Made by a program: the position numbers and the translations under genes
In this document: piece after piece, positions 1 through 64,000 of the stretch
Position numbering within the stretch: position 1 is the first letter of the stretch
How the letters are laid out: each line of letters begins with the position of its first letter
NCBI GenBank assembly: GCA_963705555.1
Contig: CAVPJZ010000002.1
Coordinates: 762,292-826,291 of the forward strand
Reading direction: 5' to 3'
Length of the DNA: 64,000 nt
DNA from: an uncultured delta proteobacterium
GTDB lineage: Bacteria; Desulfobacterota; Syntrophia; Syntrophales; Smithellaceae
Notes under the pieces: model-generated
Told to the model about the DNA's origin: nothing
What the model saw: only the letters and a program-made list of their open reading frames with translations
Database searches by the model: none

Positions 1-36
1 GATTATTTACTAGACAAAAAAAGGCAATTAAATATC

Positions 37-1173
37 GTGATGTTGACAGATAATCAAATTTACAGACGACTCCAGATTCAATTAGACAAGTATCCTATTG
101 GATATCCCGCAACAAAAAGCGGTGTTGAAATTGATATCTTGAAATATTTTTTCACCCCGCTTCAGGCAAAGATAGCGCTCTGCCTTACGCTTAGATCAAT
201 CCCCGTTGTTAAAATCCGCAAAAGGCTCAAAGATAAATTCAATATCGAATTATCCCAAGATGATCTGTTTTCGATGCTTGATGAAATGTTTATGAAAGGT
301 GTCATCAGCCGTTCGGGAAGCGCCGGGCCACCTCGATACAGCATTGCCATGCTGGCGATTGGTATGTTTGAATATCACGTGGATGATCTCACCAGGGAAC
401 TGATGGAAATGATCCACAAATATTTTGACGAAGCATTCGGCTCTGAATTCTTCCGGTCATCTCTACCCCAGTTACGGACAAGCCCACATATGAAGGCGAT
501 TGTTCCGGAATATATTGTTGATACGTATGACAATATGCGGCACTTCATCACCAACACCAAAGAAACCATCCATGTGGCCAATTGCGTCTGCAAGCAGGGT
601 GAAGGAATTATGGGAAAACCTTGCAAGCAAACGGATAATATTGAAATCTGTCTGCTGATCGGCTCAAGCAACCATGCGGCGCGCAACAGAGCCAGGCAAA
701 TATCCAAAGAGGAATGCCTGAAGATATTAGAGATGGCTGAAGAAAAAGGGATGGTCCTTCAGCCCGGAAATTCGCGAAAACCCAACTGTATCTGTATCTG
801 CTGCGGTTGCTGCTGCGGGGTTTTAACAACCGCCAAAAAACAATCCCAGCCAGCCCGATTTTTTGTTTCCAATTATTTTGCCCGTATTGATGCGGATTTA
901 TGCAAAGGATGCGGAATCTGCCTGCAACGCTGTCAGATGGATGCGATTATTCAGGAGGACAAAGACTTCCGGGTGGATCTTGACCGGTGCATCGGGTGCG
1001 GCCTTTGCGTAACAAAGTGTAAACTGGAAGCCGTCAAACTAATCAAAAAAGATAAGGTTACTGTGCCGCCGAGGAACACCGAGATTTTATATTTGAGTAT
1101 CCTGATGGAAAGAGCCGGCAGAAAAAAAATGATCGTCAATATGCTCCGGCTGCTTTTGGGGAAACCTTTATAA
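37..1173 (+). CDS. 4Fe-4S dicluster domain protein with N-terminal winged-helix-like region
   Basis: Two C-terminal CxxCxxCxxxC motifs (CKGCGICLQRC, CIGCGLCVTKC) and a Cys-rich CICICCGCCC segment. Confidence 0.8.
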   Translation: MMLTDNQIYRRLQIQLDKYPIGYPATKSGVEIDILKYFFTPLQAKIALCLTLRSIPVVKIRKRLKDKFNIELSQDDLFSMLDEMFMKGVISRSGSAGPPRYSIAMLAIGMFEYHVDDLTRELMEMIHKYFDEAFGSEFFRSSLPQLRTSPHMKAIVPEYIVDTYDNMRHFITNTKETIHVANCVCKQGEGIMGKPCKQTDNIEICLLIGSSNHAARNRARQISKEECLKILEMAEEKGMVLQPGNSRKPNCICICCGCCCGVLTTAKKQSQPARFFVSNYFARIDADLCKGCGICLQRCQMDAIIQEDKDFRVDLDRCIGCGLCVTKCKLEAVKLIKKDKVTVPPRNTEILYLSILMERAGRKKMIVNMLRLLLGKPL

Positions 1174-1249
1174 TTCCTTTCGCTTATAGATATTGACATT
1201 TTCCTTAATAACCTCTAAATTAAAACAAAAATATAAGGAAAAAGCTGTT

Positions 1250-1498
1250 ATGCCGATTTATGAATATCAATGCGATAAATGCCGAAAACAATTCGAAGTT
1301 GTTACCATGAGCATGAGTGAAAAAGCTAATGCCGTATGTCCGAAATGCAAGTCCAGAAAGACCAGCAAAACGATGTCCAAAGTCGGGCGCGGGAAATATG
1401 CCTCATTGGGTTCGGGTAGTTCCAGCCACGCCAGTTCCTCCAGCAGTTCCGGCTGCTCATCGTGCTCCTCATCGAATTGCTCGTCCTGCGGGCATTAA
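1250..1498 (+). CDS. FmdB-family zinc-ribbon protein
   Basis: MPIYEYQCDKC...CPKC, with a Ser/Cys-rich tail; AAGGA ribosome-binding site upstream of ATG 1250. Confidence 0.85.
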   Translation: MPIYEYQCDKCRKQFEVVTMSMSEKANAVCPKCKSRKTSKTMSKVGRGKYASLGSGSSSHASSSSSSGCSSCSSSNCSSCGH

Positions 1499-1580
1499 GT
1501 TCATTCTCACGCTATATATATTACTAAAAAAAATAAGATCAATATGCAGGGGAGTTCAAAATGATCAATGGGGAAATTGC

Positions 1581-1642
1581 GGGTATGAACCCCAAAGCAA
1601 GCTGGGATATTATACCTCTGCTTAGACGGGATCAATTCAACT
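1581..1642. repeat. Dispersed repeat family B, copy 1 (short form)
   Basis: Shares blocks TATGAACCCCA..GCAAGC, GGG.TATTATACC and CGGGAT..TTC.ACT with 42095-42182. Confidence 0.6.
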
Positions 1643-1707
1643 AAGAGATATTCCTGCGCTTCACTTGTAATGTCTGAGTTTCATTTAAAACCAATAAGGA
1701 GGTCGTT

Positions 1708-2514
1708 ATGAAAAGAATATTTATCGTATTGGCCGCAACAGCACTGGCATTAGCCATTTGCCTTCCTGCTTTTGCCGTAACCAAAATTCAAGGCAAGGCT
1801 GTCACATACAAAGCCGGAGACATGGTTATGAAAGGGTACCTGGCTTTTGACAAGAATATCAAAGGCGAAAGACCCGGTGTGCTTATTGTTCATGAATGGT
1901 GGGGACATAATGAATATGTCCGTAAACGTGCCAGAATGTTAGCCGAAATGGGCTATACGGCGCTTGCCCTCGATATGTATGGACATGGTAAGCAGGCCGC
2001 TCACCCGGAAGATGCCGGGAAGTTTGCCTCCGCAGTTATGAAAAATGCTGTTATAGGGGAGGGCAGATTTATGGCGGCTCTGAAATTCCTGAAAAAGCAA
2101 AAAAACGTTGACCCTGAAAGGATAGCCGCCATTGGTTATTGCTTCGGAGGAGGAGTTGTACTGCATATGGCGCGGCAGGGCGTTGATCTCAAAGGGGTGG
2201 CGAGCTTTCATGGAAGCCTTGCTACGGAAAAGCCTGCCAAGCCCGGTGTAATTAAGGCAAAGATTCTAGTTCTTAATGGTGATGCAGATGAGTTCACGAC
2301 ACCTGAACAAATCAAATCGTTTAAGCAGGAAATGAAAAACGCGGGTGCTGATTTTCAGTTTATTTCTTATCCGGAAGCAATGCATAGTTTTACCAATCCT
2401 GATGCCGATATGTATGCAAAAAAATTTAATATGCCGGTAGGGTATAATGCTAATGCGGATAAAAAATCATGGGCTGAACTGGATAAATTTCTTACCAACA
2501 TATTTAAAAAATAA
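1708..2514 (+). CDS. Dienelactone hydrolase family protein, secreted
   Basis: Signal peptide; HEWWG, GYCFGG nucleophile motif and HSFTNP. Confidence 0.9.
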   Translation: MKRIFIVLAATALALAICLPAFAVTKIQGKAVTYKAGDMVMKGYLAFDKNIKGERPGVLIVHEWWGHNEYVRKRARMLAEMGYTALALDMYGHGKQAAHPEDAGKFASAVMKNAVIGEGRFMAALKFLKKQKNVDPERIAAIGYCFGGGVVLHMARQGVDLKGVASFHGSLATEKPAKPGVIKAKILVLNGDADEFTTPEQIKSFKQEMKNAGADFQFISYPEAMHSFTNPDADMYAKKFNMPVGYNANADKKSWAELDKFLTNIFKK

Positions 2515-2585
2515 CCAAGCTTTATCTGCCAGGCTGTTGGCTGGAGTTTACCCGTAAAAAAGCCTTAAATATATTGGAGGGTATT

Positions 2586-3248
2586 ATGTTGAAAAAAGTA
2601 TTTCTGAGTGTCGCTATTATGTTGTGTTTCGTTTCTTCTTCAATTGCCGCAGAACTTAGCCCGATTAAACTTCTTCCACCCGATATGAAAGGCGGTAAAT
2701 CTCTGATGCAATCGTTGCAGGAGCGAAAAACGTCCCGGTCATTCAGTACTAAAAAACTACCGATAAAAGTGCTTTCTAATCTGATGTGGGCGGCCTGTGG
2801 CATCAACCGGCCGGACAGCGGCAAACGAACAGTACCGTCCGCCAGTAACCGGCAGGAAATCGACGTTTATGTCGCTATGGAAGAAGGCCTTTATCTCTAT
2901 AACGTCCAAGCTCATGTGCTCGAGCCTGTATTGAAAAACGATCTGCGCAAGAACACGACCACGTTCCCTCAACCATCAAGAAGCTCGGTAGAAGGCGCGC
3001 CGCTGCAATTGATCTATGTGGCGGACTATTCGAGGATGAGTGTTTACACGAACGATGAGGAGAAAAAATTCTATTCGGCTGCGGATACCGGTTTTATTGC
3101 CCAGAACGTTTATTTGTATTGCTCTTCCGAAGGGCTGGCCGCATTGGTTCGCGGATTGGTCGATAGGGACGCCCTTTCCAAGGACATGAAGCTTCGCGAC
3201 AGACAGAAAATTATTCTGGTTCAGGCGGTGGGCTATCCATTGGAATGA
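2586..3248 (+). CDS. SagB/nitroreductase-family protein
   Basis: RKTSRSF, RTVPSA and ADTGFIAQNVYL motifs; signal peptide. Confidence 0.85.
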   Translation: MLKKVFLSVAIMLCFVSSSIAAELSPIKLLPPDMKGGKSLMQSLQERKTSRSFSTKKLPIKVLSNLMWAACGINRPDSGKRTVPSASNRQEIDVYVAMEEGLYLYNVQAHVLEPVLKNDLRKNTTTFPQPSRSSVEGAPLQLIYVADYSRMSVYTNDEEKKFYSAADTGFIAQNVYLYCSSEGLAALVRGLVDRDALSKDMKLRDRQKIILVQAVGYPLE

Positions 3249-3341
3249 CAAACTGTAATTCCGCGGACAATATACTTAATTAAGTAAGCGAAGGGGTTGG
3301 GTCTGCCTTTGACCTTTTTTGGGTAGTCGATTTTTATTTTA

Positions 3342-4397
3342 TCAGCTCTGCGCCGGGAAAATTTTCGTCTTAAACTTCAAAGCTACGTTAACTAAAATAA
3401 TAAGCACCGGCACTTCAATGAGCGGGCCGATAACGGTGGCAAACGCCTGACCGGAACCAATACCCCAGATGGCAATAGCTACAGCAATAGCCAATTCAAA
3501 ATCGTTACTTCCGGCAGTGAAGGATACAGCGCATGTTTGGGCGTAATTGCCGGTTATTTTTCTGATAATAAAAAAAGTTACAAACCACATGATAACGAAA
3601 TAGATGGTCAGCGGAATTGCCACAATGAACACGTCCAGAGGAGACTCAATAATTTTATTGCCCTGTGTGGAAAACATTACGACAATGGTAAAGAGTAAAG
3701 CGACAAGCGTCAGCGGTGAGAGCTTGGGCATAAAAACATTGTTAAACCATTCTTCGCCCTTCCAATAGATAATCGAATAGCGGGTAATCAGCCCCGCGAG
3801 AAATGGAATACCGAGATAGATAAAAACCGTCTTTGCCGATTCCGCCATGGAGACGTTGATATTGACGGACTGAGCGAGTCCCAGCCAGTTGAGCATCACG
3901 GTGATAAAGAAATAAATATAGAAGGCATAAAAAAGAACCTGTGCGATGGCGTTAAAGGCCACAAGCCCTACGGCCAGTTCCCTGTCTCCGCAAGCGAGTT
4001 CATTCCAGACGATGACCATCGCAATGCACCGCGCCAAACCAACCAGTATAACGCCGATCATGTATTCAGGATAGTTGTGCAGGAAAATTACCGCCAGCAC
4101 AAACATGACCAGCGGGCCGATTACCCAGTTTTGCAGAAGTGATATTGTCAGAAGCTTCTTGTTTTTGAATACTTTCCCCATCTCTTCATACTTGACCCGT
4201 GCCAGGGGCGGATACATCATCAGAATAAGGCCGATAGCAATGGGAATTGAGGTCGTGCCGACTTGCAGGCCGGTAATAAAATTAGACGCCGCGGGAAGAA
4301 AATAACCCAGCGCGATACCAATACCTATTGCTATAAAAATCCAAAGAGTTAAAAAGCGATCCAGAAACGATAGTTTACTTGCAACTTGTTGTGTCAT
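3342..4397 (-). CDS. acr3: ACR3-family arsenite efflux transporter
   Basis: [37 protein letters not shown] and GPLIEVP motifs; about 10 TM helices. Confidence 0.95.
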
Positions 4398-4407
4398 AAA
4401 TTCCCCC

Positions 4408-4833
4408 TCAATTAATTATTTTTTTTGCCTGAAAAAAGGCAGTCAGTTTTTCTTTAATCTCATCGCGCACGCGGCGGAATTCTCGCAAGACTTCTTCTTT
4501 TGTCCCTTTGGTTTTGGTCGGGTCGTCAAAACCGATATGAGTTTTCTTTATGCCGCCGATATACAGCGGGCAGGTTTCATTAGCGTTGCCGCACAGTGTG
4601 ATGACATAATCAAAACTTTGTCCATCGAATGCCGTTAGATTTTTAGATTGATGCCGGGAAATATCAATGCCGATTTCTTTCATCACTTCGATGGCGGCGG
4701 GGTTGACACAAGTTGCTTCAGTACCTGCAGAATATGCCGCAATCTTATCTCCCAGAAAATGATTGATAAGACCTTCCGCCATTTGCGAGCGGCTGGAATT
4801 AGCTGTGCATAAAAACAGGACTCTTTTTTTCAT
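4408..4833 (-). CDS. arsC: Thioredoxin-coupled arsenate reductase (LMW-PTP fold)
   Basis: [14 protein letters not shown]-loop, ITLC..A..TCP redox cysteines, FDDP; adjacent to acr3. Confidence 0.9.
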
Positions 4834-4887
4834 AAATAACCTTTTGCTATTTTTTAATCAACTTTATGTTCCAAACATGTAGGCTAA

Positions 4888-4950
4888 TCAACCCATGATC
4901 CAGCCATAGTCCATACCGGAGATCGTTGATAAGATCACAACGATCGTACA
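4888..4950 (-). pseudogene. C-terminal remnant of a DUF318/ArsP-type permease
   Basis: Intergenic minus strand reads CTIVVILSTISGMDYGWIMG*, resembling the last TM helix of these permeases; no start codon. Confidence 0.45.
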
Positions 4951-4952
4951 GT

Positions 4953-5405
4953 TTATTTTTTTATCTCATTGATAAAATCTTTGGCTCTGTCACCCCGCAG
5001 ATATTCGGCCAGCCCAAGAAGTCCCTCAGTAAGGTATTTTGATTGGTAGCCCTTCAATGTCAGAAATGTTCGGGCAATCTCGGCCCGGTCATAGTGCGGA
5101 CAAACCGTGACGATTATCTTCGATTTGTCTAACTCTTTGAGCCTGTCCGGAAGTTCATTGATCGGAATGTGTTTCATGAAACCGAAACTATAGATCTGAT
5201 GCTCCTCCCGAAAACGAATATCGATGATCTGCACCCGTCCCTGTTTGTAAAGTTGTAGCATTTCAGGAATGCCGATTTTCATATTTGAGCGTTCCTGATA
5301 GTCAAAGGATTTTAGATAATTATCAAAAGTAACACTTTCCCCTGCGTGAACTGGAATAGTCATCAAAAATGTAAGCAGCAATGTCCAAATTATTTTTTTA
5401 GCCAT
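4953..5405 (-). CDS. Rhodanese-like domain protein, secreted
   Basis: IIDIR, HIPINELPDRL, CPHYDR active-site loop, YLTEGL. Confidence 0.85.
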   Translation of the reverse strand: MAKKIIWTLLLTFLMTIPVHAGESVTFDNYLKSFDYQERSNMKIGIPEMLQLYKQGRVQIIDIRFREEHQIYSFGFMKHIPINELPDRLKELDKSKIIVTVCPHYDRAEIARTFLTLKGYQSKYLTEGLLGLAEYLRGDRAKDFINEIKK

Positions 5406-5461
5406 TATTCTTTCCTCTTGGCACAATCAATTCCTGTGCGACTGCGTTGCCCTAAAAATAT

Positions 5462-5923
5462 TTAACAACAACTGTTGTTACCTACACATTTATTTATAGC
5501 ACAGATAAACATCTTGACGGATTCCAACACATCATCTTTGTTCTTCCCCGGGATATTCCGGTTAACTTCCTGGAAAAAACCCATCAGGTGCAACCAGACC
5601 TTTTGATGTATCCTTAATCCTTCCTTAGTCAAAACAAGTTTTACCGCGCGGGAATCCTGCTGGGCTTTGTCACGCCGCAATAGCCCTTTTTGAATCAAAG
5701 GATTTACCAGGCGTGTTGTTGTACTTTTTTTAACCGAGAGGAGTTGATGCAGGTCGGCCATATTAAGCTCTTTCTTTTTGGCTACAGCATCGAGAATCAT
5801 AAACTGGCGAAAAGTAACGCCTTCCGCAAAAAACGCATCTTGACTGCAACAACGTGTCACTTGGGAAATACCAACAAATAATCCCATTAACTTACTAAAT
5901 TTATCATTTATCCCTATAATCAT
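5462..5923 (-). CDS. MarR-family transcriptional regulator
   Basis: KSTTTRLVNPL..KGLL.R....DSR...LVLT..G winged helix; CC pairs near both termini. Confidence 0.9.
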   Translation of the reverse strand: MIIGINDKFSKLMGLFVGISQVTRCCSQDAFFAEGVTFRQFMILDAVAKKKELNMADLHQLLSVKKSTTTRLVNPLIQKGLLRRDKAQQDSRAVKLVLTKEGLRIHQKVWLHLMGFFQEVNRNIPGKNKDDVLESVKMFICAINKCVGNNSCC

Positions 5924-5939
5924 AGATGAGCTCCGGCAG

Positions 5940-6980
5940 TTATTGCTTCCCGATTCCCAGATGTAGTTTCAATTCTAGCAGTCCGTCCCATATCTCATCA
6001 TCACCAATATATTTTTTTGCATCCGTCGGGGAATATTTGATGACGCAGGTGGGCGTTGAATCTACTTTGTTTTGCTTGGTCACGCCGCTCATCATCGAAA
6101 AAACCGGTTTTTCATCAAACTCTTTCCATATAATTTTTTCTTCTTTAAGATAACCGATCAGCGCTTCTTTAGTTTCAATGCGCTTTTCCTGCGCTGCTTT
6201 GAAAAGAGTTTTGCGTACACGGAAAATTTCTTCATCATTGGCTCCGGCATTGACCGCATAAAGGTAGTGACGGGCATAGATCGGTGTGGCGCGGGAAAAC
6301 GGCACATCGACAAAGGTAATCTTCACTTTTCCCGATGCCAGCAGTTCCTTCATAACCTGTTCAGCCTTTGTGTCGATTCGCTTGCAGGGCGGACAGAAGT
6401 AATCGGCAAATAAAACCACTTCGTAAGAACCATTTCCCAAAGAGGGAACAATACGAACTGAGTCCTGTCCATAGGCTGGTGTTACGGAACCGGAAAAAGT
6501 CAACATAATGGCCAAATAACCCAACACGCTGACGAGCAACAACGGCAACCTTTTAATTTTTAACATCGGCAAATTTACCTCCCCTAAAAAGTGGAGCCAC
6601 ATCCGGCGGCGGTTTTCATACCAGGCGGATGGAAGCTCATAATTCACAACAAATGACGCAATTAACATCATCGAAAAGGCCAGGCAAAAGGGACAATAAA
6701 CATCGTTTTGCACCTGAAAGGCATATAAGTGGACCTCCACACCCAGCCCCGCGGCCAGAAGCGCCCGCACAAATGTCGTTTGCCGGAAGGCGGCAAATAG
6801 GATGACAGCCGCCATATACGCGATGCCGACCCATTTGAGGTCAATGCCGAATATATCGCCCTTGAGATAGCTGCATGCCGTATCGCAAGCCGCATAAAAT
6901 ATCATCAGGCCGATACCAGCTAGGGCAAGAACAATGGTTATCGCGTTTCTGTATTTTTTAATGCTTTCAGTTACCTTCAT
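5940..6980 (-). CDS. VKOR-like membrane domain fused to DsbA/thioredoxin-fold domain
   Basis: N-terminal TM domain with CDTAC and YCPFC; C-terminal FADYFCPPC...STPT. Confidence 0.7.
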   Translation of the reverse strand: MKVTESIKKYRNAITIVLALAGIGLMIFYAACDTACSYLKGDIFGIDLKWVGIAYMAAVILFAAFRQTTFVRALLAAGLGVEVHLYAFQVQNDVYCPFCLAFSMMLIASFVVNYELPSAWYENRRRMWLHFLGEVNLPMLKIKRLPLLLVSVLGYLAIMLTFSGSVTPAYGQDSVRIVPSLGNGSYEVVLFADYFCPPCKRIDTKAEQVMKELLASGKVKITFVDVPFSRATPIYARHYLYAVNAGANDEEIFRVRKTLFKAAQEKRIETKEALIGYLKEEKIIWKEFDEKPVFSMMSGVTKQNKVDSTPTCVIKYSPTDAKKYIGDDEIWDGLLELKLHLGIGKQ

Positions 6981-7029
6981 TATTAATTACATTCAACTAT
7001 CGCAACGCAAAATTGCCGTTACCCATAAA

Positions 7030-7739
7030 TCACCTGATATTCATCACAATTAAGTAAACACCACCAAATATGACGCCAATGCCGCAAACTTTTTTCAAAA
7101 TAATCGCGCCTTTTGATTTTTCAGTCCAATGGAGATAGTGCTGAACGATTTCCGTGAATGTACCGGCAAAAACAAGAACCGCGCAGTGCCCGATACCGTA
7201 GGCCAGAAGCAGGGAAACGGCAAAAACAATTTTTGTCGAGGCAATGTTGAAAACAACGCCCAGCATGGTGGCCATATAAGCGAAGGTGCAAGGACCCAGC
7301 GCGATGCCGAATAAGAAGCCCAAGAATGAAAGCCGCGAAAACTCCTTTTCTTTTATAATTCGGATTGGCGCCGCCTTCCATAAAAGGAAGCGGCAGAATC
7401 CCCAGCAAATTGAGACCAACAGCAAAGAAAATAACCGCCACAAAGTAGTTGCCATAGCCGCCGATATCGCCGATCATTCTTCCCACAGTCCGGTAATGAG
7501 TCCGATGATACCAATCGTGATCAGAATGCCGAATCCGAAAAGAGATGAAAGGCACAAATGCCCGCGACGTGCTGATATTTCCCTGGCCGTCAATGAAGCC
7601 GACAATTAATGGTATGCAGGCAATATGGCAGGGCGACAGAGCGACGGAAAGCACACCCCAGACAAAAGCGGCAGTCAGGGCAATTTCGAGGTGATTGTGA
7701 AAGCGCTGTGGATAGCCAGGTAAACAGGTCAACGATCAT
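7030..7739 (-). CDS. ccdA: Cytochrome c biogenesis CcdA / DsbD-TM family protein (frameshifted in this assembly)
   Basis: LSPCHIA and LGPCTFA motifs lie in different frames; ATG 7739 directly follows the upstream TAA. Confidence 0.8.
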
Positions 7740-8136
7740 TTACTTGACTCCTTGCATTTTGATTACTCTGACGACATCATCCTTCGGGAAAGTATCCTTC
7801 ATGGCGGTAGTATTCCTTGCCGTTTTTATCCAGAAATACCTGCGTGGGAATTACCCGGATATTGTATTTCGCCGCGTCCATTTTTCCTTTAGGTGTCCAC
7901 ACATCATGAAAAACAATCTTAACCTGACCTTTATATTCCTCTTCTACGGCTTTCATGATTGGTTGCATGGCTTTGCAGGGAATACAGTTGACTGAGCCGA
8001 TTTCCACAAAAGTTACTTTAACTCCATCGGATGATGTTTGAGCGAGGGCATTCCGGCAATCGGCTGAAAGCAAAATGAAAGAAAAAATTGTTAGAGCGGT
8101 AACCGTTACAAAAAATAATTTTGAACGCAGTTTCAT
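7740..8136 (-). CDS. Exported thioredoxin family protein (one frameshift near 3' end)
   Basis: CIPC active site, VIPTQVF; removing one base in TTTCCC gives ...FPKDDVVRVIKMQGVK* ending at 7740. Confidence 0.85.
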
Positions 8137-8210
8137 TCAATATTCTCCTTAAGATTTAATTTAGCAGTCCGTACGTTACCCAGGGAGCGCTACAAGAGGG
8201 ACCTTGTTTT

Positions 8211-8627
8211 TTAGCATTTGCCGCCGCAAGAGCATCCGCCGGAGCCTGGTTGCAATGGAATAGCTGACATGCCCTTTGCGCTTTTAATTTTCGCCAACAC
8301 TTCGTCAATAATTTTTTCCGTAACAGGCGTTTCTCCTTTGACCAGACCGAAACCGGTTAATATGTATGAGGTCGGTTTAACGCCTATACGCTCCAGCGTC
8401 TTTTTCGCGCAGGCTGTTTTGCAGCCATCAATGGTAATATTCATATCCGCGCCTTTGGCTGATTGCACATAGCCGGACAACCCAGCGCCGATACCGGCAA
8501 GGCAACTCATCGCGGCGGCACCTTCGTCGCGCAGCCTTCTGGCAACGCGATCGGCAATTTCTCCAACATCCGACGCACCGGAACACGCATAAATTAAATT
8601 TGTTTCTGTTGCACAACATTCAGCCAT
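8211..8627 (-). CDS. DGC-domain putative zinc-binding protein
   Basis: YACSGASDVG, CLAGIG and IDGC..ACA motifs. Confidence 0.85.
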   Translation of the reverse strand: MAECCATETNLIYACSGASDVGEIADRVARRLRDEGAAAMSCLAGIGAGLSGYVQSAKGADMNITIDGCKTACAKKTLERIGVKPTSYILTGFGLVKGETPVTEKIIDEVLAKIKSAKGMSAIPLQPGSGGCSCGGKC

Positions 8628-8656
8628 AATGGTTCTCCTTTTTCTTTGATCAAATT

Positions 8657-9708
8657 TTAATAGATTAGATTAAACAGAAATCCAACAATCATAATTCCCG
8701 TAGCAACGACACTGATAAAAATTATAATCAGCGGCAGCTTGATAATTTTTTTCAAAATGATCATTTCGGGAAGCGATAGCCCGATCACCGACATCATAAA
8801 GGCCAGCGCGGTGCCCAGCGCCGCGCCCTTTTCGAGCAGCGCCTGAAGAATCGGAATGATGCCCGCCGCGTTGGAATAAAGCGGAACGCCGATAAGCACC
8901 GCCAGAGGAACCGACCACCACGCGTCCTTACCCATAATTGAGGCCATAAAGTTTTCCGGCACATAGCCGTGAACGGCAGCGCCTACAGCAATGCCTGCCA
9001 CAATATAAATCCAGACCTTGGAAACTATATCGACAACAGCCGTATAGCCCGCCTGGATTCTATCGTTAAAAGTAATCTTTTCTTTCTTCCATCTGAAAAT
9101 CACCGGCTTTTATTTCATAAACCCATTCTTCGACGAAGCGCTCTACTTTAAGCCTGCCGATCACCCAGCCGGAAATTATGGCGATAAGCAAACCGGTGGA
9201 AGCATAGAGCAGAGCGGTCTTCCAGCCGAAAAGGCCGAAGAGCAAAACCAGCGCGACTTCATTAATCATCGGCGCGGCAACAAGAAAAGAAAAGGTAACG
9301 CCCAGCGGAATACCGCTTTCCACAAAACCGATAAAAAGAGGAATGGCCGAACAGGTGCAAAAGGGCGTTACGATACCCAAGAGTGCGGCCATGACATTAC
9401 CGATAAACAAGCGGTTTTCCTTCCAGCGCTTTTCTTGTTTTTTCCGGTGAAAAATAAGAGCGGATAATCCCCACAACAAAAACAATAACGGTCAGAAGGA
9501 TAAACACCTTGGGGGTGTCATAGAGAAAAAACCTGATTGCTTCGGTCAGATGAGCTGATTTATCCAGTTGAAATATTCTATAGACAAAAAAATCAACTCC
9601 CTGCTCTAAAAAAATATAGATCAGAATCGCAAATGGAATCAGTAAAAAAGGAATATAATAATTTATTTTTTTCTTGTTGCCATTATCTGTAGTGCAGCAC
9701 TCAGCCAT
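8657..9708 (-). CDS. DUF318/ArsP-type permease (two frameshifts in this assembly)
   Basis: TPFCTCSAIP, APMINE, GVPLYSN and LSLPEM motifs spread over three overlapping frames. Confidence 0.85.
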
Positions 9709-9738
9709 TTTGATTACTCCTATATTCAGTTATTAGAT

Positions 9739-9975
9739 CTACTTGCCGCCGATCATTTGTTTAATGTCTGCAAGAGATGGAAGTTTACCGGCGGCTTTAA
9801 CTTTTCCGTCAATCACCAGAGCGGGAGTTGTCATTACGCCGTAGGCCATAATTTGCTTTATGTCTTTGACATGATCTATCTGCGCGTCAATACCCGTCTC
9901 CTTGACGGCAAGACGAACCGTATCTTCAAGTTTGTTACAGGTTGCGCAACCCATACCCAATATTTCTATTTTCAT
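9739..9975 (-). CDS. Small redox-active disulfide protein (MTH895/TM0996 thioredoxin-like)
   Basis: MKIEILGMGCATC...YGVMTTPALVIDG. Confidence 0.9.
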   Translation of the reverse strand: MKIEILGMGCATCNKLEDTVRLAVKETGIDAQIDHVKDIKQIMAYGVMTTPALVIDGKVKAAGKLPSLADIKQMIGGK

Positions 9976-9999
9976 GAAATTGCCTCCTTTGAGGGAAAA

Positions 10000-10333
10000 T
10001 TATTTTTTACAGCATTTTAAAATCTCATTGTGCTGTTTGGCATTGGCCGACAAGTACATCTTCCACACAGCCCATAAATTCCATAATGCAAGGCACGCGC
10101 AGGCTGTAGAAAATGGAGTTGCCCCTTTTTTCATCGGCAACCAGCCCGGCATTTTTCAAAACGCTCAAGTGTTTGGAAACCGTCGAAGCATCTGCGCCGA
10201 TCATGTCGGTGAGTTCGTTAACACAGCGTTCTTTTTTGTTTAGCTCCTCAATGATAAAGAGTCTGCTAGGATGCGCCATAGCTTTAATGATTTTTGCCCG
10301 TGCTTCATGCTGGGTTTTTACTGATTTTTTCAT
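10000..10333 (-). CDS. arsR: ArsR/SmtB-family repressor (frameshift near 3' end; repaired C-terminus ...EILKCCKK*)
   Basis: KAMAHPSRL, ERCVNEL, STVSKHL..LKNAGLV; first gene of the ars cluster. Confidence 0.85.
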
Positions 10334-10351
10334 TTTTATTCTCCTTAATAT

Positions 10352-10388
10352 CTATTTGGTAATATAGCCAAATAGCCATGGATGTCAA
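10352..10388 (-). promoter_or_regulatory. Sigma-70 promoter of the ars operon with overlapping inverted-repeat operator
   Basis: Minus strand TTGACA (10388-10383), 16 nt, TATATT; inverted repeat CTATTTGG-N8-CCAAATAG at 10352-10375 straddles the -10 box. Confidence 0.6.
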
Positions 10389-10587
10389 TAATTATTTTTA
10401 TTAATAATGCGTTATCACTGCCTTTTGTCCATGAGTTTCAGATTGATTCAAAAATATATCAAATGGTTAGTGATGAAATAAAAGCGGCTTTTTACGTCAT
10501 AATACGGCTCGCCGTATTTCTTATTGTCGGCTGGGAGGAGATTAATAGATTTGTGTCTTAGAGATATTTTTAAATTTCTCTTCTTGC

Positions 10588-11322
10588 TCATTTATCATGA
10601 TTGAGGAATATATTTCTATCTTCCATGAATTTTTTATAAAGGCGGTAGTGATCGGTTTCTTCATAGCGGATTGGCTTTACCGAGGAATGATCAAATGAAT
10701 AAATTTTTGCGGAAGGACAGGCAAGCAAAATTGGCGAATGGGTGGCGACAATAAATTGAGCGTGGCCATCGACACTCATTTTATCGAGGAAGGCAAGCAG
10801 TTCGATTTGGCTTTTCGGAGAAAGAGCGGTTTCGGGCTCATCCAAGAGATAAAGTCCTTTGATTTGATAGCGGCTGCGGAAAAAGGACATCAGCGATTGT
10901 CCGTGAGATTGGGTGGTTAAAGATTTTCCGCCGAAGTAATTTAATTGGCCCCGATCGGCCGCCGCCCACTCATCTAATAATTCAGCGAAGTGCTGAAATA
11001 TTTTTGAGCCGAAAAAAGATCCGGGAACACGGCCATTTTCCCATTGCATGGAAATGTATTGATGAAGTTTATCCTCATGGGGATTGTATTCAGGACGGCA
11101 TCTTTCGGAATTGCGCCAGATATGAATGCCGCAGGCGATGGCTATAGCTTCCAGCAGTGTAGATTTACCTGTTCCGTTTTCGCCTACAAATAATGTAACC
11201 GGTGAATCGAAGATAATTTGCTTTGCCTTTTGAAAAATCGGCAAATAAAAAGGATAACACTCTCGAGTCGGATATTTTTCCGGATGAATGGTTACGCTCT
11301 TTAAATGCATTGCTGTCTCCAT
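10588..11322 (-). CDS. ABC/AAA-type ATPase (COG3910-like)
   Basis: GENGTGKS, SHGQ signature, LLDEPE, ATHSP. Confidence 0.85.
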   Translation of the reverse strand: METAMHLKSVTIHPEKYPTRECYPFYLPIFQKAKQIIFDSPVTLFVGENGTGKSTLLEAIAIACGIHIWRNSERCRPEYNPHEDKLHQYISMQWENGRVPGSFFGSKIFQHFAELLDEWAAADRGQLNYFGGKSLTTQSHGQSLMSFFRSRYQIKGLYLLDEPETALSPKSQIELLAFLDKMSVDGHAQFIVATHSPILLACPSAKIYSFDHSSVKPIRYEETDHYRLYKKFMEDRNIFLNHDK

Positions 11323-11487
11323 AAATTATGGAACTTATATACCAATGTATGGATGATTACAAGAATATCTATTATAAAGCCGGATAGGTATGGCCAACAT
11401 TTCCATCATTAGCTCTTTTATTCGGTAACATTTTCACGCCAATTTGGTATAATGCAGGCAAACATATAAACTATTGGAGTTCTTGAT

Positions 11488-12084
11488 ATGATGAAATCAT
11501 TTTGGTTGTGTTTTGTGCCTCTTTTTGTAGCCGTAAATGCTTTTGGCGTTCTGCCTCTATTTATAAATCTCACCGAAGGGATTGAGCCGCAAAAAATCAG
11601 GCGTGTTGTTTTTCAATCAATGATTACGGCGTTAATTGTTGCTTTGGCCTTTATTGCTTTGGGTACGATAATACTGAACCTACTCGGTATCACGATTGCC
11701 GATTTCATGATCGCCGGCGGAACGCTCCTTTTCATCATCTCGATCAGGGAAATTATTTCCACCGATAAAAGTCCATATCCTATTGATCTGGATAGCATGG
11801 GCGCCGTGCCCATCGGTGTGCCGCTGATAACAGGGCCGGCAGTGTTGACCACGTCAATGCTTCTAATCAATGAGCACACTTTAGTTATTACATCTCTGGC
11901 GATTATTATCAATATTTTGATTGCCGGTGGTATTTTTCTTTGTGCTCCGCTGATCAATCGCGTTCTTGGTAAAACAGGTTCGAAGACAATATCCAAAATC
12001 ACCAGCCTGCTTTTAGCGGCAATCGCCGTGATGATTATTCGCAGGGGTATTGCCGTATTTATTGCTCAAGGCGTTCAATTTTAA
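11488..12084 (+). CDS. MarC-family membrane protein
   Basis: Six hydrophobic helices; AGG..L and VPIGVPLITGPA motifs. Confidence 0.9.
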   Translation: MMKSFWLCFVPLFVAVNAFGVLPLFINLTEGIEPQKIRRVVFQSMITALIVALAFIALGTIILNLLGITIADFMIAGGTLLFIISIREIISTDKSPYPIDLDSMGAVPIGVPLITGPAVLTTSMLLINEHTLVITSLAIIINILIAGGIFLCAPLINRVLGKTGSKTISKITSLLLAAIAVMIIRRGIAVFIAQGVQF

Positions 12085-12138
12085 TAAAGTTGTTTATAAT
12101 GAGGATTAACCATCCGTAAAACAGAGGGGGGATATCGC

Positions 12139-12618
12139 ATGGGAGAGATAGTTCATACATCACGTATTAAAATTGTGCGGGAAAATGGCCCGACTAGAAA
12201 GGCCATTATTGAGGGGTTTAATGAACCGGTTTATTATGGAGTCCATGGAGGAATAAAGAAATTTTATAAAGTAGAACCGGAAAATGAGCATGCCGCAACG
12301 CTTGATCATATAGTGGCGGCGACTGCCGCCTGAATGATGGGAACACTGGCCGCGTTGCTGGCCGGAAAGAAAATAGCCACTTCTGAAGAAAGTTACCGGG
12401 CTGATGTGGAAGGTGATATAGAAAATATCAATAATGTGCTCAAAATCACCCAGATTCGCGTTAAGTATCATTTGAAAATACATCCGGAGAAAGCAGCAGA
12501 AGCTCAGGATGCTTTTTCCTCTTATTTAAAATTTTGTCCCGCCGCCCAGAGCATCAGGGGCTGTATAGAAATAAAAGATAACCTGGTGATTGAGAACATG
12601 GAAACAACAGCGCGTTAG
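12139..12618 (+). CDS. OsmC-like protein with probable selenocysteine (in-frame TGA 12331-12333)
   Basis: Two in-frame ORFs separated only by TGA at the first catalytic Cys position (HIVAATAA-U-MMGT); second Cys in FCP; downstream hairpin. Confidence 0.8.
12346..12365 (+). promoter_or_regulatory. Candidate bacterial SECIS hairpin
   Basis: CTGGCC-gcgttgct-GGCCGG stem-loop (one G-U pair) starting 12 nt after the in-frame UGA. Confidence 0.5.
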
Positions 12619-12650
12619 TCAATGACACTTGCTGAAAACAAACACAGTTT

Positions 12651-12689
12651 AAAAAAGGGAGTTCATTTTTTTAAATGAGCTCCCTTTTC
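12651..12689. terminator. Bidirectional intrinsic terminator
   Basis: AAAAAAGGGAGTTCATTT...AAATGAGCTCCCTTTTC between convergent genes. Confidence 0.8.
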
Positions 12690-12709
12690 TTATTCTCGAC
12701 CGGTTCTGA

Positions 12710-13882
12710 CTAAATCTGGATATTCCCTTTTTTCAGCGTGTCGGTGGGGAGAAACCACTTAATGCCAAGCTTCTTCGAAATAGCCTCGCATCGTTCGGCT
12801 ACTTTTGCCCAACCCATGCCTTTGGCCAGAGCGAAAGGACCAAAGGGTGATCCTCCCCCATTAACCATGGCTTTATCGATCTCTGCAGCGCTACTTGTAA
12901 CACCTTCCTGCAGAAGTTTGGTTCCCTCATTTACCTGAAGACAGACAATATCCATCAGGTCAAAGTTGGGATCGGCTTTGCTCATGTCTATTGTGGGCCT
13001 GGCGCCACCGGGCCAATTGAAAATGCCTTTGCCGGTCTTTTTACCCAGCGTGCCGGCTTCGACCATTTTTTTCAACCAGTTACTCGGTTTGAATTCCGGA
13101 GATAATGTTTTGGCAAAATAATCCGAACCATGGGCGTAAATGTCAAGTCCGGCAAAATCCATGGTTTCGTATGGTCCCATCGGGGCGCCGATTGATCTGA
13201 TTTTGGCATCAACGGCCTCAGGATTTATAAGCCCCTTCTCATATATCTCGGCCAGATATAAGCCGACCGGCGCGTTAATTCTGTTGAAAATAAATCCCGG
13301 TGAATCTCTCTCTACACGAACCGGAACCATAGCGCCTCTGAAGTTTTTTAATCTCAGGATAAAATCATAACTGATATTCATAGTATCTTCAGAGGTCTTC
13401 TGACCGCGGATAACTTCAACAAGAGCCATCATGACCGGCGGATTAAAAAAATGAATTCCCACTACTTTATCGGGTCTTTTTGTCGCGGCTGCCATTTGAG
13501 TAATGCTCATATTGGATGTATTGGAAGCAAGAAGAGCATGCTTCGGCGCGTTTTCGTCAATTTCTTTAAATATCTTTACTTTAAGCTCGAGTATCTCCGG
13601 AGCGGCTTCAATACTATAATCAATATCTTTGACTGCGTCTTTTAGAACAGTGAATCCATGAATATTATTGATAATCTTGCTTGAGTTTTCTGCCGTCATC
13701 TTTTGCTTGGCGACCTGTTTCTCCAGGCTTTCTTTAATTTTGCCTTTCCCTTTGTCCACAAATTCCTGCTTGATATCATAAAGATTTACCTTTAACCCCG
13801 CTATGGCGCAAACTTCGGCAATGCCATGACCCATATCGCCTGCGCCAATGATTGCGATTGTTTTGATTTCTCCTGCTTTCAT
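12710..13882 (-). CDS. 3-hydroxyacyl-CoA dehydrogenase
   Basis: IIGAGDMGHG, ASNTS, GIHFFNP, PMGP and LGKKTGKG; duplicated C-terminal domain. Confidence 0.9.
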   Translation of the reverse strand: MKAGEIKTIAIIGAGDMGHGIAEVCAIAGLKVNLYDIKQEFVDKGKGKIKESLEKQVAKQKMTAENSSKIINNIHGFTVLKDAVKDIDYSIEAAPEILELKVKIFKEIDENAPKHALLASNTSNMSITQMAAATKRPDKVVGIHFFNPPVMMALVEVIRGQKTSEDTMNISYDFILRLKNFRGAMVPVRVERDSPGFIFNRINAPVGLYLAEIYEKGLINPEAVDAKIRSIGAPMGPYETMDFAGLDIYAHGSDYFAKTLSPEFKPSNWLKKMVEAGTLGKKTGKGIFNWPGGARPTIDMSKADPNFDLMDIVCLQVNEGTKLLQEGVTSSAAEIDKAMVNGGGSPFGPFALAKGMGWAKVAERCEAISKKLGIKWFLPTDTLKKGNIQI

Positions 13883-13994
13883 AGTTTTAAAACTCCTTTC
13901 CATATTTTTTGATAAGGTCCCGCTATTTGTATGCCGAGTATATGAAGGCGGCACTTATGTGTCAAGATAATTAAAACAAGATCTATTGTTGGCA

Positions 13995-15146
13995 TTAATG
14001 AAATATTTGGCGGCCAAGTATGCTGCTTCCGGATGCTTCAATGGCCTGCGTGATTTCTTCTTTTATCTTGCCCGTACTGCCTTGAAGGAACTTTTCCAGC
14101 GTGGCTTTGGCCTGGCTGCCGCCAATGCGACCTAGCGCCCACACGATCATACACTTTACGCGTTCATCGGGATTTTCTTGAAATGCCCGGATAAGGTCAG
14201 CGATGTAAACTGGATTGAGGCTATTGCCCATGGCGCGTGCCGCATTCATCTTCCAGCGCCAAAGATCATCTGCAGACATATAGAACATGTGCGGCCATAT
14301 CTTCTGCTCGAAGTATGGCTTGTCCATATGCAGGAGGCAGGGCAGATCGAAATTTGCGGCCTTGGCTGCCACACGGGCATGGGGAGGTTTCTCCTCGGCC
14401 ATCCAGGGGGTATTACGGGGACAAACGTTCTGACAGCGATCACATCCGTACACATACATGCCCATGGGTTCGCGGAGTTCAAGGGGTGTAAGTCCTTCGC
14501 CATAATACGTTAAATAAGAGATGCAACGGCGAGGATCAATCTTTCCGCCTCCTTTGAGCGCATGGGTAGGACACGCTGCCACACAAGCATTACGGCACCA
14601 CTGGGGACAACCGATAGCAATAGTCGGTTCATCGGGAGGATATTCAGCATCAACTAAAATGGCTATGGGAAACACAAAGGAACTTCCGCGGGCAACACGC
14701 CGCGCGTAAAAAACGCAGTTATTGCCGAAAGTCCCTAAACCGGCTCGCGCTGCTGAAAGACGATGGGGCATGTTGGGCGGTACTTTGGAGTCTATGTTGT
14801 TCGTCTGGAGAAATTGACGGAAGGCTTTGACTTTAAGTGCCAGACCTTCTTTGGTAACCCGATCATCATCATGATAACAGCGGCCGAAATGACGTTCCAT
14901 TTTGAGCGGAAATGCTTCTTCGAAATAAGACTCCAACAGTACGATTATGGATTTTGCATTAGGGAGGATGCTTTTGGGATCGGTTCCGGCAAGCAAACTG
15001 AAACCGGCTGCTTCTGTCCAGCCATACTCCTCCTGATGAGCCAGCAAATATTCCTTTTGAGAGGCGAAAGGTTCCGCGTCAGTAAAACCGATGTCGGCAA
15101 ATCCCAGCCGTTTTGCTTCTGCAATAATGTCTTCTTTGGTCAGCAT
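13995..15146 (-). CDS. Epoxyqueuosine reductase QueG-like Fe-S protein with HEAT-like C-terminus
   Basis: CPQWCRNACVAACPT, RCISY and GCDRCQNVCP clusters; AARAGLG. Confidence 0.75.
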   Translation of the reverse strand: MLTKEDIIAEAKRLGFADIGFTDAEPFASQKEYLLAHQEEYGWTEAAGFSLLAGTDPKSILPNAKSIIVLLESYFEEAFPLKMERHFGRCYHDDDRVTKEGLALKVKAFRQFLQTNNIDSKVPPNMPHRLSAARAGLGTFGNNCVFYARRVARGSSFVFPIAILVDAEYPPDEPTIAIGCPQWCRNACVAACPTHALKGGGKIDPRRCISYLTYYGEGLTPLELREPMGMYVYGCDRCQNVCPRNTPWMAEEKPPHARVAAKAANFDLPCLLHMDKPYFEQKIWPHMFYMSADDLWRWKMNAARAMGNSLNPVYIADLIRAFQENPDERVKCMIVWALGRIGGSQAKATLEKFLQGSTGKIKEEITQAIEASGSSILGRQIFH

Positions 15147-15239
15147 GATATCTCCTTACGGAATTTATACATTAACTCCAAGGCGATTACAAGAATATCA
15201 ATCTCTAATCTGAGCAGTTTTTATACGGCTGGTTTTGTC

Positions 15240-15268
15240 TTGACATAACGATATGTAATCTTTAGTAT
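15240..15268 (+). promoter_or_regulatory. Sigma-70 promoter
   Basis: TTGACA-N17-TAGTAT upstream of the MBL hydrolase gene. Confidence 0.6.
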
Positions 15269-15350
15269 TCATCTAAGTTAGTAAGAGGGTAAATCTAATC
15301 AACATTGAGGGGAGTTATATAACCACATTATTGACTCCCCAGGAGGCGTT

Positions 15351-16190
15351 ATGAAAAAGGTTCTGCTTATCGTAAGTTTGTTAATAGTAATTATTATTGC
15401 TGTAGGCGGTTTCTATTTCTGGAAAATATACCAGCAGTTCGGAATAGTGGAGACTGTCCAGCTTGATCCGCAATTGACGGTGTATCTTGGCGGCGGAGGA
15501 AACTCTATTGTTCTGACTTCCGAGGATGGCTCTAAAGCACTTGTCGTTGATACAAAGATGAGAAGTGCAGCAAAAAAACTCAGAGATACGGTGAAAGCCG
15601 CTGATATTGTAATTATCAACACACACGCACATTTTGATCATACCGGCGGGAACGCGCTTTATCCATCGGCAAAAATAATTTCCGGAGCGTACACCAATGA
15701 ACAATGGGACAGTGATTCTAAAAAAACCAGCAGATATCCTGATGTGGCTTTAAAACCCGGTGAGGAAAAAGTGATTAAAATCGGGAGCGAAACCGTGCTT
15801 GTTCGCAATATGGGCAGGGCGCATACGTGGAACGATGTGGTTGTCTATTGTGAAAAACGTAAACTCCTGGTTACCGGCGATTTGGTATTTCTCGACATGC
15901 ACCCGGCCTTGTATACCAAGAGTGGCGCTAGCGTAGCTGCTTGGATAGGAGCTCTTGAAACGCTTGCGAGCCGCTATAAAATAAAAATCTTGATACCGGG
16001 CCATGGAAAGGTTTCGGATCAAACTGCGCTTGCTGTAATGAAAGACTATTTTGTTTCTATTGGCGATGCCATCGGAAAACCTGATAAACAAGCGGAGCTT
16101 AAAAAGAAATATAAGGAATATTTCACTATACCGGGCATGTTCAGTTTTAGAAACACAACCAGATTCATCGAGAAGGAAAGAAAAAGTTAG
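15351..16190 (+). CDS. MBL-fold metallo-hydrolase, membrane anchored
   Basis: THAHFDHTGGN, AHT, TGD and IPGHG motifs; N-terminal TM helix. Confidence 0.9.
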   Translation: MKKVLLIVSLLIVIIIAVGGFYFWKIYQQFGIVETVQLDPQLTVYLGGGGNSIVLTSEDGSKALVVDTKMRSAAKKLRDTVKAADIVIINTHAHFDHTGGNALYPSAKIISGAYTNEQWDSDSKKTSRYPDVALKPGEEKVIKIGSETVLVRNMGRAHTWNDVVVYCEKRKLLVTGDLVFLDMHPALYTKSGASVAAWIGALETLASRYKIKILIPGHGKVSDQTALAVMKDYFVSIGDAIGKPDKQAELKKKYKEYFTIPGMFSFRNTTRFIEKERKS

Positions 16191-16245
16191 CAGGCTATTA
16201 CTTTGTATATCAAAGGCTACACTGCTAAGAACTACATCTTATTCT

Positions 16246-17619
16246 TTACTTTGACTCTTTGCGCAGGTTGTATTTGATCATTTTTAGCTGCAATCCCTTG
16301 CGGCTAAGCCCCAGTTGTTTGGCTGCCTTGGTGACATTGCCGCCGGCTTCTTCGAGGCACTTGATAATCATCTGTCTCTCTACATTTTCCACGTGATCAC
16401 GTATATACTCTTTAAACGGTTTTTTGCTGTCATCTACGGGCTCTGTTAAGATTTTATCTAAAGCGGCCTTGAATTCGCCGGGAACTTCCTGGGACGTAAT
16501 CAGATTATCCTTTGCCAGAAGCATCATTCTTTCGATGAGGTTTTCCAATTCGCGGATGTTTCCCGGCCATTCATAGCGCAAAAGCATTTCTTTTACTTCG
16601 CTGTCCACCTCAACCGAAAGCTCCAGCTTTTTGTTAAATTTATCCATAAAATAATCAACCAGAGGCAGGATATCTTCTTTTCTTTCCCTGAGCGGTGGGA
16701 CGTCAATAGGAAAAACATTGAGACGATAGTATAAATCTTCACGAAAATTTCCCGCCTGCACCTGCTGCAAAAGATTTTGATTGGTGGCGGCAATAATGCG
16801 CACATCCACTTTTATTGTTTTTAGGCCGCCGACTCGTTCAAATTCCTGCTCCTGAATAACGCGTAAGAGTTTTACCTGCATATCGCGCGGAATTTCTCCC
16901 ACTTCATCGAGAAACAAAGTCCCTTTATGAGCCAGTTCGAATTTCCCCGGCTTGGTAATGGCGGCGCCGGTGTAGGCGCCTTTTTCATAACCGAATAGTT
17001 CGCTTTCCATCAGAGTTTCAGCAATGGCCGCGCAGTTGATTTTGATGAGCGGATTTTTTTTGCGTGGAGAGTTGTAATGAATAGCGTCGGCCACCAGCTC
17101 TTTTCCGGTGCCGGTTTCCCCGGTGATCATAATTGTTGTTGTCGTCGGAGCCACCCTTTTTATAGCTTCAAATATCTCCAGAGTACTTTTGCTCTTGCCG
17201 ATAATTCCGGTTCTTTCTATTTCTTCCGGCGGCAAAAACAATTCGTTTTCTTTTAAATTGCGTGTTTTTATTGCTTTGGAGATAACGTTTTTTAACTCAT
17301 CGAGGTCGAACGGCTTGGTAATATAATCCAGCGCGCCTTTCTTCAGCGCTTCGACGGCAGTAGCGACAGTGCCGTGAGCGGTAATCATAATCACAGGCAC
17401 TTCCGGATACTTTTCAGAAATACGGCTTAGCAGTTCCATGCCGTCAATGTCCGGCATTTTCAAATCGGATACAACCGCGGCTATTTTACTTGATTTTAAA
17501 ATTTGCAGAGCTTCCCGTCCATCGGAGACGGAAGCAACTTCATAGCCTTCTTTTTTGAGCATGGCGGACAACACCAGCCGCATATTTAATTCATCATCAA
17601 CGATTAAAATTTTATTCAT
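16246..17619 (-). CDS. Sigma-54-dependent response regulator (NtrC/AtoC family)
   Basis: Receiver domain, GETGTGKE, ESELFG, GAYTGA (GAFTGA variant), C-terminal Fis-type HTH. Confidence 0.95.
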   Translation of the reverse strand: MNKILIVDDELNMRLVLSAMLKKEGYEVASVSDGREALQILKSSKIAAVVSDLKMPDIDGMELLSRISEKYPEVPVIMITAHGTVATAVEALKKGALDYITKPFDLDELKNVISKAIKTRNLKENELFLPPEEIERTGIIGKSKSTLEIFEAIKRVAPTTTTIMITGETGTGKELVADAIHYNSPRKKNPLIKINCAAIAETLMESELFGYEKGAYTGAAITKPGKFELAHKGTLFLDEVGEIPRDMQVKLLRVIQEQEFERVGGLKTIKVDVRIIAATNQNLLQQVQAGNFREDLYYRLNVFPIDVPPLRERKEDILPLVDYFMDKFNKKLELSVEVDSEVKEMLLRYEWPGNIRELENLIERMMLLAKDNLITSQEVPGEFKAALDKILTEPVDDSKKPFKEYIRDHVENVERQMIIKCLEEAGGNVTKAAKQLGLSRKGLQLKMIKYNLRKESK

Positions 17620-17673
17620 GGTTTACAATTATTATGCTTTGACATTTAAATCAAGTTGGATTGTGTTTAAAGT

Positions 17674-19194
17674 TTAGCCGGCTGCATTGAGCTTGATGAA
17701 GAATACAGTTCCTTGCGCAGGAATTGATTTTACCCGGATGATTCCGCCGTGCTCTCTGATGATTCTTTGGCAAATAGCCAGACCAAGTCCAACACCTCTT
17801 TTCTTGGTTGTGAAAAAGGGCTTGAAAATATTTTTTATTTCCTCTTTGTTTATTCCACTTCCGGTATCGCGAATCGTTATGCTTATTGCTCCTTCGGCTC
17901 CGAATTCGATGTTAGATGTGCGAAAAGTTAGGGTGCCGCCCTGCGGCATTGATTCGATCGCATTCAGGGCTATATTTAAGATGACCTGCATAAATTGTTG
18001 TTCGTCCACTTCCACTGCGGGCAAGTTGTGATTCAATTCCCGAACAATAGTAATATTTTCCGCCAGTCGATTGGCCGCGATGATGGAGATAGCCTTTTGA
18101 ATAGTCACGTTGATGTTTTGAGTTTTAAGATCGAGTTTGTATGGCCGGGCGTAATCAAGAAATTGATTGACTACGGTATTGAGTCTGTTTACTTCTTCAA
18201 TAATAACGTCAAGAAGATTTTTTTGCTCTTCAGATGGTGTTTCCGATTTCAAGTACTGGGCAGCGCCTTTTATCGAACCCAGCGGATTGCGAATTTCATG
18301 AGCGAAAACCGGTGCCATTTCCGCCAACATCAAGGCTTTTTCCCTTTCCAGCTTTTCATCGAATTCATAAAGAGAAGTGAAAATATCTTTGCTGTCGGGA
18401 TAAAAGTGGCTAAAACTTTTTTTCAAAATCATTTTTATCGGTGAAAGGGAAATAGCGATTAAAAAAGAAGCCATTAGGACGCTGGTAAAAGAAGGTATGT
18501 TGGAGCTGAAAAATAAGGCAACAAAATAAAAGATAATCGTGCCGGCAAGCGTGCTGAAAAAAATTATCAGCGCCCGGGCGAAAAAGTCATGCAGTTCGTG
18601 GAGCTGCGGATAAGCAATGATTAATAAAATTAGATAAAGCAGGGCTGATAGAACAAGACCGGTTATCGGGGGAAAGTTGAGTCCCCAGTAACTAAATAGA
18701 TCAATAGTGCTTACTATCACAGCAATGGGACAAGCAACGAGCAAGTACCCCAGACGTTTTTTTTCGGTGCTGGGAGCTAGTCTGCTTACATGACGCAAGA
18801 GGGCGATATAGCAGAGTGCCAGAGTGCTGAATGTGTAAGATAAAATGATGGCTTTAAAATACGGCAATTCAGATAACATTGTAAAAAAGGAAAAAACACC
18901 CGATAAACTTATTAAGGTGAAAATAAAAACCACTCCCCGCGAAATAAAAGATTTATTGCGGGTCAGATGGCGGAAAAAGCGAAGAGCAAAAGGCGCAATG
19001 GCCAGGCTTCCCATATATTCAACAGTTAGCCAAAAGTCGGAAGCGAAGATAGGGCGGAGGAAAACGGCGATTTGCAAAATAAAAACAGTGGTGCAAAGAG
19101 CGGCAAAAGACCCATGTAGCTTATCCTTTTTACCGGTAAGCATGAGTGAAAAAGCGATGATAAAGCTGGTTGCCGCAAGAGTAAATGTATCCAT
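17674..19194 (-). CDS. Multi-TM sensor histidine kinase
   Basis: Polytopic N-terminus; AHEIRNPL H-box, N-box, DTGSG, FFTTK..G.GLGL. Confidence 0.95.
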   Translation of the reverse strand: MDTFTLAATSFIIAFSLMLTGKKDKLHGSFAALCTTVFILQIAVFLRPIFASDFWLTVEYMGSLAIAPFALRFFRHLTRNKSFISRGVVFIFTLISLSGVFSFFTMLSELPYFKAIILSYTFSTLALCYIALLRHVSRLAPSTEKKRLGYLLVACPIAVIVSTIDLFSYWGLNFPPITGLVLSALLYLILLIIAYPQLHELHDFFARALIIFFSTLAGTIIFYFVALFFSSNIPSFTSVLMASFLIAISLSPIKMILKKSFSHFYPDSKDIFTSLYEFDEKLEREKALMLAEMAPVFAHEIRNPLGSIKGAAQYLKSETPSEEQKNLLDVIIEEVNRLNTVVNQFLDYARPYKLDLKTQNINVTIQKAISIIAANRLAENITIVRELNHNLPAVEVDEQQFMQVILNIALNAIESMPQGGTLTFRTSNIEFGAEGAISITIRDTGSGINKEEIKNIFKPFFTTKKRGVGLGLAICQRIIREHGGIIRVKSIPAQGTVFFIKLNAAG

Positions 19195-19356
19195 CTATCT
19201 GCAATAATACTTATCAATATTTTTAACCAAATTCTACAACAATATTTGGGTGCAGTAAGAGCGTTTCCATCTTGAATTATCATTGATAACAATAATTTAA
19301 TGGAACAATTATTTCTTTTTGGCCGATGGATAAATTATTAACATCAATTCTTGTAG

Positions 19357-19391
19357 GTGAAATCCTGTTCGCAGCGCGAACTATTTTACAC
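19357..19391. promoter_or_regulatory. Candidate tandem upstream activator sites
   Basis: GTGAA-N6-TTCGC and GCGAA-N6-TACAC, about 100-130 bp upstream of the sigma-54 box. Confidence 0.35.
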
Positions 19392-19487
19392 ACATCAGAT
19401 AGCTTTTTTATTCCTATACCCCAGTGATATTTATCAAAAACACAATAAATCCCAATTCCTTTAATTTTATAATGTTTTCCTGGTCTG

Positions 19488-19503
19488 TGGCATAAATTGT
19501 GCT
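19488..19503 (+). promoter_or_regulatory. Sigma-54 (-24/-12) promoter
   Basis: TGGCATAAATTGTGCT = GG-N10-GC, close to consensus TGGCAC-N5-TTGC; upstream of fabD and divergent from a sigma-54 activator. Confidence 0.75.
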
Positions 19504-19588
19504 GTTTATTGTTTGTATCTTGTTCTTGTCATTAAATGTATTTTAAGATAAGTTTACTTAATATTTTTTTAACGGGAAAAATTGATAA

Positions 19589-20533
19589 ATGAAAGATTTT
19601 AAAGAGATAGCGGTTGTTTTTCCAGGCCAAGGTTCGCAGAGACCGGGCATGGGGAAAGACTTTTATGAACAAATTTCTGTATGCCGCGAAACATATGAAG
19701 AAGCTGGTGATACCCTAGGATGGGATGTATCTTCCATGTGTTTTGGTGAAGATGAAAGGATAAATCTAACGGAATATACTCAGCCTTGTATCGTAACAAC
19801 GGAAATAGCTATGCTGAGGGGATTAGCCAAGCGATATGGCTTTACGCCTAAATTTTTTGGCGGCCACTCTTTAGGCGAATTTACTGCACTTATTGCCGCC
19901 GGGGTGATGCCTCTGGATGAAACTCTAAGAATAGTTCAAACCCGCGGGAAATTGATGCAGGAAGCCGTGCCGGTTGGCGTAGGGGGTATGGCGGCGGTTA
20001 TTTCCGAAGATATAGACGTTGATGCACTTAAGAAAATAATGGAGGATATACCGGTAGATTTGGCCAATGTTAATTCCACCTATCAGGTTGTAATAAGCGG
20101 CGGAATTTCCGCGGTGAGAGAAGTGGAAAAAAGATTGGAGCAACTGCTGGCATCTCCAAAAACTTTTCGATGTGTTCATCTGAATGTAAGCGCTCCGTTC
20201 CATAGCCGCTTCATGAAATCAATAGAAAATATTTTTTCCCATACCTTGAAGGAAGTAGGTAAGAATATAAAGCCGCAAAATGCCCCTCAAGTAACATCAA
20301 ATTTTACCGGCGGATTTCATTCGGACGATGTTGAAAAAATAAGAGAAAATCTGGTGAATCAAATTAGTAATACTGTGCGCTGGCGGGAAAACATGCAAAG
20401 TTTAGCCGCCAAGGCCGGGAAAATTTATGAAGTCGGCCCAGGACGGCCGCTGCGTGATTTTTTTAAAACAATAGGCGTAACCTGTCAATCAATTACCGGG
20501 CTCGCAGCAGCCGAAAAGAGTTTAACGGAATAA
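19589..20533 (+). CDS. fabD: Malonyl-CoA:ACP transacylase
   Basis: FPGQGSQ, TQP, GHSLGE, VSAPFHS, EVGPG. Confidence 0.92.
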   Translation: MKDFKEIAVVFPGQGSQRPGMGKDFYEQISVCRETYEEAGDTLGWDVSSMCFGEDERINLTEYTQPCIVTTEIAMLRGLAKRYGFTPKFFGGHSLGEFTALIAAGVMPLDETLRIVQTRGKLMQEAVPVGVGGMAAVISEDIDVDALKKIMEDIPVDLANVNSTYQVVISGGISAVREVEKRLEQLLASPKTFRCVHLNVSAPFHSRFMKSIENIFSHTLKEVGKNIKPQNAPQVTSNFTGGFHSDDVEKIRENLVNQISNTVRWRENMQSLAAKAGKIYEVGPGRPLRDFFKTIGVTCQSITGLAAAEKSLTE

Positions 20534-20587
20534 ACTAAAAAACGTGCAGCTTACCATAAAGATGTCCGCTAACGTTACCAGGGAGGA

Positions 20588-22039
20588 ATGGCTTTGAACA
20601 GTTTTAAAAAGATTCCAACAAATCCCCTAAAAATTCAGGATAATACTTTTCGCGATGGCCATCAATCCATATATGCCACGAGAATGAAAACGGAAGATAT
20701 GCTTCCCATCGCCGAAGAAATGGACAATTGTGGTTTTCACGCGATGGAAGTATGGGGTGGCGCTACTTTTGATACAATGCATAGGTTCTTGGGCGAAGAC
20801 CCGTGGATGCGACCGAGGATTTTAAAAAAGTATATCACCAAAACCCCTTTTGCCATGCTTATACGCGGACAGAATCTTGTTGGCTACCGTCATTACGCCG
20901 ATGATGTTGTACGTGCTTTTGTTGATAAAGCTTGTGAAATCGGCATAGATATTTTCCGTTGCTTTGATGCTTTAAACGATTTCCGCAATATGGAAACTTG
21001 CGCGGAAAGAATCAAAGCCAACGGCAAACAGTTTCAGGGAGCTGTTTGCTATTCATTGACCGATGTCCGTCTGGGTGGAGAAGTTTATAATCTTGATTAT
21101 TATGTGGCGAAAGCCAAAGAACTGGAGAAAATGGGCGCGGATGCGATCTGCATTAAAGATATGGCGGGGCTGCTTTCCCCTTTTGACGCTTATGATTTGG
21201 TTCTCGCCTTGAAAAAAGAAATTAAAGTGCCTCTGCATTTGCATACCCATTACACCAGCGGTATGGCCTCAATGACATATTTAAAAGCAATAGAAGCCGG
21301 AGTTGATGTTGTAGATACATGTCTCGCGCCTTTTGCGCTGAGAACATCGATGCCGGCCATTGAACCTTTGGTTGCAGCCCTTCAGGGAACCGAGCGTGCA
21401 ACTGGAATAGATTTGCATAAATTGCTCGTCCTGGGTGAACATCTGGAGAATATTGCTCCGAAATATAATCACCATCTGGCGAATCATAAGCTTTCAATCA
21501 TTGATAATGGGGTTCTTGCCCATCAAATTCCCGGCGGAATGATTTCCAATTTAACCGGCCAACTAAAAGAAATGAACGCCCTGGACCGATTGGGAGAAAT
21601 TTATATAGAAGTAGTTCAAACGCGCAAAGACATGGGTTATCCGCCACTAGTTACTCCGGTATCGCAAATCATCGGAGCTCAAGCTGTATTAAATGTTCTT
21701 TTTGGCCGTTATGTTCAGGTATCCAACCAGCTTAAAGATTTGGTTTTGGGACTATACGGAAAAACTCCGGTGCCGATTGATCCGGAATTGACCAAGAAGA
21801 TACTGAAGAATTACAAACATGGACAGGAGCCGGTTTCCGGAAGGCCGGCTGATTATCTGGAACCGGAAATCGAAGCGGCAAAAAAACGTATTGGCAATCT
21901 TGCCCGTAGCGATGAAGATGTGCTTGCATATATCTTATATCCCGCAACTATGGAAAAATTTCTGCAGACGAAATATGGAATCAGTTCGCCGGCAAGTGCG
22001 GGAGTTGAAAAATTTCCGGGAAAAAAAGTTGCCGCATGA
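20588..22039 (+). CDS. Pyruvate/oxaloacetate carboxyltransferase (transcarboxylase 5S-like, no biotinyl domain)
   Basis: RDGHQS, EVWGGATFD, IKDMAG, HTH, HQIPGGM, YPPLVTP; no AMKM biotin motif. Confidence 0.9.
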   Translation: MALNSFKKIPTNPLKIQDNTFRDGHQSIYATRMKTEDMLPIAEEMDNCGFHAMEVWGGATFDTMHRFLGEDPWMRPRILKKYITKTPFAMLIRGQNLVGYRHYADDVVRAFVDKACEIGIDIFRCFDALNDFRNMETCAERIKANGKQFQGAVCYSLTDVRLGGEVYNLDYYVAKAKELEKMGADAICIKDMAGLLSPFDAYDLVLALKKEIKVPLHLHTHYTSGMASMTYLKAIEAGVDVVDTCLAPFALRTSMPAIEPLVAALQGTERATGIDLHKLLVLGEHLENIAPKYNHHLANHKLSIIDNGVLAHQIPGGMISNLTGQLKEMNALDRLGEIYIEVVQTRKDMGYPPLVTPVSQIIGAQAVLNVLFGRYVQVSNQLKDLVLGLYGKTPVPIDPELTKKILKNYKHGQEPVSGRPADYLEPEIEAAKKRIGNLARSDEDVLAYILYPATMEKFLQTKYGISSPASAGVEKFPGKKVAA

Positions 22040-22136
22040 AGTGGCAATAATTAAGGTTCTTTTTTGAAAAGAGATTACTTCAAAGGGTTTGTCTTGTAAA
22101 TTTATATCTAAAAAAGCGAAATGAAAGGTTCGGTTT

Positions 22137-23336
22137 ATGGATTTCAGTCTTAGTGAGAATCAACTCAGGTATTTAGACACTGTGCGAAAATTGGTAAAAA
22201 ATGAAATAACTCCTCACATTTTAGAGCTGGAAAAAGCTCATAAATTCCCTTGGGAGATTATTAACAAAGCATGGGAAATGGGAATTATCAATTTATGCAT
22301 TCCGGAATCTGTCAAAGGTTATGAAGTTGACGTTATTTCTTCGGCTTTGATTATTGAAGAGCTTTCTTACGGCGACACGGGTATTTCCACTTCGGCGATG
22401 TGCAATGATTTGGCCAATGTTGTAATAGGCCAGCATGGCACGGATGAGCAAAAAGAATTATTTCTCAAACCTTTTGTCGAAAAGCCTCTTTTGGCTTCTT
22501 TTTGTTTGACGGAACCAAACGCCGGCTCGGATAATTCCATGATGACCAGCTTTATCGTCAAGAAGGATGACGGCTCTTATGTTTTAAACGGTTCCAAGTG
22601 TTTTATTACCAATGCTTCTTATGCTTCTCAATATACTGTTCTTTGCAAAGTAGGAAAATCGACAAGCAATTTTATGGCTTGCGTTGTTATTCCGGTAGAG
22701 CCGGTAACCTCAAAAGAAATTCCCGATATCGGACAGGCAACCAGAGAAATAAATCTGCCGACAGGCGGAAAGATAATTATCGGCAAGCCGGAAGATAAAT
22801 TAGGGCAACGACTTTCCAACACAGCCAGCGTCACTTTTGAAGATGTTATTATTCAGCCGAATCAGATTATCGGAGACAGGCGTTTCGGCTTTAAATATAT
22901 TATTGATGTCTTGGATTATGCCCGGCCGATGGTGGCCGCAATCGGCTTGGGCTTGGCCAAAAGGGCACTGGCGGTTACTCTGGAATATACGCGGGAACGC
23001 AAACAATTTGGTCAGAGAATTTGCGATCTTCCCGTGGCCAGAGACATGATAACAACTATGTGGAAAAAAGTGGAACTGGCCGAACTCGCTCTTTTAAAAG
23101 CGGTTTGTAAAATTCAGGAAAAAGCCGATGATGCCGGAATTTATGCTTCTCTGGCCAAAAACGCAGCCGCCGAAGCCGCTATCTTTTGTACAACAGAAGG
23201 GCTTCATTTGCATGGCGGTTATGGTTTTACAAATGAGTATGAAATTTCCAAGCTCGCGCGCGACGCTCATATCATTGATATTTATGAAGGTGTGCGCGAA
23301 GTGCAAAATATGATTATCGGACGGGAGATTGTTTAG
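22137..23336 (+). CDS. Acyl-CoA/acyl-ACP dehydrogenase
   Basis: CLTEPNAGSD, LNGSKCFITN, R.QFG, HGGYG, IYEG. Confidence 0.9.
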   Translation: MDFSLSENQLRYLDTVRKLVKNEITPHILELEKAHKFPWEIINKAWEMGIINLCIPESVKGYEVDVISSALIIEELSYGDTGISTSAMCNDLANVVIGQHGTDEQKELFLKPFVEKPLLASFCLTEPNAGSDNSMMTSFIVKKDDGSYVLNGSKCFITNASYASQYTVLCKVGKSTSNFMACVVIPVEPVTSKEIPDIGQATREINLPTGGKIIIGKPEDKLGQRLSNTASVTFEDVIIQPNQIIGDRRFGFKYIIDVLDYARPMVAAIGLGLAKRALAVTLEYTRERKQFGQRICDLPVARDMITTMWKKVELAELALLKAVCKIQEKADDAGIYASLAKNAAAEAAIFCTTEGLHLHGGYGFTNEYEISKLARDAHIIDIYEGVREVQNMIIGREIV

Positions 23337-23338
23337 AA

Positions 23339-24331
23339 ATGCTTTATCTTCACTCCATGGGACATTTCAATCCGGAAAATATTATTACGAACAAATTTTT
23401 AGAAGATTTGGATATCGGCACAAATAACGAATGGATTTTGGAGCGTGTGGGTATCCAAAATCGCCGGACAGTATTACCTTTGGACTATATTAAAAAAACT
23501 AAAAACAGTGATCCACGCGCAGCTTTTGAAGCAAGGCTTTATAAAAATGCACAAATGGGAGCTGCCGCCGCCAGGATGGCGCTTAAAAGAGCTTCACTAA
23601 AGCCTGAAGATATCGGAATGGTTATTGCCGGTTCTTCATCGCCGGATAACGTCTCGCCGGCCGAAGCTTCGGCAATTGCCACAGAACTTGGCATTGAAGT
23701 ACCCAGTCTCGATATGAATTCAGCCTGCTCTACTTTTGGGATGCAAATCAATTTTCTATCCCGAATGAAACCGGAAAGCCTTCCTGATTATATTCTTGTG
23801 GTTGACTCGGAAACGCTGACGAAATGCGTTGACTATACTGACCGTAGTGCAGCGGTGCTCTTTGGCGACGGCAGTGCCGCCGCAATAGTCTCGACGAAAA
23901 TTCCGTCACATGCTGCTTTTATAAATTGTATTTTTGATTCCCGTCCCTCGGCATGGGAAAAAGTAGGAATCACCTGGAATTGGAATTTTCATCAGGAAGG
24001 TAATGCCGTGCAAGGGTTTGCCATTCGGCAGACGACGGAATCCGTTAAAATTTTGCAGGAGGCGTTCACGGCAGAGGCTAAACGCTTCATTTTTATAGGT
24101 CATCAAGCTAATTTGTTAATGCTTAAGGCTGTTAGTGAGAGAAGAGGAATAAACCCCGAGCACCATTGGTATAATGTTGATCAGTTCGGCAATACAGGCT
24201 GCTGCAGTGCGCCCGCTGTTTTAAGTATGCACTGGGATGAGATTAGTACAGGTGACCGTATTGCGATGGCTATTGTCGGCGCTGGATTAAGCTGGACCCA
24301 TATGTTGCTGAAAGTGGAGAATAAACAATGA
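23339..24331 (+). CDS. fabH: 3-oxoacyl-ACP synthase III family (FabH-like)
   Basis: Cys-His-Asn triad: SACS, HQAN, GNT; LFGDG. Confidence 0.85.
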   Translation: MLYLHSMGHFNPENIITNKFLEDLDIGTNNEWILERVGIQNRRTVLPLDYIKKTKNSDPRAAFEARLYKNAQMGAAAARMALKRASLKPEDIGMVIAGSSSPDNVSPAEASAIATELGIEVPSLDMNSACSTFGMQINFLSRMKPESLPDYILVVDSETLTKCVDYTDRSAAVLFGDGSAAAIVSTKIPSHAAFINCIFDSRPSAWEKVGITWNWNFHQEGNAVQGFAIRQTTESVKILQEAFTAEAKRFIFIGHQANLLMLKAVSERRGINPEHHWYNVDQFGNTGCCSAPAVLSMHWDEISTGDRIAMAIVGAGLSWTHMLLKVENKQ

Positions 24332-25059
24332 TCGATAAACCGGTGGCAATTGTTACAGGTGGAGGAACGGGCATAGGGGCGGCTTGTAGCCGCGCCCTGG
24401 CGTCCGAAGGTTTCCGTGTGGGCATCAACTACATACCCGTTATGGAAGAACCGTCGAAAGCGGTTCTTGCCGAAATCAAGGAAGGATTCCTAGTAGAAGC
24501 TGATCTGACAGACCCGGATCAGATAGACAGGATGGTAAGCCAGATCAAGGAAGTGGCGGGCCGCGTGGATGTCCTTGTCAACAGCGCAGGCATTTCGATT
24601 AACAATGATATCAACTCGATGAAAATCGAGGAGTTTGACCGCCAGCGTGAACTTGTACGGGGCGCCTGGTATCTGACCAAGAAAATCCTCCGGCAGTTTA
24701 TGCTCCGGAAGAATACGGGGCGAATTATCAATATCTCCAGCGTTGTTGGGCATACGGGTAATTCAGGACAGATTCCCTACACCATGGAGAAAGCGGCACT
24801 GGATGCTTTTACGAAATCTTTGGCGCAGGAACTTGCCGGACGCAATATCCTGGTTAATTCCGTTGCTCCCGGCTTTATCGACACGACCATGACAAAGGAA
24901 CTTCCCGATCATGTCAAGGAGAGGATCCTGTCAAACATTCCATTGGCCAGGTTGGGCAAGGCCGAGGAAATAGCTGATGTGGTAGCATTCTTAGCAACAA
25001 GGGCCAATTATATTACGGGAACAGTCATTCATGTTAATGGGGGGCTTTATGGTGGCTGA
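24328..25059 (+). CDS. fabG: 3-oxoacyl-ACP reductase
   Basis: TGGGTGIG, NISS, YTMEK, VAPGFI.T. Confidence 0.85.
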   Translation: MIDKPVAIVTGGGTGIGAACSRALASEGFRVGINYIPVMEEPSKAVLAEIKEGFLVEADLTDPDQIDRMVSQIKEVAGRVDVLVNSAGISINNDINSMKIEEFDRQRELVRGAWYLTKKILRQFMLRKNTGRIINISSVVGHTGNSGQIPYTMEKAALDAFTKSLAQELAGRNILVNSVAPGFIDTTMTKELPDHVKERILSNIPLARLGKAEEIADVVAFLATRANYITGTVIHVNGGLYGG

Positions 25060-25519
25060 CGCCTGCGTCATCAAGGAAGTTTTAGCGCTTGTGCCGCAGC
25101 AGGAGCCTTTTCGCTTCATTGATGAAATTATCAGTCTTGATGAGGAAAAAATAATCGGTGCTTATCGCTTTCGTGAAGATGAATTTTTTTATCGCGGTCA
25201 TTTTCCGGGCAGGCCTATTACGCCGGGCGTGATTCTAATTGAAACGATGGCGCAAATTGGAGCTACTGCTTTTGGAATTTACCTCCTTGCATGTCAGAAA
25301 AAAATGCGGCCTGGGACAATGGATATACCGCTTAGCTTGTTTTCATCGGCCGATGGCGTTGAGTTCAATGGAATTGTAGTACCGGGTGAAAGGGTAATCG
25401 TGAACGGCAAAAAAAATTATTTTCGTAAGGGAGTTTTAAAAGTGGATACGACTATGGAAAGAGAAAACGGCGAAATAGTTTGCCTTGGAACGCTGACTGG
25501 AGTGGTAGCGGATAAATGA
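25049..25519 (+). CDS. fabZ: 3-hydroxyacyl-ACP dehydratase (FabZ-like)
   Basis: PQQEPFRFID and GHFPG.P..PGV...E. Confidence 0.85.
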   Translation: MVADACVIKEVLALVPQQEPFRFIDEIISLDEEKIIGAYRFREDEFFYRGHFPGRPITPGVILIETMAQIGATAFGIYLLACQKKMRPGTMDIPLSLFSSADGVEFNGIVVPGERVIVNGKKNYFRKGVLKVDTTMERENGEIVCLGTLTGVVADK

Positions 25520-26796
25520 GGAAACGTGTTGTCATCACGGGAATGGGTGTCGCCGCTCCCAACGCGCATGGATTGGATGATTTTGAACAGGCGCTCAGAG
25601 AAGGCCGTTCTGGTATTCGCTTTATTCCTCGATTGAAAGAATTGAATTTTGGGTGTCAGATTGCGGGAATACCGGAAAATTTTGACGTTATCCGTAAAAG
25701 TTATTTTGATCGTGAAAAGCTTTTATCCTTTAATGATAATATTGGCTTTGCTTCGGTCTCGGCGGTGGATGCCTGGAGGGATGCGGGCTTTAATCTTCAG
25801 GATAGCGATGACGATACGATAGATTGGGACACAGGAGTTATTGCCGGCTCAGGAATCGGTGGCATGGATACGATTGCCAATAGTGTCGTTCCTATGATTA
25901 ATGAAGGTAAAGTTAGACGTTTGGGCAGTCGAGTTGTTGAACAGGTAATGGGTAGCGGCACCAGCGCCCGTATTTCCGGTTTGATCGGTGCCGGCAATCA
26001 GGTGACATCGAATTCTTCAGCGTGCAGTACCGGGAATGAAGCGGTTATTGATGCTCTCTGGAGAATAAGGATGGGATTAGCCAAACGCATGATAGCAGGT
26101 GGTTCCGAAGGTGCCACGCCTTACATCTGGGGAGGCTTTGATGCCATGCGCGTACTTTGCCGTAAATTTAATGATAATCCGGCAGCGGGTTCCCGCCCGA
26201 TGAGTGCTACTGCTTGCGGCTTCGTTCCCGGTTCCGGCGGTGCCATGCTGGTTTTGGAAGAACTGGAAACGGCTCTGGAGAGGGGCGCCAGAATTTACGC
26301 AGAAATAATTGGTGGCTACGTTAATTGCGGTGGTCAGCGGATGGGAGGTACAATGACTGCACCTAATCCTGAAGGGGTAAAGAGATGTATTCGCGGTGCG
26401 GTGGCCGATGCAGGAATTGATCCTGCTGAAGTTGACGCGATTAACGGCCATTTAACGGCGACCTATGCCGATCCTTATGAAGTTAAAAGCTGGGCGGTTG
26501 CTTTGAATCGAACACCTGATAATTTTCCTTACATTCAGGCCACAAAATCATTGATTGGTCATTGTTTAGGTGCCGCCGGCGCCATAGAATGCGTGGCTTC
26601 TGTTTTGCAAATATATAAAGGTTTCCTGCATCCTTCTATTAATTGTGAAGATGTTCATCCGGATATTGCCGAGTATGTCGAAAAAATTCCGAAAAAATGT
26701 TTGGAGTTTCCAAAATTGAAAATTGTCGCCAAAGCTGGTTTTGGCTTTGGTGATGTTAATAGTTGCATCATTTTTAAAAAGTGGGAAGAAAAATAA
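25516..26796 (+). CDS. fabF: Beta-ketoacyl-ACP synthase II family
   Basis: RVVITGMG; Cys-His-His triad in SSACSTG, NGHLTAT, GHCLGAAG; FGFG. Confidence 0.88.
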   Translation: MRKRVVITGMGVAAPNAHGLDDFEQALREGRSGIRFIPRLKELNFGCQIAGIPENFDVIRKSYFDREKLLSFNDNIGFASVSAVDAWRDAGFNLQDSDDDTIDWDTGVIAGSGIGGMDTIANSVVPMINEGKVRRLGSRVVEQVMGSGTSARISGLIGAGNQVTSNSSACSTGNEAVIDALWRIRMGLAKRMIAGGSEGATPYIWGGFDAMRVLCRKFNDNPAAGSRPMSATACGFVPGSGGAMLVLEELETALERGARIYAEIIGGYVNCGGQRMGGTMTAPNPEGVKRCIRGAVADAGIDPAEVDAINGHLTATYADPYEVKSWAVALNRTPDNFPYIQATKSLIGHCLGAAGAIECVASVLQIYKGFLHPSINCEDVHPDIAEYVEKIPKKCLEFPKLKIVAKAGFGFGDVNSCIIFKKWEEK

Positions 26797-26820
26797 TTTA
26801 TTATAAAGGAGAATGTTTTT

Positions 26821-27069
26821 ATGGATGAGAAGAAAATATTTGAAGAGATGGTCAACATTTTGAAGCCTTATACCAAGGATCAGACGCTTTTGGAAAAAGC
26901 GACGATGGACACGCATATTTTAAATGATTTGAAAGTAAATTCCGCCCGTCTGGTAGATGTGATCATTAAGTGTGAAGATGTTTACGGTATCAGTGTTGAT
27001 GACGATGAAGCGGATAAAATCCGCACCATCGGCGATGCCGTAAAAATAATTAAACAAAAACTCGGGTAA
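26821..27069 (+). CDS. Acyl carrier protein
   Basis: Acidic 82 aa protein; DLKVNSARLVD (NS in place of DS at the attachment Ser). Confidence 0.85.
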   Translation: MDEKKIFEEMVNILKPYTKDQTLLEKATMDTHILNDLKVNSARLVDVIIKCEDVYGISVDDDEADKIRTIGDAVKIIKQKLG

Positions 27070-27074
27070 GAAAA

Positions 27075-27899
27075 ATGGATAAAAAATCTAAAGTATTTGT
27101 TGAGGTGCAGAATTTTTTAGGAAGAATTGCGGTACTAATCATCGCGCCCTTTTATTTTTTTATTGCTAAAATTTTATTTTATCGAGTGATGAATTTGAAA
27201 GAAATTCGTCGGCAGTGCGCGAGTGAATTTGCCCGGCACAAGGGACCCTGGATTATTTGCGCCAATCATTTGACAATGATTGACTCGTTTATTCTAGGTT
27301 ATGCCATTTTCAGCTTAGGCCAACATATAACCGACTATAAGAAACTGCCTTGGAATTTACCGGAAAGAAGTAATTTTCAAAGCAATATTATTCTGGCGGT
27401 ATTGTGCTATCTGGCTAAATGCATTCCTATTGATCGCGGCGGGTCCCGGGAAAAAATAAAAAATGCTATGGATAAGTGTGTTTACCTGCTGCGTGACGGT
27501 CATAGTGTCATGATTTTTCCTGAAGGCGGGCGTTCCCGGACCGGAAGAATTAATAAAGAAAGTTTTTCTTACGGTGTGGGTCGTTTCGTCAAAGACGTGG
27601 AAGACTGCAGGGTAATGTGCATTTATCTGCGCGGAAATAAGCAGGAGAATTATAGTGTCATTCCCGCCTGGGGAGATAAATTTTCAGTACATATGGAAGT
27701 GTTTTCGCCGGAACGTATCGAGGGAAGCGGACTGCGCGTACAGCGAGAATATGCCACGCAAATAATTAACCGTCTTGCACAAATGGAGGAGAAGTATTTT
27801 GCCGCACATAGGGAACGATATCGTGGATTTGAGAGAACCTGCGAACGCCGGGAAAAGCAGGGATTCGCGCTTTCTAAAGAAAATCCTCACCGTTGCTGA
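27075..27899 (+). CDS. PlsC-like lysophospholipid acyltransferase
   Basis: NHLTMID (HX4D), PIDR and IFPEGGRS motifs. Confidence 0.85.
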   Translation: MDKKSKVFVEVQNFLGRIAVLIIAPFYFFIAKILFYRVMNLKEIRRQCASEFARHKGPWIICANHLTMIDSFILGYAIFSLGQHITDYKKLPWNLPERSNFQSNIILAVLCYLAKCIPIDRGGSREKIKNAMDKCVYLLRDGHSVMIFPEGGRSRTGRINKESFSYGVGRFVKDVEDCRVMCIYLRGNKQENYSVIPAWGDKFSVHMEVFSPERIEGSGLRVQREYATQIINRLAQMEEKYFAAHRERYRGFERTCERREKQGFALSKENPHRC

Positions 27900-28425
27900 A
27901 ATTGATTTTGTGCAAAACGCGGAAAATCCTGATAGGGCGCTGTGGTCGCTTTGGTCTTGTAAAGAAACTGCCTATAAGGTCATAAAAAAAAAGTGCGTTG
28001 TTGCCGCTTTTTTGCCGCGCCGGTGGACGGTAATTCTCAAGAAATCAGAATCGGCGTGTTTAGGCGGTGAGGTTAAGATTCCGGACGCAGAAGCGGTTTA
28101 TGTTCGTCTCTTTTCTCATTTCCGCTACGTTCATTGTGTGGGAGCAGATCACCCGCCTGATTTGGACAGGTTAGTCTGTAAAGTTGAAGTTCTACCGAAG
28201 AAGGAAAAGGAGAAGAAAATAGATCCATCTTTATTTGCGCGAAAATGCCTTGCCCTAGGTATCGCCGATTTTTTCCGTTTAAATTTAAACGATATCAAAA
28301 TCAACAGAGTACAAGATAAAAGTGAACTTCAGCCGCCGCATGTTTATATTGGCGGCAAAAAATCAAATATTGACATCAGCTTAAGCCACGATGGTCAATT
28401 CGTTGCTTATGCTTTTTTATCCTGA
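27799..28425 (+). CDS. 4'-phosphopantetheinyl transferase
   Basis: IGNDIVD, WSCKETAYK, ISLSHDG; TTG start after a GGAGGA site inside the upstream gene. Confidence 0.85.
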   Translation: MPHIGNDIVDLREPANAGKSRDSRFLKKILTVAEIDFVQNAENPDRALWSLWSCKETAYKVIKKKCVVAAFLPRRWTVILKKSESACLGGEVKIPDAEAVYVRLFSHFRYVHCVGADHPPDLDRLVCKVEVLPKKEKEKKIDPSLFARKCLALGIADFFRLNLNDIKINRVQDKSELQPPHVYIGGKKSNIDISLSHDGQFVAYAFLS

Positions 28426-28550
28426 TTCCAATTCTAAATCAAAGCGCTATCTTTGTTGGCGTCGTTGTCGGCTTCCTCAACGTATGTAACAATACGCCTC
28501 GTCGCCTCCTCCTTGCCGCCTCGATATCATCTTTGATTTAGAATTGGTAT
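28425..28550. mobile_element. MITE-like repeat family A, copy 1 (about 126 bp, 20-bp terminal inverted repeats)
   Basis: ATTCCAATTCTAAATCAAAG...CTTTGATTTAGAATTGGTAT; near-identical to 44941-45065. Confidence 0.8.
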
Positions 28551-28630
28551 TAGGATATCTACTTGTCATGTTATTTTTCTTATGATAATGATTTCTCTAA
28601 TCTGAATTCTGCACAAAAAAGGATTTTATT

Positions 28631-30010
28631 ATGAAGATCGCGGTATTAAACGGCTCACCAAAAGGACAGATTAGCGTTACCATGCAATATGTTCATTTTC
28701 TGCAACAAAAATTTACAGGAACCGAATTTAAGATTTTTGATATAGCCCTGAAAATTAAAAAACTGGAAAAAGAAAAAAAAGATTTTCAGGAAATTATCGG
28801 GGAAATATCCGCTTCCGATGCCGTCCTCTGGGCGTTCCCCCTTTATTTTTTCCTTGTTTGTTCGCAGTATAAAAGGTTTATCGAATTGATTTTTGAAAGG
28901 AACGAGACCTCTGCTTTTCGCGGAAAACCGGCCGCGAGCCTTTCTACATCAATCAACTTTTTTGATCATGCCGCCCATAATTATATCAATGCTATCTGCG
29001 ACGATTTAGGAATGAAATATTTTGGATCTTATTCGGCGGAAATGAACGATATGCATAAATCCAAGGAAAGGCAAAGGCTGAAAACTTTTGGTGAGTTATT
29101 CATCAAAACAATCAAAGAGGGCATCCCTTCGATAAAAAATCATAAACCGCTGATCGCGCAGGAAACTGTTTATGAACCGGCCAAGCTTATGCCTGTGGAG
29201 ACCAACGGCAAAAAAGTATTAATTGCAGTTGATGATATTAACAAAAGTCCTAATCTCCGCAAGATGCTGGATAATCTACAAAAAGCTTTTTCCCCCGCTG
29301 CCGAATTAGTGCAACTTAAAGATGTCGATATCAAAGGCGGCTGTCTGGGATGTATGCAGTGCGGTATGGATAATGTCTGCGTTTATGACGGTAAGGACGG
29401 TTTTATTGATTTTTTCAACGGGAAAATAAAAACAGCAGACATTCTATTTATTGCCGGCGCCATTCACGACCGTTATCTATCGTCATTATGGAAATGCTTT
29501 TTTGACCGCAGCTTTTTCAACGGCCATATACCGGCCATACAGGACAAACAAATCGGCTATGTAATTTCTGGTCCATTTAATCAAATTCCTAATCTGCGGG
29601 AGATCTTCGAAGCTCATGTAGGTATGCAGCACTGCAACCTCATCGGATTTGTCAGCGACGATATGGGCAACTCGGCAGAAATTAATGCCGCGCTGCAAAA
29701 TGTGGCTTCCAATGCAGTTATGTTCAGCGAGCATGGATATATCAAGCCGCAGATGTTTTATCAGGTTGCGGGAACAAAGTTATTTCGGGATGCTGTGTGG
29801 AGCAAACTGCGCATAGTGTTCCAGGCCGATCATAGATATTACAAAGAACATGGCTTTTACAATTTCCCGCAAAAGAACTACAAATGGCGGTTGATTAACA
29901 ATATTATAATGCTACTTACAAAGATTCCGGTCGTGCGTCGTGAATTTGTCAAAAGAACGAAAGTGGAAATGATCAAGCCCTTTGCGAATGTTTTAAAGAA
30001 AAAAGCATAA
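28631..30010 (+). CDS. Two-domain NADPH-dependent FMN reductase / iron-sulfur flavoprotein
   Basis: LNGSPKG flavodoxin-like start; GCLGCMQC...C Isf-type cluster in the second domain. Confidence 0.8.
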   Translation: MKIAVLNGSPKGQISVTMQYVHFLQQKFTGTEFKIFDIALKIKKLEKEKKDFQEIIGEISASDAVLWAFPLYFFLVCSQYKRFIELIFERNETSAFRGKPAASLSTSINFFDHAAHNYINAICDDLGMKYFGSYSAEMNDMHKSKERQRLKTFGELFIKTIKEGIPSIKNHKPLIAQETVYEPAKLMPVETNGKKVLIAVDDINKSPNLRKMLDNLQKAFSPAAELVQLKDVDIKGGCLGCMQCGMDNVCVYDGKDGFIDFFNGKIKTADILFIAGAIHDRYLSSLWKCFFDRSFFNGHIPAIQDKQIGYVISGPFNQIPNLREIFEAHVGMQHCNLIGFVSDDMGNSAEINAALQNVASNAVMFSEHGYIKPQMFYQVAGTKLFRDAVWSKLRIVFQADHRYYKEHGFYNFPQKNYKWRLINNIIMLLTKIPVVRREFVKRTKVEMIKPFANVLKKKA

Positions 30011-30109
30011 AAAATCCATTAATAGTTTGAGACACATTGCGCCCGTGGCACAGCCAAACATACAATAATTGGTGTGTCGGTATATTTCGATGAAAAAAAG
30101 GAGGAAATA

Positions 30110-30877
30110 ATGAATATCAAGGACGTAGTCGCACTAGTAACTGGTGGAGTATCAGGATTGGGGGAAGCCACTGTCATCGAATTGGTTAAAAACGGTGCCA
30201 AGGTAGCCATAATTGATGTTGATTCGGCAAGAGGCGAGAAGCTTGCGGCCGGGTTAAGGACTAACGCGATATTTGTAAGGGCAGATGTGACCAATGAAAC
30301 CGAAATTCAACAGGCCATAAAAAAGACCATAGACGCTTTCGGGAAAATAAATGTTGCCATAAATTGCGCCGGTGTTCCCAATCCGGGCAAGATTATGAGC
30401 AAGAAAGGTCCTTTGCCTTTGGATGCGTTCAATAAAGTAGTGCAAATAAATCTTGTGGGAACGCTCAATGTGCTCAGGTTGGCAGTTGAGCAAATGATCA
30501 ATAACACGCCCAATGAAGAAGGCGAAAAGGGCGTTATCGTTAATACAGCTTCAGTTGCCGCGTTTGACGGACAGATAGGACAGGCCGCATACAGCGGCTC
30601 TAAAGCCGGCATAGTGGGAATGACGCTGCCCATCGCCCGCGAATGCGCCGATTATGGAATAAGGGTAGCCACTATTGCCCCGGGACTCTTTGAAACACCG
30701 ATGATGGCTAGCTTACCGACGGCGGTTAAAGAAGATTTAGCTAAGACCGTTCCATTTCCACGGCGGCTGGGGAAACCCATTGAATATGCCAAACTAGCTA
30801 TTCATATTATCGAAAATACAATGCTCAACGGCTGCTGTATCAGGCTGGACGGCGCTTTACGTATGCCGCCTAAATAA
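30110..30877 (+). CDS. SDR 3-hydroxyacyl-CoA dehydrogenase type II
   Basis: TGGVSGLG, NTASVAAFDGQIGQAAYSGSK, LDGALRM. Confidence 0.9.
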   Translation: MNIKDVVALVTGGVSGLGEATVIELVKNGAKVAIIDVDSARGEKLAAGLRTNAIFVRADVTNETEIQQAIKKTIDAFGKINVAINCAGVPNPGKIMSKKGPLPLDAFNKVVQINLVGTLNVLRLAVEQMINNTPNEEGEKGVIVNTASVAAFDGQIGQAAYSGSKAGIVGMTLPIARECADYGIRVATIAPGLFETPMMASLPTAVKEDLAKTVPFPRRLGKPIEYAKLAIHIIENTMLNGCCIRLDGALRMPPK

Positions 30878-30898
30878 GCCAGTGTCTTATTCTATACA

Positions 30899-32144
30899 TT
30901 AGAGTTGTGTCCCGAAATTAAGCGCAGTTCTATCCATGCTGAAACCCAGTTTTGTATGAACCAACTCTTTGGGGCTAATCGTGAAGGGATGGAGAACGAG
31001 AAAAGAATTCTCAAGAGTGAATTTAAGCGAAGATGATAAATCCAGGAGGCGTCTTTTATTGGCCATTAAACTGGCTAAAGTAATGATAAAACTCTCCGCA
31101 GCTTCAGTTACGGGCAGAGTTACCGGATAGATTGTTTTTGCCGGAAAATCCCCTGTTGTCAAATTCACTTCAGCCGGCGTCATGGTCAGTTGTTTACACC
31201 AGCGCAAAAACAAAGCGGGGTTAATTTTAAAAGCCGGTGACCAAAAATAAAAAGGCGTGTGTTCCCATGCTTCCGTAGGAACTTTGGGTAAATTAGCCAC
31301 TTTAATTAAATCGGCATAAGTTTCCAGTTGAATACCATCAATTTTTACTTTCATCCGCCAGAAGGGAAGATAAGCAATATCTTCTCTTTGTCTTCCTGCC
31401 AGACGGAAAAATCAACTTTAGTAAAATTTTTGTTGGATGGATTCCATGCAGAATTGCAGTTATGAGCAAAAAACGATTAACGCGTCTTTTTCTCCCGGCA
31501 TATCCGCACCGCAATGCGGACAAAGCATGGGTATGAAATTTACCTGCCATTTCTCAGCCGGGGCGGAGGCGAGAGCCTGTTCAATTTCCTTTTCTTCCAC
31601 TTTTGGGGATCAAATAGGTTTTTTTAAGATTCCATCATAGAGGTAACCGTTGACTGAATAGACTGGAGCGTAAATAGTACCTGACGGTTTCTCCGATAAA
31701 GATTCTCTGCTGATCGGGTTTGCCAACATAAGTTTGGTAGCATTTCAGCAGCGCTTCGCGTGCAGTTTGAGAAGATGCGATAAATTCTCCGGCATCGTTA
31801 TTGCTTCCCACAAATTTTAATTTCAGCGCTTGCGGCCTCAGGCCCAAAGAAAATGGAAGCAAGCGGGAATCGAAAGAAAGAAAATTAGCGTCAAAAAAAT
31901 TATAAGAAATGTTCGCTTCTTTAAGGGTGTAAGAAAGACCCTTAAGGCGCCAATAGGGAATGAAATAAATTTTTTCAGTAATGTCTTTTGCGGGCGGAAT
32001 ATAGTAGCGGAAATGATCTTTTGTCGCCAGATATACCCGTGTGCGGCAGAATTTACACGAAAGAATGCGATCCGCCTCGTCGAGAATTATCGGCGCGCCG
32101 CATTGAGGACATTGTTGTTCAATCTGCCAGTTAGAGCCGTTCAC
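30899..32144 (-). CDS. Zinc-ribbon protein, SPFH partner (frameshifted in this assembly)
   Basis: N-terminal CPQCGA...CKFC; fragments 31635-32144 and 30899-31354 are joinable by frameshifts; overlaps the SPFH gene end. Confidence 0.6.
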
Positions 32145-33252
32145 CGCACTTATTACAATAAATAGATTCCGGTAAATTTTCGAAGCCGCATTTGGAGCAT
32201 TTTTTAGGCGAGGGCTTTACCGTTACCGCCTTGCCGCAATTGACGCAAAATTTGGCGTTGACCGATAAATTTTTTCCGCAATGAGCGCACTTATTGACTA
32301 TTAGAATCTGGTGCCCGCAAGCGGGACAAAAATGGGATTCTTTAGGAATTGCTTGTTTGCAATCCGGACAGGCATAAGTTTCTGCAGTAACTCCTTGTGC
32401 AGCCGCTCCTTTGAAGGCTTCCGCAAGCATTCCGGGCATCATAAATCCCATTCCCAATCCTAATCCCGCGCCCGCTTCCGACTGCGTCTGAGCCGCAGTT
32501 TCCACCGCCATCGCCGCTTTCATTTTCAGAAGTTTGTTGAGATCATCAAAAACACCCAGTCTGCTCTTATCGTCGATTGCTTTTTGCACTTCCGGCGGCG
32601 GGGTAATGGAGTTAATATACAAATCGGTAAGCCCCAGGCCGAATTTACTGAGATCGTTTTGCAGCATTGATTTCAAGCCGTCGGAAAAGTCGTTGTATTT
32701 CCCGGGAAGGTTGAAAATTGTGTCCACGTTTTCCCCCATGTAATCGTTAAAACGCGAAACAATGATCCGGTTGAGATACTCTTCGATTTCTTCGGTGCTG
32801 AAAATTCCCTGTGTTCCGACAAGCGAGTTTATGAGCAGAAGCGGCTGAATAACGCGGATATTAAAAACGCCGAAAGCGCGCAGGCGGATTAATCCTAATT
32901 CCTTATCGCGGAAAGCGACAGGGTCGCGAGTGCCCCATTTTAAATTGGGGAAGACTTTCATGTTGATGAAATAGACTTCCGCGCGCAGGGGGCTTGTCAT
33001 CCCCCACGGTATGGATAAAACTTTCGTTAAAAGAGGAATGTTGGCTGTTTTTAAAGTATGTCGTCCGGGTCCGAAAGCGTCGTAGGCTTTACCGTTATAA
33101 AAAAAGACGGCGCTCTGGCTTTCTCTGACGGTCAGCTGCGCGCCGAATTTTATTTCACCGGAACCTTTGGCCGGAATTCTATGGACTATTTCTTTGCCCG
33201 ATTCATCAAACCACTCGATTACTTCTAAAAAGATGACATTATCAGTTCCCAT
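32131..33252 (-). CDS. SPFH-domain protein with C-terminal double zinc ribbons (YdjI-like)
   Basis: LTVRESQ.AVF, FGPGRHTL.T.NIP, KWGT, LRAFG; repeated CxxC pairs. Confidence 0.85.
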   Translation of the reverse strand: MGTDNVIFLEVIEWFDESGKEIVHRIPAKGSGEIKFGAQLTVRESQSAVFFYNGKAYDAFGPGRHTLKTANIPLLTKVLSIPWGMTSPLRAEVYFINMKVFPNLKWGTRDPVAFRDKELGLIRLRAFGVFNIRVIQPLLLINSLVGTQGIFSTEEIEEYLNRIIVSRFNDYMGENVDTIFNLPGKYNDFSDGLKSMLQNDLSKFGLGLTDLYINSITPPPEVQKAIDDKSRLGVFDDLNKLLKMKAAMAVETAAQTQSEAGAGLGLGMGFMMPGMLAEAFKGAAAQGVTAETYACPDCKQAIPKESHFCPACGHQILIVNKCAHCGKNLSVNAKFCVNCGKAVTVKPSPKKCSKCGFENLPESIYCNKCGERL

Positions 33253-33395
33253 TTATCCTCACTCCCCGGAAGTATTTTAAGTAACGAAATCTAAGTTTTT
33301 AGCTTAGCAATAATAAAAGACACGGACCCAATAGTCAAGGAACAAAGCAATGATTAAAATTGATCTTTTGGGCAGAATATTGTACACAATCCCCC

Positions 33396-34822
33396 ATGAA
33401 AAAGACCAATTCCGCCGGGCACAATATTTATAAAGGGATGGCTCTTATCGCCGACCCGATTCATCAATACGCACTTTTTACAGTGCCGGAAGATAATGCC
33501 CCTCAAGAAACTACGGAAAAAGACCTAATTGATTCTCCCTGGATGCAGAGATTAAGAAGGATTTATCAGCTGCAAAGCGCGCGCTGGGTTTATCCGGCGG
33601 CGGAACATTCCCGCTTTCAGCATTCTCTCGGCACAATGCACGTTGCCGGAGAATTTGCCAAAAGCATTTATCCGAGTTTGTCCGATATTTGTAAAGATGT
33701 ACCCTCCTGTAATTACGTGGAAGAACTACTGCGCCTCGCCGGTCTTTTACATGATGTCGGGCACGGTCCCTACGGTCATTTTTTTGACGATAATTATTTG
33801 AGTGATCTGGGGCTTGACGCATGAAATAATCGGGCAGAGTATCATTGTCGAAAAACTCGGAGTGGATATTTCCCGCATCAAACGAAGTCCTTCCGGAGTA
33901 TTTGCGCGCGGCGAAGCTTTGAATCCGCCCCAGGTGGCCTATTTAATTAAGATGCCCGAAGCCAGGGAAAATACCCGGCAGCCGCGCTGGTTGCAGTTGT
34001 TGCGGCAGTTGTTTTCCGGCGTTTATACGGTAGATAATCTCGATTATGTTCAGCGCGACGCATACATGACCGGATTTTCGCTGGATATGGTGGATATTCC
34101 CCGCCTGCGCTATTATACTTTTTTTACCAAAGACGGTCTTACCCTGCATCAATCGGGCATCTCGGCGTTGGGGCGTTTTCTCAACGCCCGTCTGAATTTA
34201 TACACTAACGTTTATTTTCACCGCACCACGCGCGCCCTGGATTTGCATTTGCAGGAAATCTTTCACGATACCATGGAGATAATTTTCCCGTATAATCCGG
34301 TCGAAAAATTTGGACGCTTATCTGCATTGTGATGAATGGTTTTTATTCAACGAAGTGCAAAGCTGGCTTACACATAATGATCAAAGGAAAAGAAAACTGG
34401 CCGATGAGTGGAAAAAACTGCATGCGCGAGAAGTTAAGTGGAAAATGTCTTTTTCCACGGAAATTTCCATTGCTCAAATTCATCGCGGCACCGGATTTGT
34501 TCGCGCCGTGGATTATGAGGCAAAAATAAAAGAACGTCTCCCCAAAAAGTTAAAAGAAATTTCCTTTAAAGTGGATTTGGCCACGCAGGACCCTCGTCCG
34601 CTCAATCCTATGGCCGAACCCGGCAAAAGAATAAATATTTTTAATCCGGTTACGGAAATGACATCACCGGAACCGCTTTTGGAAATTTACCGTTTTATTC
34701 CCGCGCGGGTCATGCACTTCCGGGTGTTTTCACTGAACCACGATTATGATGAAGAACTATCCAGAGCCGCGGAAAATGTTCTGAATACTGTCGAATCATC
34801 ATCAATGCCGACTAATGTTTGA
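33396..34822 (+). CDS. HD-domain phosphohydrolase, SAMHD1/COG1078-like (two frameshifts)
   Basis: QRLRRIYQL, HSRFQHSLG, LLHDVGHGP..H, DNLDY..RD, VYFH. Confidence 0.85.
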
Positions 34823-36903
34823 TATGCTGGAAAATTCCGAAACCACAGATATAACTCTTTTTGTCCGCACTTCCGGGGAGGAAATAGCTCCCTGGAACCG
34901 TCAGCGCATTGTTGATGCCCTGGTGCGCGAAGCGGATATTGATTATCAGTTGGCGGCGGAAATATCGAAAGAAGTGGAAAAACAGATTGTCTCTTCGGGT
35001 ATCGGCGTGCTCACGACGGCGCTTATCCGCGAACTGGTTAATGCGCGACTTATTGAAAGGGGACTGGAGAAAGAACGGAGACTGCACGGCCGTTTGGGAT
35101 TTCCTCTCTATGACGTCCGGCAGTTGATTTTACACCAAAATAAAGAAAGTGCCAATACTCCTCATTCTCCCGAAGGCACGAATCTGATTTTTGCCGAAGG
35201 AATTAAAAGAGAATTTTCTCTTTACGATGTTTTTTCCGCCGATATCGGCGATGCGCATGCCGCAGGTGACATTCACATTCACGGGTTAGGGTATGTTGAC
35301 CGTCCTTACAGCTGTTGTCAATCTCTGGAATATCTCAAAATTAACGGCTTGAATTTGCCGCAGGCAGTGAATTCCGCCAAGCCCGCAAAATATGCCGAAG
35401 TGCTTCTAGCGCACATGGTGCGTTTCAGCGCCATTCTGCAGGGACATTTTACCGGTACAATCGGCTGGGATGCGCTCAACATTTCCTTTGCTCCTTATCT
35501 GGGCTCTATGACCGATAAAGAAGTAAAACAGTTCGCGCAAATGCTTGTTTATGAATTCTCACAGCTTTCCGCCACGCGCGGGGGGCAGGCTTTATATACC
35601 GATATGCACATCTATTACGAAATACCGCCGCATTGGGCGAGCTCTTCCCGCTATCGGGCCGGAAGGCAAACCCACCGGTAAAACTTATGGTGAATACGCC
35701 GGAGACGCTCAGCGCCTGGCTTTGGCCATCTTGGAAGTATTTAAAAAAGGCGATGCCACCGGAAAACCGTTCATCCTGCCCCGGCCGCTTCTGCATATAA
35801 CTGAAGCTTTTTGGAAGACTAAAGGTGCTGAGGAATATCTTGAACATGCCTGTGAAGTGGCCGGGCTCAAGGGCAATACCTGCTTTATTTTCGACAGAGA
35901 TGAAAATGCGTTATCTTTTGCCTGTTGTAAGACCGGTTATAAAGGTAATGGTGATTACGAACAAGAATCGAAAAAACCATGGCTGATGCGCTGTGCTGCC
36001 ATTCAAAGCGTGACTTTGAATTTACCGCGACTCGCCTACAAAGCCGCCGGCGATGAAAAAAGATTATTTGCCCTGCTTACTGAATTTACGGCAACAGCGG
36101 TAAAGGCGCACATTCAGAAAAAAGATTTTCTGGAAAAACTTCTTTCTTACGCCGATAAGGGTCCTTTGGCCGTGCTGGCCATGAACCATGACGGGTTTCC
36201 GTTTTTGAGAATGAACCGGGCTTATTATATTATCGGTCTTGTCGGAATAAATGAACTAGTGCAAATTCATATAGGGAGCCAACTGCACGAATCACCGGAA
36301 GCTCTGGAATTTGGTTTGAAAGTGGTAGACTACCTTAAGCGTGAAGCCGAGCTCCTGAGTGAAAAGTTGGGAATAAAATTTGTATTGGAGCAGTCACCGG
36401 CGGAAACTACCGCTTACCGGTTCGCGAGGCTCGATTTAAAATACTTTTCTCCGGCCGCTGGACGCTATGTGAAAGGCGATATTGCCGAAGGTGCTATTTA
36501 TTATACAAACTCAACGCACTTGAATGTTTCCGCGGATGTGCCGCCTCTGCAAAGAGTGATTCAGGAAGGTCTTTTTCATAAATATCTGGAAGGGGAGCAT
36601 ATCACGCATTTACAGTTGGGTGGCTCAAATCCGGGCAAAAAAGAATTAAGTAAGTTTATTCGAGAAGTGTTTTACAATTCCGCCAACCGCCAGATTGATT
36701 TTTCTCCTGAATTTACATTCTGTCTTTCCTGCGGCAAAACGGCTTCCGGCTTGAGTGAAACTTGTGTTTACTGCGGCTCAAATGAAGTCGAAGGCATCGC
36801 GCGCCTCACCAAATATTTCAGCAAAATTTCGGGCTGGAACAAGGGTAAGTTTGCCGAGCTTAAGAATAGAAGAGTGGACAAGAACTTTAAGGTAGACGGC
36901 TGA
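34815..36903 (+). CDS. nrdD: Class III ribonucleotide reductase (NrdD) homologue with ATP cone, lacking the radical Gly (one frameshift near 35640)
   Basis: N-terminal ATP cone, EQSPAE, YYTNS, CLSC..CVYC zinc site, WNKGK..E...R C-terminus; the RxxGY motif reads RLTKY. Confidence 0.85.
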
Positions 36904-37139
36904 CAGACAGTTTGCACTTGACAGGCGGGAGCAATTGGGCTAAACAACCTCACCTTTAATTAATGAAACTCAAATATTGCAAACGCAGTGAAGTAATATT
37001 TGTTAGTTGAATTAATGACACTCGCTGAAAACGAATGGAGTTCCGTTTGAAGCGTAAGTGGAATTAATCCCGTAAGCGATGCTTATCGGGATGAGATTTA
37101 ATACCATCTACTAAAAGAATAAAATTTAGGAGGATACTT

Positions 37140-37403
37140 TTGGCAACACATAAATCAGCAGAAAAACGCGATCGTCAGAGTAAAAAACACCGCGAGCGCA
37201 ATATTAACGTCAAATCCGCGCTCAAGACTAAGGTTAAAGCAGTAATTACCGCAGTGGAAGGCAAAAAGAAAAAAGATTCCGCAAGCGCGCTCAAAGCCGT
37301 TATTCCGGCGTTGAATAAAGCGGCAGTTAAAGGCGTAATTCATAAGAAAAATGCTTCCCGCAAAATTTCCCGCCTAACCAAAAAAGTAAACGCCCTCAAA
37401 TAA
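37140..37403 (+). CDS. rpsT: 30S ribosomal protein S20
   Basis: ATHKSAEKR...KGVIHKKNASRKISRL; TTG start with AGGAGG. Confidence 0.97.
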   Translation: MATHKSAEKRDRQSKKHRERNINVKSALKTKVKAVITAVEGKKKKDSASALKAVIPALNKAAVKGVIHKKNASRKISRLTKKVNALK

Positions 37404-37410
37404 AAACAAT

Positions 37411-37441
37411 AAAGCGGCCTGCTTGCAAGGCGGGCCGCTTT
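37411..37441 (+). terminator. Intrinsic terminator after rpsT
   Basis: AAAGCGGCCTGCTT-gc-AAGGCGGGCCGCTTT hairpin with a short U-tract. Confidence 0.75.
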
Positions 37442-37477
37442 CAGTTGTTCCTATGTAATCTTAAAAGCTTATTTTTA

Positions 37478-37504
37478 CTGGATTTCCGCCTGCGCGGGAA
37501 TGAC
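37478..37504. repeat. REP-like palindrome
   Basis: CTGGATTTCCGCCTGCGCGGGAATGAC, matching the GTCATTCCCGCG..GGCGG.AATCCAG type of short palindromic repeat. Confidence 0.55.
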
Positions 37505-37656
37505 AAATTAATGATAGACATTTTAATGTCCTCTTTAATTTTCTCCTTTACGAAAAAAAACTTATTTATTCCGAATTGGCGGCATACTTTTTCGATTTGC
37601 TTTGTGGCGAAGAATAATTTACAAATACACTTAAGAATATTTATGTTGGCGGGTTA

Positions 37657-38416
37657 ATGAAGCAATTTAATTTTAATAGTCTTAAAAGGCGACTGGCTGG
37701 GAAAGATTTAGCTTTGGGCGATTTGATAATTGAAATTGGCCAGGGGTTTCTTCATGTTCCTTACAAAGTGGGAACTCTGGAAGCCGGAGGTAAAGAAAAG
37801 CTAATCGTCGACTTTACTCAATTTGATTGTTTTACATTTCTGGAAACCGTTCTGGCACTCTCTCATTGCTTCGTCGTAGGAAGAATTTCACCGCGGGAAT
37901 TCCGGCGCAAATTAAAGCTTATTCGTTACCGCCACGGCATTATCGCCGGTTACTCCTCACGCCTGCATTATTTCACGGATTGGCTACGCGATAACGAGCA
38001 AAAGAAAATTATCAAGGATATCTCAAGGCGCGTAGGCGGCAGACCTAAGCGTAAAAAAATAAATTACATGACGACTCACCGTTTATCTTATCCGGCGCTG
38101 AAAAACGAAAATGAATTTCAAAAAATGCTGCTCGTGGAAAAAAATCTTTCCCGCAAAACTTTTTGTATGATTGGAAGAAATAAATTAAACCAGCAAAAAG
38201 AAAAAATTGAAACAGGTGACATTATTGCTTTTGTGACTGAACAGGAAGGATTAGATGTCGCGCATGTCGGCTTTGCTCTTTGGCAAGGGAAAAATTTACA
38301 TCTTCTTGCATGCCTCCAGCAAAGAAGGCGGCGTAGTCATGTCGAAAAAAACTCTTGTTGCTTATCTGAAACAAAATGAAAAATTTACCGGTATTATTGT
38401 CGCGCGTCCTCTGTAA
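37657..38416 (+). CDS. DUF1460 N-acetylmuramoyl-L-alanine amidase-like protein (frameshift near 38308)
   Basis: FDCFTFLE, SRLHYFTDW, GLDVAHVG; repair gives LHASS...GIIVARPL*. Confidence 0.85.
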
Positions 38417-38515
38417 AGGATAATAATTTATTTTCAAAAGTATACCAAGGCGTCAATTTCATTGAGAACAGGAGATTGCTTCGCTATACTTGTAATGACC
38501 GAGTAAATTGTTGTT

Positions 38516-38596
38516 ATAGCGATTTTAAATCTAAGATGATATCAAGGCAGCGATGAAGAAGCCAACGCCGATAGCGCTTTGATTTGGAATTGGTAT
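38516..38596. mobile_element. MITE-like repeat family A, degenerate internally deleted copy (inverted)
   Basis: TAAATCTAAGATGATATCAAGGC...GATAGCGCTTTGATTTGGAATTGGTAT matches both ends of family A in reverse. Confidence 0.65.
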
Positions 38597-39150
38597 CAAG
38601 GCTTTTCAAAATGATGATAGTCCTTCGGCTGCTCGAAATTGCCGCCCCAGTGCCAGCCGCGTTTTAAAAATTCCTGAACGATAGGATTTGCCACCGTAAA
38701 AGCCCCCTTCTTTTGCGGGTTATAAACTGCACCTTCGGGAGCGATAAGGCCATGGGGATAGATTACGGGATTTTGCATCGGATTGATGTCCAGGGCACGG
38801 CCGAAAGAATGGAGCGATAATTTTGTTGTGCCTTCGATTACGCGAAAATTAAAGCCGGAGGTGTTATTGGCGGCCATGGATTCGTGATCCTGCCAGCCGT
38901 AGGTCACGATGGGAATAGCTTTGCCGATAGGAAACTTTAACTTTTCAATCAAAACAAAAATTTCGCAGACATCATCTTCCAGTTCGCTGTTCACGATAAT
39001 TTGTCCCTGATGCCGCATACCGTCAAAAGAGAAATAACAGACATCTACCATCGATAAGCGATCAACTATTTCCAGGGGCGCGTTTGTTCCCGCAATAGCA
39101 TCGGAAAAACTAAAATCGCTATCCACAATTATATTATCATTGCCGCTCAC
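38596..39150 (-). CDS. M15-family metallopeptidase (cell-wall peptidase)
   Basis: NNTSGFNFR, SLHSFGRALDINP, WGG, DYHHFE. Confidence 0.88.
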   Translation of the reverse strand: MSGNDNIIVDSDFSFSDAIAGTNAPLEIVDRLSMVDVCYFSFDGMRHQGQIIVNSELEDDVCEIFVLIEKLKFPIGKAIPIVTYGWQDHESMAANNTSGFNFRVIEGTTKLSLHSFGRALDINPMQNPVIYPHGLIAPEGAVYNPQKKGAFTVANPIVQEFLKRGWHWGGNFEQPKDYHHFEKP

Positions 39151-39163
39151 AATTACTTACCCG

Positions 39164-41560
39164 TTACAATTCCTGAATTATTTTATTTGTTATATCTTCC
39201 GCCAGCGATACTTCCCGGTAGATACTGCTGATTTGGAAGGCTTCCAAACGATCGAAATCCGCAAGCATTGGTGTAATAATTACTCCGGCCATATCTATCG
39301 CGCCTAAGGAGACAAAAATTCTTTTTTCGCCTTCGTAAAAGAAAGCGTCCGGACGGTGTTTCTGCCGCAGAAATATTATTAGCCGCCAGGTGTTGTCTTC
39401 ATAGGTGCAAAGAACATTGAGCATTGGTTCGCTTCCCGAAGAAATTATTTTTTGTGTTATTTTAATTAAACGGTTGAATTGTTCCTGCAAAGATTCCCTG
39501 CTTTTTCCGCTCATAATGACTACGGCGCGGTCAAGTTTTTCTCCGGTATAAAATTTTACTCCGGATATTTCTTTTATTGGAGATGTCTTGTGAAACATCT
39601 CTATAAAGGGTAGAGAGTTTTTGGGAATAGCCTGCAGGTGCAAATGATCGGGAGCCGATGCTCCGCATGCTGGTCCGTTATAAAACACTGTAAAGCCAGG
39701 AGCTAAATCCTGAGCCAAGTTCATGAGCAAAATTAATGATGCGGCGATTGCTTTGGGGTTGATGGCGTAGATTGGCAATAGTAAAATGCTTATCAAAAAT
39801 AGGTGCCGGATTGCAAAGGATGAGGTAATTTCCCCGGTATAATATTCCCCGTTGCTGCGTGGGAAGATTATCGGTACACAAAAAGCAAGGCCTGTTTTTA
39901 ATTGATTCCCGGTCAACGGCGGCACCACTGCTGACAGCGCGCTGAGGATTGAATTGCAGATCAACGATATAACTACCGCAAGAAATTGAGCGAGTGCTGA
40001 CATTTGCCAATTCTTGATAAGAGTGAGCAAGCCCAGGCCAGCTTTTCTTTTGTTCCTCTAAAAGATTCAGACACAGGGCAGTCAGGGACTTATGTTTTCC
40101 CCCGGGATATTTAGTAAAAGTTCTATTTTCCAATTCTTTTTTCTTTTTGTTTAATATCTGCCGTGCTTTTATTTCCATTGTGCGAAGTTCATCTTTATAA
40201 AAATCATTGCGGTTTTGTTTTTCGATGGAGGGAGCGGCATCGGTGTTTTCCCGCCAGCGCCGGCATAGATAAATGCTCTTATAAATTCGTCCGATTTGGT
40301 ATTCACGCGATATTCGCAGGGCAATGGCGTAATCTTCACCATAGCTGACATTGGGAAAGCCGATTTCACGGATTATGGAGGTATCGAAGGCGCGGGGAGC
40401 GCCTAATCCGTTGACACGCAGAAGGTTATTATGGCCGTTTGTTTTTGTCCATTCTTTATGGTCGATGAGCCCCGGCGGAATTTTTTCCAGACGTTGATTG
40501 ACAATTGAATAAGCACCGACCACCAGCGCGTAATTACCTTTGCGCAAAACGTCAACTATCTTTTGCAGAGTTTGTGCGGAACTGTAAAGGTCGTCGGAAT
40601 CAAGCTGGATTGCGTAGCGGCCGCAGTACGATGAATAAATAGCTTCATTCCAGCAGCCGCCGATGCCTAGATCATGGCGCTCAGGGATAATATGTTTTAT
40701 TTTTTCCTGCTTTTCCGCCAACTTTTTAATGGTATCAGTAGTGCCGTCTGTGGAATGATTATCCACGACGATGATATTGAAATCGAAATTTGTTTTTTGT
40801 GTAAGCGCACTTTGGATTGCTTCTCTGATGGTTTTTTTGCGGTTAAGCACAGGGATTATCACACTCGCTTCTACGGGAAAGATATCATTCGTCGTCGGGG
40901 CGCCTTTTGGGTGCGCGTCTCTAAATAAGCGTCCGTCAGTTTTAGATAATTCGTAGCCGCTTTTTCCAGTTTTTTTTGTCGGATGACATTTTTAGCCGCG
41001 GCATAAGCGAAATGGTTTTCATCTCGAAGGTTTTTACCCTTAAGTGATTTTACCTTTTTATCGATAACTGTATAAAGAAATTCGGGAACATGAAAGATAG
41101 GATAATCAATGGAAACTTTCAGGCGCAAATCGTATAGCGCAATGTTTGCATCGGATGGCAGAGAGCCGTATTTTTGCAAGGCGGCTTTGATGCCGTTGAC
41201 GGAAAAAAGAAAAAGATGGCCGAAATTAAAATCGTCGCGGATACTGCCTAATTGATAATCTATAAGCGGATGACGGATGAGTTTATTTCTCTTTTTCTCA
41301 ATAAAGTCTGAATAAATAATGCCGGCGTGTTTATCTTCGGCAATAGTGAGCAAACGGTTTATGGAATTTACGCTTAATTTGATTTCCTTTTGGGAATCAA
41401 TCACAAATAAAAAGCGTGAAGATAATTTTTTCAAGAAGGGAGATAGGTGGCGCATTTCTTTTGCTACAGTAGGTTGCGTAGGCCAAACGCCAATCGCCTC
41501 TTTTTCGTTATTTACGGCCAAGAAAAAAAAACGGCCAAATTTTACGGCTAAAGGCGTCAT
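39164..41560 (-). CDS. Family 2 glycosyltransferase fused to DUF4922 (HIT-like phosphorylase) domain (frameshifted)
   Basis: IIPV.NR, VVDNHSTDGT, QLDSDD, YGEDY, continuing in the same frame into QFNP.R..S and RPCFLC; YNGPACGASAPDHLHLQ after a frameshift. Confidence 0.8.
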
Positions 41561-41581
41561 GGTTAGTTGAGTTCTGCTTTA

Positions 41582-42094
41582 CTAAAATCCCGCCATCATC
41601 AGGTTAAAGGCTTTTTCCGCCGTGTCATTGGAAAGTTTAATGAAAGCGTTTTTTCTGGTCATGGGAAGCAAATTAATATTGTCTTCCAGAGTGTAGTCAA
41701 CCGTGCCGGTTATACTTTTCGAACTCCAGATAGTTTTACCGCTTTCTTTTTCCAGAAACTTCAATTCTAAAGTAATTGTCGCCCGCTCTTCCGCGGCCAG
41801 AGTATTGGCGCGATAAGAAAGGGCGGCAGTATTGAGATTAAGTACAGTTCCCTTAATTATTGCGTCAGCCGATTCCGTGCTTTCCACAACTTTCAAACGG
41901 CTGAATTGAATAAACTGATTGATGAAGGCCGTCCGGACGTAATTTTCAATTTCAGCCTGTGCTGTTTTATTGCCGAAGGATTCGACATAAACTTTTTGGA
42001 TACGCTTGTCGATGTATTCGCCTTGCGGAGCGAAATAATAGCCGCAGTTGAACAAGGAAGAGATAAAAATACAAATTAATCCGATTTTAATCAC
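41582..42094 (-). CDS. lptE: LPS assembly lipoprotein LptE family (start uncertain)
   Basis: Lipobox-like LFNCGY, VYVESFGNKT, ADAIIKG; lies directly downstream of leuS. Confidence 0.75.
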   Translation of the reverse strand: MIKIGLICIFISSLFNCGYYFAPQGEYIDKRIQKVYVESFGNKTAQAEIENYVRTAFINQFIQFSRLKVVESTESADAIIKGTVLNLNTAALSYRANTLAAEERATITLELKFLEKESGKTIWSSKSITGTVDYTLEDNINLLPMTRKNAFIKLSNDTAEKAFNLMMAGF

Positions 42095-42182
42095 GGATAT
42101 GAACCCCAGGGCAAGCCCCATGCCCAAATTCCGCCCCAAGGGACGGGGTATTATACCCTCCGCTTTGCGGGATTGTTCGACT
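42095..42182. repeat. Dispersed repeat family B, copy 2
   Basis: Aligns with 1581-1642 and has an extra internal palindromic segment (GCAAGCCCC...GGGGTATT). Confidence 0.6.
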
Positions 42183-42269
42183 TACAAATTTCAATGCACT
42201 TCGTTTTTGAAATTTGAGTCTCACAATAAATAATCGCCGGTTTTGTTTTCTCATAAAGGACACCTCTTT

Positions 42270-44867
<2,598 letters not shown>

Positions 44868-44940
44868 ATTCTGCTCCGAGAGTGAATAATCGATGATTTG
44901 TCTAACATATCGGCATGAATGAGTGCAATGCCTTTATCTG

Positions 44941-45065
44941 ATACCAATTCTAAATCAAAGCGCTATTTTTGTTGGCGTCGTTGTCGGCTTCCTCAACGTA
45001 TGTATAATACGCCTCGTCGCCTCCGCCTAGCCGCCTCAATATCATCTTTGATTTAGAAATGGTAT
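44941..45065. mobile_element. MITE-like repeat family A, copy 2
   Basis: ATACCAATTCTAAATCAAAG...CTTTGATTTAGAAATGGTAT. Confidence 0.8.
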
Positions 45066-45165
45066 AAAAGACAATTTTTAAAATTGAAAATAGTTTCTTT
45101 GGAATGCTGAAAAAGTACGTGACCGCGGAAACGCCACTGGTGTAACGAAACCACGCATGCGGTTT

Positions 45166-45221
45166 AGCGAACGTATAAATCAGCCGGAGCGCAGCGATCG
45201 GCTGTATTGCTTTTGTTATGA
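45166..45221 (-). mobile_element. Integron attC site (distal cassette)
   Basis: Minus strand TCATAAC...CAGCCGATCGCTGCGCTCCGGCTG...GTTCGCT, 56 bp imperfect palindrome; the gene's stop codon lies in R''. Confidence 0.85.
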
Positions 45222-45734
45222 GCTTTTATATATAACGCTCTCCCAGTAATCAACTACTGCGTTCAAGATGGGCAATAACTCTGACTTGCTCCCATCTATT
45301 CGTGTGAAAGATATCTTTTCTTGTATGGTGGATTCTGGAGCAAACTCCGAAGAAATTAAATTTATTCCGACGTCGTCCTCATGAATTTCAATTGATTCAA
45401 TAACGGCTGGTGATGATACAGTATTATAGTTTATCTTTTTTGGGTTAGAGTCGGTATAAAGGTGCTTGTAAGTATTAGCAATGCTGCGTATATCGCGAAA
45501 CGCACCGTTAGTCTTCAGCGATAAATAATTTACATAATCAGCAATGTCATTAAACTTAGAAACTAGAGAAGGTTCATATAATTTGTTGTATGTTAAGTAG
45601 TGGTCAGCTAAATGGGATGCCGCGGCTGAAGCATTAAATGCACGCCTCAAGCAGCCAGGATTTTCGTGAAAATCGTCGCTATTTCCTAAGACAAATAATT
45701 CAAAATAATTAATCGGCGTCATGCCCATGTTCAT
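45216..45734 (-). CDS. Integron cassette protein, HEPN-like
   Basis: Single-ORF cassette; RDIRSIANTYKH resembles the HEPN R-x(4-6)-H / N..KH motif. Confidence 0.55.
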   Translation of the reverse strand: MNMGMTPINYFELFVLGNSDDFHENPGCLRRAFNASAAASHLADHYLTYNKLYEPSLVSKFNDIADYVNYLSLKTNGAFRDIRSIANTYKHLYTDSNPKKINYNTVSSPAVIESIEIHEDDVGINLISSEFAPESTIQEKISFTRIDGSKSELLPILNAVVDYWESVIYKSS

Positions 45735-45754
45735 TCACCTCTCTCCAAAATATT

Positions 45755-45819
45755 TCATAATGAAAAGCTAAGCCGGGGCAGCCCAGCGGGCTGCGATCGG
45801 CTTTAGCGACGGGTTAGCG
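45755..45819 (-). mobile_element. Integron attC site (middle cassette), R' reads ATT
   Basis: Minus strand CGCTAAC...AAGCCGATCGCAGCCC..GGGCTGCCCCGGCTT...ATTATGA. Confidence 0.8.
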
Positions 45820-46509
45820 TTTTTTTAATGCATTTTGATTGATTAAACAATATTCTTGGTCAAGCCAATAGTAAAGCGCGTCTTGTAAATATTTATATTG
45901 TTTTGGCGTTTGTTCTTCCTCAATCTGTATAGAAATAGTAAAAGGCTCTTCCACCGTTCTACTCTCTGTTTTATCTGGTGCTGATTTGCCAAAGTGGTAC
46001 GAGCGGGCGCGTTGCCCATTGATACTATAAAGACCTATACCCTCCTGCTCGGGGATAATTGCTTCAATTGATAGGTCTTGCACTTTGCCCTTGATATGAT
46101 GATATGTGCCTGGTTCACACCAAAGATAGAATGGGGTAGAACCAATGTCAGGTTCATCCGTGATTTCACGTGATGTGGTTTGTATAGAACCCAATGGAAT
46201 TTTTTCTTTTGGTGGCTTCTTTGGAGGTGATACTTTTTTGTTCAGTGCTTTTTCTTTACTACTGTATGAGGACTTCTGTTTAGCAAACCACCGTATTTCA
46301 TCTTTAAATTGCTCGAATCCATCGAATGTATTGTATGTAGCCATAGCCGCGACGAGGTGCTTACATAGGCGATGAGGATTGCTCGACTCTAGCGTATGTA
46401 ATTTTTTTAGGTAGTGAAGACACGTGCATGTATGGTTTAGTAAATTTACCGCGTACGTTTTACTAGGCTCAGTCTCGCTTTCAATTATGATATTATTTTC
46501 TTTAGGCAC
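45814..46509 (-). CDS. Integron cassette protein with SWIM-type zinc finger
   Basis: CTC-x(n)-CKH pattern (HTCTCLH...RLCKHL); GTG start. Confidence 0.6.
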   Translation of the reverse strand: MPKENNIIIESETEPSKTYAVNLLNHTCTCLHYLKKLHTLESSNPHRLCKHLVAAMATYNTFDGFEQFKDEIRWFAKQKSSYSSKEKALNKKVSPPKKPPKEKIPLGSIQTTSREITDEPDIGSTPFYLWCEPGTYHHIKGKVQDLSIEAIIPEQEGIGLYSINGQRARSYHFGKSAPDKTESRTVEEPFTISIQIEEEQTPKQYKYLQDALYYWLDQEYCLINQNALKKR

Positions 46510-46546
46510 AACTATAATCCTTTTAAGCTGCGTTATATTTTACTGC

Positions 46547-46602
46547 CGCTAACATGCAGTTCACCGGGAGCGTAAGCGATCCGGTGGAACGACTCGTTGG
46601 GC
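46547..46602 (-). mobile_element. Integron attC site (proximal cassette)
   Basis: Minus strand GCCCAAC...TTCCACCGGATCGCTTACGCTCCCGGTGAA...GTTAGCG. Confidence 0.88.
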
Positions 46603-46604
46603 AT

Positions 46605-47360
46605 TTAAAGTCCATTAATCGAATAAAGTTCCTCAATAACCTGCAAAGTGTTCTCAAATGCTCGACGGGCCTCGTCTTTAGAAACGATCTTCCGACCGTG
46701 TAATACCGTTGAAAGCTCAGAATAAATAAGCTTCAGTTGCTCTTCAAGTGAGCCAGAAGACACCTTTTCTCTCAGTTGTTTCCAGTTAAACTTCTCAAAA
46801 AGTATCACATTTTCGCCCAGATCAGGAAACAGCTGACACCGAACACAAATATCACGGATGCTGGCTTCTATCACGGTACGACACAAGCTATATGCCGCCT
46901 CGTATTGTTGGAAGGCATAGCAGTCCTTAATCTGTCGAACTATTCGAGACACATTTTCTCCTACTGATGCGCGGACACTGAGAGGTCGGAGCTCAGAAAG
47001 ACCGGTGACATACTCGATGTGGCTGAACCATGAGTAGAAGAGGTCAGATCCGAGAGAATCCAGCTCTTCTTCGCTAAATTCTACTGGCAATTGCTCCGAA
47101 CCTGTAATCGAGACTATATGTTCTAGTATTTTATCAGTTGGTAAACCCTTACCAGTGGTGATTTTTCTGAGATTGTCAATGGCTTGGGTATCGTCTATTG
47201 AGGTCACTGGTCGGTCCAATAGAAGACTTCGTATGCTTTTCCGCAATGACCTGTACTCACTAAGGGCAGATCTTAGATTTTCCCAATCTCGTTGCACAAT
47301 AGCTTTTACGACACGCCTATCTATAAAACCCAAAGCGAGAAGATCATCTTGAAGGGACAT
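46605..47360 (-). CDS. Integron cassette protein with C-terminal DUF4145/HEPN-like domain
   Basis: YEAAYSLCRTVIE and LSTVLHG...EA...F helical pattern; ATG 47360 lies inside the cassette boundary. Confidence 0.55.
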   Translation of the reverse strand: MSLQDDLLALGFIDRRVVKAIVQRDWENLRSALSEYRSLRKSIRSLLLDRPVTSIDDTQAIDNLRKITTGKGLPTDKILEHIVSITGSEQLPVEFSEEELDSLGSDLFYSWFSHIEYVTGLSELRPLSVRASVGENVSRIVRQIKDCYAFQQYEAAYSLCRTVIEASIRDICVRCQLFPDLGENVILFEKFNWKQLREKVSSGSLEEQLKLIYSELSTVLHGRKIVSKDEARRAFENTLQVIEELYSINGL

Positions 47361-47380
47361 CTTCAATCCCTCATATTCAT

Positions 47381-47400
47381 GCCCAACAATGTTTATATGG
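47381..47400 (-). mobile_element. Candidate integron attI site
   Basis: Minus strand CCATATAAACATTG|TTGGGC; TTGGGC complements the R'' (GCCCAAC) of the first cassette, and no attC hairpin precedes it. Confidence 0.6.
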
Positions 47401-47452
47401 ATCGGTGTTAACATTACAAACGCCGTGTAACATGCCGCGCGTTTTGCTAGAT

Positions 47453-47481
47453 ATTATAAGCTGGTCTTATTACTGCCGCAA
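47453..47481 (-). promoter_or_regulatory. Pc-like cassette promoter
   Basis: Minus strand TTGCGG-N17-TATAAT, about 65 bp upstream of the attI-like crossover. Confidence 0.6.
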
Positions 47482-47577
47482 ATCCTTTGTTTGAAAAATG
47501 AATATAGAGCATCGTATTTTTGAAATTTCACACTATTGATCGCCGTATGTCAAGATTCAATTCTTCAAAAAAGGAAT

Positions 47578-48579
47578 TTATGTTTGCCGCTCAGCCAGAA
47601 TGGTCTCGCATCGGTGCGATAGTCCGTGCAGAACAGGCAAGTTTCCGGTGTTGGACGTGGAGAGAATTAGATTTCTTATGCCGTTGTAAACATGCTTCAG
47701 AAAATCCGGCTTATTCTTTTTTAACCCTAAAAAGCCATAAGCTCCCAGAGCTTGCATGAGCCGCTGCGCAGAAGCTTCCCAAAAATAAATGGCGAATTCT
47801 TGTTCAGTAAAAGATGGTTTTGCTAATTGATAATGGAAAAAAATTAATTCGTTTCTTTCTTCAGTAGTAAAGGTAACATACGGATCGCAGATAAGCGAAC
47901 CCAAATCATAGAAGAAATTTCCTAAACGCATTCCCTGAAAATCGATCAGCACCGGCTGATCATTTTTGATCATGATATTTTGCGATTGTAAATCACGATG
48001 GATAAGGCAGGGCTCTATATTCTGTAAGCGGATAATGAGCCCATCTAAATCCTTATGCAAATCTTTCAGGAAAGACGGTGAAAGTTTTAGCTGACATACT
48101 GCGGAAACGAGATTTTCCAGAAAATAATCATGCTCCCAGCGGTAAAGTTTGGGCTGATACCCTTCGGACAATTTTAAATTCGCAGGGATTGCTGCTAACG
48201 GATAGACATGCAGCCGCCGGATTTGTGTCAGCGCCTGATAATAGTAAGTGCGTCGTTTATCCCACGAAAGAACCGATTGCGACCATAAATCAATATCACC
48301 TAAATCTTCCATCAGGATGAAATGTCGTTTTATGTCTTGGGCAAGTATCTTCGGCACAGAAATTTCAAGACCTGCCAGAAACTCGTTGATACCCGCCCAA
48401 TAAAAGTTTTCTTCCACTTCAGTGCCATAGCGCATAAAAATGAAACTGGTTTTATCCGGCAGGTAAACCCGAAAAAAACTGCGGTCGGAACCGCCTTTTT
48501 TAATGGGGATCATCTCCCAGGAGGTTGTTTTCAGGTTAGCTTCTAAAAATTTCTTTACTGCATCTGTTACAGATTTCAT
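47578..48579 (-). CDS. amgK: AmgK-like sugar/aminoglycoside phosphotransferase (MurNAc/GlcNAc kinase)
   Basis: GSDRSFFR, EDLGD, LIHRDLQSQN, IDFQG, YDLGSL, QRLMQALGAYG; follows murU. Confidence 0.75.
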   Translation of the reverse strand: MKSVTDAVKKFLEANLKTTSWEMIPIKKGGSDRSFFRVYLPDKTSFIFMRYGTEVEENFYWAGINEFLAGLEISVPKILAQDIKRHFILMEDLGDIDLWSQSVLSWDKRRTYYYQALTQIRRLHVYPLAAIPANLKLSEGYQPKLYRWEHDYFLENLVSAVCQLKLSPSFLKDLHKDLDGLIIRLQNIEPCLIHRDLQSQNIMIKNDQPVLIDFQGMRLGNFFYDLGSLICDPYVTFTTEERNELIFFHYQLAKPSFTEQEFAIYFWEASAQRLMQALGAYGFLGLKKNKPDFLKHVYNGIRNLILSTSNTGNLPVLHGLSHRCETILAERQT

Positions 48580-49305
48580 AATTGAGGACTATCCTGAAAT
48601 AGTTTGTTTATTTTTTCATATTCTTCGAGAGTACCTACATCATACCAATAGCCATCGTCAATCACGACGCCGCCGACAGAACGGGGATTATTTTTAATCA
48701 TTTTAACCAGCGGTAGCACAATCGATTCTGCCTTGCCAGCTTTTAATCGCCTGCAAGAATTTTTTTTCGATAATATAAATTCCGGCAAAAAGACAATTCT
48801 TAATTCCGGGATTTTGCAAAGTATGCCGCATATCGCAGATGAAGCCATTCTGATCAATGTTGACATTGAGCAGTGGTCCGTTGCTGCGCAGCGCCAGCGT
48901 AACTTCCACTTGCAGGGCAAAGTGTCGGTCAATAAGCGGCGCGATAGGCATATTGGTGATAACGTCGCCATTATAAACGATGATGCGGTCTTCATTGACA
49001 ATCAGGTCTTCGATATTTTTAATGCCGCCGGCAGTATCGAGAAGTATCGGTTCATGGCGGAATGTAATCGGGATGTCCTGCCAGCTTCCTTCCGGGAATA
49101 CCTCTTAATATTTATCGGCGCAGTGATGAGTATTGACAATAAAGCATTTCACCCCAATTGAACGCAGATGCTCCATTGCGTATGTAATGATCGGCTTGCC
49201 GCCGATTGGCAATAGCGGTTTAGGTATGCTTTCGGTAAGCGGTCTCAGCCTCGTGCCCAAACCGGCACCTAAAATAAATGCTGTTCTTATTTCTTTAGCT
49301 GACAT
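48576..49305 (-). CDS. murU: MurU-like nucleotidyltransferase (frameshifted)
   Basis: AFILGAGLGTRLRPLT..PKPL, VNTHH, W.DVGT. Confidence 0.75.
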
Positions 49306-49311
49306 ATTTAT

Positions 49312-50604
49312 TTACTTCTTTCCATACTCCGGATCAATCTTCACCAGCGCCGCGACAATAAAACCCGGAATAGTCGTTATCGTAATCCAGATAAAGAAAT
49401 TTTTATAACCGAGCATCTCCTGAATCCAGCCGCTGGCCATTGCCGGCAGCATCATGCCCAGTGCCATAATCCCCGTGCCGATTGCATAAAAAACGGTTTT
49501 GTATTCTCCTTGAGAAACCATGATCATATACATGGTGTAAGCCGTAAAACCAAAACCATAACCGAACTGTTCCACAGCTACTGCCGAGCTGACCAATAAC
49601 AAGCTTTCCGGCAGGGCGTGTGAAAGATAAATAAAAATTACATCCGGCAGGTGCATGGTAAATACCATAATCCACAGCCAAAATTTAAGGCCTTTTCTAT
49701 ACACAACATATCCGCCCAAAAGCCCCCCCAGCATGAGAGCCACCACACCAACCGTGCCATAAATCAAGCCGACTTCGGTAGTGGAAAGCCCCAATCCGCC
49801 TTTTACATGAGCATCAAGTAAAAAAGGTGCAACCATTTTTACTAATTGTGCCTCGGCAAAGCGATAAAACAAAAAGAAACTGATAATAACGAGAATATCT
49901 TTTTGACGAAAAAATAAAACCAACACGCGAAAATATTCTGCTAAAAAGTTTTTGGTTTTATCGCGCGGCGCTTTTAAATCGGCGGTAGGATAAGGCAGGA
50001 CAAAAAAATGATAAATAAACAGAGCCAAAAAAAATGCCGCCGCAGCAATAAAGGTAATCGACCATGCCTTTGTTACCGGATAGCCGTAATTTTCCATCAT
50101 ACCGGCCATAATGACGAGGCCGCCTTTGGCGGCAATTGTGGCGACTCGATAAAAAACGGTGCGCACACCAATGAAGGCAGCCTGCTGCGGCGTATCGAGC
50201 CCCAGCATATAAAAACCATCCGCAGCAATATCATGAGTGGCGGAACTAAACGCCATAATCCAGAACATGGCTAAAGTGTAGCGGATGAAGTTATCGGCGG
50301 GAATAGTCAGGGCAACGCAAGCCAGCGAGCCGCCGATAGCCAGTTGCATAACCAAAATCCAGAAGCGCTTAGTGCGGAAAAAATCAACGAAAGGGCTCCA
50401 AAAAGGCTTAATCACCCAGGGAAGATAAAACCAGCTTGTATAAAGAGCAATATCGGTGTTGGAAAGCCCCAGTCTTTTGTATAAAATAACGCTGACGGTC
50501 ATTGCAATGATATAGGGGATTCCCTCCGCCAGATAAAGTGAAGGAACCCAAAACCAAGGATATCCTTTTTTTAAAGCTAATTGTTGGGTACCGAAAAGTC
50601 GCAT
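49312..50604 (-). CDS. ampG: AmpG-like MFS muropeptide permease
   Basis: LYLAEGIPY, LPWVIKPFWSP, SATHDIAADG. Confidence 0.8.
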   Translation of the reverse strand: MRLFGTQQLALKKGYPWFWVPSLYLAEGIPYIIAMTVSVILYKRLGLSNTDIALYTSWFYLPWVIKPFWSPFVDFFRTKRFWILVMQLAIGGSLACVALTIPADNFIRYTLAMFWIMAFSSATHDIAADGFYMLGLDTPQQAAFIGVRTVFYRVATIAAKGGLVIMAGMMENYGYPVTKAWSITFIAAAAFFLALFIYHFFVLPYPTADLKAPRDKTKNFLAEYFRVLVLFFRQKDILVIISFFLFYRFAEAQLVKMVAPFLLDAHVKGGLGLSTTEVGLIYGTVGVVALMLGGLLGGYVVYRKGLKFWLWIMVFTMHLPDVIFIYLSHALPESLLLVSSAVAVEQFGYGFGFTAYTMYMIMVSQGEYKTVFYAIGTGIMALGMMLPAMASGWIQEMLGYKNFFIWITITTIPGFIVAALVKIDPEYGKK

Positions 50605-50632
50605 TCAATTCCGATCAATTTGCTATAAAATT

Positions 50633-51958
50633 TTAATAAAGTTTCTGGAGGCTTGCGCCGGTAAAGTAATGAGCTAAAATTTCCGATGCCTTAAATCCCT
50701 TATCTGCCATGACTGCCGCGCCAATTTGACATAGGCCGACGCCGTGTCCCCAGCCTCCACCGGATAAAATAAATCGGTCAACTTTTCCGCTGGCCGCGCT
50801 TTGTGCAGAAACAATAAAGGCACTGCTTAAAAGATGACTCGGGGAAAGCCAGCGGCGAATTTCCAGTTCTTTTCCGACCAATATAGCCCGCTTGGAGCCT
50901 TCGATTTTCAGTTTACTAATTCTGCCGGAAGGTCCGCGCTCTATCGCGATTAGTTTTTTCAGTTCGCCTATGTCAATACCCGATTTTCTATGGATAATTT
51001 CTTCCAAATCCTGCCTCGTATATACGACCTGCCATCGGTAAAAATCAAGAGTTTCCTGATCAAACGAAGGTAGTATTTGGCTCAATATCTCTTTATCCGT
51101 GGTATAGCAGTAAGCGGGTGGTCTCCCGCTAAACCAATTTTCAGCATCTTTTTCCGATACAATTGGTGCGTGAGTATCTACATAGTCGGTTACGCTTTGC
51201 AGGTAAGGAAGGGATTTATCCTCCCACGCAGTGGAAAATATTTCCGTTTGGCCGCCACAGGCTTTGTGGTAGCGGGCATCGCAGATTTTATTTTTGTAAG
51301 CCAGGAACAATCCTCGCGTTGCCCGGATTGCCTCACCAACATTTGCGGAGGTTATTTTAGTTATGCCCTGATAACGCTGACAATGGTCATCGGCACAGAC
51401 GTCAAAATATTGATGATCGTTAATGTCATGCCAGCTGATTATTTCAGCAGCGCTTGTTTTTTTGAAGTTCGAATTACTGCCGTGTTTTTGTTTTCTTTCC
51501 AGCATGGCAATAAGCCAGCTGCGGGCGACAGTTGCCTGCGCCTTTAAAAATTCCAATGGAGCCTGAGCGGACATTTCCGAAGAAATTACACTTTCTATAT
51601 AGTCTTCCAAGGGAATTTCATTAATGAGATCAAATGAAGAAGCCGAATTGACAGATAAAAAAAGATCGCCACGAAACGATTGCTCCTGGCTCCGTTGCCA
51701 GTGAAAGTCAATGCCGACTTGTACGTCAAATACGGTAAATGTTGCTCCATCGTGAGCTGAAAGCAAGATTTCTTTTTGCCCGGCGATTTGCACGCCCGGG
51801 GATTGATTAAGAACAATTTGCTCTTTTTCAGCCTGGATTCTTAAATGGCCAGTAATTTTACGACCATCGGGCAGGTGAAAGCGGCCATTTAAATTTATTT
51901 GGGCTTCTTTATAACTTTGCAGTAAGGCAACTTTTATTTTTGGTTCGCTATTGATCAT
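50633..51958 (-). CDS. SpoIID/LytB domain protein (lytic transglycosylase-like)
   Basis: LEDYIESVISSEM, KAQA..ARS, CADDHCQRYQG, GWGHGVGLCQ.GA. Confidence 0.9.
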   Translation of the reverse strand: MINSEPKIKVALLQSYKEAQINLNGRFHLPDGRKITGHLRIQAEKEQIVLNQSPGVQIAGQKEILLSAHDGATFTVFDVQVGIDFHWQRSQEQSFRGDLFLSVNSASSFDLINEIPLEDYIESVISSEMSAQAPLEFLKAQATVARSWLIAMLERKQKHGSNSNFKKTSAAEIISWHDINDHQYFDVCADDHCQRYQGITKITSANVGEAIRATRGLFLAYKNKICDARYHKACGGQTEIFSTAWEDKSLPYLQSVTDYVDTHAPIVSEKDAENWFSGRPPAYCYTTDKEILSQILPSFDQETLDFYRWQVVYTRQDLEEIIHRKSGIDIGELKKLIAIERGPSGRISKLKIEGSKRAILVGKELEIRRWLSPSHLLSSAFIVSAQSAASGKVDRFILSGGGWGHGVGLCQIGAAVMADKGFKASEILAHYFTGASLQKLY

Positions 51959-52128
51959 AGATATTTAAGGCCGTTCTTAAAGAAATGGCATCAATTTTTA
52001 TGAGTAAATGTCGGAGAAGTCAAGAAAGTTATCAGCCGGGAAAAAATTCTGTAAAAAATCAACTTAATGCTTGAATATTGCTAATTTATCATATATATTT
52101 TAAAAATTAATAAAAAATTAAACGGCGG

Positions 52129-53055
52129 ATGCTTATGGTGCATATCTGGCCAATTGGAGGGGGTAAAGGCGGATCGGGAAAGAGTTTCCTGACCAGTTCC
52201 TTAGGCCGCGTTTTAGCGGGATTGGGGAAAAAAACTCTCCTGATTGACCTGGACTTGGGCGCGGCCAATCTGCACACCCTGGTGGATGTGCCTTATCCGG
52301 TAAAGTGCCTGTCCGATTTCATCCACAAGAAAATCCCCCTTCTAGAAAATACCATTTTGGAAACCCCGGTACCTAATCTTTATTTAATCAGCGGTGCTCA
52401 CGATAGTCTGGATATTGCTAATCTCCTGTACGAACAAAAAGTGAAAACCATCAAAGCCATATCCAAATTGAATTACGAGTGGATTTTGCTGGATCTGGGT
52501 GCCGGCACTTCTTTTAATATTCTTGATTTTTTTCTGATTTCACAAAACAGTATATTCATTACAACGCCGGAACCTACTTCTATTGAAAACGTTTACCGGC
52601 TGGTTCGTTCCATTTATTTCCGGCGGATTCGCCATTATTTTAATGCGGCTGATTTTAAAGCTCTGGAAGAAGAAGTTATACAGCAATTTGGTGAAGGATC
52701 ATTTAATAAACCGGATTGCATTATGCAGGCGGTTAAAAGAGTGCACCCGGAAAAGAGTTTGCAGCTGGAAAATGATTTCAGCTCTTTTAGATTCAAGCTT
52801 GTTCTCAACCAGTTGCGTAATAAGGATAATATCGCGCTAGGCGGGCAAATTTGCAAAATTATTGAAAAACATCTTGGGTTCCAGGTTGATTTTGCCGGTA
52901 ACATTGCTTTCGATGACCGCGTTCACGATGCTATTTGCCAGCGGGTATCGTTTTTGGATCGATATCCTTACACTCGTACGGCTTATGACCTGCGAGAGTT
53001 AAGCAAACGAATTGTTAATTCTACAAGCGAACAATTGTTGATGCGTTATTCTTAA
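52129..53055 (+). CDS. MinD/FlhG-like P-loop ATPase
   Basis: Deviant Walker A GGKGGSGKS, DLDLGAANLH, LDLGAG, TPEPTSIEN. Confidence 0.88.
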   Translation: MLMVHIWPIGGGKGGSGKSFLTSSLGRVLAGLGKKTLLIDLDLGAANLHTLVDVPYPVKCLSDFIHKKIPLLENTILETPVPNLYLISGAHDSLDIANLLYEQKVKTIKAISKLNYEWILLDLGAGTSFNILDFFLISQNSIFITTPEPTSIENVYRLVRSIYFRRIRHYFNAADFKALEEEVIQQFGEGSFNKPDCIMQAVKRVHPEKSLQLENDFSSFRFKLVLNQLRNKDNIALGGQICKIIEKHLGFQVDFAGNIAFDDRVHDAICQRVSFLDRYPYTRTAYDLRELSKRIVNSTSEQLLMRYS

Positions 53056-53107
53056 AGGCATCAATTTTATAATGTATTTATAATAATATTACATTTGAGG
53101 TCTTTTT

Positions 53108-53770
53108 ATGAAAAAAAATTTTGCTAACCTGAATTATTATGAAATTTTGGATGTTACCCCTGATGCGGCATTTTTTGAAATTCGCCAGGCCTATAATGTC
53201 GCTATGCAAATGTATCGGGCAGACTCTCTGGTTAGTTATTCTTTTTTTTCTCTGGAAGAAAGACAAGAGATACTTAATCTTCTGGAAAAGGCTTACCTAA
53301 CCCTCATCAATGGGAAAGAAAGGAAAAACTACGATAAAGGACTTATTCAGATGGGAATTCTCGACACTGTGGGGGGCAAAGCGGGGGCTAAAAGATCAGC
53401 GGGTATTTATGACGCAAACAGGCAATGGGGTAAGGCAGCTGTACTTAAAGATAATAAATCTACTTTAAAGGAAAAAGTCGCTCAAAATAAACGCATTAAT
53501 GAAATTTTATCCAAGCAGGAAATTAGCGGCGCTGATCTTAAGACAATTAGAAATGAACTGGGTGTGGCTATCGAAAAGATTGCCGGAGAAACAAAAATAC
53601 GCATGGATTATTTAATTAGCATTGAGGATGAGAAAGTTAAGCGGCTTCCCGCAGCGGCATTTCTCAAAGGTTTTATCAAATCTTATTTAAAGTGCCTCTG
53701 CATTGAACCATTGGACGATGTTTGTGTTCGTTACATGGATGGTTTGGCACGTATCGGAAAAAACAATTAG
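53108..53770 (+). CDS. DnaJ-like domain plus RodZ-type (HTH_25) helix-turn-helix protein
   Basis: NYYEILDV..EIRQAY..AYLTL...RKNYD without HPD; G..LK.IR...IA..TKI...YL..IE...GFIKSY. Confidence 0.75.
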   Translation: MKKNFANLNYYEILDVTPDAAFFEIRQAYNVAMQMYRADSLVSYSFFSLEERQEILNLLEKAYLTLINGKERKNYDKGLIQMGILDTVGGKAGAKRSAGIYDANRQWGKAAVLKDNKSTLKEKVAQNKRINEILSKQEISGADLKTIRNELGVAIEKIAGETKIRMDYLISIEDEKVKRLPAAAFLKGFIKSYLKCLCIEPLDDVCVRYMDGLARIGKNN

Positions 53771-53872
53771 GTTTGCAGATTTATTTAAATTTCCTGATGA
53801 ATTATGGACAACTGATAAATAAAGCAAATAAAACGAGCCCTGTTGGTTAATCGAAAAAATAGGAGAGCAATT

Positions 53873-54607
53873 ATGGGAAAATTATTTTTTACGAGTTTAT
53901 TTTTCCTCTGCGCGACGATGGCGGTCGCGGCGGAAAAAAAGTTTGAATCCGACATAATCAAGGCCTCAGGGGGAGAACTTGTCCTGACATTCATCGGGCA
54001 TGGGACCATAATGATGTCCATAAATGGGAAGGTCATCCATGTTGATCCCGTGTCGCAGATGGCCGATTACACAAAAATGCCTAAAGCCGATTTGATCCTG
54101 ATAACCCATGAACATTCGGATCATTTCGATCTTAAAGCTATAGACCTTATTAAAACAGCAAAAACAAAAATAGTAGCGAATGAAAATGTTGCCAAGCAAC
54201 TTTCAGATGTAATATTGATGAAAAATGGTGATGTTAAAAATATAGAGACTTTCCGGATTGAAGCAGTACCAGCATACAATCTTGTACATATGCGCGCTCC
54301 CGGCGTTCCTTTCCATCCCCGGGGCACAGGTAACGGGTATATTATTACGTTTGGCGACAAGCGTGTATATATTGCCGGGGACACGGAAAACACTCCGGAA
54401 ATGAAAAGCTTAAAAGGGATCGATGTTGCCTTTTTACCCATGAATCTTCCCTATACAATGACTCCGGAAATGGTAGCCGACGCGGCAAAGGCTTTCCGTC
54501 CCAAGATACTTTATCTCTACCACTACGGAAATACGGATACTGCAAAGCTGGCTGATCTGCTGAAAGATACCACAGGGATAGAAGTGCGAATTCGTAAAAT
54601 GCAGTAA
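53873..54607 (+). CDS. MBL-fold metallo-hydrolase, secreted
   Basis: FIGHG, ITHEHSDH, YIAGDT; signal peptide. Confidence 0.88.
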   Translation: MGKLFFTSLFFLCATMAVAAEKKFESDIIKASGGELVLTFIGHGTIMMSINGKVIHVDPVSQMADYTKMPKADLILITHEHSDHFDLKAIDLIKTAKTKIVANENVAKQLSDVILMKNGDVKNIETFRIEAVPAYNLVHMRAPGVPFHPRGTGNGYIITFGDKRVYIAGDTENTPEMKSLKGIDVAFLPMNLPYTMTPEMVADAAKAFRPKILYLYHYGNTDTAKLADLLKDTTGIEVRIRKMQ

Positions 54608-54637
54608 TACTTCAGGCATCAGCCGAAAACAAACTCT

Positions 54638-55057
54638 TTATCTCAAGTTTTTTGCTTTTTCCCGCAAAGCAATATCTTCAAGGGTTGTGGGATTAATTTC
54701 GATTCCATGCGGCAGCGACTTCCCTTTCAAATCCACATGTACGAAGCTGATAAAACCGTCAAGATAAAACTCGTCACCGCTGTTATTCACGACTCTTACG
54801 TACGAAATAAGGCGTGTTTTCCCAGTCAGAACAACTTTGCTTTCAAAGCGGATGATTTGGCCATTGCGCACCGGCCTGGTAAAAAGCATGCCGTGTATGT
54901 TCACGCAGACGATGTTCTCAGGATGCGTAAGACTTGCCGCAGCGATAAATCCCGATTCCACAAACCACATGGCCGTCTTACCCGCAAATAGAGTCCCATG
55001 GTGATTTAGGTCTTCGCTCTTGACAAGCCTGCAAATGCTATGAGTCTTTAGTTCCAT
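54638..55057 (-). CDS. Hotdog-fold acyl-CoA thioesterase
   Basis: DLNHHGTLFAG, F..PV..G, FVHVD..GK. Confidence 0.85.
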   Translation of the reverse strand: MELKTHSICRLVKSEDLNHHGTLFAGKTAMWFVESGFIAAASLTHPENIVCVNIHGMLFTRPVRNGQIIRFESKVVLTGKTRLISYVRVVNNSGDEFYLDGFISFVHVDLKGKSLPHGIEINPTTLEDIALREKAKNLR

Positions 55058-55272
55058 ATTTTCCCCTCCTTGGTGACCATTGGTATAAACGTAAGCGATC
55101 TAATGTGTCAACAATATTAAGTCCTGTGTGAAGTCTCCTTATAATTTCTGGCGTTTTTCCATTAGAACATTTCTCAAATTAAATGTCTGCATAAACGTAT
55201 GATAACTCATTGAATCAAATTTGAAATCATGATAGGTACATTGAATAGATTGAGTTCATGGAGCAAAAGCAA

Positions 55273-55440
55273 ATGAGTGTCCATGAATACATAGCTTTGG
55301 ATGAAAAAGGACGTAAGCGTAAAGGTTTTGTTGACGTAATGGGTGTTGCCGCAGCGAGGCAGAAATTGCGCGAAGAGGGAGTTTACCCCACTGAAATTAA
55401 TCAGGCGGTAGATAAGGAGGATATTGTCGCTGAAATCTAA
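55273..55440 (+). pseudogene. N-terminal fragment of a type II secretion F / PilC protein
   Basis: EYIALDEKGRKRKG.VD....AAARQKLR..GVYP matches the GspF/PilC N-terminus but stops after 55 aa. Confidence 0.55.
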
Positions 55441-55470
55441 GAGCACTACTGTGGAATAAGCGCCAGGATT

Positions 55471-56310
55471 ATGACCGGTAAAAAAACAAAAATTATTGAA
55501 TTTTATAAGATGAGCGGTAGCGGTAATGACTTCATTATTATTGATAACCGTGATTTTTCTTTGAATGTAGGCGATCTGCCTGCATTTGTCCGTAAAGTAT
55601 GTCAGCGGAAGATTTCCGTAGGAGCTGATGGCGTAGTTATAATTGAACCGTCAAATACAGCCGATTTTAGATGGCAGTTTTTTAACTCTGACGGCTCGGT
55701 GGCGGAGATGTGCGGAAACGCTGCCCGTTGTGTAGCACACTTGGCGTCTCTCCAAGGGATTTCGGGGGAAAAACTATCCTTCGAAACCATTGCCGGCATT
55801 GTCAATGCCGAGGTTCATGAGAATGTGCCTAAAGTCAAATTGACTGATCCGTCCTGTGTGATACTGGGGAAAAAGATTACTCTCAAGGGCAGGGAATTTG
55901 TTTTGGATATTGTTGATACGGGAGTTCCCCATGCAGTGAACTTTGTGGATAATATAGAGGCATGCTCTGTTTTTGATTGGGGACGCAAAATCCGCCGCCA
56001 TGAGTATTTTCAGCCCAAAGGCACCAATGCCAATTTTGCCGCAGTGCTTAACCGGCACAAAATTAAAGTGCGCACCTATGAACGCGGCGTGGAAGATGAA
56101 ACGCTCGCCTGCGGTACGGGGGCTGTCGCTACAGTTCTTGCCGCAGCTGAGCGTGGTTTAGTAGATTCTCCTGTTGATACTATAGTTCAAAGCGGTGAAA
56201 CTCTGCGCATTTATTTTACGCGCAAAGATGACCGCTTTTGCGAAATTTATCTTGAAGGTAAAGTGAAAATAGTCTATCAGGGATTTCTTTTTGAAGAAGC
56301 ATATAGATGA
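55471..56310 (+). CDS. dapF: Diaminopimelate epimerase
   Basis: GSGNDF, EMCGNAARC, TGVPH, RTYERGVEDETLACGTG. Confidence 0.95.
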   Translation: MTGKKTKIIEFYKMSGSGNDFIIIDNRDFSLNVGDLPAFVRKVCQRKISVGADGVVIIEPSNTADFRWQFFNSDGSVAEMCGNAARCVAHLASLQGISGEKLSFETIAGIVNAEVHENVPKVKLTDPSCVILGKKITLKGREFVLDIVDTGVPHAVNFVDNIEACSVFDWGRKIRRHEYFQPKGTNANFAAVLNRHKIKVRTYERGVEDETLACGTGAVATVLAAAERGLVDSPVDTIVQSGETLRIYFTRKDDRFCEIYLEGKVKIVYQGFLFEEAYR

Positions 56311-56344
56311 TGGTTTTGTATTAAAGTTGATTTTATTTCTATGT

Positions 56345-56397
56345 TTCATTTCGGCGACAGCCGGAAGCCAGTATCCATTAGTGCTTCACCTCTTTTG
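56345..56397. repeat. REP-like palindrome, first of an inverted pair (second at about 56411-56437)
   Basis: TTCATTTCGGCGACAGCCGGAAGCCAG ... CTGGACACCGGCTTTCGCCGGTGGGAC between dapF and dapL. Confidence 0.45.
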
Positions 56398-56508
56398 CGG
56401 GGGACGACGTCTGGACACCGGCTTTCGCCGGTGGGACAGTATTGGCGACTTTTTACGTGCTTATCATAGATGATTATAGCTTTTTATTCAATCTGAAGGA
56501 GGTTCAAA

Positions 56509-57675
56509 TTGCGGACAGCCGATCGCTTGACAAAAATACCACCATATTTATTCATGGAGTTGAGAAAAAAAATTAATAAGGCCAAAGCCGACAGCGTGGA
56601 TGTAATTTCTCTGGCCATTGGCGATCCCGTGGAAGCTACACCAGATTCGATTATTGATGAGCTCTGTTCTACGGCGCGTGATCCCTTAAATCATCGCTAC
56701 CCCACGGATGAAGAAAAAGGTATGCTGGCTTTTCGCCAGGAAGTTGCCCGCTGGTATCAGAAAAGGTATGGCGTTAGTCTGAATCCCGAAAATGAAATTT
56801 TGGGATTAATTGGTTCGAAAGAAGGCTGCCATCATTTTATATTGGCGCGCGTCAATCCCGGCGACACTGTTTTGATGACCGATCCCGGTTATCCGGCCTA
56901 CCGTTCCAGCATTCTAATGGGCGAGGGTGTTCCTTACAATGTACCCATTCTGCCGCAAAATAATTACTTACCGGTATTGGAAGACATCCCCACGGATATT
57001 GCCAAAAAAGCAAGCGCCATGTTTCTCAATTACCCTAATAATCCGACGGGCGCTTGCACCACTCTGGAATTTTTAAATAAGCTTGTTGCCTTTGCCCGTA
57101 GCTTTGATATTGCTATTTGTTACGATAATCCCTACAGCGAAATAGTATTTGCCGGACAGCCCCGTATCAGTTTTCTTGCTGCCAAAGGAGCCAAAGATGT
57201 GGGCGTTGAGCTTAATTCTCTTTCCAAGCCTTTTAATATGTGCGGCTGGCGGTTGGGGATGGCTTGCGGAAATCCGGAGCTTATTGCCGCCATAAGCAAA
57301 GTCAAAGAAAATACGGATTCCGGAATATTTAATCCTATTCAATTCGCCGGCATTCAAGCTTTACGCAATGAAGAAGCATTTATCGAGAAAATGTTAGACT
57401 TGTATGGACGCAGACGAGAACTGGTACTCACGACACTGAAAAAAATCGGCATAGATTTTAATCCGCCGCGCGGCACATTTTATCTCTGGGTGCCGGTACC
57501 CAAAGGCATGACATCGCTGGATTTTACTAACCGCTTATTTGACAAGACCGCCGTTGTGGTCGCTGCCGGGACCGCTTACGGCAAATATGGTGAAGGATTT
57601 GTCCGCATATCGCTGACCGTTCCGGATAATCGCCTAAAAGAAGCGATGCATAGAATCGAAAAAGAATTCAAATAG
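56509..57675 (+). CDS. dapL: LL-diaminopimelate aminotransferase
   Basis: PPYLF, IGSKEG, LNYPNNPTG, SLSK.FNM.GWR; follows dapF. Confidence 0.85.
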   Translation: MRTADRLTKIPPYLFMELRKKINKAKADSVDVISLAIGDPVEATPDSIIDELCSTARDPLNHRYPTDEEKGMLAFRQEVARWYQKRYGVSLNPENEILGLIGSKEGCHHFILARVNPGDTVLMTDPGYPAYRSSILMGEGVPYNVPILPQNNYLPVLEDIPTDIAKKASAMFLNYPNNPTGACTTLEFLNKLVAFARSFDIAICYDNPYSEIVFAGQPRISFLAAKGAKDVGVELNSLSKPFNMCGWRLGMACGNPELIAAISKVKENTDSGIFNPIQFAGIQALRNEEAFIEKMLDLYGRRRELVLTTLKKIGIDFNPPRGTFYLWVPVPKGMTSLDFTNRLFDKTAVVVAAGTAYGKYGEGFVRISLTVPDNRLKEAMHRIEKEFK

Positions 57676-57789
57676 TAGCTTCCGTAGTGGGAAGCCAGTA
57701 ATAGTAATATCTTAAAGTCGAACCGCTGGAAATCACCCGGTACAATATTTAAACTTTTAACTGACGAAGTAATAGAAAGATAATTAATT

Positions 57790-58821
57790 ATGGAAATGGG
57801 TATTCTTGGCCTTCCCCAGAGCGGGAAGAGCACATTATTTGAAATTATGACCGGCGTCAAGAGCGGTGCGCAACACAATGAAACCGTCGTGCGCGGTCTG
57901 GCAGCAGTGCCGGATGTTCGTTTTGACAAATTGGTGGAAACATATAAACCGGTAAAAGTATCTCCGGCAAAAATTCCCTTTGTTGATGTCCATGCCGTAG
58001 GCGAGCATCCCTGGGAAGCCATCCGGCAGAATTTAAGCGGTACCGACGGCATTTTGCATGTGGTTGACGGATTTTCCCTACCCGATGTGCAACTGAGCAT
58101 CGAAGCCTACCGCAAGCTGGAAGATGAGTTAATCCTTTCCGATCTTTTAATAATCGAGAAGAAACTCGAGCGATTCACCAAAATGTCCAAAAAAGCACTT
58201 ACACACCAGGATATAATTCAGGCGGAGATTTTACCCAAATCAAAGGAATGCCTGGAAAGGGGAAAACCGCTGAGGTCTGCCGGATTGACGCCAGAGGAAG
58301 TTTTTTCTTTGCGGAGTTTTTCTTTCTGGACAATTAAGCCGGAACTTGTTGTGGTCAATGTTGCCGAAGATAATCTTTCTTTTGCCGATGCTTTTGCGCA
58401 AGAAGCAAATTTATCCGAACCAGTCATGGGTATTTGCTGCAAAATCGAGGCGGAGCTGACCGGACTGGAGGCCGCCGATCAAAAAGAATTTCTGGCCTCA
58501 CTCGGCATTGCCGAACCCGCTTTCGGCCGGATTATTCGCGCTGCTTTTTCCCTCTTAGGACTAATTTCTTTTTTCACCGTCGGTGATGATGAAGTCAAAG
58601 CCTGGGTGATTCCTGCTGAGACCAAAGCACCCAAAGCCGCCGGAGCCATTCACAATGATTTTGAACGAGGTTTTATCAAAGCCGAAGTCATGCACTACGA
58701 TGACTTTATTGCGCATGGCGGATCTGCGGCGCAGGTAAAATCAGCCGGCCGCCTACGTTTGGAAGGAAAGGAATATATTGTCCAGGACGGCGATATCATC
58801 ACTTTTCGTTTCAATGTTTGA
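57790..58821 (+). CDS. ychF: Ribosome-binding ATPase YchF
   Basis: GLPQSGKSTLF, FFTVG..EVKAW, AGAIH.DFERGFIKAE, RLEGKEY.VQDGD. Confidence 0.93.
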   Translation: MEMGILGLPQSGKSTLFEIMTGVKSGAQHNETVVRGLAAVPDVRFDKLVETYKPVKVSPAKIPFVDVHAVGEHPWEAIRQNLSGTDGILHVVDGFSLPDVQLSIEAYRKLEDELILSDLLIIEKKLERFTKMSKKALTHQDIIQAEILPKSKECLERGKPLRSAGLTPEEVFSLRSFSFWTIKPELVVVNVAEDNLSFADAFAQEANLSEPVMGICCKIEAELTGLEAADQKEFLASLGIAEPAFGRIIRAAFSLLGLISFFTVGDDEVKAWVIPAETKAPKAAGAIHNDFERGFIKAEVMHYDDFIAHGGSAAQVKSAGRLRLEGKEYIVQDGDIITFRFNV

Positions 58822-58862
58822 AGCCAAAGAAAAATTATTCTTCTGGCTCTCGGTAATAAAAA

Positions 58863-59263
58863 TTAGAAGTTGCTCAGCGTTTTTTTTATTTTAGCGCGAA
58901 AATCATCAGGCTCGTCAGTATTTAAAGAAATAATTTCACCTGGACATATTGAATGCCTGTCTTTTGTCAAAATATTGGCAACAGTTGTTTTAGCTTCTAT
59001 TTTTATGCGGTTTTCCTCTAGATATATTTTTGCCGGCTGTGAAATCAAAAGCACCTGTATGGCTGATATTATTCCGGAGTAGGAAACCAGTTTAGCTGCG
59101 GCAAGTCCGATAACTTTATCAAACAGGATAAATTATCTTCAGCTTGCCGGTATTTTTCCAGACAATCCCAAAGAGGCGTAAGCCCAGAACCATCCGAGGA
59201 ATAAATAATTTTATCCCCCTGAACCAATGCCAGCGAATATTTGGTAAAATCCGGTTTTAGCAT
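58863..59263 (-). CDS. DUF1893-like protein (frameshifted)
   Basis: GL.PL start, DKVIGLAAA after frame repair, ICPGE. Confidence 0.65.
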
Positions 59264-59406
59264 GAAGACAGTTCCCTAATGGGCTTCTACCAAGATAAAT
59301 CAGTATGGCCCGGAAGAATTCGTTTAAATAAAAAATAGCCGATTTAAAAATCGCATTTAATTTTACACCATTAGCTGTTTTTTGTGTAGTTATTTTTATA
59401 AAAGTA

Positions 59407-60516
59407 TCAGCTGGATTTATCAACCAAACGCCTTATGACTTTACCTCCGATAGTTTCCCTCGAATACAAAGCCCCGTGAGGGCAAATTTCGATACAACAA
59501 TAGCAGCGGATGCATTTTTGATAATTAAATTCGACACCAGCCTCCAAAGATTGGATGGCCTGGGCCGGACAAATTGTCCAGCATTGGCTGCATAGTTTGC
59601 ACAGATGATTATCGCAGGCAGGCAACGGCATCGTATGCCGGCGCAAAAAATTATGCAGAAAACTAGGGCCGAATATCAGCCCGCTTGTTTCCGGCAACTT
59701 GAAATCATATACAGTTGGCAAATCACCTTCTATTTCGCAGGAGTTGATCAAATTAATCTCTTTGGCGATTTTTAATACCGGTAAACTTTGATAATCAATT
59801 CCGAGCATCCGGCACACAGCAGTATCGAGCACAAACGAATCACAACTGCCTATTAAAACACCGATATGCCGCGGTTTTCCGCCCTTGCCGGGGCCTTCGC
59901 CCTCCAGTGCCAGAATTCCATCCAGTATAGACACAGTCGGCAGGCAAGCTTGATGAATGGCCACCAACAGGCGGGCAAAAGCCGTTGAATCGACACCGGC
60001 GCGCATATGCCACCGTGCCTTCTGAAAACCAATGATACAGCCGAACATATTTTTCACAGCCAGAGTTAAAAGCATCTGGCCGTGAGTTTTGAGCTTGGGC
60101 AAATTGATAATTGCATCCGCCTCAATAGCGTCTTTAGCTATGTCAATGCGGCTATAGGGCTTTCCAATGTCTACTGGAACAGTGTTTTTAAAGGGGATAC
60201 AAGTTACATTCAGACCGGCTAGACAGTCTTTAGTGCCATTCATTTTCAAGATATGTTCAAAAGAACCGATTGCTGGAGAATCGGATACCTGCGGTCTGGC
60301 GCCTTTTTGTAAAACATACTCTACTGCCGCTTTAATAATTAAAGGATGAGTTAATATTGCGTCTTGGGGTACGGCAGCGGAAAGCATGTTTGGTTTTATC
60401 AAAACGCGGTAACCCGGCTTAATTTTGTCACCGGCAAGAGTTTCGATCATTGCAAAGAAAACTTTTTTTAGCTGATCGTAATTATAAGAAGTTTTGCGAA
60501 CAATAACAACAGTCAT
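59407..60516 (-). CDS. DUF362 domain protein with C-terminal 4Fe-4S dicluster
   Basis: VLIKPN, INLPKLKTH...TLAVKN, EGEGP..G.P, two CxxCxxCxxxCP motifs. Confidence 0.9.
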   Translation of the reverse strand: MTVVIVRKTSYNYDQLKKVFFAMIETLAGDKIKPGYRVLIKPNMLSAAVPQDAILTHPLIIKAAVEYVLQKGARPQVSDSPAIGSFEHILKMNGTKDCLAGLNVTCIPFKNTVPVDIGKPYSRIDIAKDAIEADAIINLPKLKTHGQMLLTLAVKNMFGCIIGFQKARWHMRAGVDSTAFARLLVAIHQACLPTVSILDGILALEGEGPGKGGKPRHIGVLIGSCDSFVLDTAVCRMLGIDYQSLPVLKIAKEINLINSCEIEGDLPTVYDFKLPETSGLIFGPSFLHNFLRRHTMPLPACDNHLCKLCSQCWTICPAQAIQSLEAGVEFNYQKCIRCYCCIEICPHGALYSRETIGGKVIRRLVDKSS

Positions 60517-60586
60517 AACAGTTCAGTTCTAATGTAGATAAACCGGCAAACCAGTTAATTTTTAAATGAGTTGCCCTTATACTTAC

Positions 60587-60655
60587 TGGAGCCGATGACC
60601 AGAATCGAGCTGGTGATCTACTGATTACGAATCAGTTGCTCTGCCGACTAAGCTA
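60587..60655 (-). tRNA. Decayed, 5'-truncated tRNA-Thr(CGT); probable attachment-site remnant
   Basis: Minus strand TAGCTTAGTCGGCAGAGCAACTGATT-CGT-AATCAGTAGATCACCAGCTCGATTCTGGTCATCGGCTCCA; D, anticodon and T arms plus CCA are present, the 5' acceptor strand is missing and the T-loop reads CTCG. Confidence 0.8.
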
Positions 60656-62682
60656 TTCTTGAAAAAATTGCGCTGCTGCTTCCATCCCGCGCTGGTCACC
60701 AGGTTCTTGATATTTTGAATCATATCTTTATCCTTGTCTTTTTCCTCAAATGCAAGCTGTTCATAGGGGATGAGAAGATCATGAATCTTTTTTCTATTGT
60801 CTCTTTTTAGTCCATAGCTCCATCCGCCCATAAGTCTTTCAGCCATCCAGCGGCGATGTTCCATCTCGGATAATTTTTCAAGAAATTCTGGATCGTTTGC
60901 AACTTTATCAAAAACTGATAAGTCCTGACCATCAAACCCGATAGAGCGAAGCTTGACCGACAGATGGTCAGCAGACCAGCGGTTTGCATCCTTCATAAAT
61001 TCGTTCAAACCTTCCCATGCCACAAGGGCAGTATTTTCTCTTTTTTTGGCGGGATAGAGTTTGGGGTAGGTATTGTCAAGCAGGGATGCGTTAAGGATCA
61101 GTATCTGCGTTTGTTCCATAACTGAAAGCCGATCAAACGTTTTGCTTCGTAAATATTTAGTTTTGTTTACTTGCCTTTTTATTTTTGGTGTTAAAACATC
61201 TCTGTGCTTTGCACGCAGACAATAGTAAAGATCAGGTTTCTTCAAAATTTGATTAAGAGAATCTATCGGGTTTTGTTCATCAATGTTCTGCATGATCGGA
61301 ACATCCTGAACTACGGAATGCAACAGGGTAAGTGGCGTGCTTTCGGTGAAATCATCTTTAGTGAATAGAATCTGAGCATTGACATATGCCGAATGAATGG
61401 TTTGCGCAAGCTCGTCCGTAATCTCTTCTATCAATACCTGATAGCCACAGGCAGCGTCATATATATTAAAACCATGAATATTTTGATCTACTATATATCG
61501 AGCTTCTTTTCCTTTTATGAGTTCTGATAGAGAAGAGCGCATGCAGACTATGACCGGTGTGGCATCTGAACCAAGCACCCTGCGTACCCGGAGAGCCAGA
61601 GAAATACCAATTGAATCGTCATCCACAGCAATATATACAGCAACTGGTTTTTGGCCAGCCATGTTTATGATATCGGATGATGACAACAGGCATTCCGGAT
61701 CACGGTCAACAAAATTTATATTGATGTCTGGTACAACGAAAGAAGGTGGTGTTTTGCCATCACCATATAAAGCAATAAATTTTTCAGAGCGTTCCTTTAT
61801 ATTATTGTCAACCATGGAAATTCTCAGCTTTGTCCACCGGGCATAATGACCTATTCGTGCAGCCTGCTTAACGATATTCTCGCCCATTATGCCAAATCCT
61901 ATAACCACAATGGGGATGGTATCAGCAGAGATACCTTGCTGACTGGCATAAAAATCAGGAGGATATTCTTCGAAAATGACTCTGGCAGAAGTTTCATAGA
62001 CATTGAATATACTGGCATCAAAATAGTCGTAAGCTTTTGCAAATAGTTCATGACGGACAAAAATGTTCTGTAGGCTGGAGCTGGCAACATGCGCGTAACA
62101 GCGCAGGAAAATCTTCTCATCCACTTTGTGGCCGGCCTCCGCCAGATTTTTCCCCTGGTGAGCTATATTTATATTCGTTTTATCATCTCCGGAAACAGCG
62201 AATAGATACTTAGCCCTGGCGGTATTTGCCTCATCCAGCATGACATAATCGGAGGCATCGCCGATCATCACCAGAACATTCCGTTCCCTGCAACCTGCTA
62301 TATCGGGATGATTCTTTTGTGCTTCAATAACAACTACCCGAAATCCTTTTTCTGTAAATGTGTTCATCAGCCGCATGCCTTTATCACCAAGCCCACAAAT
62401 AACAATATGGCCGGAGGTCTGTTGCAGACGAATTAAATCGTATTTTTCCCGAATTTGTTTCCAAAACCCTTTTATGGTAGCTAAAATAGTACCGCAAGCG
62501 GCTAAAAATTGAGCAATATTAAAAAGAATTTCCTGCTTAGCAGGCTTGCCAACAATTATTAATAACAAACCGGCAATAGCTAATGCTACTGCAGCGATAA
62601 GCATAGCTATAATCAGCCGCCAGGAATACTTTTGAATCCAGCGACCAAACAGTGTGAATCTGGAAACAGTGTGCTTTGCCAT
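60625..62682 (-). CDS. Two-TM membrane protein with tandem TrkA-N/RCK domains and C-terminal RyR domain
   Basis: HIVICGLGDKG, IGDAS, IVVIGFGIMG; W..L......N...ADH and EH.RW..ER...GW.YG..RD...KIH..L.PY..L...EK.KD RyR pattern. Confidence 0.85.
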   Translation of the reverse strand: MAKHTVSRFTLFGRWIQKYSWRLIIAMLIAAVALAIAGLLLIIVGKPAKQEILFNIAQFLAACGTILATIKGFWKQIREKYDLIRLQQTSGHIVICGLGDKGMRLMNTFTEKGFRVVVIEAQKNHPDIAGCRERNVLVMIGDASDYVMLDEANTARAKYLFAVSGDDKTNINIAHQGKNLAEAGHKVDEKIFLRCYAHVASSSLQNIFVRHELFAKAYDYFDASIFNVYETSARVIFEEYPPDFYASQQGISADTIPIVVIGFGIMGENIVKQAARIGHYARWTKLRISMVDNNIKERSEKFIALYGDGKTPPSFVVPDININFVDRDPECLLSSSDIINMAGQKPVAVYIAVDDDSIGISLALRVRRVLGSDATPVIVCMRSSLSELIKGKEARYIVDQNIHGFNIYDAACGYQVLIEEITDELAQTIHSAYVNAQILFTKDDFTESTPLTLLHSVVQDVPIMQNIDEQNPIDSLNQILKKPDLYYCLRAKHRDVLTPKIKRQVNKTKYLRSKTFDRLSVMEQTQILILNASLLDNTYPKLYPAKKRENTALVAWEGLNEFMKDANRWSADHLSVKLRSIGFDGQDLSVFDKVANDPEFLEKLSEMEHRRWMAERLMGGWSYGLKRDNRKKIHDLLIPYEQLAFEEKDKDKDMIQNIKNLVTSAGWKQQRNFFKNSLVGRATDS

Positions 62683-62707
62683 ATCTTTGTATCGGGCTTT
62701 TCCAGGA

Positions 62708-63988
62708 TTATTGGGTAATGCCGAAAATCAACGGCAGGTCATGCTCCGTCCAAGTGTAACGACTTTTGTATATAAACGGATGGATATAAATTAAATTGAT
62801 GCCTTTGCTAGCTTTCTTGAAAAGGAGAGAAGCTCTGATAGTTTCATGCGGTTTGATAGCAACCCCTTTTGTTCCGGCAGCTTTGCTGGTAATCTTCTGC
62901 GAACGTTTAACAAAATTCACTTCAGTAACTTCGTAATTCTTCCCCGTCTTGTCGATCAGTTTTGATTTTGCATATGATTTTTCGAAAGTATCGTACAAGG
63001 CTACACTTTTCTCAATTTTGGAATTATTGCGAATCCGGATTGACAAGGTGACATCGCCGCCGGTTGATCTTATGCCGGCATATATAAAATCGATTTCTTC
63101 AGCCTTAAGAGACCCAACATTAGGCTTCATCTCGGCTTGTTCTGATACCTTTTGTTCCGATTCCGTATTCGCACGCGAGGCTTCGGTTGATTTTTTCATA
63201 AATGATGACTTATCTTTTCCCATAGGTATGAAAAAAAATGTGGCAATAACTATGATAGCGATCACCGGAGCGGCAATGAATATGATTTTCTTATTGGCAT
63301 TGTGCCATTGCTTGATTATTTTTCCATGAAGTTGGCTAAATGCTGCACGAAATGAATCTGCAAACAGTTTGAGACGCTTTTCTGTAAATGTGTTCATAAG
63401 ACGCAGACGCAGGCCTTTATCACTAAGTCTTCTTTTAGGGACATTTTCAGAGGCAGTGCTGGCGGAAACCGTATTTACAGGTGCCACTGTATTATGTGTT
63501 GTTGGCGTTACTTCTTTTTCCATTGGTCGCGAAGCTTTTGATTTAGGAACTAAATCTTGTTTTGGAGATCTTTTCTCACTATAACTGGTTAGTGTTTGTT
63601 TTATACGTTCAGCAGCTTTTTCTATACGGTCTTCTTTTCCCTCAAAAGCATCCAACCAATGTCTTCCCTGAAGTTCAAGTTTAATAGCGCCGATCGGCAG
63701 TATATTTTCAATTCTGACAGGGATTACTAAAATATTTTCCTCATCAGCCATTGAAATTTCCTTTATAACCTGTCTGGATTTATTTGATGCTGAAGAAAAA
63801 AGTAACACCATGGCAATTCCGGGACTGCCTTCAAGTACTTCTATTATCCCTTCTCTCCAACTAAATCCTGGCAATAAATCTCTATGATCTATCCAACATC
63901 TGATTTTTTTTGCCTCCAAATGGTGAACAAGTGCATCGGCAATTTTTCTGTCATCTGAACAATAACTTATAAAAACATCGTAATTCAT
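62708..63988 (-). CDS. TIR-domain protein with single TM helix and extracytoplasmic C-terminal domain
   Basis: YDVFISY, CWID.RD..PG, S.QV.KE (catalytic Glu position), IPVRIE; TM IIFIAAPVIAIIVIATFFFI; AGGAGG ribosome-binding site. Confidence 0.88.
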   Translation of the reverse strand: MNYDVFISYCSDDRKIADALVHHLEAKKIRCWIDHRDLLPGFSWREGIIEVLEGSPGIAMVLLFSSASNKSRQVIKEISMADEENILVIPVRIENILPIGAIKLELQGRHWLDAFEGKEDRIEKAAERIKQTLTSYSEKRSPKQDLVPKSKASRPMEKEVTPTTHNTVAPVNTVSASTASENVPKRRLSDKGLRLRLMNTFTEKRLKLFADSFRAAFSQLHGKIIKQWHNANKKIIFIAAPVIAIIVIATFFFIPMGKDKSSFMKKSTEASRANTESEQKVSEQAEMKPNVGSLKAEEIDFIYAGIRSTGGDVTLSIRIRNNSKIEKSVALYDTFEKSYAKSKLIDKTGKNYEVTEVNFVKRSQKITSKAAGTKGVAIKPHETIRASLLFKKASKGINLIYIHPFIYKSRYTWTEHDLPLIFGITQ

Positions 63989-64000
63989 TTCTCTCCTCCT

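Follow-up and report, generated by a model that had tools for sequence, protein, structure and literature searches.

Within the window (the whole stretch of DNA that was analysed, 64,000 nucleotides), an HD-domain gene is followed by the gene for a full-length class III ribonucleotide reductase (RNR) homologue, referred to here as the pseudo-NrdD (NrdD* in the analysis). The closest relatives of the host are the Smithellaceae, within the Syntrophales. The locus comprises the following features:

33350..33395, + strand: conserved element just 5' of the HD start codon, ATGATT..TTGAT..ATATT(G/A)TA..ATG; candidate promoter/operator, without NrdR box
33396..34822, + strand: HD gene, SAMHD1/EF1143-type HD-domain protein, predicted dNTP triphosphohydrolase; spread over three frames here
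34815..36903, + strand: pseudo-NrdD, full-length class III RNR homologue without radical chemistry (Pfam NRDD)
34860..35066, + strand: ATP cone (Pfam PF03477, residues 16-84), VRTS type as in active parents; retained
35139..35156, + strand: NxN flap (NKESAN), first Asn replaced, second Asn kept
35274..35318, + strand: HIHG (35274-35285; HxHD Asp lost, both His kept) and PYSCC (Ser replaces the Cys of the parental PYC)
35529..35597, + strand: specificity-site helix and loop 2 (Q242, Q250, R255, Q258, Y261); retained
35914..35934, + strand: finger loop, degenerate (SFACCKT; parent SECCRL), Cys pair present here, deleted or replaced in many relatives
36388..36408, + strand: EQSPAET phosphate-binding loop; retained
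36721..36849, + strand: zinc ribbon and glycyl-radical domain, Lys (36811-36813) replaces Gly; Tyr and WNKGK kept

The upstream element was seen in 29 Smithellaceae loci aligned upstream of the HD start, and since a generic sigma-70 scan of the promoter region stayed at chance level, as did a terminator scan, its role is that of a candidate only. The HD stop codon (TGA, 34820-34822) overlaps the pseudo-NrdD start (ATG, 34815), as a previous sequence-only reading of this DNA had noticed; translation could instead begin at another in-frame ATG, at 34824, and the genes would then abut without overlap. Three one-base insertions disrupt the window, two in the HD gene (near 33806 and 34302), which that reading had missed, and one in the pseudo-NrdD (near 35640), which it had recognized correctly. 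These frameshifts are probably assembly errors, because none of them occurs in three close relatives or in short-read contigs. Both genes are intact in relatives, where the HD protein has 473-474 and the pseudo-NrdD 675-695 amino acids.

Pfam matches in the window were HD, NRDD, ATP-cone (26.1 bits against a cut-off of 25.8) and HD_assoc_2, the last scoring slightly below threshold on the frameshifted piece. The ten-stranded barrel and the C-terminal zinc ribbon/glycyl-radical domain are present, judging by the NRDD match and by a structure model of the pseudo-NrdD of a relative, L006 (pLDDT 82.7, pTM 0.80), which falls below pLDDT 50 at residues 366-371 of the finger loop and has class III RNRs as its best Foldseek matches (TM ~0.7); a single-sequence structure prediction reached pLDDT 38 and gave no usable fold. 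Known class III RNRs with an ATP cone include those of P. copri (8P2S/8P23), S. thermophilus (9D3X), T. maritima (4COJ) and T4 (1H79), and the nearest active proteins are SECCRL/RITGY NrdDs from the same phylum, 52-58% identical. With these enzymes the pseudo-NrdD shares the fold, ATP cone, specificity-site helix and loop 2, phosphate loop, zinc ribbon, and C-terminal Tyr and WNKGK. By spacing and motif, Q242, Q250, R255, Q258, and Y261 would correspond to T. maritima Q210, Q218, R221, Q224, and Y227; the three Gln are invariant among relatives and R255 nearly so. The C-terminal motifs are CxxC...CxxC (36721-36774), RLTKY (36802-36816, with the Lys codon AAA at 36811-36813) and WNKGK (36835-36849), and thus the RLTKY, HIHG, zinc site, WNKGK tail, and ATP cone listed in the sequence-only reading are all confirmed by sequence and Pfam. 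The roles of the two flap Asn residues are taken from PMC11226230.

Unlike class III RNRs, the pseudo-NrdD lacks the radical Gly, the active-site Cys, the HxHD Asp, an nrdG, and an NrdR box; its finger loop is unconstrained, and an HD gene lies upstream. In 33 related loci the radical motif is RLTKY (n = 31) or RLTRY (n = 1), and one locus ends before the motif. It was readable in 109 of 120 homologues, as RLTKY (n = 103), RLTRY (n = 5), or RLMKY (n = 1), with Gly in none, and 0 of 41 Smithellaceae-type copies carry the radical Gly. This recurrence rules out a sequencing error at the Lys codon, and the Lys variant is not unique to this genome. Lys is not special in itself, because the 95 dead copies hold at this position Lys (n = 39), Gly (n = 24), Gln (n = 18), or Arg (n = 9), while Asn, His, and Leu also occur; the copies that keep Gly include the early-branching ones, such as G373 and L217.

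The other catalytic positions are depleted as well. The active-site Cys (T4 C79, T. maritima C125; YC in the parent) is retained in 15 of 95 dead copies and is mostly replaced by Ser, the PYS of the pseudo-NrdD aligning with T. maritima PYC. The HxHD Asp persists in 9 of 95 copies, the second His in all 95. In the finger loop of the window the CC is kept and the Arg of (S)CCR is missing; across the dead copies the Cys column holds Cys in 34 of 95, the loop is deleted in 15 of 95, and a family-level motif is absent. Neither the PYC-to-PYS change nor the degenerate finger loop had been noticed in the sequence-only reading. A full catalytic set is found in 0 of 93 distinct Syntrophales copies, whereas 65 of 69 loci outside the order look canonical at every covered site. 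Retained in the dead copies are H156, A529, and E530 (95/95 each) and Y667 (93/95), and the pocket residues H156, E530, Y667, N114, and Y165 are nearly invariant. The dead copies range by degrees from almost intact to completely stripped.

Within the fetched flanks, nrdG was found in 0 of 41 Syntrophales loci versus 34 of 39 canonical loci. In the window, a rpsT-like ORF comes next after the pseudo-NrdD and, as reported earlier, no nrdG adjoins it; the only NrdG2 match in its own genome (C1:666956-667529) lies behind a canonical RVVGY nrdD, so that the expected working pair does exist elsewhere. NrdR boxes, searched by their consensus, occur upstream of 35 of 56 active copies versus 0 of 54 HD-pseudo-NrdD regions.

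Continued radical catalysis by the pseudo-NrdD, whether through a lysyl (aminoacyl) backbone radical or with the help of a glycyl domain donated in trans, is barely credible. Precedent lies in homologues of glycyl radical enzymes from the same barrel superfamily, in which the radical Gly is replaced and Ala, Ser, or Thr carries a backbone radical (PMC11528403), and the two finger-loop Cys of the window copy and the Gly of early-branching copies would fit. However, in those aminoacyl radical enzymes the catalytic Cys is conserved and an activase is encoded alongside, whereas the pseudo-NrdD has a variable residue (Lys, Arg, or Gln) at the Gly site, a mostly Ser active site, a finger-loop Cys that is often deleted and no adjoining activase, and some carriers have no NrdG. 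The class III RNR search of that 2024 survey gave Gly-encoding proteins only (PMC11528403). Two short C-terminal look-alikes (G017, G020), considered and rejected as an autonomous glycyl domain, are orphan 3' fragments, and the one whose motif was read carries RLTKY in place of a Gly motif.

The pseudo-NrdD is present in 138 of 151 order genomes, full-length and at 47-92% identity, and in Smithellaceae its dN/dS is 0.105, compared with 0.117 for the HD gene and 0.047 for the active parent. By region, dN/dS is 0.072 in the cone, calculated as dN(region)/dS, 0.031 in the flap, 0.051 in the specificity site, 0.044 in loop 2, and 0.042 in the C-terminal tail, while the finger loop evolves fastest (0.257). 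We therefore regard the protein as very probably dead but under selection, which upholds the full-length pseudo-enzyme envisaged by the sequence-only reading. A functionless relic in slow decay would account for a dN/dS about twice that of the active parent, for values of 0.2-0.27 in some deep pairs, and for the absence of the gene from family f113 and two g5 genomes, but it is largely refuted and highly improbable given order-wide full-length retention, a dN/dS far below 1 and equal to that of the HD gene, and losses that concentrate on catalytic sites. The Syntrophales may have gained a second nrdD-nrdG, after which the ancestral copy would have lost its activase and then decayed stepwise at catalytic sites only. 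We claim no count of inactivation events, because the quick and FastTree trees have no root and are open to long-branch attraction.

The HD protein matches 2HEK, 2O6I, 2Q14, 9MR6, and SAMHD1 in the PDB (E 1e-27 to 1e-12), and H76, H119, D120, D216, R73, H128, H142-E143, and Y217 are invariant in 56 of 56 sequences. With the HD metal site and His-Glu pair of SAMHD1/EF1143-type dNTPases intact, it is assigned by sequence to this type and predicted to be active.

The HD gene lies directly upstream of the pseudo-NrdD in 97 of the 124 genomes holding both (within 100 bp in 77), so the adjacency on which the sequence-only reading had rested is conserved. In the remaining 27 the genes are within 10 kb (n = 8) or on other contigs or far apart (n = 19), many of these genomes being fragmented drafts. 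In Smithellaceae the pair stays joined while flanking genes change. It also sits in an old HD-nrdD-gmhA-grpE-dnaK block (nrdD here being the pseudo-NrdD gene), and the adjacency may therefore be partly inherited. The link is not obligatory: the HD gene is missing from all seven genomes of family f114 (three of them single-contig), where the pseudo-NrdD evolves at dN/dS 0.10-0.16, and from five other carriers (G367, G381, G373, G400, G337). Conversely, it occurs without the pseudo-NrdD in G018, G023, and G378, as well as in lineages whose NrdD is active and not linked to it. Of the earlier idea of an allosteric partner of the HD enzyme, the conserved association thus stands and strict dependence does not. 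Outside the order, a single dead lineage was found in the phylum (f41), and there the HD orthologue is present and unlinked. A search for HD-NrdD fusions gave four matches among longer proteins, none with an NRDD domain, which is weak evidence; an apparent fusion in G040, a 1,203-codon open frame, is an off-frame read-through of GC-rich HD DNA.

The sequence-only reading had also suggested a possible anti-phage role. In such a role the two proteins would form a dNTP-depletion system, with the pseudo-NrdD sensing phage-driven dNTP changes. Known dNTPase effectors do have regulatory partners, as in Clover (PMC12265719), but the near-universal, mostly single-copy, and vertically placed distribution is that of a core gene, the neighbourhood is one of housekeeping genes (gmhA-grpE-dnaK and rpsT), and purifying selection is strong. 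There is neither a nucleotidyltransferase partner nor a patchy defence-island occurrence, PADLOC gave only a 23.6-bit partial match for HD and none for the pseudo-NrdD, and the HD NCBIfam score was 19 bits (N-terminal piece) versus a cut-off of 400. The suggestion is thus unsupported and very improbable.

We tentatively propose that the pseudo-NrdD is a nucleotide-sensing pseudo-RNR that may tune the predicted dNTPase encoded just upstream. Retention of a nucleotide-binding function is probable from the conserved sites; that the HD enzyme is its main target is a possibility suggested by gene order, on which we would not insist. In this proposal the pseudo-NrdD would still dimerise, with ATP/dATP binding the cone and dNTPs the specificity site, and the emptied active site would perhaps bind an NTP. 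The shape change that once switched the reductase would now report pool size to the co-expressed HD enzyme, and at high dATP/dNTPs hydrolysis would be turned up via the pseudo-NrdD.

A stand-alone or NrdR-linked role is a serious rival to dNTPase tuning. In the former, the pseudo-NrdD would be a nucleotide-binding buffer or would have acquired a radical-free activity in the NTP pocket, whose His-x-His, Glu and Tyr are preserved, and the HD neighbour would reflect shared regulation or inherited order with no contact. This is rather unlikely, although selection is the same whether or not the genome has the HD gene or an active class III RNR, and the pocket residues are, as noted, nearly invariant. 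The HD coupling, at 100 bp or less in 77 genomes, survives flank rearrangement, and the relaxed HxHD Asp and first flap Asn, together with the eroded pocket motifs of double-cone relatives, argue against conserved catalysis.

Alternatively, the pseudo-NrdD could pass nucleotide status to RNR expression or activity via NrdR or a working class II or III RNR, which we consider unlikely. The genomes checked hold an independent working RNR (class III or II), and NrdR, found in 143 of 151 order genomes, also where HD or an active NrdD is missing, is the one candidate partner that is nearly always present. A related, more decayed pseudo-NrdD of another lineage (L259) lies directly behind nrdR and not HD. 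However, NrdR also occurs where the pseudo-NrdD is missing (G018, G023, G378, f113), so co-occurrence says little, nrdR is in none of the fetched Syntrophales pseudo-NrdD loci, and NrdR boxes are absent from the operon. The pseudo-NrdD is retained where class II is the sole RNR, so that a heterodimer with NrdD is not the whole story, and it is likewise kept in G019, G024, G063, G333, G369, and G451, genomes that yielded neither another NrdD nor an NrdG; modulation of the true NrdD, as suggested earlier, is therefore not its sole role. Substitution for NrdR is ruled out by the presence of NrdR in the order genomes; NrdR was not found in the window's own genome, which is 74% complete.

Tuning of the HD enzyme by the pseudo-NrdD has partial parallels. 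Inactive betaherpesvirus R1 proteins (UL45, M45) similarly reuse an RNR scaffold after loss of catalysis; these are class I, viral, and act on host immune signalling (PMC5469499, PMC11772975), whereas the pseudo-NrdD is class III, a bacterial core gene, and keeps nucleotide-site residues. In Clover CloA-CloB a dNTPase is controlled by a partner gene, but that gene, unlike the pseudo-NrdD, lies in defence islands and encodes a nucleotidyltransferase that produces a small-molecule signal (PMC12265719). Caulobacter FssC exemplifies housekeeping pool control by an HD dNTPase-type protein (PMC12186491). NrdR, a zinc ribbon and ATP cone repressor, also senses nucleotides through an ATP cone without catalysis, but the pseudo-NrdD retains the complete barrel, shows no recognisable DNA-binding region, and occurs alongside a normal NrdR. 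In the literature consulted, no RNR-derived partner is described for SAMHD1/EF1143-type HD proteins, Clover, or FssC, and no description of the pseudo-NrdD-HD system was found in a search covering neither most subscription journals nor any supplements.

If the proposal is true, a sensor that arose for making dNTPs now governs their destruction. Regulation of a bacterial SAMHD1-like dNTPase by a sensor of RNR origin can be tested directly; the two proteins have no oxygen-sensitive radical centres and should therefore be easy to express and assay. The order-wide dead copy and its graded series offer a natural experiment that separates RNR allostery from catalysis. Databases label the pseudo-NrdD proteins as active reductases, and recognizing them as dead corrects annotations of syntroph metabolism.

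More speculatively, and with some doubt, RNR allostery freed from catalysis could have become a regulatory subunit devoted to a SAMHD1-type dNTPase. The system would then be a single branch within a widespread, as yet undescribed class of pseudo-NrdD sensors with differing partners (HD dNTPase here, NrdR elsewhere). The best 150 representatives include 24 double-cone clusters without a radical domain and 15 full-length dead NrdDs, many of them independent-looking, which would suit a stand-alone role. The genomic context of the double-cone family is drawn from two loci. A suspected NrdR fusion in these relatives was ruled out, as the N-terminus is a second ATP cone.

The HD gene, the NrdD-like gene and the motifs described in the sequence-only reading are all present in the window, and no nrdG lies beside the NrdD-like gene, as had been claimed. 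We refer to the latter as NrdD*, a pseudo-NrdD, i.e. a full-length class III RNR homologue without the radical-chemistry residues.

Features of the window and of its genome
33396-34822: HD gene, a predicted SAMHD1/EF1143-type dNTP triphosphohydrolase
34815-36903: NrdD*, with ATP cone, HIHG, zinc ribbon, RLTKY and WNKGK
36811-36813: Lys codon AAA of RLTKY
G000:C1 (own genome), about 664750-667530: canonical nrdD-nrdG (loci L002, L003, L089)

One-base insertions break the HD gene twice and the NrdD gene once. Since all three are absent from three relatives (about 91-95% identity) and from short-read contigs, and the relatives' frames are intact (HD 472-481 aa, NrdD about 675-695 aa), these frameshifts are probably assembly errors. 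The canonical nrdD and nrdG envisaged elsewhere in the genome (74% complete) were found as a second, distant nrdD with RVVGY, about 25-29% identical, followed by a NrdG2 match; several frameshifts interrupt this pair too in the present assembly. Upstream of it lie two sites resembling what we take to be the NrdR-box consensus.

The Lys is real, neither a GGN codon nor unique to this genome, and is a family trait: among 33 related loci in genome contigs, 31 read RLTKY, one reads RLTRY and one ends early. The HD gene is directly upstream in 30 of the 33, the other three contigs stopping before its position. The motif was readable in 109 of the best 120 protein homologues, with Lys or Arg in all 109. 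Two genomes also carry orphan copies of the last 35-40 nrdD* codons at unrelated sites (L067:4121-4237 in G017, L068:3954-4061 in G020); the one read keeps RLTKY.

Catalytic loss extends across the Syntrophales, making NrdD* a real, order-wide pseudo-RNR. Its closest active counterparts, 52-58% identical, are spread through the phylum. Outside the order, 65 of 69 loci have HxHD, PYC, SECCRL and RITGY at every covered site (two canonical-looking loci have SQCCRL for SECCRL), the remaining four all belonging to family f41, and the full set occurs in none of 93 distinct copies inside the order; because these same motifs define the active class, the only informative element is the taxonomic split. 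Of 95 dead copies (the 93 plus two of f41), 9 keep the HxHD Asp, 15 the active-site Cys and 34 a Cys in the finger Cys column; the residue at the Gly site is K in 39, G in 24, Q in 18, R in 9, N in 2 and L or H in one each, with one gap. Early-branching families retain the Gly, their losses lying elsewhere, and an unrooted FastTree places Gly loss in a single supported subclade. A nearly intact copy in G373 (L217:4187-6268; PYC, SECCRL, MITGY, HLHN), with no nrdG found, is possibly the earliest stage of decay. Two f41 loci (L165:5180-7288, L168:215-2314), from another order, encode a Gly-less RITNY NrdD as their genomes' only NRDD match, and the HD orthologue there is unlinked to it.

Within the fetched flanks, nrdG accompanies 34 of 39 canonical loci vs none of 41 Syntrophales loci. 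NrdR boxes lie upstream of 35 of 56 active copies and of none of the 54 HD-NrdD* units; among the other dead copies, 1 of 31 has one. NrdD* has left the NrdR regulon. By the motifs tested, NrdD* is not an active class III RNR. An alternative radical enzyme, for which the aminoacyl radical enzymes (Ala, Ser or Thr for Gly) would be the precedent, is the least probable reading. NrdD* falls outside that group; according to PMC11528403, every class III RNR detected there encodes Gly.

In the proposed dN/dS comparison, 39 Smithellaceae NrdD* copies score 0.105, their HD genes 0.117 and 25 active parents 0.047 (pairwise NG86, pairs with dS 0.1-1.5, non-independent). By region, NrdD* values are 0.072 in the cone, 0.031 in linker and flap, 0.051 in the specificity region, 0.044 in loop 2, 0.042 in the C-terminal tail and 0.257 in the finger loop. 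Effector and substrate contacts of T. maritima NrdD comprise Q210, Q218, R221, Q224, Y227, both HxHD His and a helix start (PMC4493059), and P. copri NrdD relies on its NxN flap together with a link between Tyr and Glu (PMC11226230). By spacing, NrdD* Q242, Q250, R255, Q258, Y261, H154, H156, E530, N114 and Y667 would be those contacts, and nearly all are invariant. A model of the relative L006 (pLDDT 82.7, pTM 0.80; finger loop and cone start low-confidence) best matches class III RNRs, and the SAMHD1-type active site of the HD protein is invariant in 56 of 56 sequences. At the sequence level, the nucleotide-site residues are selectively retained. A functionless relic is highly improbable.

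NrdD* is usually coupled to an intact HD gene. Across 151 Syntrophales genomes, an NrdD*-type copy is present in 138 (every one of the part whose motifs were read is dead), an HD orthologue in 127 and both in 124; in the latter the genes are adjacent in 97 (77 within 100 bp), within 10 kb in 8, and far apart or on other contigs in 19. The proposed coupling therefore stands as a frequent adjacency, but not as an obligatory link, against which genomes with either gene alone count. NrdD* lacks an HD match in all seven f114 genomes (one has a distant HD homologue, 33%) and in G367, G381, G373, G400 and G337, with G026 and G033 as contig-end cases; HD occurs without NrdD* in G018, G023 and G378. 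In several HD-less genomes the SPFH gene, which faces away from HD in Smithella, directly precedes nrdD*, a clean deletion, and selection on NrdD* is unchanged where HD is gone (dN/dS 0.10-0.16). No HD-NrdD fusion was found. Two genome bins hold two NrdD*-type copies each (G440 on C211 and C177, G039 on C205 and C8), through either duplication or bin contamination.

NrdD* would bind ATP/dATP and dNTPs and change shape as its parent did, and we tentatively favour the reading that in most lineages this response tunes the predicted dNTPase. The HD-less lineages would suit a stand-alone binder or a new non-radical activity, which the frequent adjacency makes rather unlikely. Defence by NrdD* with HD is very unlikely; the accessible texts describe both partner-regulated dNTPases (Clover, PMC12265719) and housekeeping dNTPase roles (FssC of Caulobacter, PMC12186491).

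A regulator linked to NrdR or RNR is a somewhat weaker candidate than a stand-alone binder. A double-cone relative lies directly behind nrdR (L259:1958-4892); no nrdR was seen at a second double-cone locus. Of the 151 genomes, 143 encode NrdR, those lacking NrdD* among them, and the fetched NrdD* loci never include it. Several genomes speak against a link to the active NrdD: G019, G024 and G063 carry NrdD* as their only NRDD match, with no parent-type NrdG match, G019 and G024 lack NrdG2, and class I/II catalytic subunits are present in these three and in G333, G369 and G451. Absence here means not found, these genomes being drafts.

In a profile search of 50% representatives, the best 150 comprised 79 with RxxG, 24 double-cone proteins from which the radical domain is entirely missing and 15 dead copies of full length, the rest being fragments or unclassified; one representative sits in a cluster named Synergistaceae. 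The double-cone proteins (P0165, P0196, P0210 and 21 more) are dead NrdD homologues of ~750-770 aa that carry two ATP cones but neither a zinc ribbon nor a radical domain. Our search of the openly accessible literature found no description of such a pseudo-NrdD, and the accessible parts of PMC9531940 and PMC2795772 contain nothing on dead NrdDs; dead RNR scaffolds are described for betaherpesviruses.

Around the pair, a conserved promoter-like element (33350-33395) runs directly up to the start codon of the HD gene. No ribosome-binding site is obvious there, and the arrangement is possibly that of a leaderless transcript with an operator. The SPFH/band-7 protein with a double zinc ribbon (32131-33252, minus strand) is transcribed divergently from HD in many Smithella loci. 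Further upstream, 23339-28425 holds a fatty-acid-synthesis-like cluster, named by reading ORFs rather than from a family scan (FabH-, FabG-, FabZ- and FabF-like proteins, ACP, acyltransferase, phosphopantetheinyl transferase).

Follow-up and report, generated by a model that had tools for sequence, protein, structure and literature searches.

A mobile gene pair at tRNA-Thr, encoding a membrane TIR protein and a filterless RCK-RyR protein, as a candidate Thoeris-like defence system

Do two adjacent genes in the 64-kb stretch analysed here (64,000 nucleotides, hereafter the window) form a signalling pair, and is such a pair directed against phages? An earlier note, drawn from the sequence alone, had suggested that a membrane-anchored TIR protein (gene 1) makes an NAD-derived signal read by a neighbouring membrane protein with RCK and RyR domains (gene 2). 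The relevant features are as follows.

59407..60516, minus strand: DUF362/4Fe-4S gene, host flank outside the islet, directly after tRNA-Thr in 9 of 14 genomes of the genus
60586..60655, minus strand: 3' remnant of tRNA-Thr(CGT), 70 bp, right-hand direct repeat of the islet
60625..62682, minus strand: gene 2, 685 aa, 2TM - RCK - RCK - helical insert - RyR
60673..61047, minus strand: RyR domain (Repeat12-type) with H609, W612, R627, H634, K650 and D651
61387..62418, minus strand: tandem RCK domains, both GxGxxG motifs and the acidic ribose-binding positions kept
62467..62622, minus strand: two directly joined membrane helices (aa 21-44, aa 47-72), pore helix and filter deleted
62708..63988, minus strand: gene 1, 426 aa, TIR_2 - linker - single TM helix - extracytoplasmic Ig-like domain
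62711..63136, minus strand: Ig-like beta-sandwich, aa 285-426, predicted extracytoplasmic (model pLDDT 91.9)
63224..63292, minus strand: ~aa 233-255 of gene 1, putative TM helix (Kyte-Doolittle peak 2.95)
63378..63427, minus strand: in-frame copy, ~50 nt, of a gene 2 segment (62348-62391) in the TIR linker (repeats D1/D2)
63584..63988, minus strand: TIR domain, aa 1-135 (Pfam TIR_2), Glu77 kept, Gln73 at the position of the WxxxE tryptophan
G000:C2:826536-826611: intact tRNA-Thr(CGT), left repeat of the islet, 245 bp beyond the window end

A two-gene islet at tRNA-Thr

The two open reading frames are co-oriented, lie 25 bp apart and end in a tRNA remnant, as the earlier note had described them. 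The remnant was detected at 60598-60655 by Rfam (tRNA, 42.4 bits) and by BLAST, with 91% identity to the intact tRNA-Thr(CGT) over 70 bp, ARAGORN having returned no tRNA in the 64-kb window; the final 10 codons of the gene 2 reading frame cross it. A snoR38 match (Rfam, E 0.063) scored under its own cut-off and was rejected. Remnant and intact tRNA gene bound an islet of 3.6 kb with a GC content of 40.0%, versus 44.7% for the contig, and the two genes are its entire content: an ORF scan between the repeats yielded no integrase, and the islet contains no defence gene besides the pair. The insertion site is empty in nine and occupied in three of 14 genomes of the same genus, and carriage within the family is patchy (8 of 116 genomes). 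Moreover, the pair recurs with its upstream DNA at several further sites. The two genes thus constitute a mobile pair, jointly inserted at tRNA-Thr.

A ribosome site of the AGGAGG type precedes the ATG of gene 1 at 63988, and a scan for promoters yielded 15 sites where 12.2 were expected; no promoter is claimed. RNA-library contigs from ~90%-identical relatives span both genes and one of them bridges the pair, although contigs of this kind do not demonstrate transcription.

Recurrence of the pair and its TIR protein

The predicted layout of gene 1, a TIR domain with its glutamate retained, a linker, a TM helix and an external domain, was borne out by a TIR_2 match over aa 5-123 (Pfam, E 4e-22), a single hydrophobic helix near aa 230-260 and a C-terminal beta-sandwich. 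All 18 aligned sequences carry both the catalytic Glu77 and Gln73. The dN/dS values are 0.09 for the TIR domain and 0.17 for the RyR domain of gene 2, and purifying selection thus acts on both. The duplication in the linker is absent from all 17 homologues; an assembly artefact was considered and made unlikely by an independent contig (run X2) that covers the region gap-free.

Homologues of the two genes co-occur, as emerged from the neighbourhood survey that the earlier note had proposed. Of the 16 loci with at least 82% identity, 15 have the partner TIR gene upstream, and the 16th has 126 bp of flank. Of 31 fully flanked 90% clusters, 20 encode a TIR within 3 kb (11 of 18 at 50%), and TIR ORFs numbered 39 in 424 kb near the anchor versus 3 in the 259 kb lying 6-10 kb away, neighbourhood counts that are biased toward RCK-RyR loci by a TIR profile seeded from them. 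Against a family background of 61 TIR_2 matches across 116 genomes, 8 of the 10 RyR-bearing genomes carry TIR_2 within 3 kb of RyR. In many phyla the association is found again, with TIR proteins of unrelated architecture; the TIR tree did not recover a single origin of the RCK-linked TIRs (9 changes, with an unresolved backbone). Fused forms were sought in the range of 1216-3470 aa and none emerged, which is weak evidence.

Cargo accumulates at tRNA sites, and the two genes could in principle be unrelated passengers sharing an insertion hot spot, a view with which the 11 of 31 fully flanked clusters having no TIR within 3 kb would agree. Yet the islet holds nothing else, the same pair reappears elsewhere with the same upstream DNA and very different TIRs have entered the same association, rendering chance cohabitation very improbable. 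The candidate pair of the earlier note accordingly stands, on joint insertion with empty sites, conserved pairing, family-wide TIR enrichment and purifying selection, and the pairing of the two genes is strongly supported; taken whole, the interpretation in the earlier note is partly borne out.

Lost pore loop, RyR pocket and the candidate signal

Gene 2 matches TrkA_N (Pfam, E 1.7e-17) and RyR (E 2.9e-15), and its model is built of two N-terminal helices, two lobes of the Rossmann/RCK type and the helices of the RyR domain, in agreement with the 2TM-RCK-RCK-RyR protein without TVGYG that had been noted; the second membrane helix is only moderately hydrophobic (Kyte-Doolittle peak 1.89), a point against the main reading given below. 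Beyond this, the entire pore loop is absent. The distance from TM1 to RCK is 49-55 aa in all 29 members of the gene 2 clade versus a median of 80 in 47 others, the pore region of the clade is ~26 aa shorter than in the remaining family, and none of the 29 contains a filter-like motif, whereas TVGYG is intact in 2 of the 47 family members outside the clade. Judging by these spacings and motifs, the family is descended from pore-loop channels and the clade has deleted the whole loop rather than the filter alone. The RCK residues G97/G99/G102/E120/D142 and G262/G264/G267/D292 are conserved in 64-78 of 78 rows.

The earlier note had regarded the RCK domains as the likely receptor; their lobes do keep the nucleotide motifs, but the RyR domain is the better-supported putative receptor. 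Two reports on phage RyR proteins describe binding of TIR-made ADP-ribose signals (2'/3'cADPR and cADPR, with linear ADPR as product) and the same pocket residues in RyDEP and in non-hydrolysing sponge homologues (PMC13232231; 10.64898/2026.06.04.730250). The RyR domain of gene 2 aligns to H129, W132, K147, H154, K170 and D171 of the phage RyR Tad, five of these six signal-binding residues being identical and the sixth conservatively replaced (K147 by R627), and it retains the His/Asp pair with which RyDEP performs catalysis (the spacing of H75/D117 equals that of H609/D651). H609, W612, H634 and D651 occur jointly in 24 of 27 clade members versus 7 of 42 distant members. As to the signal itself, cyclisation is tied to an aromatic residue at the fourth position ahead of the catalytic Glu (WxxxE), which 12 of 12 cyclic-product TIRs possess, and TIRs without it tend toward linear ADPR (10.1101/2022.05.07.491051). 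Since this tryptophan, on which the earlier note is silent, is missing from gene 1, where Gln73 takes its place, and from most partner TIRs, linear ADPR or a new compound may be the signal, which counts against plain cADPR.

The leaning of such TIRs toward linear ADPR would also suit a reversal of roles, in which the TIR itself acts as the NAD-depleting effector and gene 2 as a brake: a membrane regulator that conducts no ions and instead senses, sequesters or hydrolyses the nucleotide. The loss of the pore loop, the retained His/Asp pair and the presence of stand-alone RyR genes adjoining TIRs speak for this arrangement, but sponges that do not hydrolyse retain the same residues, the family stems from pore-loop channels and two of the 47 members outside the clade still have the filter, and elsewhere RyR forms fusions with different outputs, RelA/SpoT and AAA among them, as expected of a sensor module. 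We consider the reversal unlikely.

Signalling from the TIR to its partner is probable in our estimation, and the best reading of the locus, on which our judgement is evenly poised, is Thoeris-like defence with the host RyR domain as putative receptor. Triggering of the outer Ig-like domain at the envelope would cluster the TIRs, and the membrane TIR would then cleave NAD+. The product would be an ADP-ribose derivative, linear ADPR or an undescribed compound being favoured over 2'/3'cADPR because the WxxxE tryptophan is absent. The RyR pocket of gene 2 would read it, and the RCK ring, which is predicted still to bind adenine nucleotides, may transmit or tune gating as in GsuK/TrkA. Four copies of the two helices might assemble a non-selective leak, and the opening of this filterless pore would probably halt the phage-infected cell, the presumed purpose being anti-phage arrest. 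In its full form, as a host-side pathway from a Toll-like single-pass TIR receptor through linear ADPR or a new NAD derivative to a K+-channel descendant opened via its RyR repeat, with the infected cell killed or stalled, the scheme is tentative.

The same wiring could instead belong to a receptor for the envelope or the environment, with an NAD-derived messenger that adjusts membrane permeability and no part in defence. The TM-Ig tail of gene 1 is derived from receptors of the same family that contain class III cyclases, and occurs on stand-alone cyclase receptors and 700-aa proteins that have no RyR neighbour within ~1.5 kb of flank; seven cyclase loci likewise had none in the short flanks searched. 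The idea that cyclase-TM-Ig proteins partner the RCK-RyR gene found no support, BLAST giving no cyclase match in RCK-RyR loci. The Ig domain itself gave weak Ig-fold matches in the PDB, none at E<=0.001, and matched unnamed clusters alone in the Atlas, with DUF4352/DUF5067 at 0.84 as a lead. The shared tail, which suits general signalling, is a point against the defence reading. Other defence genes are absent from the islet, and the gene 1 TIR is membrane-anchored, unlike the known ThsB proteins, which are soluble. A receptor of this kind would nevertheless sit oddly with the patchy, mobile, tRNA-inserted distribution, with the two types of Ig allele swapped between strains (allele matrix), with the RyR-domain proteins of many phages (196 records) and with the neighbours of relatives, which include GmrSD, SLATT, patatin, CARF and STAND-TPR/WD40 genes; mid-distance clade members adjoin SLOG/SLATT-type genes, a second TIR and GmrSD. 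We regard the non-defence receptor as improbable; given signalling between the two proteins, a defence role is fairly likely.

The islet is the smallest possible test case, with exactly two genes, natural empty sites, single-residue controls (E77, W612) and relatives in which the pore loop is kept, altered or lost. Two 2026 preprints, passages of which name no host protein using the domain as a receptor, show that RyR domains of phages can bind TIR-made signals or destroy them. A new Thoeris-like effector class could follow, possibly with a new signal because partner TIRs mostly lack the cyclisation tryptophan. If the scheme holds in its full form, the bacterial RyR domain would gain a native function and phage RyR sponges a likely source, and bacteria would offer a system in which to study how Repeat12 of animal ryanodine receptors senses its ligands. 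The effect of ADP-ribose derivatives on ryanodine-receptor repeats, a long-standing question, would also become testable in bacteria.

Comparison with known systems

The earlier note did not recognise the pair as a characterised system, and this holds for the resources searched: PADLOC (2023 library) gave no match for gene 2 or four homologues, and no named Thoeris type among those compared appears to fit. A preprint describes Thoeris types I-XI, the nearest being type II (Macro-TM), type VII (SLATT) and type X, which has an ion-channel effector, ThsK, and an unknown signal, and its Table S1 has 29 putative effectors (Yirmiya et al., 10.64898/2025.12.03.692087); RyR, TrkA and RCK are not mentioned in its main text. 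Like Thoeris, the pair is a patchy, mobile two-gene operon in which a TIR with a catalytic Glu adjoins a membrane protein with a nucleotide-binding domain. Unlike Thoeris, gene 1 is a TIR_2 protein with a TM helix and an outer Ig domain rather than of the ThsB type (Pfam ThsB_TIR 13.7 bits versus a cut-off of 21.2; best PADLOC ThsB match E 0.004 over 34 aa), and the putative receptor in gene 2 is RyR plus tandem RCK.

Gene 2 shares the PF02026 domain with RyDEP (PMC13232231) and the RyR Tad gp68 (10.64898/2026.06.04.730250). It is 34% identical to gp68 over 59 aa, with the binding residues noted above, and reproduces the H75/W78/H100/D117 spacing of RyDEP; those are, however, small phage sponges or hydrolases, whereas gene 2 is a 685-aa chromosomal membrane protein adjoining a TIR gene. 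Its top fold matches are GsuK (E 1e-8) and TrkA (E 6e-8), with both GxGxxG motifs, and ADP-bound and NAD-bound GsuK entries are among them. It differs from TrkA in scoring at most 35 bits against family cut-offs of at least 289, in having its own TM helices and in the lack of a TrkH in the islet. As in the RCK-gated K+ channels GsuK, MthK and Kch, the RCK domains follow the last TM helix, but the pore helix and TVGYG are missing and an RyR domain is added. Finally, while the pore and remainder of the animal ryanodine receptor are unrelated and the repeat alone is in common, gene 2 matches the RyR1-3 repeats and, like that receptor with its Repeat12, is a protein of channel ancestry with an RyR repeat on the cytosolic side.

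A mobile two-gene unit at tRNA-Thr

Two co-oriented genes 25 bp apart, the second running into a tRNA remnant, had been noted from the sequence alone, and both points hold:

62708-63988, minus strand: gene 1, an ORF of 426 aa
60625-62682, minus strand: gene 2, an ORF of 685 aa with TrkA_N and RyR matches

Gene 1 and gene 2 form a real, minimal, mobile two-gene unit. A 70-bp copy of the 3' part of tRNA-Thr(CGT), 91% identical, contains the end of gene 2, and the intact tRNA-Thr(CGT) lies 245 bp past the window end. The 3,589 bp between these repeats carry only the two genes, with no integrase within this islet, and have a GC content of 40.0% compared with 44.7% for the contig; GC3 of the islet genes is 0.33 and 0.39, against 0.40-0.52 in six neighbouring genes. 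In the 14 genomes of the same genus that share the downstream DUF362 gene, the pair is present in 3 and the site is empty in 9, in the order phosphoesterase-tRNA-DUF362 with no insertion, the other 2 being ambiguous. Other close relatives carry the pair and the same upstream DNA amid different neighbours, and some of these pairs are flanked on both sides by tRNA-Thr scraps.

Gene 2 takes its stop and its final 10 codons (window 60625-60655) from the tRNA remnant; in relatives at other sites, gene 2 stops earlier or retains the same tRNA-derived tail.

Architecture of the two proteins

The TIR-linker-TM-external domain organization proposed earlier for gene 1 is borne out: a TIR_2 domain (E 4e-22) with Glu77 present is followed by a low-complexity linker, a single hydrophobic helix at about aa 233-255 and a C-terminal segment of 142 aa confidently predicted to fold as an Ig-like beta-sandwich, for which no closely related solved structure was found. 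Across 9 orthologues, the TIR domain is strongly constrained by purifying selection (dN/dS 0.09), and the Ig-like domain has a dN/dS of 0.30. The latter occurs as two allele types (77-95% identity within a type, 57-67% between types) that are discordant with gene-2 relationships. The receptor is a chimera, because the TM-Ig tail also follows class III cyclase domains and terminates ~700-aa proteins, forms that together occur in 32 of 116 Smithellaceae genomes.

The cyclase receptors of the same family (loci L140-L146) have outer domains 40-52% identical to that of gene 1, and the conserved ~700-aa proteins (L147-L164) end in the same Ig-like domain, with no Pfam match in the one scanned. The gene-1 linker contains, at window 63378-63427, an in-frame duplicate of ~50 nt from gene 2 (62348-62391), which adds 17 residues that 17 homologues lack; the duplication is spanned by a contig from a separate, independent run. 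A second TIR_2 gene ~10 kb off (L001:16119-17090; G000:C2:836499-836810) belongs to the usual WxxxE type and has a hydrophobic stretch at its C-terminus.

The earlier description of gene 2 as a 2TM-RCK-RCK-RyR protein lacking TVGYG agrees with its structural model (pLDDT 82, pTM 0.77), in which two N-terminal helices, two RCK lobes, a helical insert and RyR helices are predicted, and with the top fold matches, GsuK and TrkA, which share the tandem-RCK fold. Since GxGxxG and the acidic positions are kept in each, both lobes may also bind adenine nucleotides. Constraint on the RyR and first RCK domains is nearly as strong as on TIR (dN/dS 0.17 and 0.18, 9 orthologues). Among 47 distant family members, 2 have an intact TVGYG pore and 29 an ESG/NSG-like motif in a segment of pore-loop length, whereas all 29 members of the clade that includes gene 2 lack ~26 residues, so that the first helix continues straight into the second. 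With K+ channels as the model, four such hairpins beneath an RCK ring could plausibly form a gate without a filter, giving a non-selective leak.

Elsewhere in the family, the RCK protein P0047 (1058 aa) has at least 3 RyR repeats, and at L023:5276-6433 a pore-loop-less clade member is followed by a CARF-family gene in place of TIR, hinting at other nucleotide signals.

TIR partners and the candidate signal

The pairing with TIR recurs across the RCK-RyR family, in counts that include kin and are not independent. At 14 of the 16 loci at least 82% identical to gene 2 (some duplicates), a TIR gene lies directly upstream; of the remaining two, one has a TIR tail truncated by the contig end and the other no upstream DNA. 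At 43-67% identity, 8 of 10 distinct loci lie within 3 kb of a TIR gene, in other architectures; among the 9 such loci listed, a SLOG/SLATT-type gene adjoins in 5 (three by Pfam SLOG or SLATT match, the rest by likeness) and GmrSD is present in 3. Of the 77 clusters formed at 90%, 36 have a TIR no more than 3 kb away; where flanks extend 3 kb in both directions the figure is 20 of 31, and roughly one in three of these has no TIR nearby. With 50% single linkage, the values are 15/35 and 11/18. The 424 kb close to the RCK-RyR genes contain 39 TIR ORFs, against 3 in the 259 kb lying 6-10 kb away. Because these same loci supplied the seed of the TIR profile, the independent Pfam TIR_2 check matters: on a background of 61 matches in the 116 genomes, TIR_2 lies within 3 kb of RyR in 8 of the 10 genomes with a Pfam RyR match. 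That the two genes are merely co-located is very improbable.

Phage RyR-domain proteins are reported to bind or cleave TIR signals (PMC13232231; 10.64898/2026.06.04.730250). RyDEP uses H75, W78, H100 and D117, and its crystal contains linear ADPR (PMC13232231); RyR Tad gp68, with 3'cADPR, 2'cADPR and cADPR as ligands, requires H129/W132, K147/H154 and K170/D171 (10.64898/2026.06.04.730250). The six gp68 positions align with H609, W612, R627, H634, K650 and D651 of gene 2, where K147 is replaced by arginine. The four core pocket residues co-occur in 24 of 27 clade members compared with 7 of 42 distant members, which differ at the second His. RyR domains are also fused to RelA/SpoT, AAA and TPR-S proteins or stand solo beside TIRs, as would befit a portable sensor.

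Examples are RyR-TPR-S, AAA-RyR(-RyR) and RelA/SpoT-RyR fusions and solo RyR beside TIR-STAND genes (L165-L170, L178, L043:1090-4695, L100:7134-9644). Upstream of the RCK-RyR gene at L051, L053 and L055, a TIR - Tll0287/HAMP membrane protein - RCK-RyR block recurs, preceded in 2 of the 3 by a solo RyR gene.

All 12 cyclic-product TIRs reported have an aromatic residue four positions before the Glu, and mutating it moves output toward ADPR (10.1101/2022.05.07.491051). Gene 1 has Gln there. Of 28 de-replicated TIRs found close to RCK-RyR genes, 7 carry an aromatic, compared with 16 of 22 TIRs from the family background (Fisher p 0.0014, a significance that relatedness exaggerates). For that background, 40 of the 61 matches were retrieved, and 30 could be aligned at the Glu. 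The missing aromatic is the main result that counts against a simple cADPR model and makes linear ADPR a serious candidate for the signal. Linear ADPR binds the TRPM2 SLOG domain (10.1101/2021.01.06.425286), which fits the SLOG neighbours of RCK-RyR loci. The missing aromatic equally allows a TIR that merely drains NAD+ as the effector, with gene 2 as its regulator or brake, an arrangement we consider unlikely.

A proposed Thoeris-like alarm and the prior literature

We give about even credence to a Thoeris-like alarm, in which a trigger at the envelope would cluster the TIRs, NAD+ would be cleaved, RyR would bind the product, and the filterless pore would open and arrest the cell. It is unlikely that the pair signals outside defence.

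Literature searches found no description of a host TIR + RCK-RyR pair, and neither term look-ups in PMC8195603, PMC7159879 and PMC9503650 nor passages of 10.64898/2026.04.20.719644 gave anything relevant to it. The main text of a Thoeris survey, whose 29 putative effectors stand in a figure and supplement, names an ion-channel type, type X, and contains no RyR, TrkA or RCK (10.64898/2025.12.03.692087).

It is not certain that the association is new, because the nucleotide-centric survey of Burroughs et al. (2015), which reportedly covers SLOG, SLATT and TIR networks, may list such neighbourhoods. This analysis adds proof from empty sites, the deletion of the pore loop, a chimeric sensor with swapped alleles and the absence of the cyclisation tryptophan. 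On present evidence, the pair seems to operate like Thoeris while falling outside every type that could be tested.
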